Below, in pieces: positions 1 to 64,000 of a DNA stretch of 64,000 nt. The notes under the pieces were generated by a model. The model saw only the letters and a program-made list of their open reading frames with translations. It was not told where the DNA came from and ran no database searches. The position numbers and the translations under genes were made by a program. The stretch is taken from the sequence record MZ444140.1; one strand, 5' to 3'. Numbering within the stretch: position 1 is the first letter of the stretch; each line of letters opens with the position of its first letter.

Positions 1-1716
<1,716 letters not shown>

Positions 1717-1719
1717 GGT

Positions 1720-1750
1720 CATAAGCCCTCCCCTAGGGGAGGGCATTATG
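1720..1750. terminator. Bidirectional palindrome, CATA/TATG-flanked family
   Basis: cataagccctcccctaggggagggcattatg between convergent genes. Confidence 0.75.
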
Positions 1751-1757
1751 TTGTATT

Positions 1758-3047
1758 TTACATTGCATAACCACGTTTAAAGTCATCGATGACTTTATCA
1801 AATCGACGCTGCCATTCGCGAATAGCATCATTGAAGCCATGGATCTTATAATCTTCACTAACTACTTGTGCACACTTACCATAATAGTTAAGTACGCAAC
1901 TAGCTGCTAGATATTGTGCTTGAGAATATTCAAACATCGTATCAGTAATACGACGCATACCTTCAAGGGAAGTGTTGATTAATTGAACAGACTCACCAAT
2001 AGCATCAATAGTTTCTTGACTATAATTACGTGATAGTTGCTTTAACTTACGTAGAGTATCACTGCTATTGCGATATGCTTTTAACAAATCATCAAGTGGT
2101 GCGACAAAACGATCTTTTAACAGATGTGAGTTTTTCCAGAAATTCTTATCAGGGAAATCTGGAATGCTTGAACGATCAGGATACACTGTAGATAGTTCAT
2201 TGCACCGGGTAGCTAGTTTACCAATCTCACGGATATTAGCGATAGGCATAAGTGCACGATAATCATCACCATTGTAATTAACATATTCAATGATAGTGCC
2301 AACTAGCTTTTCCATTGTACCTAGTTCAGTACGTGCTTCATTATTAATATTAATGATTTCTTTCTGGTAGTATACACTACCAAATGCAGCAGCATATACA
2401 CGACTAGCTAGGATTTTAGGATCATCAATGATTGATTGTGCAATTGCATCAAACTTTTCTAGTAATGCATCCTTTCGATTACCTAATCGATTTTTAACTA
2501 GTAACTCTTGAAAGAGAGTACGTGCTTGATCAACTGCCCGGACAATCTTTCCATAACGAGTTGCTACAACAACATCACGCTTCTTAAAATCACTAATCCA
2601 ACGCATCAGCTTAGCAAATAGTTCCATTAGTTTCTCAAACCAAGTCTTAAGAGTATTAATGATGGTAGCCATCACTGCCTCTTGAGAAATAGTCACATTA
2701 AGAGTACTACGGGTTGGTGTAAACATAGAAGCATATTGCTCAAGTGAAGCTACTGCTTTCTTAGGAGCTTCAAACCCTTCAGTGCTCATGCGCTTAACTA
2801 ATGCTCGAATACCATCAACATCTGGTTTTGATACGCCTTCAAGTTTAGTGATTGCATAAATATCAGATAGCTGATGAATCGCTTCGACAGCTACACACAT
2901 CTTAGCTAAAATTTCAGGAGCCGAGGCACTTGAAACAGTCTCTTCTTCGCCTTCAACCATCTCTGGTTGGTTCTCATCAAAGAAAAGTTTTTCCTCTTCG
3001 ACATCTACTTCTTTAACATGAGACATGGGTTTAACCTCACTCATCAA
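1758..3047 (-). CDS. Internal head / minor capsid protein (gp86-like)
   Basis: 429 aa, acidic N-terminal propeptide with S-x-E motifs (MSTEG, ASLEQ, ISQEA) typical of prohead protease-processed phiKZ head proteins; synteny. Confidence 0.7.
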   Translation of the reverse strand: MMSEVKPMSHVKEVDVEEEKLFFDENQPEMVEGEEETVSSASAPEILAKMCVAVEAIHQLSDIYAITKLEGVSKPDVDGIRALVKRMSTEGFEAPKKAVASLEQYASMFTPTRSTLNVTISQEAVMATIINTLKTWFEKLMELFAKLMRWISDFKKRDVVVATRYGKIVRAVDQARTLFQELLVKNRLGNRKDALLEKFDAIAQSIIDDPKILASRVYAAAFGSVYYQKEIININNEARTELGTMEKLVGTIIEYVNYNGDDYRALMPIANIREIGKLATRCNELSTVYPDRSSIPDFPDKNFWKNSHLLKDRFVAPLDDLLKAYRNSSDTLRKLKQLSRNYSQETIDAIGESVQLINTSLEGMRRITDTMFEYSQAQYLAASCVLNYYGKCAQVVSEDYKIHGFNDAIREWQRRFDKVIDDFKRGYAM

Positions 3048-3486
3048 TACTACCGATTAATTGATTTAATGCATTACCCATGTCTGCTTGGATACGGTTA
3101 TAATCTGGGCCATTAACAACGGCAGAGACAATATTGATATCATCGACAGTTAGATAATCATTAGCGGTATCAGATGTCAGTACAGCTTTGACAAGACATG
3201 GATCAGTAATACCGTTGATAAGACTTTGGCGAATGCGAAGAATATTGTTAAAATATGTTACGGCTAGTTTAGTATCAACTGCAATATTCTCATTAACTTT
3301 ACTTAAGATTTTCTTAAATTTAGCAACAGCTTTATCCTGTTGTTCATTGAAATCAAGTAAAATCTCAAATGGAATCTGTAATGCCACCGCATTAGCTAGG
3401 AGCATTGCGCGGGTTTTACGATCAGAACCACCTAAGTTAGGCAGTTGCTTTAGAATACGGGAAAGTTCAAAACCTAATTGTTGCAT
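3037..3486 (-). CDS. Virion structural protein (gp85-like)
   Basis: 149 aa ORF, overlapping-coupled to the gp86-like gene; synteny. Confidence 0.6.
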   Translation of the reverse strand: MQQLGFELSRILKQLPNLGGSDRKTRAMLLANAVALQIPFEILLDFNEQQDKAVAKFKKILSKVNENIAVDTKLAVTYFNNILRIRQSLINGITDPCLVKAVLTSDTANDYLTVDDINIVSAVVNGPDYNRIQADMGNALNQLIGSIDE

Positions 3487-3497
3487 GATTTTTCTCT

Positions 3498-4739
3498 CTA
3501 TTTAGTTAAGCGGTAGGCTCTTACAAATAAGTCATTATTTAATAGACTTTCTAAAGTATCTTCTAATTCAGTAGCCCGTTTATCTTTACGACGCTGGGGA
3601 CTAAGGAAATCTAAAATTTTATCAAAAATGGTCCACTCATTAGCTAAATCATTTATCAATGAATCAATTACTTTAATGTCATCATCAATTCCTGGTTTTA
3701 GTGATGAGTCCTTTACCCATTTAAGTTGTGCTACTAGATCTTGTTTAATTTTCATTAAACGTTGTCGTTGTTTGTCATAACGTGAACTAATTGGATCATA
3801 TCCAACTTTTAAATTACCGGCAATGATACCTAGTGTAACAGGTAAACCAATGATCATAAATAGACCTTTGAATACCTCAGCAGTAATATGGCTAGAAACA
3901 GATTTATATTCACGGTCATTATAATACCGACCTGATTTAGTTAATGCCGTTGCCAGTGGCCTTCCATAACCTAATCGAGTGGCGAATAAATCAGCTAATT
4001 GTTCATCGCGTTTACGTGATTGAACATCACCAGTTAAATGCGGACGTTGCGCTTTCTTAAATGATGATAGAATGACTTTACGAATATTTCCTTCAGTCCT
4101 ATCATTAGCAAACTTCTCATAATCGGCTGGATCAACGTTTTTCTTTAACCATGTTTCATCCAATAATTGAATCTTATACTTATTAGCTTTCCTACCCTGT
4201 AAGATAAGTATACCTTCAGTAAGTGCATAGTTAAGATAGACGTAGTCACCCATTGTAGCCAGTGTTTCCCAACAATGCCCAATTTCATGTAATGTAATGG
4301 CAGTAGCTTCTGCTATACTAACACGGTTAATAGCCGATAATAAACCAATAGATAAACCGACCTTGTATTTAAAAGTTGAAACAGCCTCACCCGTAACTTT
4401 TAAATTTGTTAAATCAATATTAATGAATGTATTGACACCTTGCTCAGTTGCTAAAGTAACTCGATTAATATTGTCAAATTTACTACCAGTATGTCCAACT
4501 GTAAAGGATGTGTATGCACCACCCATTATACCCTGATCATCCAGGTGTGTAAACTCTATATTCATATTGAGGATCTTAGAAACATCATCACTCAGTGACC
4601 TAAAATCATTAATATCTATTCTCTGTTGATTATCTAATTTATCACGAATCTTGGTTAGATGTTCTTCGATCAATGGACCTAAGTCACGCTTAACATTCAC
4701 ATCTAACACTTCATTAGAGATTTCTATCGTATGTAGCAT
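3498..4739 (-). CDS. Virion protein with zincin metallopeptidase motif (gp84-like)
   Basis: 413 aa; TLHEIGHCW (HExxH) and downstream DEQLADLFA (ExxAD). Confidence 0.65.
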   Translation of the reverse strand: MLHTIEISNEVLDVNVKRDLGPLIEEHLTKIRDKLDNQQRIDINDFRSLSDDVSKILNMNIEFTHLDDQGIMGGAYTSFTVGHTGSKFDNINRVTLATEQGVNTFINIDLTNLKVTGEAVSTFKYKVGLSIGLLSAINRVSIAEATAITLHEIGHCWETLATMGDYVYLNYALTEGILILQGRKANKYKIQLLDETWLKKNVDPADYEKFANDRTEGNIRKVILSSFKKAQRPHLTGDVQSRKRDEQLADLFATRLGYGRPLATALTKSGRYYNDREYKSVSSHITAEVFKGLFMIIGLPVTLGIIAGNLKVGYDPISSRYDKQRQRLMKIKQDLVAQLKWVKDSSLKPGIDDDIKVIDSLINDLANEWTIFDKILDFLSPQRRKDKRATELEDTLESLLNNDLFVRAYRLTK

Positions 4740-4840
4740 TTTATATCTCTACCAGTATTAATTTATAATCATAAAGATAAGGCTGCGTTGTATAGAATTC
4801 AATCTTATGCACTACGTATTATAAAAGAGGCGCACACAAA

Positions 4841-6355
4841 ATGTTTGAGTTATTGTTGTCTTCTGGACTAACAAATACGCCTATATATTCCGATCCTTAT
4901 CCAGGTCCTAAAACACTGATAGCTGGGACAAGGGAATTAGGTTTGTATGGTGAAACAACATCTTCAGAATTATTTGGTTATGATGATGCAGCTAAATTAG
5001 TTAATATGACATTTGGAACAGTAACCAATGATGGACAACCATGGTTAAAGTTCTCTAATAAAAATGTTACTTGTTACATACCAAAGAAACCAGCTCGTAA
5101 ATCAATACAAAAATCACGGCTTAATAATGCCGGACTCCGTAATGGTGACTATGAAGTTAGATTTATGGGGAACATTTATAAATTTGGTTTATTAACAATG
5201 GCTGGTGCCACATCAGAATGGCAAAGGTTACTTTATAATGTTCACGTATCTAATTTAAATGGTGCTAACTGGCCTTATAAATTTACAGATAATGACTTAG
5301 GTATTAACCAAGCGGTCGCTGGTGGTATTAGCACTGATGGTACTACTAACTGGGGAAGAGACCCAGGTAGTGATCCAGTTAATGACCAGCTCTATCGTGG
5401 CTACTATGCGATTGATATAACTAGCTCGTCAAGTAGTGAAACGGGTGCTGCAACCCAAGGTTGGCGTCCAGTGGTTTATGCTAGTGGTACATATCCATTC
5501 GTTAAAGATAATGTTATTAAACTTACTGATTTTGAAACTGATAACGAAATGGCAGTAGGTGCCCAAATAGGTAACTTAGTCTATTATTACGGTGGTAAGA
5601 ATAATGCTAATACTGCTCTACGTACACTGAATTTAGTCACGGGTAAGTTAACAACATTACAACCAACTGGTACGCCTATAGCAGTTAAACAATGCTCGGC
5701 TGTTGCATTTAATGGTAAAGTATATTTCTATGGTGGTGAAAGTGCCACAGATGGTGTACTTACTAAAGATATGCAGTGTTATGATCCTGCAACTAATACA
5801 TGGGAAATAAAATCACCAGGCACGATAGCTTGCCGGTATGCACGTGGAACTAGTCTTAATGGGTTAATCTACATATTAGGTGCAGCTGATACAACTGCGA
5901 CAAATAATCGTGGATTTACATTAATGTACAATCCAACTACAGATACATATACCAGTGGTGCAGCATTTAATGATACTGGGGAATATACCCAAGATTATTC
6001 AGTGAGTATTTATAATAATAGCGTATGCGTTATTGGTGGTACGGTTGGTGCTGGTGTTAATACTGGAATCATATCGTACAATCAAACCAACAATAATTGG
6101 TCCAAACCAATAACTACAGGTATACCTCTTGGTGCAGCTATTAATATACGCCCATCTGGTGAACTTTATGTAATCGCTGGTGAAAATCAAAATAACGCAC
6201 CAATTAAGTATTATGAACCACGATTAGCACGATGGATAAATTTAGGTAATTTAGAAACTGGTTTAGTGGATGCAGGTTTTGCCAATACGTTTAATAATGA
6301 CGGTAAGATTTATGTTCTAAACGGTAATCAGAATTTAAAATACCAAATTAGTTAA
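4841..6355 (+). CDS. Kelch/beta-propeller virion protein (gp83-like)
   Basis: About six kelch-like repeats (LVYYYGG, VYFYGG, LIYILGA, VCVIGG, LYVIAG, IYVLNG); N-terminal GPKTLIAG...LGLYGE segment typical of the phiKZ tail-associated paralog family. Confidence 0.75.
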   Translation: MFELLLSSGLTNTPIYSDPYPGPKTLIAGTRELGLYGETTSSELFGYDDAAKLVNMTFGTVTNDGQPWLKFSNKNVTCYIPKKPARKSIQKSRLNNAGLRNGDYEVRFMGNIYKFGLLTMAGATSEWQRLLYNVHVSNLNGANWPYKFTDNDLGINQAVAGGISTDGTTNWGRDPGSDPVNDQLYRGYYAIDITSSSSSETGAATQGWRPVVYASGTYPFVKDNVIKLTDFETDNEMAVGAQIGNLVYYYGGKNNANTALRTLNLVTGKLTTLQPTGTPIAVKQCSAVAFNGKVYFYGGESATDGVLTKDMQCYDPATNTWEIKSPGTIACRYARGTSLNGLIYILGAADTTATNNRGFTLMYNPTTDTYTSGAAFNDTGEYTQDYSVSIYNNSVCVIGGTVGAGVNTGIISYNQTNNNWSKPITTGIPLGAAINIRPSGELYVIAGENQNNAPIKYYEPRLARWINLGNLETGLVDAGFANTFNNDGKIYVLNGNQNLKYQIS

Positions 6356-6359
6356 CGAA

Positions 6360-6390
6360 ATAAACCCTCCCGTAATGGGAGGGTTTTATG
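6360..6390. terminator. Bidirectional palindrome, CATA/TATG family
   Basis: ataaaccctcccgtaatgggagggttttatg between convergent genes. Confidence 0.75.
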
Positions 6391-6458
6391 ATGTGTCGAA
6401 GTTTATGTTAGCAGTAATGATCAATTGATAATATTTAATTAGGAATACCTTCCATTTT

Positions 6459-6827
6459 TTAATATCCTTCATTAAGTAGTTCTGCTAGAGCACGTGCCTG
6501 TGAAATATCAGTAGAAGCAAAAACATCAGAAAGATAGTTATCATGTTCTTTTGCATTCTGACGCAATTCATCCATTAGATGTTTATTAGATACCGCCCAT
6601 ACTTTCCACAGATTTTTATAATCATCATATTTGGGATTATACCCGTCTAGTGGTGGTTTTCCTTTACCAGCTTTCCAATGGTTGGAGTATATGCGATATC
6701 CTTTACAATCTAACTGCCAAGCTTCCTCAATTGTTCTGCCATCAGGAAGCCTTGCGTAAAGAGCCGAGAATCTTTTGTCACCAACAGATGAACATTCATA
6801 TCCTCCTCGGCGCTTCCACTGATATAT
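6459..6827 (-). CDS. NADAR-like protein (putative ADP-ribosyl glycohydrolase), missed by the ORF track; no ATG/GTG/TTG start
   Basis: 122 sense codons (IYQWKRRGGYECSSVGDKRFSALYARLPDGRTIEEAWQLDCKGY...SQARALAELLNEGY); first codon ATA overlaps the polymerase stop (TAATA). Motif order FSALY / TIEEAWQ..K / WKAGKG / LSDVFAS resembles NADAR domains. ORF is well supported; function is inferred. Confidence 0.6.
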   Translation of the reverse strand: MYQWKRRGGYECSSVGDKRFSALYARLPDGRTIEEAWQLDCKGYRIYSNHWKAGKGKPPLDGYNPKYDDYKNLWKVWAVSNKHLMDELRQNAKEHDNYLSDVFASTDISQARALAELLNEGY

Positions 6828-8743
6828 TACTTTGGGTTCTTATAGGTATTAATAAACTTCTCTAGCAGGGTGTCCATTTTAGGAGCACCCATGATCTTCT
6901 GTGTGATTTCAATAGCATTAACCCTACCACCTGTTAAGTTTACGCCAACTTCACGGCGATGGTGTTCACTAATTCCTTCCATCATTGAGAATTCCATCAC
7001 ACATGTTTCACGTGCAATATTTAGAATCTGACTAACGTTAGGATATGTCGACACGATGTCAAGGTCGGCGATATGACAGAAGATTAAGGTTTTATAATTC
7101 GGTAAATCTTTAACACACTGCAATCCATTTGGACCTGCCATGTATGATGGTAGTGTAACAATCCAATCATTATGGCCAATAACATATTGATCAAGTTCAT
7201 GCACCATCTGATCTGAACTTGAACCAATGACACATGGCTCTGGTCTATTCAAATACCAGAAGTGCATATCGTCACATAGTCGTTTTGGGTTAGAACTAAA
7301 GTTCTTATAGTCAGATGCCTTAGAGAATAGACTTATAGAGCGACCAAGGTCATTTACTTGTTCATCAAGTTGTTCTAGTCGAATGGAGTCGATGATGTTA
7401 TAAAGACCATATTTGATTTTATGCTTAGTCTGCATCTCACGGTGCCAATCGATACCACCAAGATGTGCAGTTTCTTTAAAGGTTAACTTACCAAATTCCA
7501 TTACATATCTAATAGAATCACCATAGGTAAAGTTATCATTTAATATAAAATCATCCACCGGTACCCATTCATTACTACCTACATTTTTAATATATTTAGT
7601 AATAATGCCGCCTGGTCGGTCAACTAGTTGTTTATTAAAACCTTCAATAAAATCTTCTAAGTCCTTATCATTTTTAATGGTCGTGGATTTATCGATGTTT
7701 AGTTCTTTTCTAAGAATAGACTCTAACCGATAGTTAGGATCACGTCCTTTAGCTAATCGAGTTACTCGATAAGTTGACATAGAATCGATACATTGAAAAC
7801 TAGAGGGTGCTGTAATCCAATGCCATTGATCCTCCGGTCCTTTAGATTTAGTGACCCCAGATGCAGTGGTGGTCATAGGTTCATCAATCTTAAAATGGAA
7901 ATACCTATAATTCTTAGGTACCGATGGATCAGAAAAAACATCAGCTGGATTAACACCATAGTGTTCTAATGTTTTTAAGATTCTACCAATGTCGAAGCTA
8001 ATATTCCAGAATGCGAAGAAATCTGGTTTCCAGGTATGTAGTCGTTTAAAACATTCAATAATAATATCTACTGGTGTTTCAACAACCATTACTTCAATAT
8101 CTAGACCACGTTCTTTAATTAGATGTGATAATACCTCTTCTTTTTGTGCTTGTTCTAATGTCTCTTTCACTGGATCTTCAATATCACTAACCCATCGTTT
8201 TAAATAGGCTAAGAAAGCTTTGTTCTTATGTGTAACTGACATACAGATAATCTGACCATCGTTCTCAGCTTCATAAACGTTGGTTTCGATGTCACCGCCA
8301 GCAACAGTGTTTAGAGAGATTAGACCAGGATAACGTTCTTGATAATCATGCTTCAGATAACAGGTTGAACTAACATCACTGCCATATAGGTAAGGACTAC
8401 GCGCTAGTTGACGAAGAGATCTAGCCGAATAGTCACCTAGGATTTTACTAATCTTACGTTTCATGTCAATTTGAGTTGACATGTATTTAACTAAGTTACG
8501 CTCATATTCGTAATCTTTCTTTTCTTTATGGTTACGCATTCCTTTTGAGGTAATCCAAAAAGGACGCTGGTAGTTTTCCCACATCCTTAAATTATTTGCA
8601 GTTGTACCATCTTCAAAATGAATTCGTTCTTTAACGAAATGCGCATCTGTAAACTTACCAAATTGATCAGTACAATAAGTAATATGTTTGGCTTCAATGC
8701 CCTTAATCTTTTTCTTATTTGTAACCTGTTGTTCATTAGACAT
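6827..8743 (-). CDS. Family B DNA polymerase, exonuclease plus palm motif A subunit (gp82-like)
   Basis: ExoI GGDIETN, ExoII FWNISFDI, ExoIII YNIIDS, motif A DLDIVSTYPN. Confidence 0.85.
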   Translation of the reverse strand: MSNEQQVTNKKKIKGIEAKHITYCTDQFGKFTDAHFVKERIHFEDGTTANNLRMWENYQRPFWITSKGMRNHKEKKDYEYERNLVKYMSTQIDMKRKISKILGDYSARSLRQLARSPYLYGSDVSSTCYLKHDYQERYPGLISLNTVAGGDIETNVYEAENDGQIICMSVTHKNKAFLAYLKRWVSDIEDPVKETLEQAQKEEVLSHLIKERGLDIEVMVVETPVDIIIECFKRLHTWKPDFFAFWNISFDIGRILKTLEHYGVNPADVFSDPSVPKNYRYFHFKIDEPMTTTASGVTKSKGPEDQWHWITAPSSFQCIDSMSTYRVTRLAKGRDPNYRLESILRKELNIDKSTTIKNDKDLEDFIEGFNKQLVDRPGGIITKYIKNVGSNEWVPVDDFILNDNFTYGDSIRYVMEFGKLTFKETAHLGGIDWHREMQTKHKIKYGLYNIIDSIRLEQLDEQVNDLGRSISLFSKASDYKNFSSNPKRLCDDMHFWYLNRPEPCVIGSSSDQMVHELDQYVIGHNDWIVTLPSYMAGPNGLQCVKDLPNYKTLIFCHIADLDIVSTYPNVSQILNIARETCVMEFSMMEGISEHHRREVGVNLTGGRVNAIEITQKIMGAPKMDTLLEKFINTYKNPK

Positions 8744-8809
8744 TGCTATAACCTCAGCACATATTGATATTTATCTACGTACTATATTAGTGCCTAGTAA
8801 AAGTAATAA

Positions 8810-8845
8810 TCAGCATAAAGCCTCCCCTAGGGGAGGCAATATGTT
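8810..8845. repeat. 36-bp palindromic terminator element, exact copy at 56332..56367
   Basis: tcagcataaagcctcccctaggggaggcaatatgtt at both loci. Confidence 0.9.
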
Positions 8846-10266
8846 TACATACCAGCTTTCTGCCGGAAGAAGTGTAGAACGAGTTGCCGCTTACCTTCAG
8901 GGATGAAACGTGCAAGATAGTTAATATCTACCTGATAAAGCGCATCTGATACATCACTAGTAAATAGGCAGAATAGAGTAAGAAGATTAATGTGTGCTTC
9001 TTGACGGTTATTCTGAGTAGGTAGAGTAGCAACAAAGCGAAGTGCGTTAGATTCACTAAATAGAGTATTACGATTTTTCTTAACGAAATCAAAGATAATA
9101 TCCATGCCTGATTTAAAGCCTTCAATATCTTCGATTGTCATTACGTAGTTGAATACATCATCTAGTTTCTTTTGTGCATCGCCACCACGTTCGATAGTGA
9201 TATAGTCACCAGGTTTAGCACCAGTGGCAAACTGCTCTAGACGAGATTCGATAAATACTTGGTTCATTTTGGTCATACCTTTACGAAGTACAGGTTCATT
9301 AGATGTTGATTCACTATTCAAGATTTTAACTTCCCCGGTTGGTTTAATATCATCTTTACCAGAGAATACTTTCCATTGTTCAACAATAGTTTCAATATCT
9401 TGACTAGTGGTAGGTAAGAATAAACGATCGCGTAACTCAATAGCAATTTTAAAATCTTTTATCAGATTACTATTTTTAATAAGTCCTTCAGCCCAGTCTT
9501 CAAGCTCTGCTGTCGTCCAATCGGTAGGTGGAGCATTATCACGAATAACACTATTAACCCAACTACCACGTAGTGTTTTTGGTGGAGTAATACCTTGTTT
9601 AACAAAATCAACCACTTCTTGGGTAGACCAATCTAGTGGAATATCACTAGTGTGAATACGCAGTTGCTTGACTAATTCTTCAAGCTTGATACTGTCTTCA
9701 GTATTGCGAATATCTTGTTTCAGAGTATCTTCATTAACTACCGGTACAATTACTTCTTCAGTAGTCTCATTCTCTTTAGCCCTTTTAGTTAAAATATCAT
9801 CAGCAATATCTGCGATATCATTAACTACACCAGTTAGACGATGGTTAGCAGCATCGATTAGTTCATCATCTGACCATTCATCATAAGGACGATATTTACG
9901 GGTTGGGTCAAATACAAAGCTACCGAGTTCAGTTTTACCTTTAGCAATGCCATCATTGGTAAACCATTCAATGACATTTTCATCTGTCCATGTTTCAGGA
10001 ATATCATAGCCAGTACGCAGTGCATCTACGTTAACTTTAGCTAATTCTGAAGTATCGTTAACTGCATTAACTGATGAATTAATATCATCTGCTGTAGCAT
10101 ATACTTCCTCAGGAGATACTAATTCAATATTTGTTAATCCTCGACCAATTTCAGAAGTTGGCTTTTCTTCAGTTTCTTCTGATAAAACTTCGTCTTTGAC
10201 AATGGGTTTTTCAGGTAAACGATTGAGTTGAGGAAACTTTCCAAATCGTTGATTCTTTTTAGACAT
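8845..10266 (-). CDS. Conserved hypothetical protein with internal tandem repeat (gp81-like)
   Basis: 473 aa; repeat of about 65 aa (aa 80-146 and 199-263). Confidence 0.75.
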   Translation of the reverse strand: MSKKNQRFGKFPQLNRLPEKPIVKDEVLSEETEEKPTSEIGRGLTNIELVSPEEVYATADDINSSVNAVNDTSELAKVNVDALRTGYDIPETWTDENVIEWFTNDGIAKGKTELGSFVFDPTRKYRPYDEWSDDELIDAANHRLTGVVNDIADIADDILTKRAKENETTEEVIVPVVNEDTLKQDIRNTEDSIKLEELVKQLRIHTSDIPLDWSTQEVVDFVKQGITPPKTLRGSWVNSVIRDNAPPTDWTTAELEDWAEGLIKNSNLIKDFKIAIELRDRLFLPTTSQDIETIVEQWKVFSGKDDIKPTGEVKILNSESTSNEPVLRKGMTKMNQVFIESRLEQFATGAKPGDYITIERGGDAQKKLDDVFNYVMTIEDIEGFKSGMDIIFDFVKKNRNTLFSESNALRFVATLPTQNNRQEAHINLLTLFCLFTSDVSDALYQVDINYLARFIPEGKRQLVLHFFRQKAGM

Positions 10267-10328
10267 TACTAGTTCCTTTCTGGTTATAATCTAAATAATG
10301 GAGAAGCTGAGTAACTTCTCCATCTATT

Positions 10329-11687
10329 TTAACTGATGCGATCGCGATAAGACCATTTAACAGTCTTAAGAACAGCACTGTGCATTTTAGACATGAAGAT
10401 GGATAGGAATCGACCACCAACACCTGCCGCTGCTGCTGGGATGCCATTAGGGTTCTCTGACATTTGTTTACCCATACAGACAGCGCATACGTTCTTACCT
10501 CTACCTATTACACCATTAGCTGGATCACCACCGGCCTTACATGTCATTGGACCACGTAGTTCAATCTCAGTGCCAACTAGTTCATCAATGTTAGTTTCTT
10601 CAATAAGGATAGATTTCCCATTCTTAACATAAGACAAGCCAATGAAATCTTTCTTATTAAATTGGTGAACAGTAGTTGGAATACCTATCCATGTGTTGCA
10701 GTCTTCCATAATAATCCTGACTGTACCAACCATTCGATAAATCGTTTTAGTTGACTCACCGCCAAGGGCTGTTTGTGCACCACGGTTATATGAGCCATAA
10801 CGTAATGAGTTATTCATTACTGGCATATGGTCAGTGTCAATGCCTTCTTCCAATGATTTACCGATATATTCAACTGACGTACCATCTTGGAATGGCGCTT
10901 CCCCACCAAACATACCAAATACTTTCTTACGCACGCCACCAAATAATTTACTATGTTTAGTGTCATAGAACTCATAAGAAGGATCGTCTTTTAGATAGTC
11001 CTCATCTAGCTTGATTAATGCATTACCCATCTCTGCAATAACAGCCGGATCATCTAACCGATCTTTATATTTCTCTTCTAGTTCTTTGCGTAACTTATCT
11101 CTGTCTGGTGCAGAGGTCATTGATTTCTCAGTAATGGATGTTACCAAGGTACTAGCATATGCTGGCAATGCTAAACAATGATCTGCAAACATCCGATATT
11201 GCCATACATATAACTTACCATCAGTTGCACGCGGTGGATTATCATCATCAATTGGATCATCGATCATGCGGTTAAGAATTTCTTTCTCAACTTTACCAAT
11301 ATCGAAATAACCAGATTGGAATGGGAACAGATCACCGAAAGGTAAACATAATACTAAATGGTTAACAAAAACGTTACCATAAGTTGTTCTTAATGCACCT
11401 GGTCCTTTATAGTTTTCAATTTCACCAGGTTGTAAAATGAATTCATCTCGAAATGCTAATGGTTGTTTACCTTCAATATAATCGTCGATATAAACAACTT
11501 CATCATTAGAATCGCCTTCTTTATAGAAGAACATTTTACCATCTTTGAAATAGGGCTTGTATAGATATTCACCACCATCATTTGGGTTATAAACGATATT
11601 AAATAAAACGTTAACCCATGCTCGTTTCTTATCTAATCCAGCATTGATACCCATTAGAAAATAATCACGTAATTTCATTAGTATCAC
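10329..11687 (-). CDS. rpoC: Virion RNA polymerase beta-prime C-terminal subunit (gp80-like)
   Basis: RpoC-like TALGGESTK, MEDC..WIG, LRGPMTC, and Zn motif VCAVCMG; ends AVLKTV like the beta-prime trigger-loop region. Confidence 0.85.
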   Translation of the reverse strand: MILMKLRDYFLMGINAGLDKKRAWVNVLFNIVYNPNDGGEYLYKPYFKDGKMFFYKEGDSNDEVVYIDDYIEGKQPLAFRDEFILQPGEIENYKGPGALRTTYGNVFVNHLVLCLPFGDLFPFQSGYFDIGKVEKEILNRMIDDPIDDDNPPRATDGKLYVWQYRMFADHCLALPAYASTLVTSITEKSMTSAPDRDKLRKELEEKYKDRLDDPAVIAEMGNALIKLDEDYLKDDPSYEFYDTKHSKLFGGVRKKVFGMFGGEAPFQDGTSVEYIGKSLEEGIDTDHMPVMNNSLRYGSYNRGAQTALGGESTKTIYRMVGTVRIIMEDCNTWIGIPTTVHQFNKKDFIGLSYVKNGKSILIEETNIDELVGTEIELRGPMTCKAGGDPANGVIGRGKNVCAVCMGKQMSENPNGIPAAAAGVGGRFLSIFMSKMHSAVLKTVKWSYRDRIS

Positions 11688-12555
11688 CTATGCTATTTAA
11701 AATCTTTTTAGCTTCATTTTCCATAATAGATCGTTCAATATTGTTAGATGTGAAATCATCTATAATACCCATTACCGTTCTACTAATTTCATTCTGTTCA
11801 GTATTTGAAATTAATACCAATCCGACAATTTCTTTAGCAACTTCAATAGGCGTCATAGCATCTAATGGGCCAAATGAAATTTGTAATAGGTCATCAATAT
11901 TCCTTTTACCAACACGTAATCCTGCATTAACTAGTTCCATAGCTAACTTAAATGATGCGCGCGTATGAATACGAATAAGGCGATTAATTAAATTAATCCG
12001 TTCAACATTACTTACATTGCCATATGCTTGACCACGGGTAGTAAGTACTGACTGAATAAATGATGTAATATTACTAATAAGTGTTGGCGATACACTTTCA
12101 ATTAAGTCAATGATATTTAAGAAATCTACACTTGTATCAATAAGTTCTACCAGATGCGCTAATGTCTCTTCGGGTGAATATTCAGCTAACAGAATATCAT
12201 TCACTTCATCTGGAATAATGTAATCTTCTAAACTAAGGAGTGTATTAACAACAGCTTGCCGCTCAGCCTGAGTTGCTTCATCACTAATTTTAATAAGATG
12301 CTCATTTAGAATTTCATCTTGTGCAATGCGAATGATATCATCAATGCGAGAAAGAAGCATTGCATTATCTGAGATACCTGATTGAATCTGACATACTGTA
12401 TTTAGTTCATCTAGAGCTGCAACATAATTAATCTTTTCAAAAGATGCTACGCAGTCTAGGATAACTTCTTTACGCTCTTCATGTATAAGAGGCGTAAGAT
12501 AACTATCAATGAAATCTTTCATGACGATATCCTTTTTATACGGAATTATTAACAT
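11665..12555 (-). CDS. Conserved helical hypothetical / virion protein (gp79-like)
   Basis: 296 aa ORF coupled to the gp80-like gene; synteny. Confidence 0.6.
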   Translation of the reverse strand: MLIIPYKKDIVMKDFIDSYLTPLIHEERKEVILDCVASFEKINYVAALDELNTVCQIQSGISDNAMLLSRIDDIIRIAQDEILNEHLIKISDEATQAERQAVVNTLLSLEDYIIPDEVNDILLAEYSPEETLAHLVELIDTSVDFLNIIDLIESVSPTLISNITSFIQSVLTTRGQAYGNVSNVERINLINRLIRIHTRASFKLAMELVNAGLRVGKRNIDDLLQISFGPLDAMTPIEVAKEIVGLVLISNTEQNEISRTVMGIIDDFTSNNIERSIMENEAKKILNSIGDTNEIT

Positions 12556-12692
12556 AGGGTTGGACAGATAGTTATTCTTTAATATAGTGTAAAATTACCA
12601 AATGTGTTAAATATATGTTGAACTAATCATTTTTTCATTTGTCAATTTATATTGGCAAATATTAAATTAAGCCTCTATCGGAGTATAACAAG

Positions 12693-13187
12693 ATGTCAAA
12701 TAAAGCTAAAGAACCAACTCTAACTAAAGAACAGGAAAAGACTCTATGTCTATTTGAACGTGCAGTTGGAGCATCAGCTGCCGCAGCTGATCATATTCTT
12801 AACCGTGATGGTTGGGATGTTGTCAATGTACTAGCAGGTTCCGTAGGTAAACGTATTCTACAAACTGAAGTATTCATTAATCCAGTTATCAATAAGATCA
12901 ATGAAATCATTCCGACGTTATCTGATCCTACTGGATTCCAAAAGAACCTACAAACAGTTATTGCTGACCTTAATCGACTAACTAAAATTATCAGTGTCCT
13001 ATATGCACAACATCAAGGTAAGGCTGGTCCAGCAAATAATGAAGATGAACTAAAACTCATCAGTGAACTTGTTACTAAATACACTGGTATTGAAGGTGCT
13101 ATTGAACGCGGTATTGATGGTGTAATCCTAGCGATGATCGGCACTCTTCGAGAAGCTGGTTGGGACGAAAAACTAATTCAACAATAA
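12693..13187 (+). CDS. Hypothetical protein (gp78-like)
   Basis: 164 aa ORF, ggag upstream; first gene of a divergent + strand unit. Confidence 0.7.
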   Translation: MSNKAKEPTLTKEQEKTLCLFERAVGASAAAADHILNRDGWDVVNVLAGSVGKRILQTEVFINPVINKINEIIPTLSDPTGFQKNLQTVIADLNRLTKIISVLYAQHQGKAGPANNEDELKLISELVTKYTGIEGAIERGIDGVILAMIGTLREAGWDEKLIQQ

Positions 13188-13198
13188 TGGAGTTTTAA

Positions 13199-14800
13199 AT
13201 GGCTACTGCTGACTTCGATAATGAGTACGATGATACTCCAGAAGAGAATTTACTAGATCAAATTGATGAGATCAATGCGCAACACGATCCTGACTCTAGT
13301 ATTGAAAATAATGACGAGGTGGAAACTCCACCTTTCGTTCCTGATCAAAAAGAAATTAAACTACGTATTCCACGTAATGCTAAGACTGGAAATATCCGGG
13401 ATGCTTCTGAACCGGCTATTAAAGATAGTGCTAGCATTCTTACTTTACTACGTGAGAATCCCCAGACTGTTTATAATTTCCTGGATCACAATAAAGAACT
13501 ATTTAAAGCATTTGCTGATAATAAAGTAGATGACACTAGTGACGGTGTAAAGTGGACAGCTGCTATTCTGGAAGGCTTAGCTCACTCTATTGTTGAAGAT
13601 GCACCAATCGGTGCAACTGCCCGAGAAGGTTCTGAATGGTCTAGTGAAATTCCTTATGGTGAAAAGATCATTCGACCTGGCCGACCTGTATTTAATACCA
13701 ATGGTCGTAAAATGACCGATGATGAAACTCTAGTTTTCCTAACACGTAAAGCTAACATCGGTACGCCATATGATACTTTCCTACCTCATTCAGGTATTTG
13801 GGTAAAACTACGTGCACCTACTGGTACTGAAGTAGCTGCCCTACAAGCACGTCTAGCACAATTAAAGATCCGGCTAGGCGCTGAATCAAAAGGTATGCTG
13901 TTCTCAAACATGGCAGCTGTGTTACTTAACATGGTTAGTAGTTTAGCACTTGCATGTGTTATTCAATCCAACTATAAGTTCAACACCCCAACTGATCTAG
14001 AGCATGTTATCTCAGTAGCTGATGAGCCGTTCTTGCATCACGCACTAGCGGCGACTATGTATCCAGATGGATTTAATTATAGTTATCCATGCATTGCAGA
14101 TGCCAATACATGTAACCATATTGAAACAGCGAAACTTAATATGTCAACGCTTGTTCAATATGATCTACTGGCATTCTCAGAAGAACAAAAGAAATATATT
14201 GCACGTAAGTTTAATGCATGTACTGAATCTGATCTTAAGACTTATAAAGAAGGATTCCGTATTGAAACTCAAGTAACTGAAATGTTTGGTGACGTTGGTG
14301 TTGTTCTTGAGATGTGTACAATTGCTGATCGCCGAGAGTCTGGTGATAGTTGGATTAACTCAATTATCGATATGACTCAAGGTAGTTTTAATGAACCAGT
14401 CGATGGTCCGCAACGTTCTCAGTATATTGCACGTTTACAAAAGATCTCTATTGCCCGTCAGTTCTCACATTTTGTTAAAGAAATTAAAGTACGTGAAGAT
14501 GACGATGGTGAAAGTTCTGAAGACAATATTCGTACTGCAACCACTAATCGTGAAACTATTGAAAAGTTCTTAACTAATATTCTATCCACACCGGAATATA
14601 ATGACCGCTTTATTAATGCGGTGAGTAACTTCATTGATTCACAACTAATTGGAATGATTGCAATTACAAGTTGGAATTGTCCAGTATGTGAGTCACCTGC
14701 TGCTACTAAATTTAAAGAACGTTTCCCACACTTAATCCCTATTGACATGCTGTCAACTTTTTTTACTTTGGCGGCCTCGAAGTCAAACCGGATGGTGTAG
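13199..14800 (+). CDS. Putative tail/baseplate assembly chaperone (gp77-like; T4 gp26/G-type)
   Basis: 533 aa, acidic disordered N-terminus, Cys pairs YPC...TCNH and WNCPVCE near the C-terminus as in gp26-like chaperones. Function is inferred. Confidence 0.55.
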   Translation: MATADFDNEYDDTPEENLLDQIDEINAQHDPDSSIENNDEVETPPFVPDQKEIKLRIPRNAKTGNIRDASEPAIKDSASILTLLRENPQTVYNFLDHNKELFKAFADNKVDDTSDGVKWTAAILEGLAHSIVEDAPIGATAREGSEWSSEIPYGEKIIRPGRPVFNTNGRKMTDDETLVFLTRKANIGTPYDTFLPHSGIWVKLRAPTGTEVAALQARLAQLKIRLGAESKGMLFSNMAAVLLNMVSSLALACVIQSNYKFNTPTDLEHVISVADEPFLHHALAATMYPDGFNYSYPCIADANTCNHIETAKLNMSTLVQYDLLAFSEEQKKYIARKFNACTESDLKTYKEGFRIETQVTEMFGDVGVVLEMCTIADRRESGDSWINSIIDMTQGSFNEPVDGPQRSQYIARLQKISIARQFSHFVKEIKVREDDDGESSEDNIRTATTNRETIEKFLTNILSTPEYNDRFINAVSNFIDSQLIGMIAITSWNCPVCESPAATKFKERFPHLIPIDMLSTFFTLAASKSNRMV

Positions 14801-14832
14801 TTAATGATCTGAGATATAGTCGTCTTGAGGCC
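14758..14832 (+). promoter_or_regulatory. Candidate -1 programmed ribosomal frameshift signal
   Basis: T TTT TTT heptamer at 14758-14764 in phase with the gp77-like frame; 8-bp stem (14773-14780 with 14825-14832) starts 8 nt downstream; the -1 frame is open to 15261. Confidence 0.6.
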
Positions 14833-15261
14833 ACTTTCAAGGAAGATAGTGGTCACATCCTACATCCAAACTTTGGTTATGATAAGTTAACTGAAGATGA
14901 TACACACTTAGATAGACTATTATCGACAGTAGGGGCAGTAAGACCGTCTACAGCAGCACGTTTAACAAGAGAAGCATATCTACTTGATTACGATATCGGT
15001 TCACCAGAAAACGGACCCATGTGGTTAAATAAGGTAAATCCTAAAGAGGACTTTATCGAAGGTGGGTTGAGAAGGAGACTGACTAGAGATTTCTTCAAGT
15101 ATAAAGTAGGTAGCTTATCTAATATGTCATTAACTGAATTCTTTGAATTAGCTTATTCTGAGGTAGAATACATAATTGAATTATGTAGAAATATTACCCA
15201 TAATGAAGCTGTTAATAACAATAACCAGTTAAATGAATTAAACAAGCCGTTAACTAAATAA
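14764..15261 (+). CDS. -1 frame extension of the gp77-like protein (gp76-like; T4 gp51/T-type segment)
   Basis: Frame is open from 14746 to 15261 with no ATG/GTG/TTG before 15019; C-terminal SLTEFFELAYSEVEYIIEL resembles the T/gp51 helix motif. Confidence 0.6.
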   Translation, partial: YFGGLEVKPDGVVNDLRYSRLEATFKEDSGHILHPNFGYDKLTEDDTHLDRLLSTVGAVRPSTAARLTREAYLLDYDIGSPENGPMWLNKVNPKEDFIEGGLRRRLTRDFFKYKVGSLSNMSLTEFFELAYSEVEYIIELCRNITHNEAVNNNNQLNELNKPLTK

Positions 15262-15272
15262 AAAAAATAAAG

Positions 15273-15306
15273 ACAGGCCCCTCTCCATGTGGAGAGGGGT
15301 TTATGT
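15273..15306. terminator. Bidirectional palindrome, TATG family
   Basis: acaggcccctctccatgtggagaggggtttatgt with A-tract on the left. Confidence 0.75.
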
Positions 15307-15310
15307 CGCC

Positions 15311-15454
15311 TTACTTACGTGCAAAGCTAGCTACAAGACCTTTGATAGCTAGAGCGACCATCCAGGCCGTTAACCCCTTCATTGGGCGGATATCAACCCG
15401 TTCTTCGATATCCAGATTGCCCTCACTATTGATTACCTCAATTCGTACTTGCAT
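15311..15454 (-). CDS. 47-aa small protein missed by the ORF track
   Basis: TAAGGAG SD followed by MQVRIEVINSEGNLDIEERVDIRPMKGLTAWMVALAIKGLVASFARK; ends at a terminator. Confidence 0.7.
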   Translation of the reverse strand: MQVRIEVINSEGNLDIEERVDIRPMKGLTAWMVALAIKGLVASFARK

Positions 15455-15549
15455 GGTCTACTCCTTATCAGGGTGGGATATGATATTCAAAAGTCTTTTG
15501 ATATAAAGATGGCATATTACCCCACCAATAAAAGGCGGGGTAATATTTA

Positions 15550-15744
15550 TTAAACCATCAGATATCCTAATGGGAATAAAGCAAAGAAGCCATATAAAAC
15601 AACAAGCAGTGTCTTTTGGCGAACATACCGGGATTTAATACTATCTTTATCTAAGTCAAACTTGACATAAAGATAAATCTGATAACTTTTATATCCCATA
15701 CTAGCCACAAGGGCTATTACTATAAGTTGACACAAAAAGACCAT
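15550..15744 (-). CDS. Small two-TM membrane protein
   Basis: 64 aa, two hydrophobic stretches. Confidence 0.6.
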   Translation of the reverse strand: MVFLCQLIVIALVASMGYKSYQIYLYVKFDLDKDSIKSRYVRQKTLLVVLYGFFALFPLGYLMV

Positions 15745-15799
15745 AGTGGGATGCTCTTATTATTAGAGAACAATGATCAATTGTTCTTACATAGCATGT

Positions 15800-15991
15800 C
15801 TATTTAATATGCATGATTATCATATTAAATAACCACAACCCTAACATAAGGGTAAACATACTGCAAATCAAGCCACTTACAATCATTGCTTTTTGTTTGA
15901 TTGTTTTAGCAGCAGCAAGAAATATAATTGAAGTTATTAATCCACTAAATGCAATTAATAGTGGTACTAAAAATAACAATACCCGAGCCAT
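15800..15991 (-). CDS. Small two-TM membrane protein
   Basis: 63 aa, two hydrophobic stretches, GAGGTG SD. Confidence 0.65.
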   Translation of the reverse strand: MARVLLFLVPLLIAFSGLITSIIFLAAAKTIKQKAMIVSGLICSMFTLMLGLWLFNMIIMHIK

Positions 15992-16003
15992 ATAGACACC
16001 TCA

Positions 16004-16276
16004 TCAAAATAGATAAGTTGTACATGTCAGTGAATAGTTAGTCCAGCAACTAACAATAGTACTTACCCATATGGTAACTAATACAATGCTTACGGAGAGA
16101 AAAAGCATAGCGTACTGGCATGCACTTTTATTAAAGATATCTTTAAACTCAAGATATGTTTTAATAATAAATATCAGCATGCATGTTAGAAGAATATCAA
16201 CTAAGATCAAAGTACTGACTAGAAGCCATGTTGCACCAAAGATCTGATCAACTGTATACATTATTTCCACTCCCAT
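16004..16276 (-). CDS. Small two-TM membrane protein
   Basis: About 84-90 aa, two hydrophobic stretches; GGAG before MYTVDQ. Confidence 0.65.
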   Translation of the reverse strand: MGVEIMYTVDQIFGATWLLVSTLILVDILLTCMLIFIIKTYLEFKDIFNKSACQYAMLFLSVSIVLVTIWVSTIVSCWTNYSLTCTTYLF

Positions 16277-16355
16277 AGTTTATAAGCTATAACTACAATT
16301 GTAATCATAATCAATTTTTTCTTCATTGTAAATACCCTATAGTTTTATCACATTT

Positions 16356-16380
16356 GTGATATACTGTTTAAAATGCTTTA
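16356..16380 (-). promoter_or_regulatory. Early (vRNAP) promoter-like motif
   Basis: TATATCAC with AT-rich upstream on the minus strand; weaker match to the consensus. Confidence 0.4.
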
Positions 16381-16401
16381 AATACAAAAAATAAAAAAAA
16401 G

Positions 16402-16437
16402 CATAATCCCTCCCAACTAAGGGAGGGATCATTTATG
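16402..16437. terminator. Palindrome, CATA/TATG family
   Basis: cataatccctcccaactaagggagggatcatttatg after the helicase stop, followed by a long U-tract on the minus strand. Confidence 0.75.
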
Positions 16438-16444
16438 CCATTTA

Positions 16445-17983
16445 CTATAAACGCATCATGCGCATACTTTTAGTTTTACCCATGAAATGATTTTCTTTAT
16501 TTCTAGCGTATCTGCAATGATGAGGTATGTTATTACAAACCATGAATGTTAACCTTGGTATTACATCAGGCCAGTTCTTCAATGGTCTTAGTCGTCCAAG
16601 AATTTGGATGCTGTCCTTTTTAGAGTCAGTTGCTTGTAATAGAATAACTTCCCTTAAATTCCTAATATCAACACCAGTACCAGATGATTTAATAGTTGAT
16701 ACAGTGATATCATTAGTCATTAATCTATCATACGGACTACCCGAAACATGTCTATTAATCTGAAGATCTGGATATTGTTTCTTAAGATAAGCTGTCAGTA
16801 CATCGATAAAGTTTACAGTCGCGCATAATAGCAAACATTTCTGACCTTCAATACGATCCTTTATATAAACGCCATCTACAATACGTTTAACCATCTTTAA
16901 ATAGAAGTCTAGTCGCCTAGGATTCTTCATCATTACTGTTTCATAACGAGCATGGTTATATGTATTTTTAAATGGAGTTAAATAGTCCTTAGGTTTAATA
17001 GTTGGTTCACTATATAACAAGCCAATAACATTGATGTATGAGTCATATGCAGGTAACCTACACTTTGTAGTGGCAGGTAGCATGACATCAATCATTTTAG
17101 TAACAAACTGATTACCAGTGTATGGAGTAGCTGATAAATAGATTTGTTTATTGACATTGGTATATAGATCAGTACGAAATACTAATCCTGGATCTTCTTG
17201 AATCTCATCATTGATCTGCCAACCTGCTCCAATAACCTCATGGAATCTAGGTGGTGGTACATTAAATCCAACTACATCGATTTTTTCACCTAATCGTTCA
17301 AAAGTATCGATATATGCACGGTATGTTGTAGAACTAATGAGAATAATTTCAACACCCTCTAAATCATTCTCTAGTCCGCGATTAATTAGATTCTGTAACT
17401 CAGCAGATCCAGATACTTTTAAATATTTTATACCTAGCTGATCTTCATAACCAACAAATGTTTCTTTTAATGCTTTCTCCCAAATACCGAAATATTTAGG
17501 TGGAATCATAACAACACCACGTTCTTTCATTACTGCAACTGAAGCTAAACTAGTTAAGGTTTTACCTTTACCAGTCTGTAAATCAACACGTGCTGAATGT
17601 AAATGTGGTCTTAGAATATCTTCGCGGATGGTTTCCTGATAATCCCTTAGAACATAATGTTCAAATAAAGTATAGTCTACTTTAACAGCTGTTGGTACAG
17701 GAATATCTACAATTTCAATTCTAGTAGATGGTATATTCTTATCGGCTAGATAATTAATAAGTTCTTGAAGACATTCACGATGGATGAATACAGATTTACC
17801 ATCTTCTGTTTCACCATAATATTTTTTCTTTATTTCCATTATGGTGCGTTGACCAGGTATCTTCTTAGGTTCTTTTAAAACCAGTTTATTAAGATATCCA
17901 GTCATCTTTAAGTATGTTTCCCGATCGTAACCGGATAAACGAACACCATGGGTGTATCGTTCTGCTGTAAGAATCGGTTTCAT
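16445..17983 (-). CDS. Superfamily 2 DNA helicase (gp75-like, UvsW-related)
   Basis: Walker A DLQTGKGKT, motif II NDEIQE, III LSAT, V SSGTGVDI, VI QILGRLR; probable start MKPILT at 17983. Confidence 0.9.
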   Translation of the reverse strand: MKPILTAERYTHGVRLSGYDRETYLKMTGYLNKLVLKEPKKIPGQRTIMEIKKKYYGETEDGKSVFIHRECLQELINYLADKNIPSTRIEIVDIPVPTAVKVDYTLFEHYVLRDYQETIREDILRPHLHSARVDLQTGKGKTLTSLASVAVMKERGVVMIPPKYFGIWEKALKETFVGYEDQLGIKYLKVSGSAELQNLINRGLENDLEGVEIILISSTTYRAYIDTFERLGEKIDVVGFNVPPPRFHEVIGAGWQINDEIQEDPGLVFRTDLYTNVNKQIYLSATPYTGNQFVTKMIDVMLPATTKCRLPAYDSYINVIGLLYSEPTIKPKDYLTPFKNTYNHARYETVMMKNPRRLDFYLKMVKRIVDGVYIKDRIEGQKCLLLCATVNFIDVLTAYLKKQYPDLQINRHVSGSPYDRLMTNDITVSTIKSSGTGVDIRNLREVILLQATDSKKDSIQILGRLRPLKNWPDVIPRLTFMVCNNIPHHCRYARNKENHFMGKTKSMRMMRL

Positions 17984-18004
17984 AAAAAAATCAACGATCG
18001 GTAA

Positions 18005-18021
18005 GGGGAGCAGTGCTCCCC
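18005..18021. terminator. GC hairpin between nvRNAP beta-prime C and the helicase
   Basis: ggggagc-agt-gctcccc; no adjacent U-tract. Confidence 0.45.
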
Positions 18022-18041
18022 AAACCTCACGTCCTCCACGT

Positions 18042-20075
18042 CTATCGCAGTTTACCACCTTTAACTAGTAAGTCATATGGATGGTCATTCCTCATCTTGT
18101 TAAGGAAACTGCCTGGGTTATTTAGTGGCTCATGCTGCTTTTCGAAAGCCATCGCACCACCTAAACTACGACATTGCATTAGCCTATTATATTTTTCAAA
18201 TTGGCCATTAATACCGGGTTTAGGTAAGCGATAGTCTCGATATTGAGCTGAACGGATCATCATAGCGTATATCAAGATCTCACAATGGGAAATATTAAGG
18301 CTAATCTTTTCATTAGCCATTGTTGCAAATACAGGTAGTGCTTCAATTGGTGACTTGTAGTTTTTAAGATACGTTTTAGACGTATATCCAACTTTCTCAG
18401 TGCTTAGTTTACCTGCCTCGGCTGAGTCACTACCGGAATGTAAGAAACTTTGGAATCGTTTCATTACTTCATACATGTTTACGTGCTTATTTGGTAGCGT
18501 TAAGAATGGTAGGTTAAAATCAAAACCACGAAGACTAATGACGATATTGTCTCGCTGATCTAGTTCCCAACGGACCATCTTAATATGCTTTAGCATTTCA
18601 ATAGATAGACTAGCCCTACGGTTATACAGCGACACAGTCAGAACATCACCACATTCACCATTCACCTCATCATCATAGACTAGGGCCAGGCTGGTTAGTT
18701 CAGTAGCTGAAGTAGCTGGATATGCAGTAAGGTCATCAATCATTAAAATGTCAGCAAGGTTTTCTGCCTCTGACCGTGCGATTACTAAACGATAATCCTT
18801 CTGAGTAAGTTCTTTCTTTAGATATAGTGTCTCTGGGATTTCACCTGTTCTTAAATAATTACTTTCAATTTTGCCAAGTTTATATTGTTCTACAGCAGAA
18901 GACGCATCGGTGTGTTTAGTAGACAATACTGCTGAAGTAATTTTGTCACCCATCGATACGGCAGCAACCTGACCGATATTAGTTCCTTTTGGAATATTGA
19001 TACCTAGTCGGCCATAACAAGTCATACAGATACCCTGACTATCTGGATGATTACATCCAAATACAGACCTGAATTTCTGTTTAGTTCCAATTAGGTGTGT
19101 TTCATTTCCACGGATCCAGTCTAGTTTACCATCTTCTTTTTGATAATATTTTCCTTTGAATGCTTTTAAAGTTAACTTAGTTACAGGATACTCAGCTAAG
19201 ATTGTGGTCTTACAATCACCAGGATGTAGCCTTTGGACATATTGTGCAATAAGCTGAGATTTCCGGTTAAAGTATTCAGTTACTCGCAGTAGTTCTTTGT
19301 TATATAGTAGCGCTTTAGTACCTGAACGAGATTCAATCATATTCTCATACAGATTCCAAATACCATCAATATAACCAGTTGTTACCGGATATTTAAAGAT
19401 ATCTGAGTTAATGTCAGTTGGAAAGCCCCGCCAAGCAAATGCTTGTAGAAGCTGTTCAGTTTTCTGAGTACCAGAACGAAGACCTTCAATGATGCTGTTA
19501 CCAATGAATTGGGTAGGATCATTAAATACTTCTTTGACTTTACCATAACTAATTTTTTCGATACCATAAGTAGTTGGTTCGATATTATGGTTAGCCTCAC
19601 GTACCTTGGGATGATTATATACTTCAGCAATATCAAACATCGACAAGGTTGCTAGATATTCAGACAGTTTCACAGTGGTCTGATTATACAGCCAGTTCTT
19701 ACCTTCAATAGCCAGTTTAGATAGTACTTCAGGATCTACTGTTTCACCTGACCAATCATAGATGTTCCAAATAGCCTTATTTAAATGCTTAACCATGGCC
19801 TTAGATGTTACTCGGCCACCTTCAACATTTAGATAATCTTTAGGGTTATCAGTTAAGATGCGATTGAAATCGATATGGTGATCAGATGGAATTGGGCAAT
19901 CTTTATAATGTTTAAGAGGATACCAACACAGAACGGATAATTTGGTAATACGGTCAACTGACACAACCGTTTTACCATCATCAAATTCGATTAGATGCCA
20001 TTCTGAAGGGAGTGACCATAAATCATCATAACTTAGATTTAGAAGATCACGCGCTTTATAACGATTAAGATTCAT
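18042..20075 (-). CDS. rpoC: Non-virion RNA polymerase beta-prime C-terminal subunit (gp74-like)
   Basis: SGTQK/QAFAWRG, ESRSGTKAL, Zn motif CNHPDSQGICMTCYG, GQVAAVSMGDKITSAVLSTKH (trigger loop). Confidence 0.9.
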   Translation of the reverse strand: MNLNRYKARDLLNLSYDDLWSLPSEWHLIEFDDGKTVVSVDRITKLSVLCWYPLKHYKDCPIPSDHHIDFNRILTDNPKDYLNVEGGRVTSKAMVKHLNKAIWNIYDWSGETVDPEVLSKLAIEGKNWLYNQTTVKLSEYLATLSMFDIAEVYNHPKVREANHNIEPTTYGIEKISYGKVKEVFNDPTQFIGNSIIEGLRSGTQKTEQLLQAFAWRGFPTDINSDIFKYPVTTGYIDGIWNLYENMIESRSGTKALLYNKELLRVTEYFNRKSQLIAQYVQRLHPGDCKTTILAEYPVTKLTLKAFKGKYYQKEDGKLDWIRGNETHLIGTKQKFRSVFGCNHPDSQGICMTCYGRLGINIPKGTNIGQVAAVSMGDKITSAVLSTKHTDASSAVEQYKLGKIESNYLRTGEIPETLYLKKELTQKDYRLVIARSEAENLADILMIDDLTAYPATSATELTSLALVYDDEVNGECGDVLTVSLYNRRASLSIEMLKHIKMVRWELDQRDNIVISLRGFDFNLPFLTLPNKHVNMYEVMKRFQSFLHSGSDSAEAGKLSTEKVGYTSKTYLKNYKSPIEALPVFATMANEKISLNISHCEILIYAMMIRSAQYRDYRLPKPGINGQFEKYNRLMQCRSLGGAMAFEKQHEPLNNPGSFLNKMRNDHPYDLLVKGGKLR

Positions 20076-20098
20076 TATTTACCTCTTGTATTATTAAA

Positions 20099-20119
20099 CC
20101 CCTGATCAATGATCAGGGG
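20099..20119 (-). terminator. Hairpin overlapping the nvRNAP beta stop codon
   Basis: cccctgatc-aat-gatcagggg, 9-bp perfect stem followed by UUUAAU on the minus strand. Confidence 0.5.
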
Positions 20120-21029
20120 CATATTCTAATGCAATACCACTACATTCAAGCAGGTGATCAAACATAGCTACTGGGCGAGATCCACCAAATGGAATCTTTT
20201 CACGATCAACTGCAACTGGTACAGATGAAGGTTTTTCTGCTGTTAGCCAAGACTCGATAACCGCAGCATGCGCCAATGGGTTATTAGTTTGGTCTAAGAT
20301 TTCAGCAGTCGGACCTGGACCAACTGTACAGTTATATGACCGAGTTTCAGATTCACCGAATGACCGGATAGCTGTTTCTCGACCAGGTGTGCTAGCCCTA
20401 TCAGCATTGTTTAACTTAGAAGGTAGACCAAATGGTTGTGTTTTTACAGATGCTGCTGCTGACCAGTCTTCACCAATCTTTTCTAGTAGCATCATGTAAA
20501 GTGGACCCATTAAGACATTATCTTTAGTTGTTACCCACTTACCAGCTTGATCTCGATAAGATACCTTCCCATAGTGTGGTCGATACTTATCGCTATTAAT
20601 TAATTTGTTGACTGCTGCCATTAGATCCACTGGATCATCAACTGGTGCGTAGATATATGGGAATCCATCCATTAGTACTGTTTTAACATGTTCTGCTGGA
20701 TTTGGGTGTTCCATCATTTTACTATGCATTGTTGGAGCAATGATCTCATAGAAACCTAATAGTTCTTTAAATGCATAATCAACCCATTGCGTATTACCCA
20801 TTACACTATTTAGTTGTTGCTGGGTTGGTTTGGCATGTCGATCTAGTCCAGCTTCAACGCGTAGGCGTTGAGCTAGATCTCGTGCAGCTGCGCCAAAACC
20901 ATGTTCATAAATTCGACCATAATTTGAACGACGCATGGTTGAACCACCAAAGATAATTAGATCTGCCCTATTACCATTTTCGTCAATAGGCATATCTTCA
21001 TCTTCCATTACCTTACAGATGACGCCCTT
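20106..21029 (-). CDS. rpoB: Non-virion RNAP beta C-terminal subunit, exon 2 (gp73-like)
   Basis: Begins KGVICKVMEDEDMP..ADLI; contains MGPLYMMLLEK and RSFGESETR (RpoB RFGEME-like). Confidence 0.9.
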   Translation of the reverse strand, partial: KGVICKVMEDEDMPIDENGNRADLIIFGGSTMRRSNYGRIYEHGFGAAARDLAQRLRVEAGLDRHAKPTQQQLNSVMGNTQWVDYAFKELLGFYEIIAPTMHSKMMEHPNPAEHVKTVLMDGFPYIYAPVDDPVDLMAAVNKLINSDKYRPHYGKVSYRDQAGKWVTTKDNVLMGPLYMMLLEKIGEDWSAAASVKTQPFGLPSKLNNADRASTPGRETAIRSFGESETRSYNCTVGPGPTAEILDQTNNPLAHAAVIESWLTAEKPSSVPVAVDREKIPFGGSRPVAMFDHLLECSGIALEYAPDH

Positions 21030-21336
21030 CGTTATGTTCAGGTAAGTTCGCTACGCTTACCCCGCCTCTCGTATTGCAGGCAGCTGCATGTCACCATGCA
21101 GACCAGACTATATCTTAACCTTCACCCTAGGTGGTCAGGTCCCTCCCATTTCCACTCGCTTGAGTGTACTCCGCGTAACCGGATAGTCGTTGAACGTTCA
21201 ATCCATTTCTGGAAAGCTTCGCTGCTGATTGTCTCATTGAGATGTCCCAGCAATTAGAGAGGATTTACTTGACTCTTTCGAGATCAAGCAGGCAATTTGA
21301 CAATATCCATTCCTGAGAGATGGATGGATATTAATT
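21030..21336 (-). mobile_element. Group I intron without an ORF (307 nt) in nvRNAP beta
   Basis: Minus strand P AATTGCTGGGA (21245-55), Q AATCAGCAG (21222-30), R GTTCAACGACTA (21184-95), S AAGATATAGTCT (21105-16); 5' exon ends in U, intron ends in G; splicing restores FHGG-KGV (RpoB RHGNKGV). Confidence 0.9.
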
Positions 21337-22515
21337 ACCACCATGAAAATCAGTCATCTTGAAAGCACCAGCAGGCATCTTTTGGGCTTTGTAAGTTACT
21401 TCGACTCGCCATTCATCTAGTGGGTCTAGTCGATAGAATCGAGATAGTTTACGGACATTATCAGGTTGAGGTAGGAACATCTGTGCAGTTACAATAAGAC
21501 GTTCAAATTCCTCAGTGATATGTAGATCATCTTTACGACGTGCTAATAGACCACGATAGATCTTTAATAGTTCTCGATAATAACTGCTAAGATGAGTATG
21601 ATATTTAACTAGTTGTGCATCCATTCCTGTTGGAGTAGGGGATGGATTTACACGCTCATCACGCCAAATATCAATATCAATAACCTTCGCACCAGGTGTG
21701 CCAATAACAGCTCTATCGAAAGTTCTATCTAGTGTACGAAGTGCCCTAGGAGTCATCTCGGCAGGAGCTAGATCATCATCATGGTCACGGATGGCGAAGA
21801 TTACACCATCTGGTCGGATAACATCGCCAATGTCTGGGAATGGTTTATAGACCTTATCATCGCCATACATGTTTAAGAAGAAAGCTTTCCTACCAGCATT
21901 AGCTACAGCCGTGCTATAACTAGTTGGCATCATCCTTTTAAGGAAATTCTTATTAGCTACGAATCCATCTTCAATGGTACCAGCGGCAGATAGGAATACA
22001 ACATTAGCATTAACACCCATCCCTAAAGTACCGTCTTTCTTAACTGCACCAGACTGTGCAATCACTGTGTCTTTAGAGAACATTTCATTTGGGGCAATGG
22101 TTTCCCATACTTCTCGATTCTTTACAAGTTCATAACCAAAGTCTTGGTGATGACTCATGTACTCGGGAACATGTAAGACACCAATGGTTTTATATTTGTC
22201 AAAATAGTTTTCGTAGATAATAGTTGTTACCGGGTTAGATCTAATACTGTCTTTACCAATACCCGTTGGATATTTTCTAAGAACATGTAGTACACGACAA
22301 TCCTCAGGAAAACGAACATCATGTGTATACTTGGCATACTCTAATTCAGCACCCGTTAGGAAATAACGCGATTCATTTCCATTTACTTCTGGTGCCTGGC
22401 CAATATGTGTTACAAACATAGCACCCCGTGCAGATGAGGTAGTGCCATACCAAGGATCTAAACCAGTATGCCCTAATAGGGTTAGATCAATTTCACGTTT
22501 ACCTAGTTCAGCCAT
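21337..22515 (-). CDS. rpoB: Non-virion RNAP beta C-terminal subunit, exon 1 (gp71-like)
   Basis: SSARGAMF.THIGQA, GTIEDGFV, AFKMTDFHGG; spliced product about 700 aa. Confidence 0.9.
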
Positions 22516-22653
22516 TTTGTTTATCACCATTAATTAGACAAGATGCAGTACTACTATATTTCTTATTTGCGCTGTTTTTAGATATAGCCTTTTGTAAGAC
22601 TTCAATGTCTGGTATCACCAATCTCATACCTCTTGTTTACTAATTACAAATCA

Positions 22654-22678
22654 ATGATATAGATCTTAAATAAAATTT
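22654..22678 (-). promoter_or_regulatory. Early (vRNAP) promoter
   Basis: AAATTTTATTTAAGATCTATATCAT, matching the phiKZ early TATATTAC-type motif, upstream of nvRNAP beta. Confidence 0.7.
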
Positions 22679-22691
22679 ATTGGAATTTATT

Positions 22692-23054
22692 ATGGCATTC
22701 ACACTGTTAGCTAATCAGCCAGATTCAGGTGAATCTGTTTATTATGAACCAGGGTTCAGATTAATTATTGAGACTCATTTGAATATCTTACGTAATGTCA
22801 GATCCACACGTATTCAGATTCCACCTGAACTGTATTACCAGTTCGAAGGAAACTTTTATGGATACATGGCAGAACGCCGTGTCAATCCTGATATGTGGTG
22901 GATTCAAATGCGTGTTAATGGTTTAGTTAGCCCTTATGATTTTGGTAAAGTTCTAAGGGATCCTTCAGCTAATGATTACACCAGCTATTTAATCATACCG
23001 AATAACGACATGATTCAACACCTCGTTAGCTTATATCAAACTAAAAAGTTTTAA
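22692..23054 (+). CDS. LysM-like baseplate wedge protein (T4 gp53 / P2 gpX-like)
   Basis: WWIQMRVNGLVSPYDF...LIIPN pattern typical of gp53/gpX LysM modules. Confidence 0.55.
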   Translation: MAFTLLANQPDSGESVYYEPGFRLIIETHLNILRNVRSTRIQIPPELYYQFEGNFYGYMAERRVNPDMWWIQMRVNGLVSPYDFGKVLRDPSANDYTSYLIIPNNDMIQHLVSLYQTKKF

Positions 23055-23058
23055 AGCA

Positions 23059-23090
23059 AGCCAGGGGACCCTTAGGCCCCCTGGTTTATG
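23059..23090. terminator. Bidirectional hairpin ending in TTTATG
   Basis: agccagggg-acccttaggc-cccctggtt between convergent genes. Confidence 0.7.
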
Positions 23091-23095
23091 CCGTG

Positions 23096-24487
23096 TTACA
23101 GTAGACGACCCATCATTTGGTTTCCACCTAGATTCATCATCGCGGTGTTACCATTACCAGCTAGAGCGGGGTTTAGTGCTTGTGCAAATCCACCACCCAT
23201 CGGCATTTGATTGCCCATGAGTTGCATCATTTGCGGATGCATATTAGCCATCATTGGTTGCTGTGGCTGCATCATCCCAGGCATTGCAAAGTTATTGTTC
23301 ATCATAACAGGTTGTTGCATCATTCCGGGTTGAGCAAATTGGTTTTTCTGCCCAGCGTTTAGAAGATCTTGGATAGATGCTTTATTGCTAGTTTGAACTT
23401 GTTGTGCGGGACGTTGAGGTGCCTGAGTCATTGCTACAGCTTGACTCATAGATGGATTAACATTCACAGTTGTGCCTACTGGTACACGTGTAGAAGTAGT
23501 TTGTTCTTTAGCAGTATTACCCACTTTAACTACACTATCCTTTTTCTGGACAGGAATTTGGGCAACTGGGTTTACAGTTTCAGAAGCTTCTTCTTCTACT
23601 TCATTGCTGACTCCTTCATTACCATCAAGAGAGGGGATCTCACGTTGCATCTTTGCAAAATCAGCAATCACCTTCTCATCAACTTTTGAATAAGGTTGAA
23701 TAGCATCATCGAAGATCAGGCGATACTTATCAATAACACTATTTAGTTGAGTAGTGATTTTGTTAAATGCCTGGATAAGACATACAAAATAAGGTGCTAC
23801 CCGCTCAACTGTTCCTGCTGAATATTCAGTTGGTGAATCACCAAATGGTACAACTAGTTTAAATAGTTCGATTAGAACTGGCCGCTGTTTCTTAGGTACA
23901 TTTACTCCAAGGATATCATCTTTAGAATAAAGATCCTCTACGATAGGGAACCGAATAACGCAGATACGGTTAACTGTCTTCCCATCAAATTTACCATTTG
24001 CTTTTAGATACACGCTTACAAAACGTGAACGTTTTTCAGCAGCTTTGACAACCTTATTAAACCACTCAATGGTATCTGGCTTAGCACCGGATAGTTTCTT
24101 TAGGAAGTCTGAACATTCTGGTGGAATGTCTTTATGCAGAGTGGAGTCGGCAGCTACTTCTAAAATACGTGAAGTAAGATACTTCACAGTAAACATTAGA
24201 TTAGCCTTAACTTGACGCTGCATATGCTGTAGTACTTGAGAAGTACCTAGCCGAGAGATCTTTTCAGATAGCGGGTGGAAGGCGATGTAATCATCGCCTA
24301 GCCCTTTACGAAGCCAATCTTTAGTAGGTACCACTAGTCGCTTACCATCTACCTTTGCAGGTGCAGGTCGACCAAGTGGATCGAGAATACTGATCATATC
24401 CTCTTCACCTACTTTGTATCGGAAAGCAGGTAATACTTGATCACTATAGAACTTGGAAAGAGAAATCGTAGGCATTGTTATCACCAA
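23096..24487 (-). CDS. Chimalliviridae core protein with Q/M/N-rich low-complexity C-terminus (gp70-like)
   Basis: 463 aa, directly downstream of picA. Confidence 0.75.
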   Translation of the reverse strand: MVITMPTISLSKFYSDQVLPAFRYKVGEEDMISILDPLGRPAPAKVDGKRLVVPTKDWLRKGLGDDYIAFHPLSEKISRLGTSQVLQHMQRQVKANLMFTVKYLTSRILEVAADSTLHKDIPPECSDFLKKLSGAKPDTIEWFNKVVKAAEKRSRFVSVYLKANGKFDGKTVNRICVIRFPIVEDLYSKDDILGVNVPKKQRPVLIELFKLVVPFGDSPTEYSAGTVERVAPYFVCLIQAFNKITTQLNSVIDKYRLIFDDAIQPYSKVDEKVIADFAKMQREIPSLDGNEGVSNEVEEEASETVNPVAQIPVQKKDSVVKVGNTAKEQTTSTRVPVGTTVNVNPSMSQAVAMTQAPQRPAQQVQTSNKASIQDLLNAGQKNQFAQPGMMQQPVMMNNNFAMPGMMQPQQPMMANMHPQMMQLMGNQMPMGGGFAQALNPALAGNGNTAMMNLGGNQMMGRLL

Positions 24488-26117
24488 ATTTAGGATTGAT
24501 TTGAGCAGGTTGAGCTACAGGATGTTGATACGGTTGCATGTTAACCGGCTGACCACTACTGTTTAGAATGTTTTGTTGAGTCTTAGTTGGGATAACATTC
24601 TTAACAAGATAGGTAAGGTCATTAGAGATCATAGCCGGTGCAGATGCATCCCGAGTAATGACTGGACTAAACAGACTATCAATGAAGGTCGGTGCGATGA
24701 ATCGTTCTACCGATTCATGATTTAGACTGATATCAATAACAGTATCACCAGCTAAGTCAGAGTGCATGGAAATTTTAAACGGAATCTGGTTACCATAAGA
24801 GATACTGTTAATCGCATCGGTAATAAGACGACGTTCAAAGTCATTAATCTGTGGAGTCATATCAATTCCATCCATGATACTCCTGGTACCATTTGGATGC
24901 ATTTCGAATAGATAGTTATTCGCTCCATGTCCATTTGTAATTGCAAAGGAGGTTACCCGGAAATAGTTATCCATCATGATTGCTGGAACTACTTGTGCAA
25001 GTAGAGATGCTGCAACAGTGTGATGATCTGCACCACCCCAATGCATGGAATGCTCTGCTCGGTTAACGAAGCGTTGAGAATTACCATTATCCATACCAGC
25101 TTTAACTACACCATCAACCAGTAGTTCAGGGAATACTCGTTGTAGGTCAGCCAGTGTAACAAAGCCACGTTCCATGTAATTGCAGCGTTCTTTTAGAATG
25201 CGCATGAACATATTGGAATGGATATCTTGATTTCGAAGTACAGCTGATGCATCACCTAGCATCACTTCATCAGAGACACCTCCAAAGATATTATCGTTAT
25301 CATTATTAGCCATCTCAGCTTCTTTAACAGAATGCTGCCATGCATTAAGAGTACTAGATAGATAACGAGTAGGAGAAGTATCACGGCGATTTGAATATTG
25401 GAAAGTACCTGCTTCACCAACACTGGAACGTTGATCAATGATCCGGTCAAATACACCTTGATGTAGTCCAGTTGATTCAATGCGTTTAGCTACTTGCATC
25501 GTTTGCTGAATTTGGAAAACATCTTCTGGTCGTTGGAGATATGATGAAGTTCCAGTATACATGCTAAACCCGTTCTGAGGGATAGTAATATCACTCATGA
25601 TATCGACGGGTGCAAGGATCTGGTTAGAACCTAGGATATGTGCTTGTTTGACTACACCGAACTCAGTTGGTCGTTGGCGCTCTACAATAACAGTTTCACT
25701 ATTAAAATAGATACGCATGTTAGGATCTAGACTATTGCTAAGCGGACTAATAGAGCAATGGTCAGAGCAACCAAATAGAATCCGGCAAGTACGGGTATTA
25801 CCAAAGAAACGGTTATTCTCCCATACTTTCATCATGAACCTAAACCGGCGCTCACCCCAACCATTGACGATAGGGACTTCACCTTGAGTTTGAGCACGTG
25901 GTGCAATCACATCAGCTGCAATTTGCTGCACAGCTGCAACACCTAGATTACGACCATCATTAGTTGCTTCTTTTAAACGTTCAATAGAGTTCTCAGTGAC
26001 CTCTACCGTAAATGGTCGAACATGCTCAGGTTGATAAGTACCAGTCTGTACTAGAATGAATGATTCAATCTGTACTTCAGTATTACCACCCATTGCTGAA
26101 TTATTAAAACCTAACAT
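24444..26117 (-). CDS. picA: Phage nucleus protein import factor PicA/Imp1 (gp69-like)
   Basis: 557 aa between the gp68-like and gp70-like genes; N-terminal ILVQTGTYQPEHVRPF is typical of the family; synteny. Confidence 0.8.
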   Translation of the reverse strand: MLGFNNSAMGGNTEVQIESFILVQTGTYQPEHVRPFTVEVTENSIERLKEATNDGRNLGVAAVQQIAADVIAPRAQTQGEVPIVNGWGERRFRFMMKVWENNRFFGNTRTCRILFGCSDHCSISPLSNSLDPNMRIYFNSETVIVERQRPTEFGVVKQAHILGSNQILAPVDIMSDITIPQNGFSMYTGTSSYLQRPEDVFQIQQTMQVAKRIESTGLHQGVFDRIIDQRSSVGEAGTFQYSNRRDTSPTRYLSSTLNAWQHSVKEAEMANNDNDNIFGGVSDEVMLGDASAVLRNQDIHSNMFMRILKERCNYMERGFVTLADLQRVFPELLVDGVVKAGMDNGNSQRFVNRAEHSMHWGGADHHTVAASLLAQVVPAIMMDNYFRVTSFAITNGHGANNYLFEMHPNGTRSIMDGIDMTPQINDFERRLITDAINSISYGNQIPFKISMHSDLAGDTVIDISLNHESVERFIAPTFIDSLFSPVITRDASAPAMISNDLTYLVKNVIPTKTQQNILNSSGQPVNMQPYQHPVAQPAQINPKFGDNNAYDFSFQVL

Positions 26118-26133
26118 AGAACTACCTCAATTA

Positions 26134-27717
26134 TTACTGATTAAGTTTACCCAGATGAATTACCAGTTCGGTGATCACCGACTTAATTGTGGCCGGTACA
26201 ACAAGGACTTTATTCTGAGTTACCTGTTCTGCTTCTTTGAATAAACGATCGGGTCCATGATAGATCCAGTTACTAGATCTAATGGATGCATGTGCAGATT
26301 GCACAGCAATGCCCGCAATATTTACAGGTGCTACTGGAACACCGTTAATAGCTCGTTGTTGTCGCTGATGTGGATAAAGTTCATCCATCACATCCTTATA
26401 TTTAATTTGAATACGTGTACTATTACGTGGTTGAATGGACATTGCATGATCACCACTATAATACAATTCTACTTGCATAAATACAGCAACTTGTTGGAAA
26501 CCCCAATGCCACATTAGTGACTGAGCTGCTGCCAACAAATGGTTAACTGCATTCTTATTAATGTGGCTGAATGCTCTTGCAGGAAAAGCTTTGTGCATTA
26601 CCCATTGCGCAAGTAATATCTGGTGTGGATAGATATCTTTAGTAGCTGTAACTGCAACGCAATCTAGACATTCCTGAATTAACTCTAGTGGGACAGTGTC
26701 ATCGATTTTGTGAACAAGTTTAACTACATCAAGAGCATCTAAGTTATAAGCTACGATATCACCAGGAGTAACTCGCTGTTTAGTTTTATGCGATTCGATA
26801 AATGATGTTTTATCATCATCATCAATACCACCTTTATCTGGCCGTTTATCATTAACCCGGTCAGCAGTTGATCGTTCCGCAGGGTTTAGATTTGACTTAA
26901 CATATCTAAACATATTTGAAACGATGGAATGTGAGGTGACATCGTTTAATGGTAGGATGGTTAATCGCCTAACCATAACTTTAGCCTGTAAGATATCCGG
27001 CACTTCAGCTGAACTCATACCCCTGTAAAGGTTGGCTAAGGTGGGTGCTTCATCTTCTACACAAAACTTAACATATGCACTTAGCTTATCATAAGCTGTT
27101 TCTACTGGAGTTCCATCGATTGATATTTCATCAACAGGCCAATGGTTAACCTCACAATCCGAGATGAGACTAATTACTTCACACTCTTTATGCATTTCCT
27201 GAGAAGTGCCCTGATCAATAAACTCGCCCCAAATAGGTACTAAAGGACGAAGAGCTAGTGATACAGATGCAAGGTTAATATAGTCATGTTTCAGATATGT
27301 TTGATCTGGTCGATTATATCGTGAATCATCAGTGATAACTTCTTCAATATCTACTGGAATATAAAGTTTACCAATAGTTAGTAGCCATCGCCGAAAACTA
27401 TTCATCGGCATGGCTTTATACATCTCTTTGATGTAATAGGATAGACTCATTGCAATCCTCATCGGATCCATAGCCATATCCATGATCTTACGAATTTCTA
27501 CATAACAATTCCAGATATGTTGTTGTGTCTCAGCACTTAGGCCACTCCAATAATCATTGATTTCTTGGAATACTCGTTGTTGATCTTGTACACGGATTTT
27601 ACTATAAGCCGTAGTTGTCCAAGTTAAACGTTTACCATTGTGCTCTGTAGCCACTTCAGTAAAACCAGTACCTTGAACTCCTGTAACGATGATTTGCATT
27701 TTAACCTCTTTTACCAA
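26134..27717 (-). CDS. nvRNAP promoter-specificity (sigma-like) subunit (gp68-like)
   Basis: About 521-527 aa; core-block position between chmC and picA; preceded by an early promoter. Confidence 0.8.
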   Translation of the reverse strand: MVKEVKMQIIVTGVQGTGFTEVATEHNGKRLTWTTTAYSKIRVQDQQRVFQEINDYWSGLSAETQQHIWNCYVEIRKIMDMAMDPMRIAMSLSYYIKEMYKAMPMNSFRRWLLTIGKLYIPVDIEEVITDDSRYNRPDQTYLKHDYINLASVSLALRPLVPIWGEFIDQGTSQEMHKECEVISLISDCEVNHWPVDEISIDGTPVETAYDKLSAYVKFCVEDEAPTLANLYRGMSSAEVPDILQAKVMVRRLTILPLNDVTSHSIVSNMFRYVKSNLNPAERSTADRVNDKRPDKGGIDDDDKTSFIESHKTKQRVTPGDIVAYNLDALDVVKLVHKIDDTVPLELIQECLDCVAVTATKDIYPHQILLAQWVMHKAFPARAFSHINKNAVNHLLAAAQSLMWHWGFQQVAVFMQVELYYSGDHAMSIQPRNSTRIQIKYKDVMDELYPHQRQQRAINGVPVAPVNIAGIAVQSAHASIRSSNWIYHGPDRLFKEAEQVTQNKVLVVPATIKSVITELVIHLGKLNQ

Positions 27718-27732
27718 TGTAGATACATGTTA

Positions 27733-27757
27733 GTAATATAGATCTCAAATTTTTTTT
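27733..27757 (-). promoter_or_regulatory. Early (vRNAP) promoter
   Basis: AAAAAAAATTTGAGATCTATATTAC, a perfect TATATTAC motif. Confidence 0.8.
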
Positions 27758-27783
27758 AGTATAACGGCATTTAGTACTGAGGG

Positions 27784-27822
27784 CATATCGGTGCCTACTT
27801 CGAGAGTAAGCACCGAAATATG
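27784..27822 (-). terminator. Long hairpin after chmC, CATA/TATG-flanked
   Basis: CATAT-TT-CGGTGCTTAC-loop-GTAGGCACCG-ATATG. Confidence 0.6.
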
Positions 27823-27824
27823 TT

Positions 27825-28565
27825 TTAGAAGGAAGGCATATCCTCATCAAAAGCTGAGTCATTATAACTATTATTAGCCGGCTTAGCATAACTATTATTG
27901 CCGCCGTTGTTATAGTTATTGCGCTGACCACCGTTATTGTAACCGCCGCTATTACCATTACCCTGATTGAAATTAGCAGGGTTAGATACACCTTTAGCAT
28001 CTGGATCGAATTCAGTTACTAGAAGATGCATTACTAGTTTATATGCGGGGTCTAGGAAACCGTATGCATAAGCATCAGACATTTCCTTAGGTGATAGCTG
28101 ACTACCATCTGCTTTGCGGATATCATGGAATTGGGACGGGCCAAAGAAGAATTTGATCTTTGGACGATCAGGTTGAGTGCTCAGCACTGCGATGTAAATT
28201 CGACCATCTTGTGCACGGCCAACATGTAGCTTAGAAAGCTCAATAAAATTATCACGCTTTTTACCAGCTACGAAGTTATTGCGGTAAACAAAGACGCGTT
28301 CAGTATCTTCAGTTTTACCTTCAATTAAGTCCATTGCAAACTTAATGAAACATGCAAAGGTTGCTAGGTCAGTATTGAACTCAATTTTACCATGGTCTTT
28401 ATCACCAGGTACATTAGTACGAACAGTAACCCGTGGTTGGTTTTTAAACAGACCAAATCGTAGCGTCGGTCGTTTTTGAGAACCCTCACATGGTTTGGCA
28501 TGTAGCCAAGTATTCATTACGTTAAAAGGGTTAACTACGGGTGCATTAGGCTGCTGTTGTGACAT
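27825..28565 (-). CDS. chmC: Nucleus-associated RNA-binding protein ChmC (gp67-like, Whirly-like fold)
   Basis: 246 aa, folded N-terminus plus N/G-rich tail and acidic aromatic end FDEDMPSF; immediately upstream of the gp68-like gene. Confidence 0.75.
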   Translation of the reverse strand: MSQQQPNAPVVNPFNVMNTWLHAKPCEGSQKRPTLRFGLFKNQPRVTVRTNVPGDKDHGKIEFNTDLATFACFIKFAMDLIEGKTEDTERVFVYRNNFVAGKKRDNFIELSKLHVGRAQDGRIYIAVLSTQPDRPKIKFFFGPSQFHDIRKADGSQLSPKEMSDAYAYGFLDPAYKLVMHLLVTEFDPDAKGVSNPANFNQGNGNSGGYNNGGQRNNYNNGGNNSYAKPANNSYNDSAFDEDMPSF

Positions 28566-28651
28566 GATGTGATAACTCCAAATTAAAACTAGATTCTTTT
28601 AACTAGATGGGAAATGATTTCTACGTAATATTATCGCAACAAGTATTTCTT

Positions 28652-29482
28652 CTATTTGAATTTCTTGTATGCTTCTTTTAACTCTTTAGAACCATAAGCA
28701 GTAATGTCATGATGAACTTTATCTGGTGTTGTTAATCCTGTCCATTTTCTAGATTGTGCCAATTGTTTTAATTGCGCACGAATAGCTTTGTCTTGTGGTT
28801 CAAGTAATTGTTTATCGCCAAATATCTGTATAGCAAATGATGTAAAAGGAAATGGAGTATCTTCTTTTAAACCATTTAGTTTAGTATACCACATGTTGTA
28901 TGTCTTTATTTTACCCGTATGGGATTCCAATAAAAGAAGTCTATTAAAATGGGGTTTCCATAATAGTTCATGTGGGAAATGGGTTAATAGTAAAACAGTA
29001 CCTTCAACCTTTGGAGGTTTATTAGATATTTCCATTGTAGTTAAATCTGTATCTTTTAACTTCTGGTATAGTTCAATTGATACAAATCGTTCATAAACAT
29101 CATAAGCTAATTGTTGCGGTGTTCGTGATACTTTAAATGTAGCTTTAGGGAATAACCACTTCACTGCATCTCGGCCAGTAATGTAATATTTTACAGTTGC
29201 TTTTATCCCCGATTGCCGTAAAGCAACCGGGATTGTTTGTGCTTCTTGAAATAAAACATCGACTGCTGCAACCAAGTTAATATTAGTTTGTTGTTCAGAC
29301 TTCATAGCCTGCCACATATTTCTTGCAAGAGTACGGACATTAATCCATATTTCTTTAATAGACTTAACATCAGTTGGTTGTCTAGGCTTTTGTGGATGTG
29401 TTCCTATAAGCCCTTCGAGAGCAAAAGAAGTTCCAATGCTAATCGGAATATTAGCACCTACATCTCTCTCGATAATATCCAT
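28652..29482 (-). CDS. Core hypothetical protein, possibly PIN/flap 5'-nuclease-like fold (gp66-like)
   Basis: 276 aa downstream of sbcD; IWINVRTLARN and LLTHFPHELL segments. Fold call is tentative. Confidence 0.5.
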   Translation of the reverse strand: MDIIERDVGANIPISIGTSFALEGLIGTHPQKPRQPTDVKSIKEIWINVRTLARNMWQAMKSEQQTNINLVAAVDVLFQEAQTIPVALRQSGIKATVKYYITGRDAVKWLFPKATFKVSRTPQQLAYDVYERFVSIELYQKLKDTDLTTMEISNKPPKVEGTVLLLTHFPHELLWKPHFNRLLLLESHTGKIKTYNMWYTKLNGLKEDTPFPFTSFAIQIFGDKQLLEPQDKAIRAQLKQLAQSRKWTGLTTPDKVHHDITAYGSKELKEAYKKFK

Positions 29483-29494
29483 TATTATTGCCTT

Positions 29495-30661
29495 TTATTT
29501 GAACTCTGTCAATAATCCCAATACCCGCTGGATCTGAGCAGCGTCCGCTGTAAATTTTTCAATATCTGGAATAATTAAATCAGAAATACTTTCTGGAGTT
29601 ATATCCAAAAATTCTGATAAATCAAAATTCTTTAGGCTATCTGACACAGTATTTTTCTTTGTAGTAACTTTTTCAATTAAGATACTCCATGAAAAATTAG
29701 GATATTCATTTTGAAATGTATCGAGATCACCAGTAGCTACATCACCTGGATTACATCTTAACCTAATTGCAGAGTTAGTTGGTAGTGTCTTGATATGTTC
29801 TTTAACAGTGTAATTAAGTTGCTTAGTATCCATTCCATGGACATTCAAAGTATCATATCTACGCGCACCCTTATTCTCAAGGAATGTAGCAGTCCATTCG
29901 CCATTTTCTTTCACCACAACATCAAATAATCCTTTTGGAATTTCATCGTTGTGACTTAATCGGTCAAATCCACCGGCAGCTAAAATGCGTTCATAGATAG
30001 ACATCTCATGAACATGTCCACCATTGATCATATATTTAGTTAATGCTAAATATTCATCTGGATCATGTGTTGGCTCTTCAACAATGCTAGGTAGCTGGTG
30101 TTTAAATGCACCATGTAAAATAGTAAAGTCAACTTGAGATATACCTTTCTTATGCATTAAATCTTTTACTTGATTTAAAGTCTCTGATGTGGATGGATTC
30201 CATTTATCAGGGACATAAAGGAAATATGCATCTAGTTTCTCAATATACTCGATATCGAGAATCTTTGAATAATGCAAATCAACTTTAATATTAGCATTAT
30301 TCTTTTGTTCTACGAAAAACTGCATTTGCCCACGATCGTGTGATGGAGTCCCTTCAACAATACGGATCATTACATTATACATTTCACATTTGTAGAGAAG
30401 TATTGTAATAAATCTATCAATTGCGTATGCAGCTGGATCACCATTGTTTAATTGGCGATCAAATAAATCCCCTGTAATAATCAACATATCAATATCTTTT
30501 AAAATTGTATCAGGGACAGTTTTCCAAAAGTTATTGATGATTAATTCAGTAGGGGTTTGGCGATGCCCCATATGGACATCGCCTACTGTTAAATATCGAA
30601 ATATGCCAGGTTTCTTTGTTTTATCAGTCTTCATATTCGTCACCGTAAACACATTCATCAT
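29495..30661 (-). CDS. sbcD: SbcD/Mre11-like metallophosphoesterase nuclease (gp65-like)
   Basis: GDVHMGH, TGDLFD, EGTPSHD, LHGAF, GGHVH motifs. Confidence 0.9.
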   Translation of the reverse strand: MMNVFTVTNMKTDKTKKPGIFRYLTVGDVHMGHRQTPTELIINNFWKTVPDTILKDIDMLIITGDLFDRQLNNGDPAAYAIDRFITILLYKCEMYNVMIRIVEGTPSHDRGQMQFFVEQKNNANIKVDLHYSKILDIEYIEKLDAYFLYVPDKWNPSTSETLNQVKDLMHKKGISQVDFTILHGAFKHQLPSIVEEPTHDPDEYLALTKYMINGGHVHEMSIYERILAAGGFDRLSHNDEIPKGLFDVVVKENGEWTATFLENKGARRYDTLNVHGMDTKQLNYTVKEHIKTLPTNSAIRLRCNPGDVATGDLDTFQNEYPNFSWSILIEKVTTKKNTVSDSLKNFDLSEFLDITPESISDLIIPDIEKFTADAAQIQRVLGLLTEFK

Positions 30662-31232
30662 TCTCAGGTGTATCTACTTGCACACCTCCAGATTTAGATG
30701 AAGATGCATTCGGTAACTCATATAACGGAGTACCATCAGTATTTTTTAATACCCGACCATATGCTGCTAAGATTTGGATTAACACTTGTAGAAGTTGTTT
30801 TTCTAATGGTTCATTATAAATACACCGCTCTAGGAATTGAGCCGCTTCTTTAGCAAACCCACCACGTGGATTACGGTTATGTTCTTTATTATAATAATCC
30901 ATTACGTTAGAAATGCTAGCAACATTCTCACCAGATGAGATTGCAACACTTGGACGAGGATAGAGTGCTGGAACTGTAAAAAGCACAACTGCTTCTTTGG
31001 TATTTACACTTGCTACGCGTAACGGATTTGATAGCTCACGAACATATTTACGATATTCATCTAATGCACCAGGTGCCCATGGACATTCAAGTAACGGTAA
31101 TATATTCTTTACAAAAACGTCCTCATGAACAATAGGTGTCTCTTTCTGATGAATGTTAACCATGGCTTGCATTGCATCCATGATCATGTTATCGCTATCT
31201 GTAACTCTAGTGTTCGGTTCCGGAGTTGCCAT
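30624..31232 (-). CDS. Core hypothetical protein (gp64-like)
   Basis: About 202 aa, start MATPEP. Confidence 0.7.
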   Translation of the reverse strand: MATPEPNTRVTDSDNMIMDAMQAMVNIHQKETPIVHEDVFVKNILPLLECPWAPGALDEYRKYVRELSNPLRVASVNTKEAVVLFTVPALYPRPSVAISSGENVASISNVMDYYNKEHNRNPRGGFAKEAAQFLERCIYNEPLEKQLLQVLIQILAAYGRVLKNTDGTPLYELPNASSSKSGGVQVDTPENDECVYGDEYED

Positions 31233-31764
31233 CTTCTTTACCCATAACTTGTTCAATCTGTTGTTTAGTCAGAGTAGTGATGATATTAAAACGAGCTTCT
31301 TCTTTATTTTCCATTAGTTGAGGATTACTATTTAGGTAATCAATCAACGCATCGCAGTTTTCAGTAGTGAACTTATTAGGCGTTCCAACAGTAGCAAACA
31401 TATAACCTTTATCACCGCCCTTACGAACAATGACTGATTCCATATGTTCTTTCTGATTAACCCCATCTACTTCAGCTAGTGAGAATACTGGTTTAGTATC
31501 ACCATGGATAGCTCGCAATGCGTCATCAACTTCATGCCGAATACTTTCACCCATATTGCAAAGAATATCTGCAAGAACTCGACTAACGCGAATATTAAAT
31601 GTTGCAGTTTCTTCAGCTTTAGCTTTTACCAATTGTTGGAAAGCCTCATCTACAACATTAGCATGTTTTGTTAGATTCCTAACTGTTACTTCTAGCATAT
31701 GAATTCGTTTTAATAGCATGGAGTTCATAGCTTCGCTTTCATTTTTCTCAACTTCACTAGTCAT
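31207..31764 (-). CDS. Hypothetical protein with N-terminal coiled coil
   Basis: 185 aa, coupled to neighbouring genes. Confidence 0.7.
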   Translation of the reverse strand: MTSEVEKNESEAMNSMLLKRIHMLEVTVRNLTKHANVVDEAFQQLVKAKAEETATFNIRVSRVLADILCNMGESIRHEVDDALRAIHGDTKPVFSLAEVDGVNQKEHMESVIVRKGGDKGYMFATVGTPNKFTTENCDALIDYLNSNPQLMENKEEARFNIITTLTKQQIEQVMGKEDGNSGTEH

Positions 31765-32202
<438 letters not shown>

Positions 32203-32268
32203 TTAAGTTAAGATGGGAGCCAAATGGCTCCCTTTATATTGCTTGATACATACAGTTAAATACTTACA

Positions 32269-32733
32269 TTAACTAGCATATAAATATTTACTTGCAATTA
32301 ATTCAATGTGATATACGATAACAGCACCTTCTTTTTTCTTGAGTGTGCTTGTTAAAACGATATCGTGTTCAGTAACACATGCATGTACACTAATGGGTTT
32401 GGTAGTAATTTCACTACTTGTCCCTGAAAAATGAGTTGTAGCTACATATAACTGGGTATCATCAACTAACCCATTTGGATCCCTACCAACATGTACAAAT
32501 GGTGGCCTGCTAGAAACATTAGGATGGTCGTCTTTAATAACAAGATGACCATCTTCAGATGGGTAAGCATAGTCATATCCAGTTACATAGATACGTAGAG
32601 CGCCATTCTTAAATGCTTCTTTAATATAAGAATATTCTTCAAAATTAAAACGAATTGAATCAACCACAGCAGTAGTTAATTTAAGAATAGGGTGTAGTGG
32701 CCTTGATGAGTTATTATTCTTAATTAATAGCAT
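32269..32733 (-). CDS. Hypothetical protein
   Basis: About 154 aa, start MLLIKN overlapping the upstream gene. Confidence 0.6.
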   Translation of the reverse strand: MLLIKNNNSSRPLHPILKLTTAVVDSIRFNFEEYSYIKEAFKNGALRIYVTGYDYAYPSEDGHLVIKDDHPNVSSRPPFVHVGRDPNGLVDDTQLYVATTHFSGTSSEITTKPISVHACVTEHDIVLTSTLKKKEGAVIVYHIELIASKYLYAS

Positions 32734-33055
32734 CGGTATTTTCCTTAACGTAAAAAGCAATATGTGGATGGTTCCACAATGGACTCTCATCACAAAAACT
32801 ATAACTATGTATTTCCTCGCCAGTATCTAATTTAATAGAGACCACTTCACCTTCAATGACTGTGAAAATAAATTTAGTATCAGGTGAAACATAATCACCA
32901 GTTACATAGTCATTATCGGGAAGATACAATAGTCGTGTTTGATTATCGTATTTAAGTTCTATTCCATCTGTACTATTAAAGTACATATATCCCGTACCAT
33001 CTGGACTTTTTTGAAACATCTTTAGTTTATTTGGTACGAGTAGATCAATTGACAT
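32720..33055 (-). CDS. Hypothetical protein
   Basis: 111 aa, AGGAG SD. Confidence 0.7.
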   Translation of the reverse strand: MSIDLLVPNKLKMFQKSPDGTGYMYFNSTDGIELKYDNQTRLLYLPDNDYVTGDYVSPDTKFIFTVIEGEVVSIKLDTGEEIHSYSFCDESPLWNHPHIAFYVKENTDAIN

Positions 33056-33106
33056 AGATCTCTCCTAAACGATAGAAGAGAGCCCCATGTAGGGACTCTC
33101 ATTTAT

Positions 33107-33718
33107 TTAACCTAGAAGATTACCTACGACTGAAGTTGGATCTTCTTCACCTGCGTCCAGATGTTCATCAATAGCATTCCACATACGGATGATGTCAACT
33201 TTCTCGTGCAGACTAAGTTTACGATCGCTCTTGATATCTTCGTGATAGTTTTTATAACCGAATTCTTTCTTATCGGTATACATAACTCCATCCATCACGC
33301 GGCGATAATCAAACTGTCGTTCACCTACAGCATCACCTTGGATGTTATTATAAGAACCACCATATCCATCAACTTCATTATTAAGATACATAGTTCTTAG
33401 ACGCTCATGCGCCATAACCCAACGTTGCATAATTGGACCAGCTGTTTGTAGTTCAGCTAATGTCTCAAGATACACAATGTTGTTCGACTGCCATAAGTTA
33501 TCTTTCTTTGTGGTCAGATTCCGCAGTGCTTGAACAGCAGCTGATTCACTAATCATACTGTACATATTTTGAGCAGTATTAAAAAAGCTAGCAGCAGCAG
33601 TTGACATAGTTGAACGAAGTGCCTGACTACGCTCACCCAACCATTGAGTTGTTTGCTGTGTAAGATGGCCACCTGCACAGATGTCCAAGAGGTCTACACC
33701 ATGTGCATCTACAATCAT
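33107..33718 (-). CDS. Core protein, probable nuclear import cofactor Imp3 (gp59-like)
   Basis: 203 aa, GAGGTG SD; identity is from recalled synteny only. Confidence 0.55.
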   Translation of the reverse strand: MIVDAHGVDLLDICAGGHLTQQTTQWLGERSQALRSTMSTAAASFFNTAQNMYSMISESAAVQALRNLTTKKDNLWQSNNIVYLETLAELQTAGPIMQRWVMAHERLRTMYLNNEVDGYGGSYNNIQGDAVGERQFDYRRVMDGVMYTDKKEFGYKNYHEDIKSDRKLSLHEKVDIIRMWNAIDEHLDAGEEDPTSVVGNLLG

Positions 33719-33726
33719 TATACACC

Positions 33727-34152
33727 TCAGTTATTGGCCGTATATGACCAGCATAGATTAAACGGATGTTGCATAGGTAAGTTAAATGTATCTAGTTCCT
33801 GACCGATCCAATTGACAGCTTTTGTAACACCTTCAACAGTTACAGTTAATTCAACATGGATATCATGTTCAGGTGCAGTCACCACAATAGTGATTGGATC
33901 ATCATGTTTAATACGGAATCCAAACTTAGGATGATGGAATCCAGTATATTCACCTTTAGTATTTTCTAGAATACATTCAAATAGATTAGTTTCTTTATTA
34001 AGTTTAAATGTAACTAGTTTATCTGAATCTTTAAGTAAACCATTATCCCCAAATACATTGAATCGATAATGCTTATGGCAGATACCAAGTGTTTTTGGTA
34101 CATCATGGGAATTATCGATTTGCTTAGTACATTCGTTGCATTTACTATTCAT
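33727..34152 (-). CDS. Hypothetical protein with N-terminal CxxC...CxxH motif
   Basis: CNECTKQ...GICHKH. Confidence 0.65.
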   Translation of the reverse strand: MNSKCNECTKQIDNSHDVPKTLGICHKHYRFNVFGDNGLLKDSDKLVTFKLNKETNLFECILENTKGEYTGFHHPKFGFRIKHDDPITIVVTAPEHDIHVELTVTVEGVTKAVNWIGQELDTFNLPMQHPFNLCWSYTANN

Positions 34153-34164
34153 CTTTATTTACCT

Positions 34165-34548
34165 TTAATAGATTTGTTTATCAAAAGAACAATTGATTGG
34201 AATAGTGATAACTTCATTAGTAATTACATGTTTACCTGTCTTTTTAAAGAATTGTGCAAATTTTGAAGTAGCTGGAATTACAAGGGTATCATCCCGATCA
34301 TTATTTGACATATTGTAAAAAGTAAACTTACCGTCTAGGTTAAACCTAATGCACCACTTAATATTTCGTATTTTGAAATCTATACCAAATCTTAAATGAC
34401 CATCAATCAATTCAGAACCACCGTATTCATAAGCTCCGGTGAAATTCCAATTAATTTCTGATAATTGGAAAGTTACAGGATGTTCGCCATATTCATCTTG
34501 TATGTAGTAACCATCATGAGCTTTCCAATAGATAACTAAATCATGCAT
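34165..34548 (-). CDS. Hypothetical protein
   Basis: 127 aa, GAGG SD. Confidence 0.7.
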   Translation of the reverse strand: MHDLVIYWKAHDGYYIQDEYGEHPVTFQLSEINWNFTGAYEYGGSELIDGHLRFGIDFKIRNIKWCIRFNLDGKFTFYNMSNNDRDDTLVIPATSKFAQFFKKTGKHVITNEVITIPINCSFDKQIY

Positions 34549-34566
34549 ACTACTAGCCTCAAAGAA

Positions 34567-34595
34567 TTAATAGGGGATTCAAACTCCCCTATTAA
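34567..34595. terminator. Hairpin terminator
   Basis: ttaatagggga-ttcaaac-tcccctattaa. Confidence 0.65.
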
Positions 34596-34607
34596 TTTAT
34601 TTTGCTT

Positions 34608-34796
34608 TTAATCATTAAGCTTAGAGATCATTTCGACATATGCATCGACAAACCTTCTGTTTACCACTACATCACCATTCCCGCAAGTAATATATCTCTT
34701 AGTGAATACGGCTACCGATCTGGCTTCACGTTCATCTCATTCGACTTGTGATAAACATTCCGGGTTACGTCGAATAATTTCACGAATATTAGACAT
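34608..34796 (-). pseudogene. 62-codon early gene interrupted by an in-frame TGA at codon 20
   Basis: MSNIREIIRRNPECLSQVE*DEREARSVAVFTKRYITCGNGDVVVNRRFVDAYVEMISKLND; AAGGGG SD, own promoter-like motif and terminator. Confidence 0.55.
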
Positions 34797-34827
34797 TGGG
34801 TATTCCCCTTATCACTATTGCATCTTA

Positions 34828-34850
34828 GTGATATAAATCTGAAATTAAAT
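34828..34850 (-). promoter_or_regulatory. Early promoter-like motif
   Basis: ATTTAATTTCAGATTTATATCAC. Confidence 0.55.
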
Positions 34851-34937
34851 CCAGTGGAACTTTACATCCATGGTTAGTCGCCGCCATAACAGGAAATAAA
34901 GCCCCCTACTACATAAATAGTAGGGGTAAGTTTATTA

Positions 34938-35156
34938 TTACGACTTCAACCATTCTTCTAATGGCGGTAAATACTTCTCATGCGCCCAGTTAATAATTGT
35001 TTCTACAACAGGACCCTGTAATTCAAGGTTACCTGAGATTTCATGTGGTTCATCAATAGATAGAACCCATGTATGTGGAGCAATGCGTTCAGTTGCTTTG
35101 GTTAAATACACATCAGGCATTAACGTTAAATTCAATTGATCGCCGTCAAAATCCGC
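34938..35156 (-). CDS. rpoC: nvRNAP beta-prime N-terminal subunit, exon 2 (gp56.1-like)
   Basis: Starts ADFDGDQLNLTLMP; with exon 1 it gives the catalytic NADFDGD. Confidence 0.92.
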   Translation of the reverse strand, partial: ADFDGDQLNLTLMPDVYLTKATERIAPHTWVLSIDEPHEISGNLELQGPVVETIINWAHEKYLPPLEEWLKS

Positions 35157-36545
35157 CGTTATGTTCAGTATGGGTCGTTAATCCATACCCGGTAGTATAA
35201 TTACCACATGATAATTACCACCTGCTGCATGTCGCCATGCAGACCAGACTATATCTTCACCCTTCCTTTCGGAGTAGGGTGTCTCCCATTTCGAGTCACT
35301 TGACTCTACATCCTATTTCTAGGACCGGCGCACCTGATACCGTAATAGTCGTTGAACCTTCTCCTATTCCTAAATGGAATGTTACGGAGCTTGGCTGCTG
35401 ATTGTCCCTACCTAATCTTTTTCAAACCTTGGCTTTGTCTTTCGACTCGCAGTGGTAGATTAGTTTAACAGGATATCCCAGCAATTAGAGAGAACTCATC
35501 CCAATGATTACTCATTGGGGGAACTAGACTTGATTAACTTAATAAGGTATTTATCAAGCACCCCATTCTTTTCAAAGATTGCTCTTCGAATAGTATTCGG
35601 ATGCTTAATACCGACATCTCTTGCAAAGTGTGGAATACTTGGATACACTTTGGTAGTGTTCAAGATGGTGTCAGTTACTTCAATTGGAGTGCCTTTTCCA
35701 TTACTAGGTTTTCCAAATGAGGCTTCAATTTCTTTCTGAGTATATTTAGGGAAATCTTCAGGATTAGCAGTATATGAGAATACCAGACCATCCATGATTT
35801 CCTTACTACCTCTAACTAGATGGTAATAGGCTTTATTACGTTTAGTACCTAGTGCAAGTTCCATTTCTGCTAAGTTATGAAACACATGTAATGTCTTAGT
35901 CTTATAGTCTAAAACATAAACTGTCTTGGTACTTTCACGATCAGCAATCTTAGTCTCACCGGTAATAAATTCAAATGTGAATCTATTTCTATACGGCTTA
36001 GTCTTATGGTCACGTATAATAACCCAAACCGTATTTTTATTAACTCCTAATACCCGAGCAAGTTCATTCATCGAGTAATAAGTAGTCTTTTCACCAGTGG
36101 TAACATCAGTTGCAATTACCCGTCTATTTTCTTTTCTTAATCCATTTTTGTAAGCATGCTCAATGTTTTCACCACGAGTCATCCATTCCAAATTGGATGG
36201 TAAGTTATTATGTTTGTTGCCGTCTTTATGATTGACTTCATATGTTGGTCCAGGAGATGGACCATGGAATGCAGTACAAACTAGAATATGCGCTCCCTTA
36301 CTTTTTGATGTCTTTTCATCATTTTTTGCACCTATATTGAGATATGTCCCAATTGATGTTTTAGTAAGGAAGAAATTACATATTCTATTTAACCGCTTAT
36401 GACGAATCGTTCCTAAGTTACTAGCCTCATAAGCTGAGTATCCAGGAATATCTCGCCATTCAATTTTAAATGAAGCCGGATCAAAGACGGACACTACTCC
36501 GTTTTGTTCCATTGTCTTTTACCTTATTTGGTTATTCAATTGTCC
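35157..36545 (-). mobile_element. Group I intron (1389 nt) inserted within the NADFDGD motif, carrying a homing endonuclease
   Basis: Exon 1 ends CCT AAT (U), intron ends ...CATAACG; P (35476-86), Q (35395-403), R (35346-57) and S (35246-57) elements present. Confidence 0.92.
35508..36512 (-). CDS. Intron-encoded NUMOD4-HNH homing endonuclease with NUMOD1-like HTH repeats (gp56-like)
   Basis: WRDIPGYSAYEASNLG (NUMOD4); VNHKDGNKHNNLPSNLEW...ENIEH (HNH); YSMNELARVLGV and YPSIPHFARDVGI. Confidence 0.92.
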   Translation of the reverse strand: MEQNGVVSVFDPASFKIEWRDIPGYSAYEASNLGTIRHKRLNRICNFFLTKTSIGTYLNIGAKNDEKTSKSKGAHILVCTAFHGPSPGPTYEVNHKDGNKHNNLPSNLEWMTRGENIEHAYKNGLRKENRRVIATDVTTGEKTTYYSMNELARVLGVNKNTVWVIIRDHKTKPYRNRFTFEFITGETKIADRESTKTVYVLDYKTKTLHVFHNLAEMELALGTKRNKAYYHLVRGSKEIMDGLVFSYTANPEDFPKYTQKEIEASFGKPSNGKGTPIEVTDTILNTTKVYPSIPHFARDVGIKHPNTIRRAIFEKNGVLDKYLIKLIKSSSPNE

Positions 36546-37790
36546 ATTAGGCGCTTTAAGGCATAAAACTGACATGCTGATAGAATTATCATTAATGTCA
36601 TCTTTTACTTTAGTAATAAAGAACTGCTGCGTAGATCCACGTTGAAGCGTTGGATTTCGGTGAAAAGTACAACCCATCCCTTTATAAGGGGCTGCTTCTG
36701 CAATTAGCTCTTTAAATAGATCTGCAATGATTTGGTTATATTGAAGTACATTCTCATATACAAATGAGAATGCTTCACGAGTTGTCATGTTAAACTTTGC
36801 TTTTAGTTTATTGGTTAGATGATACTTTAATAATTGACAACCTACCCCCCAAGGGATATGTAGTTCATCATAATCATGCGGGTCACTAATAGAAGTGATT
36901 ACTGCACGTGCCGTAGCGTTGAGACGAGCACCAAACATGTGACGCCGAGCAAGACCAGGCTTTTGAGCAATTCGTGATTTTGCGTAGATCTCGTAGAACT
37001 GGCCATATAGTCTTAGTCCTCGCATAGTCCTATTCTGAGCTTTAATTGGACTAAGTGGTACAGATGATGCATCAATACTAGCGAAGGTTAAGGTAGCATC
37101 AATTGCTGCTTCAATTGGTTTATCTAAGTAAGTACCAGATGTGGTTGATTCTGCTACGAAACAGAGTTTAGAAGGAACTGGTAAATATTTAGGGAATAAC
37201 TTATCTTTATTCTGAGCAACGAATTGAGCGAATTCGGATTTATTATTAGAGATAATATTTGCATCTAGTAGGAATTGGAAGATCTCATTGAAATTATCAA
37301 TGAAGTGATTTAATCCTCTTTCAAATCCTCGATGCAGTAGCCTATCTACTTTCCTGCGTGTTTCCTTAGAACCAATAGATTCTACATCGTATCGATAAGA
37401 AGTATCAGTTAGATATGCTAAGAAATCGAATTCTTTAGTTACTAGATATCCGGTTAGCATAATGATTAAACGTGGGTTAATTAGGCTACGTACATGTTTT
37501 GGTGTACGAACCCACATTGATGGTTCGATAGGGCGGCTAGAAGTATTGACAACTGGAGTATTACAAATATCACAGATTACTCCGAGTTTATGTGCGTCTT
37601 CGATTGCTCGACAATCACAGCTTACACTACTTTCAATTGCTTCTGAATCTTGGAAATGAGAATAGAAATGTCTATCAAATTCTTCTTTCTCATCTGAGTT
37701 ACTCGTATTGTAATCATTGGCATAAATTCGTTTACCCGTAAATTGATCATGTACTTCATCATGATCAACAACTTTGGCATAAAGACCCAT
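36546..37790 (-). CDS. rpoC: nvRNAP beta-prime N-terminal subunit, exon 1 (gp55-like)
   Basis: Zn finger CDC...CDIC, GARLNATARAVI, FHRNPTLQR, LKAPN; spliced product 487 aa. Confidence 0.92.
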
Positions 37791-37815
37791 ACCAAACTCC
37801 TATTTATCGATTAAC

Positions 37816-37857
37816 AAAAAAAGGAGATATAAGCGGCCCCCGAAGGAGCCGCTATAT
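37816..37857 (-). terminator. Intrinsic terminator ending the chimallin transcript
   Basis: GCGGCTCC-UUCG-GGGGCCGC with an extended stem and a U7 tract. Confidence 0.85.
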
Positions 37858-37861
37858 CAGT

Positions 37862-38184
37862 TTTTACAATGGACCACCAACGGAGCCTGGCCCGATCCTA
37901 GCGTCGTCTACAAAGCTTAACCTCCGCTCTTCTCTGTAGCGCTCTGACACTAGAACCTTTTACCATCCATTGTAGTTTTTTGATCACACGTCACCTTTTG
38001 AGTAACTCCTTTCGGTTAAGTGATCTATCATCCTCGTGTAGTGATAGGTCGACCTAGACTAAGTCCACTAGTCGATTACTTCACGGAACCTACTCCTAAC
38101 CGTTATCACTGAAGTGAACCGGGTCGCAGTATTAGAATCGGGATGTTACTTATTTAACATCCCTATCTACCGAGGTATTTCCTA
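37862..38184 (-). ncRNA. Candidate structured RNA (chimallin 3' UTR or processed ncRNA)
   Basis: No ORF; multiple stems whose non-Watson-Crick positions are G-U only on the minus strand; possible pseudoknot. Confidence 0.55.
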
Positions 38185-40065
38185 TTAGTACCAGGTACCC
38201 GGTGCGTTATAGGAAGGAGCGCCGTAAGTTTGACCCATGCTGCCAGCCATACCAACTTGTGCACTACCAGAAACAGCCATGTTACCCATACCGGTGTAAC
38301 CAGCGAAGCGCTGTTGACCGAAGTTGGTAATTAGGTTTTCCATGGTTACAGTTACACCAGCTGCTGCTGCTGCGGCATCCATTGCGGTGATGAATTTCGG
38401 GTTAAAGGTTAGACGACGAGCACGACCAGTATAGGTAACGTTACCTAGGTACATCTTGTCGAAGCCTTTACTGTTATTCATACGACGCACAATGTGGTCA
38501 TTACCTACCTGAGTAGCATACCAGGTCTTCCACTCTTGGTCATTACCTTCAGACATGTTCATGGCACCTAGAACGTCGAGATCACGACGGTCGCTTAGTT
38601 CACCATGCTCATCAGTGTAGTGACCGAGGTCTACTTCATGATGGTTGTCAAAGATAATCGGACCAGCTTCAGCTAGATTATAGAACTGACGGAAATCAGT
38701 GCCGTATAGGTTAGTTAGAGCTTGGAAGATCAGACTAACTGCACGAGCTTGGTTTACGCCACCAGCTGCATCTAGGACGACTTGCTCAATAGCTGAGTTG
38801 TCGCCCATTGGATCGATATCGATCTGGAATGCAGGGTTCTGGTTAACCATCTTGTTCATTAGCATTACGAAGTTGCTGTCGTCTGCCATGAATGCTTCGG
38901 TGCGAGTTTCAATCGCTTTACCTAGCTCTGAGTAATAACCAAGTGCACCAATATCACGCATCTTGCTAGTAGCGATCTTCGGCATTAGGGTACGAGCCCA
39001 TGCCTGGGATGCAGTTGCACGATACGCATTACCGAGTGCGAACAGCCACATTTCTAGAGTCCATGCTTGGATCCAGGACGCCTTACGAACGTCAGTAATA
39101 ACGATGTAAGGAGTGAACTGCGGAGGTAGAACTGCACCAGGTAGAGTTACGCCAAACATGCCTTGTTGCTGGCCAGTGGTCGGAGTCCAATGTAGATCTA
39201 CGAATAGACTAACTTGGTTTAGCTGGCTATCGGTATCATAGAACTCGTTCTCAGGTACGTTGGTTTTCTTACCACGGCTAGTGGAGATGACCAGGTCAGA
39301 ACGGATCGGATTACCACAGCTATCTTTAACCGGAATACCATTGTAGTCTAGATTGCAGGTAAGCTGTTCGTTTTCTGCTTTGATGTGGGTCGCAATAGAG
39401 AACGGAGTCTCATTGTTACGACGCGCAATAGCATCTTCACAGATATTAACGGATTCAACTAGTAGGTTCTTAACAGCTAGTTCATCTTTGAAGTCGAAGT
39501 CAGCATACACTGCACGGGGACCGGCAGATAGTACTTCTAGACCAGGGATGTTGTAACGGTTCCGTAGGAACTCGCCGATCTTGCTCCAGTATTGAGCAGT
39601 GAATACATCACGCGGTAGTACCTTCTCTTCAATGATGTCATCAGTTAGACCATTGTTGATTTTGTGGGTACGGGGACGGATGCGAGTACCAGGTAGGTTA
39701 TCGAGTACTAGAGTACGAACGAATGCCTTCATGGAACCATTGATATCTTTAGCTAGTTTAACAATGAGTAGACCAGCCATACCCACTTGTTGTGCATCGC
39801 GATCGAAACGATGGATATCGAAGTCATCAGGTAGGTCCTGATGGCGGATTGCTTCTTCTTTTACTTTAGTGAATACTTGTAGGGCATCTGCTGAACGAGC
39901 ATCAGAGCCATCTAGCCGACCAGAGCGACGCATTAGATGGTTAATGCCAGTAGTGGACCCAGGTGCGCCAGCCGGACGTTGAGCTTGACGTTGTGCAGTG
40001 GGTTGCGGAGCCGGAGCGGTAGCTTGAGTTTGAACGGTGCCGATTTCGTTTTCGTTAACAGCCAT
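38185..40065 (-). CDS. chmA: Chimallin, major phage nuclear shell protein (gp54-like)
   Basis: 626 aa; flexible N-terminus and C-tail; immediately upstream of the nvRNAP beta-prime N gene; high-expression codon bias. Confidence 0.9.
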
Positions 40066-40137
40066 TTTAAATACCTTTACGATTATGGTTTCTTGATCAA
40101 GAAGAACCTAAGTACTTAGTATACTAGATTCAATTTA

Positions 40138-40161
40138 GTAATATAAATCTCAAATTTTTTT
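40138..40161 (-). promoter_or_regulatory. Early (vRNAP) promoter of chimallin
   Basis: AAAAAAATTTGAGATTTATATTAC. Confidence 0.8.
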
Positions 40162-40376
40162 CATTACAACATAGACGCTATAATCTGCTATCAGCAGATC
40201 GTAACGAACACTATGTTCACTACATATTATTACAATCTGAGTATTATTTATTTTTCATCTTACAATTTCCATATCTTCTTTTTTGAGTTTATGGGTATAA
40301 AGTTTGAATCCAGAAACTAATTTACGTCAGTCCTGTATTAAATAATAACTATCAGTATTTTTATAAAATGCAGTTA

Positions 40377-40742
40377 TCATTTACTTCGCATATACTTACG
40401 AACTGTTCCAAAAAGAGAATGATACAGTTTGTATAGTTTACTAACTGGATCAACTTTATTATTATCAGTTGTATCAAATTTAGCAATAAATGGTGAATGT
40501 GCCGAAGCAGATGTTTCATTTACTTTAACTACACTACCAAATCGATATGCGACTAATACCTTTATTAATTCCTCATGGAGTTTAGTAGCAGTTGCTAATG
40601 GATTGGGATCATTAGGATCTATCTTAATCCTACGCTCGACATTGAAAAAGTTTACTACAATTTCTTTGCTAGTCATGTATACAGTAAGATCTTTGTTATT
40701 ACCTAAATATAGTGGCGGATCTTCAACATTATTTTTAGCCAT
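40377..40742 (-). CDS. Hypothetical early protein (gp53-like)
   Basis: 121 aa, AGGA SD. Confidence 0.7.
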   Translation of the reverse strand: MAKNNVEDPPLYLGNNKDLTVYMTSKEIVVNFFNVERRIKIDPNDPNPLATATKLHEELIKVLVAYRFGSVVKVNETSASAHSPFIAKFDTTDNNKVDPVSKLYKLYHSLFGTVRKYMRSK

Positions 40743-40783
40743 TGTATATTCCTATTTGTAATTACTACTGTTGTTACCAAACT

Positions 40784-40809
40784 ATGATATAGATCTCAAT
40801 TAATTTTTA
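40784..40809 (-). promoter_or_regulatory. Early promoter
   Basis: AAAAATTAATTGAGATCTATATCAT. Confidence 0.7.
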
Positions 40810-40823
40810 ATCGGATAATAACC

Positions 40824-41915
40824 ATGTATAATTTATTTAAGAATGCTCCGTCACGTAAATTGGGGCAGGTGGTTGATCCTAACATCCATTATATCCGACG
40901 AATCTACGCTGAGCAAATTAGGGACGTTAAAAGTTATTATAGACGGGCACCGAAGTATGTTGAATCTAAAAATATATTAGCACAAATGATTCGACATTTT
41001 AACGTAGAGTTACTAAGTGATGATGCTACTTTTATAAAGAACGTGGACGATCGTTCACGTGCTATTATTCGTTCATTTGGTATTACATCATCTTTAAATA
41101 AAGGTAAGGTTCATGTAGGTGGTGTTACACTTGGCCCTCAGACTGAAGAAGTTTTAGTATCCACATCAGAGAGCTTTGATCTAAAAGATCTAAATAAAAC
41201 ATGGTATAAACTTTCCCCTGTTACGTATCTGTATCATACACGTACTGATACTAATTTACCTATCATGAACAATACCACACAGGGTAGAGGCTATGGTGTA
41301 ACTCTAGTAAATATACCAATGCTTCTTGTGATGTACCGTTACTGGTATCGATGGCAAGTTGAGAAGAATCCTGATGAAGTAGAAGACACTTATAGGTTTA
41401 TAGGATCATTTGTATTGCCAAATATGGTTGACTCTTATTTAGATATTTCTTTCTTTAATAGGTTAGCAAGGAATGCTTTAGATATTAAAAATCCAACATT
41501 CCCTATACCGCATCCATTTTACATCACTGATATGAATCCACGTATTGATAAACTATGTACAACTATCAATAGAGAATCCATATTAAAAGGTGTAGACATG
41601 GAAGGTTTATCATGGATAACACCAGCTATCGTACAATCTAATTTGTTCGATATGATGCGGCTCCCACGAGAACCTATTAACAGGAATAATGAATGGGCTT
41701 ATGTATTGGCTCGCACACCCTTCATTAAGTATCTTGTAGGGCAGCTTTTAAAGAATACTGGTTATGATCAATCTTCTGTTAACACTGTATTAATTGATCT
41801 TATAGAAGCATCTAATGATCAAGCATTTAAGCAACAAGCAAATAGTGAGTTTGTAAAAGCTCAACAGGCACAAGTTGATTGGATGATAGATGCACTTAAA
41901 AGAAAAGAAATGTGA
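40824..41915 (+). CDS. Conserved virion protein (gp52-like)
   Basis: 363 aa, divergent from the chimallin unit; synteny. Confidence 0.7.
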   Translation: MYNLFKNAPSRKLGQVVDPNIHYIRRIYAEQIRDVKSYYRRAPKYVESKNILAQMIRHFNVELLSDDATFIKNVDDRSRAIIRSFGITSSLNKGKVHVGGVTLGPQTEEVLVSTSESFDLKDLNKTWYKLSPVTYLYHTRTDTNLPIMNNTTQGRGYGVTLVNIPMLLVMYRYWYRWQVEKNPDEVEDTYRFIGSFVLPNMVDSYLDISFFNRLARNALDIKNPTFPIPHPFYITDMNPRIDKLCTTINRESILKGVDMEGLSWITPAIVQSNLFDMMRLPREPINRNNEWAYVLARTPFIKYLVGQLLKNTGYDQSSVNTVLIDLIEASNDQAFKQQANSEFVKAQQAQVDWMIDALKRKEM

Positions 41916-41950
41916 CATAAACCCCCTCCTAAATTGGAGGGGGTTATATG
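41916..41950. terminator. Bidirectional palindrome, CATA/TATG family
   Basis: cataaaccccctcc-taaatt-ggagggggttatatg. Confidence 0.75.
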
Positions 41951-41958
41951 CCGTTTTA

Positions 41959-42681
41959 TTAGAAATTACCTTTCTTCATTTTAGAAAGTAATTTTCTACG
42001 TTCAGCTCGGTTAATTCCTGGGATAGCTGGTAATAGCATTTTATTACTAAACTTACCTGGCTTGCGGTCATGATTTAGTAATTGATCAACTACAGCTTGG
42101 TCACTGCTTTTAACTCCATTATCCATTTCATCTAATGGGTCCATAATAGCTTTAGCAGTCAATCTTAGATGAGTAACTAGTTCATCAAATGAACTATCGG
42201 TATTAATAAGTTGTTTATCAACACCTTCTTTAAGAGCTTGTTTAATAGTTACGTCTTTTACCAGGATATTATCACATTCCCAAAGAGTTGTATGATGGGT
42301 ATTTAACATTAATTCAAGTGAGACATTATTGTAATCGTTGTCAGCACTTGAGTGCCAATTGAATTCATCAATATAGTCATTTAGACTCATTAACTTTGGT
42401 GGTTCGTTACTAGAGGTAATTAAACCAATTGGTTGAACATCATCTAGTGAACTTTTATCACTAGTAATTGCAGTTGTTTCAGTAGTAACATCAACTTCTT
42501 TTAATTCGTTGGTATAAGTTACATATACTAATTCTTCACTACCGTCATCCAAAAGAACATAGGCTGTTGCTTTGGTGGAATCATCAGGTGCTAATCCATG
42601 GATCCTAATACGATTATCATTTACTAATTTACTATAATCATTCCAGGTAATTACGCGGACTTCTTTATTCTCTTTCATCAT
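41959..42681 (-). CDS. Hypothetical protein (gp51-like)
   Basis: 240 aa; basic C-terminal NRAERRK tail. Confidence 0.7.
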   Translation of the reverse strand: MMKENKEVRVITWNDYSKLVNDNRIRIHGLAPDDSTKATAYVLLDDGSEELVYVTYTNELKEVDVTTETTAITSDKSSLDDVQPIGLITSSNEPPKLMSLNDYIDEFNWHSSADNDYNNVSLELMLNTHHTTLWECDNILVKDVTIKQALKEGVDKQLINTDSSFDELVTHLRLTAKAIMDPLDEMDNGVKSSDQAVVDQLLNHDRKPGKFSNKMLLPAIPGINRAERRKLLSKMKKGNF

Positions 42682-42874
42682 TAGTTACCTCTTTTAATTT
42701 GTCTTTAATATAACTTCGGATAAATGCTCGTTTTTCTTCACGAGTTAACCCATGTGGAGCGGTTGGTAATGTGATAGTACCACTGTTAATTGCCTTCTTC
42801 ATCCGATCTAAGTCAAAATTAAATTCGGTATGATTTGTCATTATATTGAACCATATTAAGTTAGTAATTGGCAA
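42665..42874 (-). CDS. Small hypothetical protein
   Basis: About 58-69 aa, coupled to the next gene. Confidence 0.55.
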   Translation of the reverse strand: MPITNLIWFNIMTNHTEFNFDLDRMKKAINSGTITLPTAPHGLTREEKRAFIRSYIKDKLKEVTNDERE

Positions 42875-42906
42875 TCAGACTATATAAATCTTAATTATTT
42901 TTTAGT

Positions 42907-42936
42907 ATATAAGCCTCCCACTAGGGGAGGCTATAT
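42907..42936. terminator. Palindrome, same family
   Basis: atataagcctcccactaggggaggctatat. Confidence 0.7.
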
Positions 42937-42939
42937 TTC

Positions 42940-45135
42940 TTAATAGAAGTCAGAGATGAGTCGATCGTTATTTTTATCAATAAGGAAAATACCTAGGGAC
43001 TCTAAGGTTAGATAGAATACACCCATAGTATTTCCAATGATAGTTCTAACGTCAGCAACACGCGTAATAACTTCTGGAATACGACCAGTTTCTACTACTG
43101 TACTCGGGATATGGAAATCACCAATACTGGTTTTATTTTCTTCAGTAACCCATGCTTGAATACGAGCAGCTAATTTCTTATCTTCGATACCATCAATCCA
43201 TTCTTTGATCGCAGTTTTATTATTAAGAGTAACTGAGATCTTTACATGTGAATAAGGTGGATCACCAGCGTCACCAAATGACGGAGCAAATACAGTCTTC
43301 CACACCAATCCCTTTTTATGAGTTGAGTTATCTTCAGATTTATAAGATTCAGGTCGTTTAGTTTGACCACTTGTAAGATACTCGGCTTTACCACTTCTAA
43401 CAGACTCAATAATTTCTCTTTCGATATTACCGGCTTCTTTTAGAATTGAAGCTAAGTCGATTTTCTCTTCAGCCTTTACCGTCTTAATAATATCTTCCAT
43501 GAGTTTTTTAGCACGACTATTAATCTTCTTAGGTACTTTACTATCCCTTAGCCCCACGCCTTTAATCTCCATCCGAGATTCATTAAACATCACCCCTTCT
43601 TGGGCATCCTGTGATGCAAAGTAATGTTTAGAACGAGTAGTTAAGGCCAGTACTGCGAAATAAAATTCGTTCTTCATTGCAAATAGACGAAGCTTATCTT
43701 TAGATACACCCATATTAGCGGATTGAATCGCTAAGATATGCATAACTACTTCAGATACTAGAAACACTAGTGCAAATACTAGTCGTTTAGCTTCATTGCT
43801 AAAAGTTACTTTACCAAAGAATTCCTCAACCCACCATTGTAATGTAAACATAGTGGAGTCAGTATCTGAAATAACAGCAGCTCGTCTATACACAGTTGGA
43901 AAAGCATGAATGCTTGATGGTACACATTTAGTCAAGAAGAAAGCTTCAATCAATAGACGATATTCATTAAGAGTTTCAGCGATATTTCGACCAGTGGCAT
44001 AAACTTGGTTTAATGTATCTGGATCTGACTCTTTTAGTTTAGCTTTAGATCGACCTTTAACAGTATCAAAGCAAATAAAGCTAGCCAATAGATCCATATC
44101 ACCATCATAAGTTGAATATTCTTCTTCAGTGATGATTTGTTCTTTTGTTCCAACCTGGCTTAATTTAATTAGAAAGCTCTTGATTAATTCTTTATTGTAT
44201 TTATATAAGTGATATAGATCACCTACGTACATAACTGCTGCTCGTTCGACTGGTGTCATCCCAGTAGCTAGTTTTAAAATCTGCGCCGTGTAGTACTTAT
44301 TTTGCCAATAGTGTTTAGTTGAATAAAGAACCATATCAACTACTTCTTCTGGCGTTGGGCAATGTAGATTAAAATTAGTTACTGCTTTTTGAATTAACTC
44401 CATATCAGCTACATTAATAGTGTTTACTAAATTAGCTTTTGTGATTTCTGGAGTATAATAATGCCTATTACCCATAATGAATTTTTCATTATTTGAGTTA
44501 GCATAAGAGGTACCAGTTCTACAGGTAGATGTTAAACTAGAGTGTGTGGACTTATAATAAAGAATAGTGGCAGCAGATACAGTACCGCCTGAATATGAGT
44601 TATTGTTAATTTTGAAGTTTTCTTGCTCGCCTTTACGTACTTGTGCAAGTTCTGTTTTAATTTGTGAATTCTCTTTATCGCCGGCCTGTAGGAAAGCAGC
44701 TGCTTCACGTTCAGCCTGCATCTGTTCACCTTTAACACGCTTACGGTTTTTCACACCTTCGGCAATATAGATGGAGTGCGTAGACTGTCTAACAGACTCT
44801 GGTAAATATGCGGTCATTGATGGAGATAATAATAGATTCTGTTTCTTAACACGGTTAAGAAAAGCCATAAATGAAACCGTCTTTAATTCCCTATCACCAA
44901 ACTTATTTTTATCTAGAATAGTTGCTAATGGATTACGAAGTGCATATTCGCCATTTTGACGTAATTGTTCTTTAACAAATTCTTTACATTCTTCTAAACT
45001 AATATTTAATTCATCTTTTGTCATTAATTGAAGATATTTGGCATTATCATCAAGACATGCATTAATGATATCAATATCACGATGGTAATCATTGACATCT
45101 TTTAAAAACGGATTTGGTTGGGCAAATGCGGTCAT
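42940..45135 (-). CDS. Family B DNA polymerase, fingers/palm C/thumb subunit (gp50-like)
   Basis: Motif B FKINNNSYSG, motif C ISDTDST, KHY, and EIKGVGL. Confidence 0.88.
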   Translation of the reverse strand: MTAFAQPNPFLKDVNDYHRDIDIINACLDDNAKYLQLMTKDELNISLEECKEFVKEQLRQNGEYALRNPLATILDKNKFGDRELKTVSFMAFLNRVKKQNLLLSPSMTAYLPESVRQSTHSIYIAEGVKNRKRVKGEQMQAEREAAAFLQAGDKENSQIKTELAQVRKGEQENFKINNNSYSGGTVSAATILYYKSTHSSLTSTCRTGTSYANSNNEKFIMGNRHYYTPEITKANLVNTINVADMELIQKAVTNFNLHCPTPEEVVDMVLYSTKHYWQNKYYTAQILKLATGMTPVERAAVMYVGDLYHLYKYNKELIKSFLIKLSQVGTKEQIITEEEYSTYDGDMDLLASFICFDTVKGRSKAKLKESDPDTLNQVYATGRNIAETLNEYRLLIEAFFLTKCVPSSIHAFPTVYRRAAVISDTDSTMFTLQWWVEEFFGKVTFSNEAKRLVFALVFLVSEVVMHILAIQSANMGVSKDKLRLFAMKNEFYFAVLALTTRSKHYFASQDAQEGVMFNESRMEIKGVGLRDSKVPKKINSRAKKLMEDIIKTVKAEEKIDLASILKEAGNIEREIIESVRSGKAEYLTSGQTKRPESYKSEDNSTHKKGLVWKTVFAPSFGDAGDPPYSHVKISVTLNNKTAIKEWIDGIEDKKLAARIQAWVTEENKTSIGDFHIPSTVVETGRIPEVITRVADVRTIIGNTMGVFYLTLESLGIFLIDKNNDRLISDFY

Positions 45136-45335
45136 TTCACATATCTCTCAGTATACTTATTTTTAATTATAGTGAATGATTTCTCTCTCTTTAACTAAAA
45201 AAGAAAAGGAAAGAATGGGTACCCTATACGGGCACCCTAAATTGAGAGGTAGCACATCAACTTACATTCACATTAGATGATGTAAGCAAGTAAAAATAAT
45301 ACAACATAAAAGGAGCCATAATGGCTCCTTTATAG

Positions 45336-45761
<426 letters not shown>

Positions 45762-45786
45762 CTAAAATAGTTGGTTACATAGGGTA

Positions 45787-46170
45787 TTACTCATCTAGTA
45801 ATACAACTACACCAAACAGACCTTTTGTATCCATTGGCACTGTAATTAATACATGTCCATTTGGATATTTTTCTTTAAAGCTATTGATAAAGTCGGTACA
45901 ATATTCAATAACATATCCTTTAGTAGAATAATTCTCTAACTCAATATCTTCGTCAGGATCATCAAATGAGTCATGTCCATACATCAGCATATGGATATAT
46001 ATGTCATTATTAAGCGTATCCATATAACTTAACTTACGTGATTCTTCAAATAAATCAAGTGGTGTTGGACAATCTGGATATATCATTCGTTTTGTATATT
46101 CACGAAGCAAATGTTGCGAATATATTTCTGACTCTTTAGATTTAAATACGATAAATACTCGTTTTTCCAT
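45787..46170 (-). CDS. Hypothetical protein
   Basis: 127 aa, AGGA SD. Confidence 0.65.
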   Translation of the reverse strand: MEKRVFIVFKSKESEIYSQHLLREYTKRMIYPDCPTPLDLFEESRKLSYMDTLNNDIYIHMLMYGHDSFDDPDEDIELENYSTKGYVIEYCTDFINSFKEKYPNGHVLITVPMDTKGLFGVVVLLDE

Positions 46171-46242
46171 ATCGGTTCCTAGTAGGAAGCCTATGTGAAC
46201 CGATAGGCTTTCCTATTTACGTCAATTGTTAATATGTGTCAC

Positions 46243-46779
46243 TTAATCCACATCATTGTAGCAGTCCATACCAAAGTCTTCACCTTCTAGAATATAACCT
46301 TGATTATGTTGATCAACTGCTATTGATTGGATTCTTTCTACACCATATCCATTCTGATAAAGATACGCTATTTCAGATTGTAGTTTACTAGCCAGTGTTT
46401 TACACACAGCTGCAAACCACATATTAAGAATACTCAATGCATATTTATCTTGCATAATCACAGGCGCTACTGATGGAAAGTATTCTTGTAAATAATAGTC
46501 AACCCCTATAATTGGTTGAGTAGGCTGTTGTGCTAGAAATTCAATATATGCATTAATCGCCTGATACCATAACTGTTCTATAGATTGGTGTTCAGTATAT
46601 GGGTAAGGAGTATTGTAAGACTTATTGACAACTACATCAGCCATTTTATTAACAATGGGCCAGATATCACTGATGTTAATAACTACGAAACTCGTCATTC
46701 CTTGTTGGCCTGGAGTTATGTTATTAGCATCATTTATCCGCTGCATTTCTTGTTGTCTATAAAGAAGTGGATGCATCAT
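46243..46779 (-). CDS. Hypothetical protein
   Basis: 178 aa, ATGA-coupled. Confidence 0.7.
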   Translation of the reverse strand: MMHPLLYRQQEMQRINDANNITPGQQGMTSFVVINISDIWPIVNKMADVVVNKSYNTPYPYTEHQSIEQLWYQAINAYIEFLAQQPTQPIIGVDYYLQEYFPSVAPVIMQDKYALSILNMWFAAVCKTLASKLQSEIAYLYQNGYGVERIQSIAVDQHNQGYILEGEDFGMDCYNDVD

Positions 46780-47210
46780 GTTTGAGACCTCATAACTAAT
46801 TTAGTTACCATCTTATATTTATCTACTTCTATACATTTAAGACTAGTAATAAGATTACCTGCTTGAATAACTTGTTTTTGGATTATCTCTAAGAAATCAG
46901 TTCCAAATAAATCCAATACCCTTTCGATAATCTCAGCAGATCTTAAGTGCCAATTGATAGTATTAGGATTTCCCTGATGATCAAATACCATCATGCTCAT
47001 CGGTCTATCTGGTTCTATATAGGTATCGCTTAAGTAATCTTCTAACCATTGCTCTAAAAAGGTAGGCCAATCTAATCTCTGCCAGTGGTTAAAGTATTCT
47101 ACATATGCTGCTAGAAGTCTATTGATACACCACAGTACAAAGTCAGTCGGTTCATCTACACCTAGCTCTTCCGTAAAAGAACGCGGTTTCAAAATTAGCA
47201 ACAATTGCAT
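46776..47210 (-). CDS. Hypothetical protein
   Basis: 144 aa, GGAG SD. Confidence 0.7.
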   Translation of the reverse strand: MQLLLILKPRSFTEELGVDEPTDFVLWCINRLLAAYVEYFNHWQRLDWPTFLEQWLEDYLSDTYIEPDRPMSMMVFDHQGNPNTINWHLRSAEIIERVLDLFGTDFLEIIQKQVIQAGNLITSLKCIEVDKYKMVTKLVMRSQT

Positions 47211-47592
47211 ATTGACTCCACTCTTTACCAGTGACTATAGTTAATAGAACAACTTTGTTATCTATTACACTAATGAACTTATAGTCTATTAAATTCTTCG
47301 GTGTTCTATGTAGTAATTGGATTCCAGTTGTATAGAACAAATTAATGAACTCATCCCAATCTGGACCATTTCCTAGTTGTATTGATATATCCACAAAAGG
47401 AATAACCGTATTATCCTGTTGTAATTTAGACATCATCTTAACAACCCATTGAGTTAATAAGACGATGACTGTAGCTTCATCTTTATTTGTTAGGTAAGTA
47501 AATTTCTTTATCAATGTGATTAATTGTGGGAATACCACTTCGATTGGCAATACATATACCAGACGTTGTACTTCCTCCGATGTACAATCCAT
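47152..47592 (-). CDS. Hypothetical protein
   Basis: Probable start MDCTSEE; the start position is uncertain. Confidence 0.55.
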   Translation of the reverse strand: MDCTSEEVQRLVYVLPIEVVFPQLITLIKKFTYLTNKDEATVIVLLTQWVVKMMSKLQQDNTVIPFVDISIQLGNGPDWDEFINLFYTTGIQLLHRTPKNLIDYKFISVIDNKVVLLTIVTGKEWSQYAIVANFETAFFYGRARCR

Positions 47593-47935
47593 CTCGTGCT
47601 TCTGTTTCATACCACAGTTCCTTAGTATTTGTTGGAATGAGGTGCATGATCTGCTCAGCACCCTCATCGAGAAGTTCTATTAGTTTATGCATGAAATGAA
47701 TGTCTTTAGCATATTCATAGAACATTTCTTCTTTAACGACCATTTGCATAAGCTTCTGTTCTGCCAATGCAACAAGCAAATGCATTGCTTCGATATAACT
47801 AATATCTAAAAAGTCCAATACAAATCTTAGATAGTTATCATCTTTAATAAGTTTACTTTTAGTCGCTCTTAGTAAAAAACGAGGTTGTGGTGTGGGTAAT
47901 GGTGACGTATAGATCTTCTGGTTTCTCAGTATCAT
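47483..47935 (-). CDS. Hypothetical protein
   Basis: 150-codon ORF with long overlaps at both ends; true start is uncertain. Confidence 0.45.
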   Translation of the reverse strand: MILRNQKIYTSPLPTPQPRFLLRATKSKLIKDDNYLRFVLDFLDISYIEAMHLLVALAEQKLMQMVVKEEMFYEYAKDIHFMHKLIELLDEGAEQIMHLIPTNTKELWYETEARDGLYIGGSTTSGICIANRSGIPTINHIDKEIYLPNK

Positions 47936-48248
47936 AAATAACCCTATTTAACTGGATGTTACCAGCTGATGGTAGAACTACCCGGTTAGAACAATTATAC
48001 AGATAAGTTGTTAAATTAATATCACAAATATCCCTATAACCCAGCATCTGATTAATTAGTTCTATGACATCATTAGATGTGCTACCCGATGCCCTCTCAG
48101 ACGCTGCTGCCAATACAATTGTTAATGCATATTCTGCACCAATACTATTTTTTATAGATTTCCAAATATCAGAATGTTGATCTTGTACAAAAGATCTTAC
48201 TTCCATTCTGATACACATTGATGTGTCTTTATCATTAGATATGTTCAT
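47859..48248 (-). CDS. Hypothetical protein
   Basis: 129 aa, AAGG SD. Confidence 0.65.
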   Translation of the reverse strand: MNISNDKDTSMCIRMEVRSFVQDQHSDIWKSIKNSIGAEYALTIVLAAASERASGSTSNDVIELINQMLGYRDICDINLTTYLYNCSNRVVLPSAGNIQLNRVIYDTEKPEDLYVTITHTTTSFFTKSD

Positions 48249-48269
48249 TATAAAAACCTTATAATCGGT

Positions 48270-48297
48270 ATAAAGCCCCCCATAAGGAGGGCTTTAT
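48270..48297. terminator. Palindrome, same family
   Basis: ataaagcccccc-ataa-ggagggctttat. Confidence 0.65.
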
Positions 48298-49371
48298 TTA
48301 GTATAGATTATTTTCTAAAATGTATCGCTCAGCTTGCGCTCGCTGATCATCAGGTAAATAATCACCACGTTGATATTCAAATACTAATTTCTCAATAGGA
48401 TAAGTTGCATTCTTATTCTTGTATACAGAAATTACATAGCTATGATACTCTAGTTCATACTTAACGTCATGCTCAATTCTGGTTGAAAAATATGCCATGT
48501 TAATAGAACTAACTAGAGGGCTAATATATTTCTCTTCAAATAGTAATAAATTATCAAGTCCTAAACTTGCAAAGAAATCATGGTTAACCTTAGGTATTAG
48601 ATAAGATACTTTAATATTACTATATTGTTTAACAATTACACCAATAAGTAATGCAGTTAACTGTTCTTGAATATATTCTACTGCGATGTTATATGCATGG
48701 TTAGTGGTGATGTGGTCTTTATTTAAAGTATAGCTACCACCATTAGCAAGAGATAGCTGAGTTTTACGCCTAGATTCGTAGATACTATAACCTAATGTTT
48801 GTAAATTAATTCTGTCAAAGCCATGGAAGAATGTACGGAGAAATTCACTAAATAAATAGTTTAATGGGTTCAGTAGGTTAAGTGATACCACTGCATGATC
48901 ATCACCATTATCAATCCCATGGACACGATCATATTCCGCGATACGATAATCTTTGCCACTGATTAAAGTTATAACTGAACCAGCTTTAACTACATCCCAT
49001 TGGATCCATGTACCGCTATCGATATATTTAGCTACTTGTTTATAGATATCTAGATAGATAGTTTCTAGATAAGGTAGTTTCATTAGATTTTCTACCCAAG
49101 CAACTTTATTACTATCTACGTCAGTTACAGCACAATTAAAAATAGCTGCTGCCATCTTAAGATTGGTGTACTGGTCTTTGGCTGTTTTATATGAAACTAA
49201 ACTCTCTACTATATTTTCAACCATTAGATGTAAAAACTGTTGAGCCACATCTTTACTCAATTTCACCCCAATCGCTTCATCAATTGAAGCTGAAGCTGTA
49301 AGCTGACCTAGTAAATCGTATATTGCTTTTTCTTGGTGGCGCGTATCAAGTACAATGAGCTTATTCGACAT
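48298..49371 (-). CDS. Conserved hypothetical protein
   Basis: 357 aa, GGAG SD. Confidence 0.75.
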   Translation of the reverse strand: MSNKLIVLDTRHQEKAIYDLLGQLTASASIDEAIGVKLSKDVAQQFLHLMVENIVESLVSYKTAKDQYTNLKMAAAIFNCAVTDVDSNKVAWVENLMKLPYLETIYLDIYKQVAKYIDSGTWIQWDVVKAGSVITLISGKDYRIAEYDRVHGIDNGDDHAVVSLNLLNPLNYLFSEFLRTFFHGFDRINLQTLGYSIYESRRKTQLSLANGGSYTLNKDHITTNHAYNIAVEYIQEQLTALLIGVIVKQYSNIKVSYLIPKVNHDFFASLGLDNLLLFEEKYISPLVSSINMAYFSTRIEHDVKYELEYHSYVISVYKNKNATYPIEKLVFEYQRGDYLPDDQRAQAERYILENNLY

Positions 49372-49384
49372 TATATTTCTCCAA

Positions 49385-49813
49385 TTAATTTTTTGGAATA
49401 GCGATCCAAACTGTGTTCTTTAACCGATAAAATATTACAAACTTACCTGCATTTACTCTAGGTATAATTTTTAATATATCCCAAAGATCAGATGCGGCCT
49501 CATGATTATCATGAAACCATTGGATTTCTTGAGGGGTGTTATTTATTGGATTATATCCAGTAGTATACATGAATTCAAAAGAGTCAATAGAATATTTAAA
49601 GAAGTCATCAATTAAGCTGTCCTCTACTGATTTAAATATATGCTCTAATGTACCATAGTCATCTGGATGTATTCCAAAGCTTTGGCACCTAATTGCTAAA
49701 CGAGCATTTATTAGCTCTTTTGGCGATCTTGGTACTAACTTGGCTATCACCCTCGTTACATCTATTACATACAGGTCAGCTACTTGGGGAGTAGTCACAG
49801 TACAATCTCTCAT
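49385..49813 (-). CDS. Hypothetical early protein
   Basis: 142 aa, directly after an early promoter. Confidence 0.65.
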   Translation of the reverse strand: MRDCTVTTPQVADLYVIDVTRVIAKLVPRSPKELINARLAIRCQSFGIHPDDYGTLEHIFKSVEDSLIDDFFKYSIDSFEFMYTTGYNPINNTPQEIQWFHDNHEAASDLWDILKIIPRVNAGKFVIFYRLKNTVWIAIPKN

Positions 49814-49828
49814 TAAATGTTCAGGAAC

Positions 49829-49853
49829 ATGATATAGATCTAAAAATATTTTT
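49829..49853 (-). promoter_or_regulatory. Early promoter
   Basis: AAAAATATTTTTAGATCTATATCAT. Confidence 0.7.
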
Positions 49854-49940
49854 AGTCAAATCTGTTCGTGGTAAGCCGATGTATATTATACCTTAGTTGG
49901 GTATTATCTCCATCGAAAAAACGCGTACAGCGCATTATAG

Positions 49941-50750
<810 letters not shown>

Positions 50751-50768
50751 AAAAAAATAAAAAAAAGA

Positions 50769-50800
50769 CATAATGCCCTCCCATTGCGGGAGGGCTTATG
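50769..50800. terminator. Bidirectional palindrome, CATA/TATG family
   Basis: cataatgccctccc-attgc-gggagggcttatg. Confidence 0.78.
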
Positions 50801-50858
50801 CCATTAAGATAATATCTAAATAACACTATATTTAAAAACATACTGGTATAACCCATCA

Positions 50859-51086
50859 TCAATTAATACTGTTGAGAATCTTTTTGATGAGATCACCAGG
50901 TGCAATACCAATACCTGAACAATACCGTCTAAAGTTATTACACGGTTGACATGCTTTCTTTTCAACGATATTTAATTCAAAGCAAATATTGCCACGTGAA
51001 TCTAGAATGGATATAAATGCTTTGTTACCTGTTACGCGATATGTCTTACCGAATACAACAGTTGTTTTATATGCAAGGCTATTCAT
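50859..51086 (-). CDS. Small hypothetical protein
   Basis: Probable start MNSLAYK after AAAGGA. Confidence 0.55.
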   Translation of the reverse strand: MNSLAYKTTVVFGKTYRVTGNKAFISILDSRGNICFELNIVEKKACQPCNNFRRYCSGIGIAPGDLIKKILNSIN

Positions 51087-51153
51087 GATTATTCCTTTAA
51101 CATGGATTATTATCATGTTTGTAATATAGCCTTTAAATGTATTTAAATATTTA

Positions 51154-51441
51154 TTAAACCCCATAGCGATGAGCTATATATGTTTTTAATACCTCATATG
51201 CCTTATCAGTTGCCATGGAACTATTGACAAAATCAGAATGATCAATCTTAATAATCTTACCGAATGAATCATAATCGATAGTTGTAACTGCTATTCGATC
51301 ACTATCACGGATCAATAGTTTATTTTTATTTAAAACAAAAATATTCCATTTCTCGCCATCGGCTAAAATAACATCCTCATCTTTAAGATTAAGACGAACA
51401 AACTGTTTTACATAAATACTTAACTGAGCAACTGTTGACAT
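51154..51441 (-). CDS. Hypothetical protein
   Basis: 95 aa. Confidence 0.65.
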   Translation of the reverse strand: MSTVAQLSIYVKQFVRLNLKDEDVILADGEKWNIFVLNKNKLLIRDSDRIAVTTIDYDSFGKIIKIDHSDFVNSSMATDKAYEVLKTYIAHRYGV

Positions 51442-51752
51442 AATGATTTCTCGATATCTGTTAATGAAATAATCATATCTTGGACATTGATGGTAATAAC
51501 ATTTTTATAAGTTAAATAAGTTGGATATGAACCCATAAATGTAATAGTCCCACAGATATGATTTTTATATCTAATATCAACACATCCGTCATATCTCCAG
51601 ATAAAATCAAATGATCCTTTAGTGTGGTGTTCAAGTGAAAGAATAGAACCACTAACTAATTTAGGATATTGTTCAAATTCAGACATTACATAATCTGCCA
51701 GTTCCTTAACCTCAGGATAATCAATCAATAATAGCATATACGTAAATCTCAA
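51420..51752 (-). CDS. Hypothetical protein
   Basis: About 105-110 aa. Confidence 0.6.
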   Translation of the reverse strand: MRFTYMLLLIDYPEVKELADYVMSEFEQYPKLVSGSILSLEHHTKGSFDFIWRYDGCVDIRYKNHICGTITFMGSYPTYLTYKNVITINVQDMIISLTDIEKSLCQQLLS

Positions 51753-52222
51753 TTAGTTAATATAACACCCCATCCAGGGTGGACTCTTTCGAAAAATGGT
51801 AATGTATTATTTCGTATACTGTCTGCATCAATATTTGGAATGTGGATGGTACAACAGTGGGGGTTACTGTCAATCTTGAAATAGAAATTATCTTTTAAAT
51901 CTTCAACCTTGGATGTTTGTAATGGATATAAAATACCATTCCCCCAAACATACCAACGTCTATACAGCTTATCGTTTAACCGCTTCTCAATAACCGAATG
52001 CGATTTGAAACGAGGAACTCGCAAACGCATCCCGTTTACTTCAGCCCATTTGTCTACCCGATCATAGCTAATAATTCCATCCTTAACCATTACAAAGATA
52101 AATCCCTCAACTATGTTGGGGAGACGAACTACGTGTTTCAGAACCATAGTAAACGGAGATAACGTCAGATCAAGTTCAGCTGCCATTTGCTCGTCGAGCT
52201 TTTTAGCAGTGTTCTTTGCCAT
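51749..52222 (-). CDS. Hypothetical protein
   Basis: 157 aa, AGGAG SD. Confidence 0.7.
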   Translation of the reverse strand: MAKNTAKKLDEQMAAELDLTLSPFTMVLKHVVRLPNIVEGFIFVMVKDGIISYDRVDKWAEVNGMRLRVPRFKSHSVIEKRLNDKLYRRWYVWGNGILYPLQTSKVEDLKDNFYFKIDSNPHCCTIHIPNIDADSIRNNTLPFFERVHPGWGVILTN

Positions 52223-52261
52223 CGGTTATCTCCTAATATACAGATTATTAATTATCGCTAG

Positions 52262-52744
52262 TTATTTAATATCTGCAAAATTCTGATTTACTTTACCCAT
52301 AAAAATACCATCGGCTCTATCGTCATAATAAAGCTTCCCTGCTTTAGCATTACATAAAACTCCATAAATGTGACCATTGTAACCATCAAAATTAAATAAA
52401 GATGGATTATGCGGTACATGAATGAATCCCATTTTATCGCACAGAAACTTAGCTACAGCAGCCGATCGGCTAATACCTGCCTCACAGTGTACGAATAGGT
52501 GTTGACCCTTACCAAGAGCTTCACAGAAGGAAATAATACGTTGTGCATGCCGATGATCAAATAGATCATAAGAAGAATCAACATAATCCTCAATGTCATC
52601 AACATTGATACGTAAATAATTAAGATGTTTTGCTGAATAAAGTGGGACTCTACCTTTCTCCAGTAGACAGATCATATTTCTAGGGGAATAAAATGATTCA
52701 GCTACATGCAAAGGAATATAAGTAACTGTATTTACTGGCTTCAT
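52262..52744 (-). CDS. Cys-based protein tyrosine / dual-specificity phosphatase-like protein
   Basis: P-loop LFVHCEAGISRSAAVA (HCx2Gx2RS). Confidence 0.85.
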   Translation of the reverse strand: MKPVNTVTYIPLHVAESFYSPRNMICLLEKGRVPLYSAKHLNYLRINVDDIEDYVDSSYDLFDHRHAQRIISFCEALGKGQHLFVHCEAGISRSAAVAKFLCDKMGFIHVPHNPSLFNFDGYNGHIYGVLCNAKAGKLYYDDRADGIFMGKVNQNFADIK

Positions 52745-52759
52745 ATTACACCTCGTTAC

Positions 52760-52790
52760 AAAAAAAATAAAAGGAGCCCCGAAGGGCTCC
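52760..52790 (-). terminator. Intrinsic terminator after phuZ
   Basis: GGAGCCC-UUCG-GGGCUCC followed by a U-tract. Confidence 0.85.
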
Positions 52791-52798
52791 AGTATAGG

Positions 52799-53782
52799 TT
52801 AATCGAATACAAGACCACTACTAGTTGCTTGGTCATCCACATCTAGAGTAGACTGACGCTTACGCATATTAGCTTTGGCTCGATTCATCATTTCACGACG
52901 TTCTTCTAATCGTTTACGAATATCTTCAACAGATAGACTAGTGATCACAAAATGCATTTGATCGAAATCATATTTCTCGGGATCAGCATAACCAGTGGTA
53001 CGAGTTAAAACAGTGTTAATGGATACTTCGCGATCAGGGTCAGTGTATAGCGAAGCAATAGAAATTGGGTCCAGAATAGCCTGGGCTTCTTGACGATCAA
53101 AACACACGTGTAATTGGACAGTCTGTACAGGTACATCATGGTGTTTATGGAAGTGTGCCCAGTTAGTGATATCCATTAGATCAAGACTTTGGTGTTCTTG
53201 ATTAAATAGAGTTACTAGTGCATCTAGTACTTCAAGAATGTTTTGGTTCACCATTGACTGCGGTACACCTTCAACATTCTCATGATAGTTAATAATCATC
53301 GGAACTTTACTAACAGAGGAAACCCCTTCAAACGTCTTAAGGCTACCACTACTATTTCGAAGACTAATATCGCTGTCGTAAGATCCAATGACCACACTTA
53401 CAACTACTTCACCTTGTTGTTGTAGATGACTGACAAGGGAAGGACCAATAGTTGAACCAGAAGCACCACCCATTGAATACACTACAATGTTAGCATCCCC
53501 TGCTGGGAAATGATGGGCAATGGCAGGAATGTGTGAAGAGATTAGTTCTGCGGCTGCCTTACGATCTTTACCCATACCGATAGCACGTTTACGTGCGGTC
53601 TGGTCAGCTAGCTTAGTATCCGCTTCAATAATGATCGTATTATCGTCAGTATTGTGTTTGTGTTTATTTTGTACACTGGTATCAATGTAGCAAACATCCT
53701 CATGATAACCATGGAATAGTTCACCAATACGGAAACCAGCACCACCACAAAAGTAAATTCGAGTTTTTACTTTAGACATCAT
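52799..53782 (-). CDS. phuZ: Phage tubulin PhuZ/TubZ (gp39-like)
   Basis: CGGAG, IDTS, GMGKD, and tubulin signature SMGGASGSTIG; 327 aa; acidic C-tail. Confidence 0.97.
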   Translation of the reverse strand: MMSKVKTRIYFCGGAGFRIGELFHGYHEDVCYIDTSVQNKHKHNTDDNTIIIEADTKLADQTARKRAIGMGKDRKAAAELISSHIPAIAHHFPAGDANIVVYSMGGASGSTIGPSLVSHLQQQGEVVVSVVIGSYDSDISLRNSSGSLKTFEGVSSVSKVPMIINYHENVEGVPQSMVNQNILEVLDALVTLFNQEHQSLDLMDITNWAHFHKHHDVPVQTVQLHVCFDRQEAQAILDPISIASLYTDPDREVSINTVLTRTTGYADPEKYDFDQMHFVITSLSVEDIRKRLEERREMMNRAKANMRKRQSTLDVDDQATSSGLVFD

Positions 53783-53832
53783 TACACCTCATTGTGTTTA
53801 ATATAAATTCATATACCAACTTGTAAATGGTA

Positions 53833-54345
53833 TCAGTGCTTAAAAGTAACGATCTCTTCATGAGTTCGTTCTTGATGAACAATTAATTCATTAACCACTT
53901 TACCAGTATCAGATTTAAATTCGATTACCATCTTATCTCGACACATGTATGTTTGCCAAGTACCACCAGACTTAACACAATCAATAATCATGTTAAGTAC
54001 ATTCTTAACTTCAATCTTACTAACTTTATAACGATAAACGTTTAGAAGTTCAGTAAGCCATTTCGTTTTTGGGATTTTGGCATTTTTACGTTCTTTTGAA
54101 ATATCAAAAGGAATTAGTGCAATGATCTCACCATCTTTGTTGGTGAATTCAAATACCATTCCTTTTGAGTTAGCTAAAGGACGAATGTTATAATTACCTT
54201 TAACACTGCATACTTCTTCAGATAACTTAACTAACCTATCTAGTTGAACATCAGATGCATGAATGTTATCTTCTTTAAATGCTTTCTTTAGTTCATCATG
54301 AGTTAGTGGAGTACGTACTAGAGTGTAATCTTTCTGTTCAGTCAT
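53833..54345 (-). CDS. Hypothetical protein with two-fold internal repeat
   Basis: KGMVFEFTNKDGEIIALI versus DKMVIEFKSDTGKVVNEL. Confidence 0.65.
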   Translation of the reverse strand: MTEQKDYTLVRTPLTHDELKKAFKEDNIHASDVQLDRLVKLSEEVCSVKGNYNIRPLANSKGMVFEFTNKDGEIIALIPFDISKERKNAKIPKTKWLTELLNVYRYKVSKIEVKNVLNMIIDCVKSGGTWQTYMCRDKMVIEFKSDTGKVVNELIVHQERTHEEIVTFKH

Positions 54346-54592
54346 TTTTCATTTTTTCCAATTTTTCTATTTTCAAATTAAACGGTATTGGCTTTTTATA
54401 GCCAATCCCTTATTACTAAAAGTAATAGATTCTCGAACTAAGGATGGGTTATACCCCTTCTCTAATAATAAGGAATATTATATGGGACCCCCCCAAAGGG
54501 TCCCCCCCACATAATATACTATTTATATAATTTTCTTTTTAGAAGAAAAGAGATAAATAAGAGAAATACAGTCTATTAAAGTAATGAATTTC

Positions 54593-55414
54593 TCAAAAAT
54601 TAAATAGTACACCGCGCGTCCGTTGCGTCGGATTGGCCTGCCGGACGATGGTCCGGATGTGCGGTAATAGCGGGTTTTTCAAAAATACTTGCATCGCGGT
54701 TGAATTGAGCGGTTGATTATAACGTGTGATCTTAATAGTAAATAGAACTTCTTCAACATCTGAATGACATCCTTCGAAACTAAAATATACTTCAGTCCGA
54801 TCAATAAACTGATACATTTCTACAGCTGGTTCAGCTGGATCTTTAAAGGCCAGCTTATTAGCGAAATAATCAGTATGGGCTAGAATTAATTCTTTTACAT
54901 TAATTGCATTCTTCTTATCAACAAGGAATTCAAACTCTTCAAGGTTATCTGTTTTGAAAATACCTTGATAAGATGACGACTCGATTAGTTCATCACTGAT
55001 ATCATCAACATGAACGCCTGGCATAAATTCAATGACTGGTAGAATAAGCTTGTTACCTCCTACGCCGTCAGCGATATGAATTCCAATCACATTACCATCA
55101 CTAATGTATTCGTCATTACCGCAAATAACGGCACCAGCCGCTAGATATAAATTATCAACATATTTCAGATTATCGGCAATAATGCGAGATAGTACATATT
55201 CTCGCACCATGGCATCATCTGGACTTGACTGCGGTTTAAAAGTATAGTGGGTGTTATGACTACTCATGGTCGCACATGTAACAAAAACTGAAATATCTAC
55301 TGGATTAAATACCCAATGAACGGAGATATCCTCTAATTTATGTGGATGATGTAAACCATCTAGCTTAGATAGGGCTTGGAGTTGTTCTTCCCAGGTGATG
55401 TTAAATTGAGTCAT
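54593..55414 (-). CDS. dip: Degradosome-interacting protein Dip, RNase E inhibitor (gp37-like)
   Basis: 273 aa from MTQFNITWEEQLQALSKLDGLHHPHKLEDISVHW to RTRGVLFNF, matching the recalled phiKZ Dip sequence. Confidence 0.9.
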   Translation of the reverse strand: MTQFNITWEEQLQALSKLDGLHHPHKLEDISVHWVFNPVDISVFVTCATMSSHNTHYTFKPQSSPDDAMVREYVLSRIIADNLKYVDNLYLAAGAVICGNDEYISDGNVIGIHIADGVGGNKLILPVIEFMPGVHVDDISDELIESSSYQGIFKTDNLEEFEFLVDKKNAINVKELILAHTDYFANKLAFKDPAEPAVEMYQFIDRTEVYFSFEGCHSDVEEVLFTIKITRYNQPLNSTAMQVFLKNPLLPHIRTIVRQANPTQRTRGVLFNF

Positions 55415-55450
55415 TTTTTCTAACCTCTTCATTTATTAAAAATAATACAC

Positions 55451-56263
55451 TTATTTTACTTTAGCAGTTGATACTTCACATACATTAACTAATTGTTCAA
55501 ATAACGGTTCATTATCTGGATCATTAACTAATTTTGATGTATTAATAATAATACCAGAATACAGCATATCAGCTGCATCTCGATCACTTGTTTTGCTGGT
55601 TACACCTTCCCACTTCCATCCATAGTAAATTAAATCAAATGATGAACCAATGTTAAAGGTTGATTGAATAAATTTGCATGTACCATTTTCTTTTAACCAA
55701 TCAGGCCTATATGGTTCATTTTTATAAAATTCATGCATGAGTACTTTAAAATCAGTTTTAATGTTTTCATGAATAATGCAATCAATAGAATTAAGAGCTT
55801 CATCAAGAGCTGATTTAGACTCAATAATGATTTCTGATACATTGGCAGATTTTAGTGTAATCATGCCTAGTTCATCTGAGTGTGCTCTTCCGATTTGAAA
55901 TACATTGAGCTTACCAATTGGTAAGGTGGCTTTTAATGGCAGATTAGTATAGTGAGATACATCGCTTTTATAACTGTCTTCATATGACTCAATTAAATTA
56001 AGCCATGCTCTTTCAATACGTGTATTCTCAAAATGCTGTTCTTCTTCTAGTAGTCTAGAAATTAGATGATTAATGTATTGAACATTATGGCCAGTACCTG
56101 TAATTGAATTATATTTCGTATTACCGGTAATTCCCCATTTATTATTTTCTTTATTTATCCAACCGTAGATTACACTGTTTTTAGGATATTTATTTTTAAA
56201 ATTATCGTATATTTCTTTTAGATGTGGATTAGGGGTAAAACTAAAAGTAGTTGATTCAGTCAT
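55451..56263 (-). CDS. Hypothetical early protein (gp36-like)
   Basis: 270 aa, directly after an early promoter. Confidence 0.7.
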   Translation of the reverse strand: MTESTTFSFTPNPHLKEIYDNFKNKYPKNSVIYGWINKENNKWGITGNTKYNSITGTGHNVQYINHLISRLLEEEQHFENTRIERAWLNLIESYEDSYKSDVSHYTNLPLKATLPIGKLNVFQIGRAHSDELGMITLKSANVSEIIIESKSALDEALNSIDCIIHENIKTDFKVLMHEFYKNEPYRPDWLKENGTCKFIQSTFNIGSSFDLIYYGWKWEGVTSKTSDRDAADMLYSGIIINTSKLVNDPDNEPLFEQLVNVCEVSTAKVK

Positions 56264-56303
56264 TATAGATACCTATTTGAATATTGTTTATTATTGCAAA
56301 TAT

Positions 56304-56328
56304 GTAATATAGATCTTAAACTTTTTTT
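56304..56328 (-). promoter_or_regulatory. Early promoter of the dip-phuZ unit
   Basis: AAAAAAAGTTTAAGATCTATATTAC. Confidence 0.8.
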
Positions 56329-56331
56329 AAC

Positions 56332-56367
56332 TCAGCATAAAGCCTCCCCTAGGGGAGGCAATATGTT
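56332..56367. repeat. Exact 36-bp copy of the 8810..8845 palindromic terminator
   Basis: Identical sequence. Confidence 0.9.
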
Positions 56368-57182
56368 CATTTATCTATTTCAGCGTTTGGATCATACCAA
56401 GGTAATAAACTTAGTAATGCCGGTTGTTGTTTCTTCATATCCTCTAAGATTGTTGCTTCACTTGCACCTTCTAACATAGTGGTGAAAGTAATCATGTTCT
56501 TAGAGTTATATATCGGACGTAGACCATTACCAAAGAATTTTACCTGTTGAACCATTATTTTGAAATCAGGGTTATCGACTACATCTGGGATATAGATAGC
56601 AGGTGGCGCACTGAAATAACGTTTAATTAACTCAATAGCCCAATACGTTGGTAAATCACCAAACTGTGATTTCACTGTAGCTAGGTTTAATTGGAATGCT
56701 TTAGGTTCTTCAGGCGGTGGTTCCACCGGATCAACTGGATCAGTGGGTTCTTCAGGGTCAGTAGGTTCAGTTGGCTCTTCAGGATCCTCTGGATCGCCTT
56801 CTGTTGGCTTTTCTTCAGATGTGCCACCATCAGGGTCACCTGAACCATCATCATCTTCAACGGGCTCCTCAGGCGTTTCTATAGGCTCCTTCGGATCTTC
56901 CTGATTCTCCGATAGATCGGGCTCTTCTGATTCCCCATCTCCATTTGCTTCAGTAGAAGACGTGTCTTCTGATTCTTCATCTGTTGTCGAGTCAGTTGCG
57001 GCTGTGTTTTCTGAATCGGCAGTGGTATTTTCATTTTCACTTGATTCAGTAGAAACAATTTCAGTAGGAGTGGTTTCAAGTTCATTGACACTATCCTCTG
57101 CATTAGTTACTTCATTAGGGATTTCACTAATTTCTGATAATGTTACTGGTGCACTTACTGCGCGAGTTTTTCGTTTAGCCAT
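56367..57182 (-). CDS. Capsid-associated protein with long acidic/Pro-rich linker (gp35-like)
   Basis: E/D/T-rich region and EEPTEPTDPEEPTDPVDPVEPPP repeats before a folded C-domain. Confidence 0.65.
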   Translation of the reverse strand: MAKRKTRAVSAPVTLSEISEIPNEVTNAEDSVNELETTPTEIVSTESSENENTTADSENTAATDSTTDEESEDTSSTEANGDGESEEPDLSENQEDPKEPIETPEEPVEDDDGSGDPDGGTSEEKPTEGDPEDPEEPTEPTDPEEPTDPVDPVEPPPEEPKAFQLNLATVKSQFGDLPTYWAIELIKRYFSAPPAIYIPDVVDNPDFKIMVQQVKFFGNGLRPIYNSKNMITFTTMLEGASEATILEDMKKQQPALLSLLPWYDPNAEIDK

Positions 57183-57191
57183 GGTTGTACC

Positions 57192-57971
<780 letters not shown>

Positions 57972-58023
57972 CTACAATTATATTTGAGTTATTGTACTAC
58001 AGATGATAAAAGAGAAAATACAT

Positions 58024-58055
58024 CATAAGCCCTCTCCTTATGGAGAGGGCATTAT
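58024..58055. terminator. Palindrome, same family
   Basis: cataagccctctcc-ttat-ggagagggcattat. Confidence 0.75.
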
Positions 58056-58057
58056 AT

Positions 58058-58261
58058 TTACATAGTGTTAAAACACGCATTAAATTTAGATAATGAGCAG
58101 CCAGTATAAATTAATGATTGCTCTAGTTGTATGATGACATCGCCATTACTATCAAAATCAGCAGCAATAAAAGTAGATTCAGTTATCTTAAAAGTAGATG
58201 GTAGCATTTCTAAATAATTAAATATTGCTTGATTATCGATGTCATGAGGATTTAAATCCAT
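58058..58261 (-). CDS. Small hypothetical protein
   Basis: 67 aa, AGGT SD. Confidence 0.6.
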   Translation of the reverse strand: MDLNPHDIDNQAIFNYLEMLPSTFKITESTFIAADFDSNGDVIIQLEQSLIYTGCSLSKFNACFNTM

Positions 58262-58268
58262 ATGTTAC

Positions 58269-59138
58269 CTATACATGGATAGTTATGGACCAAATATTAA
58301 CAGGACTGCATAAGACAATTGTGATTAAATCTCTATGAGTTCTTTGATAATGATTGGAACACATAACTTTGATTAACTTTAATTTTTTAGTTTCTTTATT
58401 TTGAATTTCTTTGATAAGCGATTCAATAAGCTCATTAGTAATAAGTGAATGTCCATCAATAAATGGTTTTATACTTACTAGCGAATCTTTGTTAAATAGA
58501 ATTGCATCATCATATTCGCATGTAGCTGCGGTCTTGTATATGGATGCAACTTTATTAACTTTGTCATTAGTGACTATAGAAAAATTAAATTCACTCTTAG
58601 TTTTACTTAACGATGTTTCAAATAATTTATATTTATCAATAATAGTTTTATTATCAATAAATGATTTCATCCCAATATTTAAATCTATGTCCAGTGTGTA
58701 AGAATCATGTATTAAACCAATTGATAGTTGAGTCTCATTACCACTATTGTTAAACTTAATATTATTAACTGAACATATCTGATTATTAATAAACGATAAT
58801 AATAGTTTAGAAATAGTTTTAATAACATTAACTTCATAATCATTATTAGTACAAGCAAGTGCAGTTGTCATGTATCGACTAACTTGACTAACATCTAGTT
58901 TCTGATAGTTACTACCACTATCTATCCATGGGTCAATAGTTAAATTAATCCTTAGACTAGCTAGAATATCAGAAGATGTTTCAGAATAAATGAAAAACAC
59001 ATTATTGTTAAGATCATCTTTTAGCCAACCACTAGTTCTAAGATTTTCTAGATCTTTTTCATTAGATACCGATTGACTTAATTGCTGAATTAAACTAGGG
59101 TTAGCTAGGTTTAATAAACTAATCATTTTATAAACCAT
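58269..59138 (-). CDS. Hypothetical protein (gp33-like)
   Basis: 289 aa, GAGGA SD. Confidence 0.65.
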   Translation of the reverse strand: MVYKMISLLNLANPSLIQQLSQSVSNEKDLENLRTSGWLKDDLNNNVFFIYSETSSDILASLRINLTIDPWIDSGSNYQKLDVSQVSRYMTTALACTNNDYEVNVIKTISKLLLSFINNQICSVNNIKFNNSGNETQLSIGLIHDSYTLDIDLNIGMKSFIDNKTIIDKYKLFETSLSKTKSEFNFSIVTNDKVNKVASIYKTAATCEYDDAILFNKDSLVSIKPFIDGHSLITNELIESLIKEIQNKETKKLKLIKVMCSNHYQRTHRDLITIVLCSPVNIWSITIHV

Positions 59139-59228
59139 TTTATTATCCTCTAATTTATGTAATTACATGGAATAAATAACATAAGTACTTTTATGACTTA
59201 TGATTTGATTCTCCAGGAGGTTTTCCCA

Positions 59229-60467
59229 ATGGCAACTATTAAAGAAGTCCTTGATAGAAATTTTAAGGATGTTCAATTTGATCGCGATTTATGTAAAAGA
59301 ATTATTGACTTTACTATCAGTTTTATGAATAGGAATGCTGATCACTCTGCTTTCTTTGGTGGTGTATTACTAGGTGTACAACAAGTTAAATTCTTCGATA
59401 CGGATCGTGAGATTTGGTATGATGATGTTTTACGAATTGATGAAGCGCTGTTAGTCCAAGATTTTAAGTCAGTTGAATTCATTGACCCTAACCATCGTGT
59501 AATGTCAGATGTATTCAATCATCTTCCTGCCTATATTTGTTCTAGGCTTTTAAAAACAACTAATGTTCCTTTGAATATTAGACATGAAGCAATGGTTAGT
59601 TGTTTCATGGTGTTGCATTTTAAATATCTAACATCTTTACTTGTACCACGCTTTAAATATCCTGCACGTAAAGAAGTAGCCGAAGCTGCATTCGCCGCAC
59701 TCAATTATCGATTTGACATTAAGACAATTGGGTCATGGGAGAAACTATTTAGGCAACGGGCTGAAGGTATCATTGCACCTGATTCTATTTATGCACCTTT
59801 CTTAACTGGTAAAACACAAGAACTGGATTATTGGTCTGGTCGTGTAGTATCTGATACTCAAACACGTCTACGTGAATTAATCAACAAGTACTATGATGTT
59901 TATATCAGAACACTGCAATCAGGTGGTAAATTAGTTATTTCATCAGACATGGCTATTAATTCTGATGGTGAGCAGATTCTACGCGATAAGTCTACTGGGT
60001 ATCGCTCATATCTTACTTATATCCATCAAGTTGCGCAACAAGAACAAAATTTCATTAGACCTGAGTTAGTCGGTATTATTGAAAAGATAATGCCCACAAT
60101 GCCACCAGAAATGTTCATGGCGACACTTAGACACCTTTCCCGTAACATCGGTCAACCTAGGGCACAAAAGCTTGAGAAACTCGTAGATGAGTGCTTATTG
60201 TATGCTTTCGATTATATGCAATCACTCCGTACAATGGTTGCTAGAAATAATGATCTACAAACATTGCTTGTAAAAATACGAGCAAAGATAATGGCATCTA
60301 AAACAGAAAATGCTCAAGTTATTTTCATGCGTGAAGAAGGTGAGAAGTTAGTTAGGGATGCGACTAATTCTAGGGTACCTGCATATATCGCAGCAACTAG
60401 GACTGGGTTGATGTTGTATTTAATTCTACGTGCTATGACTAAGAATTACTATACAAAAACAAAATAA
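59229..60467 (+). CDS. Conserved virion structural protein (gp32-like)
   Basis: caggagg SD before MATIKEV; synteny. Confidence 0.7.
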   Translation: MATIKEVLDRNFKDVQFDRDLCKRIIDFTISFMNRNADHSAFFGGVLLGVQQVKFFDTDREIWYDDVLRIDEALLVQDFKSVEFIDPNHRVMSDVFNHLPAYICSRLLKTTNVPLNIRHEAMVSCFMVLHFKYLTSLLVPRFKYPARKEVAEAAFAALNYRFDIKTIGSWEKLFRQRAEGIIAPDSIYAPFLTGKTQELDYWSGRVVSDTQTRLRELINKYYDVYIRTLQSGGKLVISSDMAINSDGEQILRDKSTGYRSYLTYIHQVAQQEQNFIRPELVGIIEKIMPTMPPEMFMATLRHLSRNIGQPRAQKLEKLVDECLLYAFDYMQSLRTMVARNNDLQTLLVKIRAKIMASKTENAQVIFMREEGEKLVRDATNSRVPAYIAATRTGLMLYLILRAMTKNYYTKTK

Positions 60468-60468
60468 A

Positions 60469-60500
60469 CATAATGCCCTCCCGCAATGGGAGGGCTTATG
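60469..60500. terminator. Bidirectional palindrome, CATA/TATG family
   Basis: cataatgccctccc-gcaat-gggagggcttatg. Confidence 0.78.
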
Positions 60501-60513
60501 CTGTTAAGTAACA

Positions 60514-60876
60514 TTAGCTAGATTGATCATTACATAAATTTTTCAGAGCATCGTAAATAGCCACATAAGTAAAAATAGTTAAACTATCTTTAATTTCCTT
60601 ACGCGGGGTACCACTGAATCCACCCCATGATACATTTGTATTACTAACGCATACAGTGCTAATAGCTGGCTCATGATAGCCACCATCTACTTTACGCTTT
60701 GCATAAACCTTAGCCGTAATTTCTCCACGTAACTTTTTGAAGAAAACTAGAGCACCCGGAACGACTATACGTTTATTACCAATCTTCGTAATAAATTCTT
60801 TACGATTAGTAAAGTGCTCTTTTAATAAATCATTAATAATTTTAGTTAAACTATCAATTTCATTCTTCATCGACAC
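60514..60876 (-). CDS. Hypothetical basic protein
   Basis: 120 aa. Confidence 0.65.
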   Translation of the reverse strand: MSMKNEIDSLTKIINDLLKEHFTNRKEFITKIGNKRIVVPGALVFFKKLRGEITAKVYAKRKVDGGYHEPAISTVCVSNTNVSWGGFSGTPRKEIKDSLTIFTYVAIYDALKNLCNDQSS

Positions 60877-62063
60877 GTTGTTAGTTCCTTACAAATAAAC
60901 TTGATAACGTGATCACTTACAAATTTCAATGGACCAGAACAATTAGATTTCTCAATAGCGGTTTCAGTGTATGAAATTATTTGATTTCCACTTAAGGATA
61001 ATGAATCAAATAATTCATAAGAGTTATTATTTTTATTCTTAAAGGATACTGCATATTGACTATTTTCACTATTGATGCAAAATAGGTTAATAGCTGGGAT
61101 AGATACAGAGTTATCTGAAGTATGGCTATTTTCCGTAATATTCCAATTACTGTATACAGTGAAAATATTTGCAGCTAGTAAAAGGTTGGCATTAACCGTT
61201 TCTAAACTAACATACTCCACAGAAGTACCTTTATGCCAATATAGTTCAATTGGATTAACCCAAGTATACCCAATGGTTTTATAGAAGGCATGCATTACAT
61301 ATTCTCGCCAACGTGTGGGTTTCTTATTATCAGTTAAAACACACGTAATATTGCCTGACGGATAAATGTGGTGGATGCTACATGCATTAATTTCATCTCT
61401 AACATTAGTTGTTTCAGTAATATTAGAATGATCCTGTTTGAATAGCCATTTTAAATGACTATTAGTTGTGTCATCACCTTCCCCATTTGCAATGTCATTT
61501 TCTAACCACTTTTCAAATGTAGCTTGTCTATCAGGTGTTGGCATTCCCCAATAGGTAGCTAAAATGAAACGATAATAGTATCGAATAATATCATCATCGT
61601 TAAGAATATTTTTATCCAGTTTCCAGTGATGTTGATACTCGTATACTTCGCTTGGAATATTATTTACTTGATACCATGTATTAATTAATACTTGAATTGT
61701 TAATTGCCGAATACTCTCACTTGTTAGAGTGTAATATTCCCTGCTATGCGGCTCTTCAATTGTCACTTCTTGATCAGTATAACCAATGTATTTAGGTTTA
61801 CCATCGATGAGTGCAAAATTAACATTCCATGATGTATCATTACTAAAAGTGATATTAATAAAACCTTGTTCAAAGCTAGGCTTCACTACGAAACTGACAT
61901 CATCCTTCTGATATGTCATTTGCGTTAGAATACCAAAATTAATTTTAGATGTAAATTCTTTATCGAAGTTATGTTTATAAAGTAATCCTAGTAAACAATC
62001 AATTTTATTAATAGTGTGGTTTTCTAATAATAAATCAGTATTTGTAAGTTCATTAATTTTCAT
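60867..62063 (-). CDS. Hypothetical early protein (gp31-like)
   Basis: 398 aa, GAGG SD, after an early promoter. Confidence 0.7.
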   Translation of the reverse strand: MKINELTNTDLLLENHTINKIDCLLGLLYKHNFDKEFTSKINFGILTQMTYQKDDVSFVVKPSFEQGFINITFSNDTSWNVNFALIDGKPKYIGYTDQEVTIEEPHSREYYTLTSESIRQLTIQVLINTWYQVNNIPSEVYEYQHHWKLDKNILNDDDIIRYYYRFILATYWGMPTPDRQATFEKWLENDIANGEGDDTTNSHLKWLFKQDHSNITETTNVRDEINACSIHHIYPSGNITCVLTDNKKPTRWREYVMHAFYKTIGYTWVNPIELYWHKGTSVEYVSLETVNANLLLAANIFTVYSNWNITENSHTSDNSVSIPAINLFCINSENSQYAVSFKNKNNNSYELFDSLSLSGNQIISYTETAIEKSNCSGPLKFVSDHVIKFICKELTTCR

Positions 62064-62116
62064 TTTAACCTCTCTAAAATTTACAATCTAGTTTTACTTA
62101 TTGAATAAGCAAACAT

Positions 62117-62141
62117 GTAATATATATCTTAATTATTTTTT
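62117..62141 (-). promoter_or_regulatory. Early promoter
   Basis: AAAAAATAATTAAGATATATATTAC. Confidence 0.75.
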
Positions 62142-62158
62142 AGCATAGTTTTTAACAA

Positions 62159-62188
62159 CATAAAGCCTCCCCGAAGGGAGGCGATATG
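62159..62188. terminator. Palindrome, CATA/TATG family
   Basis: cataaagcctccc-cgaa-gggaggcgatatg. Confidence 0.75.
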
Positions 62189-62190
62189 CT

Positions 62191-62372
62191 TTAGCTTTTT
62201 TGGTTAGTACCGACAGTCTGCTCATTCTTTTCAGTTTGAGCATTTCGCCGAAGTTGACTAACCAGACCATTGCCAGCCGCAACTACATCGGGAGAAAAGA
62301 ATGCATTGATATCAAAGTTCTGATCTTGGTTGCGAGTCTTCCCAGGTGGGACCATCGGATATACTTTTGCCA

Positions 62373-62373
<1 letters not shown>
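62191..62373 (-). CDS. 60-aa protein translationally coupled to the tail tube gene
   Basis: TAATG overlap with the tube stop; ends at a terminator. Confidence 0.65.
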
Positions 62374-63257
<884 letters not shown>

Positions 63258-63285
63258 ACTTTTCCTCATTCTGAAAGCCACCCAC

Positions 63286-64000
<715 letters not shown>

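What the first reader, a model, noticed from the sequence alone, without database searches (positions are those of the whole stretch)
6459..6836. Hidden NADAR-like ORF fused or coupled to the DNA polymerase exonuclease subunit
A 122-codon stop-free minus-strand frame (6827 to 6459), absent from the ORF track, has no ATG/GTG/TTG before its conserved-looking core. Its motif order (YECSS..DKRFSALY / TIEEAWQ..CK / WKAGKG / LSDVFAS..SQARALAELL) parallels NADAR ADP-ribosyl glycohydrolases such as T4 gp30.3, which reverse DarT1 guanine ADP-ribosylation of DNA; this comparison is from memory. The junction reads AAC CCA AAG TAA TA. C CCA AAG is an X XXY YYZ slippery heptamer ending in the shift-prone Lys AAG codon directly before the stop, and a -1 shift gives CCC AAA GTA ATA, exactly this frame. 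That would yield a polymerase-NADAR fusion of about 760 aa, a replisome-tethered DNA de-ADP-ribosylase. Alternatives are re-initiation at ATA in a TAATA overlap (analogous to TAATG) or loss of the start codon in this isolate.
Basis: partly seen in the sequence, partly recalled or inferred. Interest (0 to 1): 0.82.

Follow-up and report, generated by a model that had tools for sequence, protein, structure and literature searches.

The report
Frameshift-fused polymerase extension in phiKZ
A conserved 121-residue enzyme-like domain with no start codon sits just after the DNA polymerase gene of phiKZ-type jumbo phages, and comparison with relatives indicates it is made by a programmed -1 ribosomal frameshift that attaches it to a fraction of the polymerase molecules.

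Summary
On the minus strand, a stop-free frame (6839..6459) follows the polymerase gene (8743..6827). It has no ATG/GTG/TTG before codon 85 and encodes a full-length member of PHROG 9995, a family of unknown function.

The window is a phiKZ-type phage, and 47 isolates share this start-less junction.

Evidence for a -1 frameshift comes from 19 related loci in which this domain ("X") lies in the -1 frame:
- All 19 carry C_CCA_AAG, G_GGA_AAG or A_AAA_AAG in the polymerase frame, exactly where a shift can join the two frames. A published review names these three heptamers as highly shift-prone in E. coli.
- 14 of the 19 have no start codon.
- X is under strong purifying selection among start-less lineages (dN/dS 0.04-0.25).
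- One distant relative encodes a genuine in-frame polymerase-X fusion.
- Two lineages place X in frame behind a TAG stop.

I conclude that a -1 frameshift at 6836..6830 yields a 761-aa polymerase-X protein (confidence about 0.75).

The NADAR assignment holds only at fold level. Sequence and profile tests fail, but NADAR proteins are X's best structural matches outside its own family. X's fusion partners (DUF4326, SLOG, RNase H) fit ADP-ribose or nucleic-acid chemistry. The function is untested.

The parts
6827..8743 (-). N-terminal part of a split family-B DNA polymerase (phiKZ gp82). It carries the exonuclease motifs and polymerase motif A. 638 aa, stop TAA at 6829..6827.
   Evidence: ORF. 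PHROG 3011 'DNA polymerase', E 1e-241. Profile positions 539-569 align to RB69 polymerase residues 404-434. The phiKZ record annotates it as DNA polymerase.
6830..6836 (-). Slippery heptamer C_CCA_AAG in the polymerase frame, formed by the last two sense codons and followed directly by the stop. This is the proposed -1 frameshift site.
   Evidence: Sequence. It is conserved in 10 related loci although the preceding codon differs (AAC, CCC, TCC, CTC, GTC, GCC), and it is G_GGA_AAG in one locus. [quoted passage not shown]
6825..6830 (-). Two linker codons read only after the shift (GTA ATA = Val-Ile). The ATA occupies the position of the ATG or GTG found in some relatives.
   Evidence: At this position PhiPA3 has ATG, 201phi2-1 has GTG, and other relatives have ACA, ACT, GTA or GTT.
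6462..6824 (-). Domain X, 121 codons. It is a PHROG 9995 family member and a compact alpha+beta enzyme-like domain with a distantly NADAR-like fold. Its stop is at 6461..6459.
   Evidence: PHROG 9995, E 2.4e-55. 206 homologues and 29 invariant columns. AlphaFold2 mean pLDDT 96.8. Fold searches.
6459..6575 (-). The 38-aa ORF that gene callers report here (PHIKZ082.1 in the phiKZ record). It is only the C-terminal fragment of X starting at an internal Met.
   Evidence: PHROG 33573 (38 positions) matches residues 84-121 of X.
6362..6386 (-). Intrinsic-terminator-like hairpin that closes the polymerase-X transcription unit.
   Evidence: 10-bp stem with 6 G-C pairs, followed by a T-rich tail.
8820..8837 (.). 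Terminator-like palindromic hairpin upstream of the polymerase gene. No terminator-like site on the coding strand was found between the polymerase and X.
6754..6819 (-). Possible RNA stem starting 10 nt after the heptamer. Support is weak and it is not conserved.
   Evidence: strand folding gives -22.5 kcal/mol, z -2.3. Only 74% of cells are paired across 9 relatives and several pairs are broken in most sequences. RNAalifold covariation term is about 0.

Best explanation
The polymerase gene and the ORF behind it are one recoded gene.

1. Most ribosomes translating the polymerase mRNA stop at TAA (6829..6827) and release the 638-aa polymerase part.
2. A fraction slip back one base on C_CCA_AAG (6836..6830). 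The Pro and Lys tRNAs re-pair on CCC and AAA.
3. These ribosomes read GTA ATA and continue through 121 further codons to the stop at 6461..6459. The product is a 761-aa polymerase-X protein with junction ...YKNPK-VI-YQWKRRGGYE....

The sequence elements, their conservation and the selection on X are shown here. The slip itself, its efficiency and its stimulators are inferred. The stop codon directly after the heptamer is the likeliest stimulator.

X is a small enzyme-like domain whose fold is most like NADAR N-glycosidases. The most likely role is a hydrolase held at the replication fork that removes ADP-ribose-type adducts or related nucleotide derivatives. This functional part is inference from fold and domain context. 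The confidence given refers to the frameshift fusion. For a NADAR-like hydrolase I would say about 0.5, and for DNA de-ADP-ribosylation specifically about 0.3.
For: 1. X has no canonical start. The frame is closed one codon upstream of the heptamer, so the only place where polymerase-frame ribosomes can enter it is 6839..6827, and the heptamer sits there.

2. Every related locus with X in the -1 frame has one such heptamer inside the equivalent window: C_CCA_AAG in 10, G_GGA_AAG in 1 and A_AAA_AAG in 8, 19 of 19 in total. No C_CCA_AAG, G_GGA_AAG or A_AAA_AAG occurs elsewhere in frame in any of the 28 polymerase ORFs, about 16,000 codons; the only other in-frame N_NNA_AAG is T_TTA_AAG. These are the three heptamers a review names as highly shift-prone in E. 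coli.

3. Given the residues Pro-Lys, the three free positions match C, CCA and AAG with probability 0.02-0.08 per lineage from each genome's own codon usage. Synonymous sites are saturated or nearly so between the major lineages (pS 0.65-0.98), yet the heptamer is invariant.

4. 14 of the 19 loci have no ATG/GTG/TTG anywhere in the open X frame upstream of the conserved core.

5. dN/dS between start-less lineages is 0.048 (L107/L112), 0.17 (L102/L103) and 0.25 (L100/L101). For phiKZ against PhiPA3 it is 0.02. X is therefore translated.

6. P0227 is a natural in-frame polymerase-X protein on a contig that also carries a phiKZ-type capsid gene. There is no homopolymer at its junction and the other frames are closed. 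Two lineages have X in frame directly after TAG with no start.

7. Polymerase homologues without X end differently and lack the heptamer.

8. In small phages, several standalone X genes begin with an ATG at the family's N-terminus, and L014/L015 have a clear AAGGAGG ribosome-binding site.

9. On function: X has 29 invariant columns, many of them polar or charged, and a confident model. Ten of its 39 non-family BFVD matches are NADAR-fold proteins that a YbiA model also finds. The order of secondary-structure elements matches YbiA apart from two missing helices. Fusion partners are DUF4326 (18 of 83), SLOG domains, RNase H, an AlkB-type oxygenase and the polymerase.
Against: - There is no direct evidence of translation of this frame or of a 761-aa product. 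I found no ribosome profiling or proteomics bearing on it.
- No conserved stimulatory RNA structure or upstream Shine-Dalgarno-like element was found.
- Five relatives do have ATG or GTG at or next to the X N-terminus. Free X made by coupled initiation therefore exists, or existed, in some lineages. phiKZ's ATA is one transition from ATG and is a near-cognate codon.
- Diversity within the phiKZ clade is too low to prove selection on X since the start was lost.
- A nested group of 7 loci has X in the +1/-2 frame behind an invariant GAAAAGAAG. Five of its six distinct variants have a near-cognate codon (GTG, TTG, CTG or ACG) at the X N-terminus, so that group may use initiation rather than frameshifting.
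- Against NADAR: no Pfam PF08719 hit, hhalign probability 0.3%, and Foldseek probabilities of 0.41 or less.
Confidence: 0.75

Rival explanations
1. X is a separate protein. It is started at the non-canonical ATA (6827..6825) by ribosomes that have just terminated at the overlapping TAA (a TAATA version of the common TAATG coupling). No fusion is made.
For: ATA lies exactly where PhiPA3 and L105 have ATG in a TAATG overlap, and where the family's initiator Met aligns. PS119XW has GTG one codon upstream, and 201phi2-1 and Viktualia have GTG. AUA is a near-cognate codon.
Against: Sister lineages with equally conserved X have ACA, ACT, GTA or GTT at this codon and no other start. All eight A_AAA_AAG loci lack any start, and there X begins upstream of the polymerase stop. 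This model does not explain why the heptamer is conserved at synonymous sites, why it is swapped for other slippery heptamers, or why an in-frame fusion exists.
Confidence: 0.12
2. In the phiKZ clade X is a recently disabled gene (ATG to ATA) that is no longer translated. The intact frame reflects too little time for decay.
For: The start-less state differs by one transition from the PhiPA3 state. The 47 isolates are 98-100% identical here, so selection within the clade cannot be measured.
Against: phiKZ is a deep branch. Its X differs from PhiPA3's with dN 0.06 while dS is saturated, and it has no stop or indel in 121 codons. Several other independent lineages are start-less and show dN/dS of 0.05-0.25. 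The heptamer and its adjacent stop are intact.
Confidence: 0.06
3. The frames are joined at the RNA level. Polymerase slippage, editing or splicing produces a minority mRNA in which X is in frame.
For: The basal lineages have a run of six A in A_AAA_AAG. Group I introns occur in this polymerase gene in PhiPA3 and L066.
Against: Efficient transcriptional slippage is described for runs of about nine A or T (PMC5009743). C_CCA_AAG has only three A. The codon register of the heptamer is conserved, which matters for tRNA re-pairing but not for RNA polymerase. No Rfam intron or other element was found at the window junction.
Confidence: 0.04

Closest known systems
E. coli dnaX (tau/gamma) -1 programmed frameshift at A_AAA_AAG
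   Same: A replication gene yields two products in a set ratio from a tandem-slippage heptamer ending in A_AAG. The basal relatives of this locus use the very same heptamer. Related taxa reach the same two-product outcome by different means (PMC5009743).
   Different: In dnaX the shift makes the shorter product, whereas here it makes the longer one and adds a whole domain. dnaX has a defined upstream Shine-Dalgarno-like element and a downstream hairpin (from my own knowledge). Neither was found here.
E. coli copA -1 frameshift at C_CCA_AAG, and the phage tail-chaperone G/GT frameshift
   Same: copA uses the same heptamer as this window; the Atkins review confirms only that copA undergoes efficient -1 frameshifting, and the heptamer is from my own knowledge. 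G/GT is a frameshift conserved across phages that makes a C-terminally extended minor product. Its slippery sequence and even its shift direction vary between lineages (from my own knowledge). G_GGA_AAG is used for g-t in some archaeal viruses.
   Different: The genes and functions are different. The copA shift truncates the protein. No polymerase-linked case in jumbo phages turned up in my literature searches.
NADAR ADP-ribosyl glycohydrolases (E. coli YbiA, DarG1, T4 AdfN/gp30.3)
   Same: Both are small alpha+beta domains. The order of elements is the same: beta, short helix, two strands, catalytic helix, two long helices, strand, C-terminal helix. An invariant Glu-x3-Gln...Lys lies on the equivalent helix (X E33, Q37, K41; YbiA E48, Q52, K55; AdfN E36, K43). 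An acidic residue follows the late strand. NADARs are X's best non-family fold matches. Both are fused to DUF4326 and SLOG domains in viruses (PMC9503650).
   Different: X is about 40 residues shorter and lacks two helices. The Lys is at +8 rather than +7. There is no Pfam hit and no profile-profile signal. AdfN is a free early protein, whereas X here is attached to the polymerase. No activity is known for X.
Chimallivirus AdfM (phiKZ gp104), a nuclear macrodomain that removes DarT2 ADP-ribose from DNA
   Same: It shows that phiKZ-type phages need DNA de-ADP-ribosylation inside the phage nucleus even though the shell is present (PMC13309987). X would be a second activity of this kind, positioned on the replisome.
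   Different: AdfM has a macrodomain fold, is a free protein with its own start, and has been tested experimentally. X is unrelated in sequence and untested.

Membership tests
Programmed -1 ribosomal frameshift site (bacterial tandem-slippage type) | X_XXY_YYZ heptamer in the upstream (zero) frame | tested here: met
   C_CCA_AAG at 6836..6830, in register with the polymerase codons. It is listed as highly shift-prone in E. coli.
Programmed -1 ribosomal frameshift site (bacterial tandem-slippage type) | The -1 frame is open from the heptamer into a long conserved coding region that has no start of its own | tested here: met
   The frame is open from 6839 to 6459, and the first canonical start is at codon 85. 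14 of 19 related loci have no start.
Programmed -1 ribosomal frameshift site (bacterial tandem-slippage type) | The heptamer is conserved beyond what the encoded amino acids require | tested here: met
   19 of 19 loci carry C_CCA_AAG, G_GGA_AAG or A_AAA_AAG in the permissive window. The base before CCA is C in six different codons. The chance per lineage is 0.02-0.08 while synonymous sites are saturated or nearly so between the major lineages.
Programmed -1 ribosomal frameshift site (bacterial tandem-slippage type) | A stimulatory element: downstream hairpin or pseudoknot at 5-9 nt, or an upstream Shine-Dalgarno-like sequence | tested here: inconclusive
   There is no conserved structure. The phiKZ-specific fold has z -2.3. 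No consistent upstream purine-rich element is present. A stop codon directly follows the heptamer in 10 of 11 loci of this type, which may substitute for such an element.
Programmed -1 ribosomal frameshift site (bacterial tandem-slippage type) | A trans-frame protein product is detected | not testable with these tools
   This needs mass spectrometry, a western blot or a reporter. No published data were found.
NADAR superfamily (Pfam PF08719, YbiA-like fold) | Match to the family's sequence model | tested here: not met
   No PF08719 hit for X or for any of the 38 aligned members, even at E up to 10. No NCBIfam hit.
NADAR superfamily (Pfam PF08719, YbiA-like fold) | Profile-profile similarity to bona fide NADARs | tested here: not met
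   hhalign of the X alignment against 24 YbiA-type NADARs gives probability 0.3%. Both profiles are narrow (Neff about 2.3), so sensitivity was low.
NADAR superfamily (Pfam PF08719, YbiA-like fold) | YbiA-like fold | tested here: inconclusive
   The best TM in the PDB is YbiA 2b3w (TMq 0.53, E 3.6). In BFVD, 10 of 39 non-family hits are NADAR-fold proteins with TMq 0.29-0.57, all at E above 0.6. The order of secondary-structure elements is the same, minus two helices.
NADAR superfamily (Pfam PF08719, YbiA-like fold) | Catalytic Glu and Lys on the central helix, plus a late acidic residue | tested here: inconclusive
   X has invariant E33, Q37, K41 and D100. NADARs have E-x3-Q-x2-K (YbiA E48, Q52, K55; AdfN E36, K43; E. 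coli C7 NADAR E88, K95, D171). The spacing differs by one residue, and the correspondence was made by eye.
NADAR superfamily (Pfam PF08719, YbiA-like fold) | ADP-ribosyl N-glycosidase activity | not testable with these tools
   This requires a biochemical assay.
Translationally coupled overlapping genes (TAATG / GTGA type) | A canonical start codon of the downstream gene overlaps the upstream stop | tested here: not met
   The window has TAATA. The feature is met in PhiPA3 and L105 (TAATG) and in PS119XW (GTGA).

The most novel reading that the evidence does not exclude
Nucleus-forming jumbo phages dose their replisome with a sub-stoichiometric repair or counter-defence enzyme by recoding. Under this reading:
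- A fixed fraction of polymerase molecules carries a minimal NADAR-like glycohydrolase that removes ADP-ribose-type base adducts from template DNA at the fork, inside the phage nucleus.
- The need for this fusion is old enough that the joining device has been exchanged several times at the same junction: A_AAA_AAG, C_CCA_AAG, G_GGA_AAG, a +1/-2 site, TAG read-through and direct fusion.
- X would also define a new, widespread enzyme family (838 clusters at 50% identity) found in the giant injected proteins of many other phages.
Probability: 0.3. Interest if true: 0.9.

Novelty: new variant of a known kind. Interest (0 to 1): 0.8.

Why it matters
- phiKZ is the model nucleus-forming phage, yet its reference annotation shows only a 38-aa fragment here (PHIKZ082.1). 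If the reading is right, the phage's replicative polymerase exists in two forms, one carrying an uncharacterised conserved enzyme domain.
- It would be a polymerase-linked programmed frameshift in jumbo phages. My literature searches found no earlier report of one.
- It would be a clear natural example of one gene junction switching between different recoding devices.
- It would give a functional handle on a large family of unknown function that recurs in phage polyvalent virion proteins and next to DUF4326 and SLOG domains.
- It is directly testable with standard laboratory strains.
- Practically, gene callers mis-annotate this locus in the public phiKZ-type records examined here, so the annotation should be corrected.

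Tried and rejected
1. My first idea was a one-base indel just after the strong GGAGGA-N-ATG at about 6799, which lies in another frame and opens a 29-aa ORF. I rejected it. The family N-terminus aligns to 6824, the residues YQWKRRGG upstream of that ATG are conserved, and the ATG is absent in relatives.

2. Sequence-based naming of X led nowhere. Pfam, NCBIfam and PADLOC gave nothing. PDB sequence search gave only spurious weak ribosomal uL3 hits.

3. hhalign against YbiA-type NADARs was negative.

4. The reciprocal fold search with a YbiA model showed only the top 50 of 119 hits, and no X-family entry was among them.

5. The search for a conserved frameshift-stimulating RNA structure failed. 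RNAalifold gave -8 kcal/mol with no covariation. A stem seen in phiKZ alone is not kept in relatives. Rfam shows nothing at the junction.

6. Literature searches for a phiKZ polymerase frameshift, for PHIKZ082.1 and for phiKZ ribosome profiling found nothing relevant.

7. I considered whether the in-frame fusion in L087 is an assembly indel. I rejected this because there is no homopolymer at the junction and the other frames are closed.

8. I considered TAG reassignment in L066. It is unlikely, because another sizeable ORF in the locus also ends in TAG, but the question is not settled on 6 kb.
Full report
**What is there**

The window is a phiKZ-type Pseudomonas jumbo phage, 100% identical to PA7, SL2 and others over this region.

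On the minus strand the 638-aa ORF 8743..6827 is phiKZ gp82. It matches PHROG 3011 'DNA polymerase' (E 1e-241). It carries exonuclease motifs, and a stretch aligns to motif A of RB69 polymerase. It is therefore the N-terminal part of a split family-B polymerase.

The ORF ends AAC CCA AAG TAA. The -1 frame reads GAA CCC AAA GTA ATA TAT CAG TGG... It stays open from 6839 to the TAA at 6461..6459.

The first ATG/GTG/TTG in that frame is at 6575. Gene callers therefore report only a 38-aa ORF, and the phiKZ reference annotates exactly that fragment as PHIKZ082.1.

The 121 residues from 6824 to 6462, called X here, match PHROG 9995 from profile position 2 to 123 of 124 (E 2.4e-55). Only the initiator Met of the family is missing.

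The polymerase and X lie in one unit bounded by terminator-like hairpins at 8837..8820 and 6386..6362, with no terminator-like site on their strand between them.

Of 47 phiKZ-type records, 42 are identical over the 61 nt around the junction and 5 differ by one base. In phiKZ, the only one of the five read, that base lies in a polymerase codon outside the heptamer.

**The family**

X belongs to a large family without annotation. There are 206 close homologues and 838 clusters at 50% identity.

Standalone members are 120-130 aa and begin with Met one to six residues before the conserved F/Y-x-W-x-R. In small phages several begin with an ATG at that point, and L014/L015 also show a clear ribosome-binding site.

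The alignment has 29 invariant columns, many of them polar or charged. They include R5, E10, S12, D16, R18, S20, D28, R30, E33, Q37, D39, K41, K54, K56, D100 and Q109. This pattern is typical of an enzyme.

**The junction in relatives**

I collected polymerase-X junctions from GenBank phages and IMG/VR contigs and analysed the frames by script.

*X in the -1 frame (19 loci).* All 19 have a tandem-slippage heptamer in the polymerase frame, inside the short window where both frames are open.

| Heptamer | Loci |
|---|---|
| C_CCA_AAG | 10 |
| G_GGA_AAG | 1 |
| A_AAA_AAG | 8 |

- No C_CCA_AAG, G_GGA_AAG or A_AAA_AAG occurs in frame anywhere else in the 28 polymerase ORFs, about 16,000 codons; the only other in-frame N_NNA_AAG is T_TTA_AAG, at one N-terminal site in six relatives.
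[quoted passage not shown] These are exactly the three heptamers seen here.
- The base before CCA is C in six different codons: AAC, CCC, TCC, CTC, GTC and GCC.
- From each genome's own codon usage, the chance of C + CCA + AAG given Pro-Lys is 0.02-0.08 per lineage. Synonymous sites are saturated or nearly so between the major lineages (pS 0.65-0.98).
- 14 of the 19 loci have no ATG/GTG/TTG anywhere in the open X frame upstream of the core.
- At the codon where phiKZ has ATA, relatives have ATG (PhiPA3, L105), GTG (201phi2-1, Viktualia), ACA, ACT, GTA or GTT. It behaves as a linker residue, not as a conserved start.
- In the A_AAA_AAG group the heptamer lies 6-18 codons before the X core, and the polymerase frame runs on past it. 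A terminating ribosome would therefore have to re-start upstream without a start codon.

*Other arrangements.*
- Polymerase homologues that lack X end differently, with no Pro-Lys and no heptamer, and are followed by hairpins.
- Two lineages (L114, L066) have X in frame directly after a TAG stop (TAG CTG / TAG CTA) with no start.
- One distant relative, on a contig that also carries a phiKZ-type capsid gene, encodes a plain in-frame polymerase-X protein (P0227, 698 aa). Its junction has no homopolymer and the other frames are closed, so it is not an assembly artefact.

*Phylogeny.* A polymerase tree puts the A_AAA_AAG loci on several basal branches. [quoted passage not shown] Loci with a start are scattered among start-less ones; for example, L105 with ATG is sister to L106 with ACA.

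**Selection**

dN/dS values by the Nei-Gojobori method:

| Pair | Start codon | dN/dS |
|---|---|---|
| L107 / L112 | both none | 0.048 |
| L102 / L103 | both none | 0.17 |
| L100 / L101 | both none | 0.25 |
| phiKZ / PhiPA3 | none / ATG | 0.02 (dS saturated) |

X is therefore translated in lineages where the only route into its frame is from the polymerase frame.

**Mechanism proposed**

A fraction of ribosomes slip -1 on C_CCA_AAG (6836..6830). They read GTA ATA and then X, giving a 761-aa product with junction ...YKNPK-VI-YQWK.... The remaining ribosomes terminate at TAA.

The sequence elements, their conservation and the selection on X are shown. The slip, its efficiency and its stimulators are inferred.

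I found no conserved downstream structure. The RNAalifold covariation term is about 0. A stem seen in phiKZ (z -2.3) is not maintained in relatives. There is no consistent upstream Shine-Dalgarno-like element.

A stop codon directly follows the heptamer in 10 of 11 loci of this type. From established knowledge of 'shifty stops', this may raise slippage.

Where ATG or GTG is present, free X may be made as well.

**An unresolved subgroup**

Seven loci nested within the C_CCA_AAG clade have X in the +1/-2 frame behind an invariant GAA AAG AAG. The polymerase frame continues 6-7 codons into X.

A -2 re-pairing of the Lys tRNA from AAG to AAA would fit. However, the codon at the X N-terminus is GTG, GTG, TTG, CTG, ACG or CGG. 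Five of these six are near-cognate starts, so ordinary or near-cognate initiation may have replaced frameshifting in this group. I cannot decide between these with the tools.

**What X is**

*Sequence methods* give nothing. Pfam, NCBIfam, PADLOC and the PDB were all negative. Profile-profile comparison with 24 YbiA-type NADARs is negative, with probability 0.3%. Both profiles are narrow, so sensitivity was low.

*Fold.* The AlphaFold2 model is very confident, with mean pLDDT 96.8.
- Against the PDB nothing is significant, but the highest TM-score by far is E. coli YbiA, a NADAR (TMq 0.53).
- Against viral models, after four true family members, 10 of the 39 remaining hits are NADAR-fold proteins (TMq 0.29-0.57). 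A YbiA model finds the same proteins at E below 1e-4.
- By my own estimate of that library's size, fewer than 0.01 NADAR hits would be expected by chance among 39.
- The order of secondary-structure elements is the same as in YbiA, apart from two helices missing in X.
- Invariant E33-x3-Q37-x3-K41 lies on the helix equivalent to the NADAR catalytic E-x3-Q-x2-K. That motif is E48, Q52, K55 in YbiA, E36 and K43 in T4 AdfN, and E88 and K95 in E. coli C7 NADAR. This residue mapping was made by eye and is a lead, not a test.

*Domain context.* Among 83 multi-domain family members, the partners are:
- DUF4326 in 18;
- SLOG-type domains in 9 (YAcAr 5, cpYpsA 2, DprA-like 2);
- RNase H in 2, in proteins of about 600 aa that also match a phage ribonuclease family;
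- an AlkB-type 2OG oxygenase in 1.

Many giant virion 'polyvalent' proteins also carry X internally. DUF4326 and SLOG are the same partners reported for viral NADAR and macro domains (PMC9503650).

*Conclusion on X.* Together this supports an enzyme acting on ADP-ribose-type or nucleotide-derived substrates. The polymerase, RNase H and AlkB-type fusions point towards nucleic-acid substrates. I rate a NADAR-like hydrolase at about 0.5 and DNA de-ADP-ribosylation at about 0.3.

phiKZ-type phages already have a nuclear macrodomain enzyme against DarT2 (AdfM, gp104). A second de-modifying activity on the replisome is therefore biologically plausible.

**Comparison with known systems and novelty**

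The mechanism is of a known kind. It resembles dnaX, copA and the phage tail-chaperone G/GT frameshift. NADAR counter-defence enzymes are also known.

What I did not find described is:
- a recoded polymerase gene in jumbo phages;
- this domain family;
- the exchange of recoding devices at one junction.

I rate it a new variant of a known kind, with high interest because it concerns a model phage and can be tested directly.

**Limits**

- All evidence for the frameshift is comparative.
- The phiKZ clade itself is too uniform to show selection since its start codon was lost.
- The function of X is inferred from a weak but specific fold resemblance and from its fusion partners.

Noticed in passing
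L097:3294-3599 (PhiPA3) and L066:2229-2604: The polymerase gene of PhiPA3 is interrupted by a group I intron (Rfam RF00028, 71.7 bits), just after the motif-A region and between residues equivalent to 562 and 563 of the window protein. An unrelated metagenomic relative has one at the same site (48.8 bits, just under the gathering score). The PhiPA3 record ends its polymerase CDS at the intron, so the last exon is unannotated.
   Followed up: partly
window 6459-6575 (-): PHIKZ082.1 and PHROG 33573 (38 positions) appear to be annotation artefacts: the C-terminal 38 residues of X called from an internal ATG. Other records leave the region empty, split it into two or three small ORFs, or label it 'major capsid protein'.
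   Followed up: partly
L089-L094, L111 (about position 3390-3410 in each): An invariant 9-mer, GAAAAGAAG, lies at the polymerase/X junction of a nested clade in which X is in the +1/-2 frame. Its flanks vary freely. Whether it marks a -2 or +1 shift site or serves another purpose is unresolved.
   Followed up: partly
L114:3307-3309 and L066:2992-2994: Two separate lineages have X in frame immediately after a TAG stop followed by CTG or CTA, with no start codon. This suggests stop-codon read-through or suppression. Another ORF in L066 also ends in TAG, so wholesale TAG reassignment seems unlikely.
   Followed up: partly
window 6770-6801 (-): A strong GGAGGA followed by ATG lies inside X in another frame and opens a 29-aa ORF. 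The GGAGGA encodes the conserved Gly-Gly of X, and the ATG is absent in PhiPA3 and others. It is probably a by-product of coding.
   Followed up: yes
P0189, P0203 (proteins): Proteins of about 600 aa fuse X at the N-terminus to an RNase H domain and a phage 'ribonuclease' family. This is a second link between X and replication or nucleic-acid processing enzymes. One family member is fused to an AlkB-type 2OG-Fe(II) oxygenase and one to guanylate kinase.
   Followed up: partly
L089, L091, L092, L094 (about 1591-1603), L110:1870, L113:1801: An in-frame T_TTA_AAG heptamer recurs near the N-terminus of the polymerase ORF in several relatives. The window phage has T_TTA_AAA at a different site instead. 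There is no obvious -1 ORF behind it, so it may be chance.
   Followed up: no
X versus polymerase, phiKZ against PhiPA3: X is much better conserved than the polymerase it follows: 88% against about 60% amino-acid identity between phiKZ and PhiPA3, although X's synonymous sites are saturated. X is among the most constrained parts of this locus.
   Followed up: partly

Follow-up and report, generated by a model that had tools for sequence, protein, structure and literature searches.

Organisation of the gp77 locus

The 64,000-nucleotide stretch of record MZ444140.1 that we analysed, hereafter the window, comes from a phiKZ-type Pseudomonas phage, and the unit under study corresponds to PHIKZ077 (gp77) and PHIKZ076.4 (Table 1). 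The gp77 reading frame, whose ATG has a GGAG 8 nt upstream, forms a co-oriented unit with a PHIKZ078 (gp78) orthologue and with a -1 frame extension at its 3' end. The gp78 gene also lies 5' of the gp77 orthologue in most annotated relatives that we fetched; it belongs to phrog_14050, labelled function unknown, and nothing was found for it in Pfam, NCBIfam or PDB sequence searches. Around gp77 and its extension lie gp78, the head-protein gene gp79, small ORFs, the helicase gene gp75 and genes for RNA polymerase, and the unit does not adjoin tail or tape-measure genes. A G+C-rich hairpin between the convergent extension and PHIKZ076.3 is a probable bidirectional terminator that closes the transcription unit, and the + strand showed no terminator-like site from the gp77 stop to the point where the extension ends.

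Near the 3' end of gp77 the 0 frame reads ACT TTT TTT ACT, followed by 11 sense codons and a TAG at 14798-14800. The -1 frame overlaps this tail of gp77 over 14746-14800 and has its first ATG, GTG or TTG at 15019, which leaves 91 open codons with no start. This first start codon is the annotated beginning of PHIKZ076.4, and the 15 nt upstream of it contain no GGAG, GAGG or AGGA; PHIKZ076.4 is not a complete gene by itself but the C-terminal part of the extension. If the 0-frame part through the second Phe codon is joined to the ~165 codons of the -1 frame, a product of ~687 aa results. A first-pass annotation of this DNA had described the ORF, the in-phase T7, the stop at the twelfth codon and the start-less -1 codons, and had predicted products of 533 and about 687 aa; all of these elements are present and both lengths were confirmed from the sequence.

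Table 1. Features of the gp78-gp77-extension unit (positions in the window).
Feature	Position	Strand	Remarks
PHIKZ078 orthologue, 164 aa	12693..13187	+	first gene of the co-oriented gp78-gp77-extension unit; from ORF list
PHIKZ077 orthologue, 0-frame product of 533 aa	13199..14800	+	from ORF list; phrog_4585 at E 7e-196
-1 reading frame	14746..15261	+	from run to stop, an extension of ~165 residues
Putative slip site, T7 in phase as T_TTT_TTT	14758..14764	+	on the conserved Phe521-Phe522 codons
8-bp stem of the first-pass annotation	14773..14832	+	present in the minimum-energy fold
PHIKZ076.4, 80 aa	15019..15261	+	annotated in phiKZ and PA7; C-terminal part of the extension
G+C-rich hairpin with T tails on both strands	15278..15299		between convergent extension and PHIKZ076.3

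Chance, sequencing error and gene decay

The combination of run and open -1 frame is exceptional within the window. Among its T7 and A7 runs inside long open frames, only the one at 14758-14764 leads into a long -1 frame, and such runs are themselves depleted (19 matches versus 35.6 expected). Only 0.05% of in-gene codon positions have a -1 frame with 165 or more open codons, and the longest such frame anywhere in the window, 171 codons, equals the length of the -1 frame at the gp77 locus.

Homopolymers are classic places for sequencing and replication errors, and RVTF4, one of the relatives, has one frame break within its extension. Either an error in sequencing the homopolymer or a pseudogenising mutation that recently broke a single 687-aa gene might also produce a split between the two frames. 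We regard this explanation as extremely improbable. Full-length matches to both the 0-frame product and the -1 piece, at 99.3-100% identity, exist in 47 independently sequenced phiKZ-like genomes, which share the same run length and keep both frames intact, each read straight through the run; because these genomes agree, a sequencing error at the T7 is excluded. Against decay, all 40 divergent relatives described below show the split, with no fused form found among them, and the 0-frame tail 3' of the run is conserved, with an invariant L524 in 24 sequences and distant matches of gp77 in tblastn that reach residue 528-533. In our view, this distribution already refutes an origin by artefact or decay.

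Conservation of the T-run and of the -1 extension

The comparison set comprised 40 distinct loci with 20-54% protein identity, whose hosts are Pseudomonas, Xanthomonas, Ralstonia, Erwinia, Serratia, Klebsiella, Salmonella and Bacillus. A run of T5-T8 on the same Phe-Phe site is present in 40/40 relatives, a count in which the IMG/VR loci are guaranteed to have the FF pair, though not its codon choice, as they were retrieved with a peptide pattern (built from a closer 14-sequence alignment) that contains it. An in-phase T_TTT_TTN, that is T7 or longer, occurs at 21 of the 40 loci compared with 1.26 expected from the codon usage of each gene, a test that overstates significance because the loci are not phylogenetically independent. 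The codon before the run varies (ACT, CTT, GTT, GGT) and ends in T in these 21 loci, and Xoo-sp14 reads CTT TTT TTC at the site, yet has no TTT among the 14 other Phe codons of the gene. As judged from these alignments, the T-run is under selection at the nucleotide level. The other 19 loci have T5 or T6 only, in contexts such as A_TTT_TTC or G_TTT_TTT, which are not canonical X_XXY_YYZ heptamers and would therefore require a single-tRNA slip. We also considered an alternative slip site, T_TTC_CCG/A, which lies upstream in an ERFPH motif and is in phase in some relatives; it cannot be the shared site because the window has a -1 stop between it and the extension.

The extension lies in the -1 frame at 40/40 loci, where this frame is open from 5' of the run and for 152-180 codons past it; the +1 frame past the run is open for a median of 13 codons. 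Between the run and the stop of gp77 lie 27 to 135 nt, depending on the locus, and the frame relation is always -1. Homology extends through the start-less part of the frame. The segment 14803-15018 (72 aa) matches -1 frames of PA1C (E 3e-14) and Phabio (E 9e-12), tblastn matches to distant relatives start at residues 1-6 of the -1 piece, i.e. at the run, and phrog_12109 covers residues 32-169 of the piece.

By comparison, the extension has no conserved start codon. The position of the first ATG, GTG or TTG in its frame varies between 90 nt 5' and 262 nt 3' of the run. At 19 of 39 loci this codon falls past the nearly invariant F38 column, inside the conserved part of the protein. The N-termini that gene callers assigned to extension homologues map to query positions 5 to 89, and of the five columns with the highest conservation in a 38-relative alignment, three (F38, Y73 and I79) are 5' of the first start codon in the window. 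The first-pass annotation had named an independent downstream start together with an unconserved slippery site as the pattern that would contradict a frameshift; what the alignment of relatives revealed was a conserved run with scattered starts, and the -1 relation, the start-less extension and its length were kept at every locus.

An alternative account is that of two separate genes, in which the extension is translated alone, either from a non-canonical start or by ribosomes that re-initiate after terminating at the stop of gp77, and a fusion protein does not arise. The public records that we examined annotate two genes, several relatives have an ATG, TTG or GTG no more than ~25 codons from the run, and in 201phi2-1 a TTG overlaps the gp77 stop, an arrangement that would also yield a -1 relation. 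As this codon and the ATG that Psa21 has 54 nt 3' of its run lie near the beginning of the conserved domain, independent initiation could contribute in some relatives. As a general account it seems to us quite improbable. In the window, both the 91 codons that lack a start and three of the best conserved columns precede the first possible initiation site, and start positions are not conserved among relatives. Further, the -1 relation and the openness of the frame through the run stay constant while the run-to-stop distance varies, neither of which re-initiation requires, and separate translation leaves the nucleotide-level conservation of the T-run unexplained.

We found no lineage in which the two frames are fused. 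Among 38 extension homologues in 1.84 billion protein representatives none is part of a single-ORF form, and there was none among gp77 homologues either. The 686-687-aa fold matches from phiEaH2 and ctLnO19 were considered as candidate fusions and are most simply N-terminally longer orthologues; residues 139-501 from the window align to positions 291-652 of the 693 in the phrog_8054 profile, and in ctLnO19 the extension homologue, of 171 aa, is a separate protein.

A probable programmed -1 frameshift at the U-run

We propose that gp77 and the region annotated gp76.4 are probably one recoded gene with a -1 slip at the U-run. According to this model, most ribosomes would read the 0 frame and stop at 14800, producing the 533-aa gp77, and a minority would slip back one base with tRNA-Phe on the U-run and continue in the -1 frame to 15261. 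The resulting ~687-aa protein would contain nearly all of gp77 and the ~165-residue extension, of which PHIKZ076.4 is the last 80 residues. In E. coli, the heptamer U_UUU_UUU is known to be prone to shifting (PMC5009743), and the locus combines such a heptamer, in phase with the upstream frame, with a conserved -1 ORF that has no start of its own and with conservation beyond coding need. A programmed -1 shift that yields a short and a C-terminally extended product is thus strongly supported by comparative analysis, and a one-base backward slip of some ribosomes on the T-run, which adds a conserved domain, is very probable. Because the 0-frame tail past the run is conserved and no lineage has the frames fused, both products appear to be maintained by selection. 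The probable frameshift of the first-pass annotation is therefore supported by 40/40 relatives and is consistent with published proteomics (see below). We infer the fusion protein itself and the ribosomal, as opposed to transcriptional, nature of the shift, as well as the relative amounts of the short and long forms, with a ratio of perhaps a few percent.

A downstream stimulatory structure at 5-9 nt is common, though not universal, in phage frameshift sites. The stem that had been put forward as a stimulator at this locus, with arms GGCCTCGA (14773-80) and TTGAGGCC (14825-32), does form in the predicted fold and begins 8 nt 3' of the run, so that the stem and its spacing are real. Its role as a stimulator was not supported, as the segment folds with -20.9 kcal/mol (z = -0.55), 55 of 200 shuffled sequences were at least as stable, and RNAalifold on 23 relatives did not find a conserved structure 3' of the run. 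Rfam returned no family, with chance-level sRNA matches over the terminator only. As far as this feature is concerned, the gp77 locus differs from the common pattern. The slip would require the U-run alone, and its efficiency may be low because no conserved stimulatory structure follows the run.

The same two products would also arise if the phage RNA polymerase stuttered on the T-run and a subset of mRNAs with altered run length put the extension in frame. phiKZ-like phages transcribe with their own unusual multisubunit polymerases (nvRNAP/vRNAP), and RNA polymerase genes are annotated nearby. Both the homopolymeric signal, with T7-T8 in 21 of the 40 loci, and the RNAalifold result would fit such a mechanism, and the ratio of the two forms may be set by polymerase stuttering rather than by the ribosome. 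T5-length runs are poor substrates for stuttering by bacterial or phage polymerases, whereas tRNA-Phe can still re-pair one base back on them. Two T5-only loci, L045 and L047 (GAG TTT TTC), nevertheless keep the start-less extension, with the first start at residue 70 and 54, respectively. In addition, T_TTT_TTN is in phase with the 0 frame in 21/21 loci that have at least T7, which counts against polymerase slippage because phase matters to ribosomes and not to polymerases. Transcriptional slippage on U or A runs is an established route to such product pairs (PMC5009743); as the explanation for this locus we consider it unlikely, and we favor slippage of the ribosome.

Published proteomics of gp77 and the extension

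The C-terminal part of the extension is translated in infected cells. In Grad-seq proteomics of phiKZ-infected cells, PHIKZ076.4 peptides were reported at a log10 abundance of 9.08 versus 10.7 for gp77 (PMC10914614), so that by published mass spectrometry extension peptides amount to ~1/40 of gp77; all extension peptides in the published tables are assigned to the annotated 80-aa PHIKZ076.4. The abundance of these peptides is highest in fractions 4-6, which also contain the phage RNA polymerase complexes (PMC10914614), and this peak is unlike the profile expected of a free 9-kDa protein. The profiles of the extension peptides and gp77 are not identical, with 5% of the former versus 39% of the latter in the pellet (PMC10914614), a difference that would fit the two separately translated genes considered above.

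gp77 appears to be non-structural. The Churi gp77 orthologue is listed as such, and the record of 201phi2-1 gp136 carries no virion mass-spectrometry note, unlike that of its neighbour gp138.

Family, fold and possible function

By tblastn, gp77 is present in 226 phage records of phiKZ-like jumbo phages with hosts that range from Pseudomonas to Bacillus. Its conserved features are two Cys pairs (C298/C305 and C494/C497) and the C-terminal FF-x-L motif. Pfam, NCBIfam and PDB sequence searches were empty for both gp77 and the extension, and PHROGs gave no function. The AlphaFold model of gp77 (pLDDT 78, pTM 0.80) had no fold match in the PDB. A Foldseek search of BFVD produced weak matches (E 1.5e-4 to 2.5e-3, target-normalised TM 0.52-0.59) to proteins of 253-284 aa named 'Baseplate hub assembly protein, bacteriophage T4-like' or 'hub assembly chaperone', and two public records give gp77 orthologues a name of this kind. 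Profile comparison with hhalign gave 18% probability over 18 columns for the T4 gp51 alignment, which covered the CxxC knuckle only, and 14% over 19 columns for T4 gp26. Of the gp26-like Cys pairs that had been described for the short form, the two conserved pairs are therefore present, but homology to gp26 did not hold up.

The model of the extension is confident only over its last ~65 residues, where residues 100-166 (pLDDT >90) form a confidently modelled helical domain; confidence is low N-terminally because the called homologues are N-terminally truncated. In BFVD this fold matched only its uncharacterised orthologues, apart from one chaperone match at chance level (E 3.7). An earlier suggestion that the extension resembles T/gp51 segments was not borne out, as the model matched its own orthologues only and neither a Pfam family nor a PDB sequence was recovered.

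As the fold matches of gp77 are weak and were not confirmed by profile comparison, we treat a G/GT-like chaperone reading as a hypothesis. It is doubtful, though conceivable, that gp77 and its extended form are distant relatives of T4 gp51 and serve nucleus-forming jumbo phages as a chaperone pair in baseplate-hub or tail assembly. A broader guess is that gp77 may be a non-virion assembly or scaffolding factor to which the extension would add a second binding surface.

Comparison with known recoded genes

The predicted arrangement resembles lambda G/GT and P2 E/E' in that a -1 slip near the 3' end of a gene for an apparently non-virion protein would mainly give a short product and, in the minority, one that is C-terminally extended, both with a common N-terminal part. 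As in lambda G/GT, where the ratio is ~30:1 (PMC5009743), selection would retain both forms. In contrast to the lambda genes, the gp77 unit is not placed between tube and tape-measure genes and its slip site is a U-run rather than G_GGA_AAG. The 533-aa short form is also four to five times larger than G-type chaperones (~100-150 aa), and neither gp77 nor the extension has sequence or fold similarity to tail assembly chaperones in Pfam, PHROG or Foldseek comparisons.

The E. coli dnaX gene (tau/gamma) is similar in having a homopolymer-type heptamer in a long gene and two functional products from one mRNA. The dnaX shift leads to near-immediate termination and a shorter product, whereas that of gp77 would add a whole domain. 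Frameshifting in dnaX is stimulated from both sides, by an SD-like element upstream and a hairpin downstream, whereas no conserved structure was found at the gp77 locus. T4 gp51 shares CxxC motifs with gp77 and is a non-virion assembly factor, but gp77 is twice as long and has no Pfam, PHROG or NCBIfam link to it; T4 gene 51 adjoins the hub genes 27-29, and no frameshift is annotated there.

Significance and relation to published work

The probable recoding is conserved throughout the family of nucleus-forming phages, and no record examined annotates it. If our interpretation is correct, a gene found in 226 phage records makes two proteins, one of them with an extra conserved domain, and the annotation would have to be corrected in every public genome examined, where gene calls either reduce the extension to a small ORF with an arbitrary start or omit it. 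The fusion product would likewise be missing from the databases used for spectrum searches, and knock-outs of the 'small ORF' would truncate the long form. A structure-free, deeply conserved U-run site that tolerates T5-T8 would be informative about the signal needed by bacterial ribosomes or phage polymerases. Were the chaperone reading true, the rule of a conserved frameshift in tail assembly chaperones would reach a lineage and an architecture in which it was never recognised, with the extension as an adaptor that recruits a structural partner; even the weak link to T4 hub assembly, if it holds, would offer a testable lead to tail building in giant phages.

The first-pass annotation had described this frameshift as unreported in nucleus-forming phages, and our literature searches, which found no description of a gp77 frameshift in these phages, agree. 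Literature matches for 'gp77' follow the gene numbering of other phages.

Conservation of the run and of the -1 frame

The 2,063 bases of the gp77 unit share 99-100% identity with 47 phiKZ-like Pseudomonas phages of known sequence (100% with PA7, MZ444140), and its phiKZ counterpart is PHIKZ077 followed by PHIKZ076.4. In phiKZ, the co-oriented PHIKZ078 precedes PHIKZ077, and the opposite-strand flanks of the unit encode the head protein gp79 on one side and small ORFs and the gp75 helicase on the other. The first-pass annotation had proposed that a -1 frameshift at a T7 run near the end of gp77 adds a C-terminal extension, for a product of about 687 aa; the anatomy that it listed, comprising the 533-aa frame, the in-phase run, the gp77 stop at the 12th codon past the run, 91 start-less codons in the -1 frame and an 8-bp stem, was all present. 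Because 47 independent genomes match both the 0-frame product and the -1 piece at 99.3-100% identity, and each reads as one frame straight through the run, sequencing error is excluded.

Features of the gp77 unit and its surroundings
Feature	Position	Strand	Description
gp77 ORF	13199-14800	+	533 aa, open frame
T7 run	14758-14764	+	0 frame ACT TTT TTT ACT, in phase as T_TTT_TTT
-1 frame	14746-15261	+	Open throughout; first ATG/GTG/TTG at 15019
8-bp stem	Begins 8 nt past T7 run	+	Present in window sequence
Bidirectional hairpin	15278-15299	Both	9 bp, G+C-rich, T-rich tails

We assembled relatives from the annotated loci of 10 related Pseudomonas phages, 8 distant loci from phages of Xanthomonas, Ralstonia, Serratia, Erwinia, Bacillus, Klebsiella and Salmonella, 32 IMG/VR loci and one metagenomic contig; one retrieval pattern demanded the FF dipeptide, not its codons. 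Removal of duplicates left 40 distinct loci with 20-54% protein identity to the window gp77, with phage RVTF4 counted apart as an exception. All 40 loci carry a T5-T8 run on the same nearly invariant Phe-Phe pair and a conserved downstream domain in the -1 frame, which is open back through the run. Past the run, this frame spans 152-180 codons, compared with a median of 13 codons for the +1 frame.

A T7 or T8 run with an in-phase T_TTT_TTN was found in 21 of the 40 loci versus 1.26 predicted from Phe codon choice and third-position T frequency in the respective gene, a contrast that is not a clean probability as the loci are mutually related. Just before the run stands a Thr, Leu, Val or Gly codon, which ends in T in the 21 loci with T7 or longer. 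In Xoo-sp14, the remaining 14 Phe codons of gp77 include no TTT, yet a T7 run occupies the slip site. Judging from codon use, the run is under selection at the nucleotide level.

In the Pseudomonas phage RVTF4 (L014, PQ015378), the run and the -1 frame are present, but one frame break interrupts the extension domain. No other relative has such an interruption in the -1 frame of its extension. In RVTF4 the remainder of the domain lies in another frame and is annotated as a separate small ORF; the break reflects either an error in sequencing or a genuine lesion.

Within the window, it is unusual for a run to lead into a long -1 frame. Among runs inside long open frames, this locus is the sole case in which a long -1 frame follows a T7/A7 run. 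A -1 frame stays open for 165 codons at 0.05% of in-gene codon positions, and the longest such stretch in the window, 171 codons, is as long as the -1 frame of this locus. T7/A7 runs are themselves rarer than expected (19 overlapping matches versus 35.6 in dinucleotide shuffles, with at least 19 in 100 of 100 shuffles), consistent with selection against accidental slippage. T9 and T8 runs, one base apart, lie at 50749-50766 on the - strand, outside long open frames by our scan.

A conserved extension without a conserved start

Alignment of 38 -1-frame pieces, each from run to stop, revealed a common domain. Of the five columns that are best conserved in it, three (F38, Y73 and I79) precede the first possible start codon in the window. 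The 72 residues that are strictly start-less (14803-15018) find matches in the -1 frames of phages PA1C (E 3e-14) and Phabio (E 9e-12). In tblastn, hits in distant Pseudomonas phages start within residues 1-6 of the -1 piece, at the run. Across loci, the first start codon of this frame ranges from 90 nt upstream of the run to 262 nt downstream of it, and it falls past the F38 column in 19 of 39 loci. The orthologue alignment suggested in the first-pass annotation as a check on the run and the start-less frame came out in favor of both.

Conservation also covers the 0-frame tail past the run, where L524 shows no variation and the distant matches continue to residue 528-533. As the extension domain and this tail are each conserved, both C-termini look functional, the pattern expected where a short and a long product are both needed. 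We found no extension homologue fused to gp77 among 1.84 billion representative proteins, and no extended form among the gp77 homologues searched.

Gene-caller N-termini of extension homologues map to domain positions 5 to 89. The downstream ORF (15019-15261 in the window, with homologues in relatives L005-L022) is annotated with arbitrary starts that give 74-155 aa depending on the phage, and in some records (Wadjak 2, ANB1) it is left unannotated or small opposite-strand ORFs are called instead. A family-wide re-annotation of this ORF is needed.

Probable mechanism of the proposed frameshift

The best-supported mechanism is a -1 slip during translation, in which tRNA-Phe would slip on the U-run. 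The U_UUU_UUU heptamer is known to be shift-prone in E. coli, and the lambda G/GT ratio is ~30:1 (PMC5009743). The extension could instead arise from polymerase stuttering on the T-run (transcriptional slippage), which we regard as less probable: the constant phase of the longer runs favors the ribosome over the polymerase, as does retention of the start-less extension in lineages with only T5 or T6, where a single-tRNA slip must therefore suffice. For ribosomal slippage, the 8-bp stem had been put forward as a stimulator, a role that our analysis did not support: the stem folds with unremarkable energy (z = -0.55), and no structure past the run is common to the 23 relatives compared. Dual coding explains why nucleotides just past the run are strongly conserved; loci of the Pseudomonas group encode T-L-A-G-Q-K/R in the 0 frame and Y-x-G-G-P-E-S in the -1 frame.

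Predicted structure and relation to known frameshift pairs

The AlphaFold model of gp77 is good (pLDDT 78, pTM 0.80) and its fold has no PDB match, so that gp77 may represent a new fold. No family for gp77 was found in Pfam, named PHROGs, NCBIfam or PDB sequences. Two Cys pairs (C298, C305, C494, C497) are nearly invariant across orthologues, which suggests a structural zinc site. In BFVD, the model matched its own orthologues and 253-284-aa entries named "Baseplate hub assembly protein, bacteriophage T4-like" (E 1.5e-4 to 2.5e-3), which correspond by name and size to T4 gp51, a listed hub assembly chaperone; two public records annotate gp77 orthologues as such a protein. A profile-profile comparison with an alignment of T4 gp51 aligned the CxxC knuckle only (18% probability). 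The likeness to gp26 that the first-pass annotation saw in the Cys pairs was not supported (14% probability for gp77 against T4 gp26), nor was a resemblance of the extension to T/gp51 segments, as the extension model, confident in its C-terminal helical part only, matched its own orthologues alone.

The proposal of a chaperone pair like lambda G/GT fits the frameshift anatomy: as in lambda G/GT and P2 E/E', a 3'-proximal -1 slip would give a short and an extended product, which may both be non-virion. It failed on the position, size and similarity that define the lambda G/GT-type family, leaving the chaperone-pair idea as an analogy with one weak structural lead, not membership. The unit is a recoding site of a standard kind, and this instance appears new: we found no annotation of the frameshift in the public records examined, and literature searches returned no description of it, in agreement with the earlier statement that it was undescribed in nucleus-forming phages. 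Its conservation across an entire, intensively studied phage family raises its interest, and its consequences for annotation and proteomics raise it further.

Expression of the unit

In Grad-seq proteomics of phiKZ-infected cells, peptides assigned to PHIKZ076.4, the C-terminal part of the extension, have a log10 abundance of 9.08 (PMC10914614, Supplementary Table 1), ~1/40 of PHIKZ077 at 10.7 (PMC10914614). They peak in gradient fractions 4-6, those of the phage RNA polymerase complexes, and gp77 is most abundant in fractions 3-5, with 39% of it pelleted (PMC10914614). Peptides assigned to the 9-kDa PHIKZ076.4 co-sediment with phage RNA polymerase complexes and not at the gradient top. The end of the -1 frame is therefore translated and its product migrates as part of something large, which falls short of proving a fusion. 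The gp77 orthologue of phage Churi is listed as a non-structural protein present 15 min after infection.

From the gp77 stop to where the extension ends, we found no + strand terminator-like site; downstream of the extension lies a strong bidirectional hairpin. This hairpin sits between the convergent extension and PHIKZ076.3 and resembles an intrinsic terminator for both directions, in a phage that transcribes with RNA polymerases of its own.
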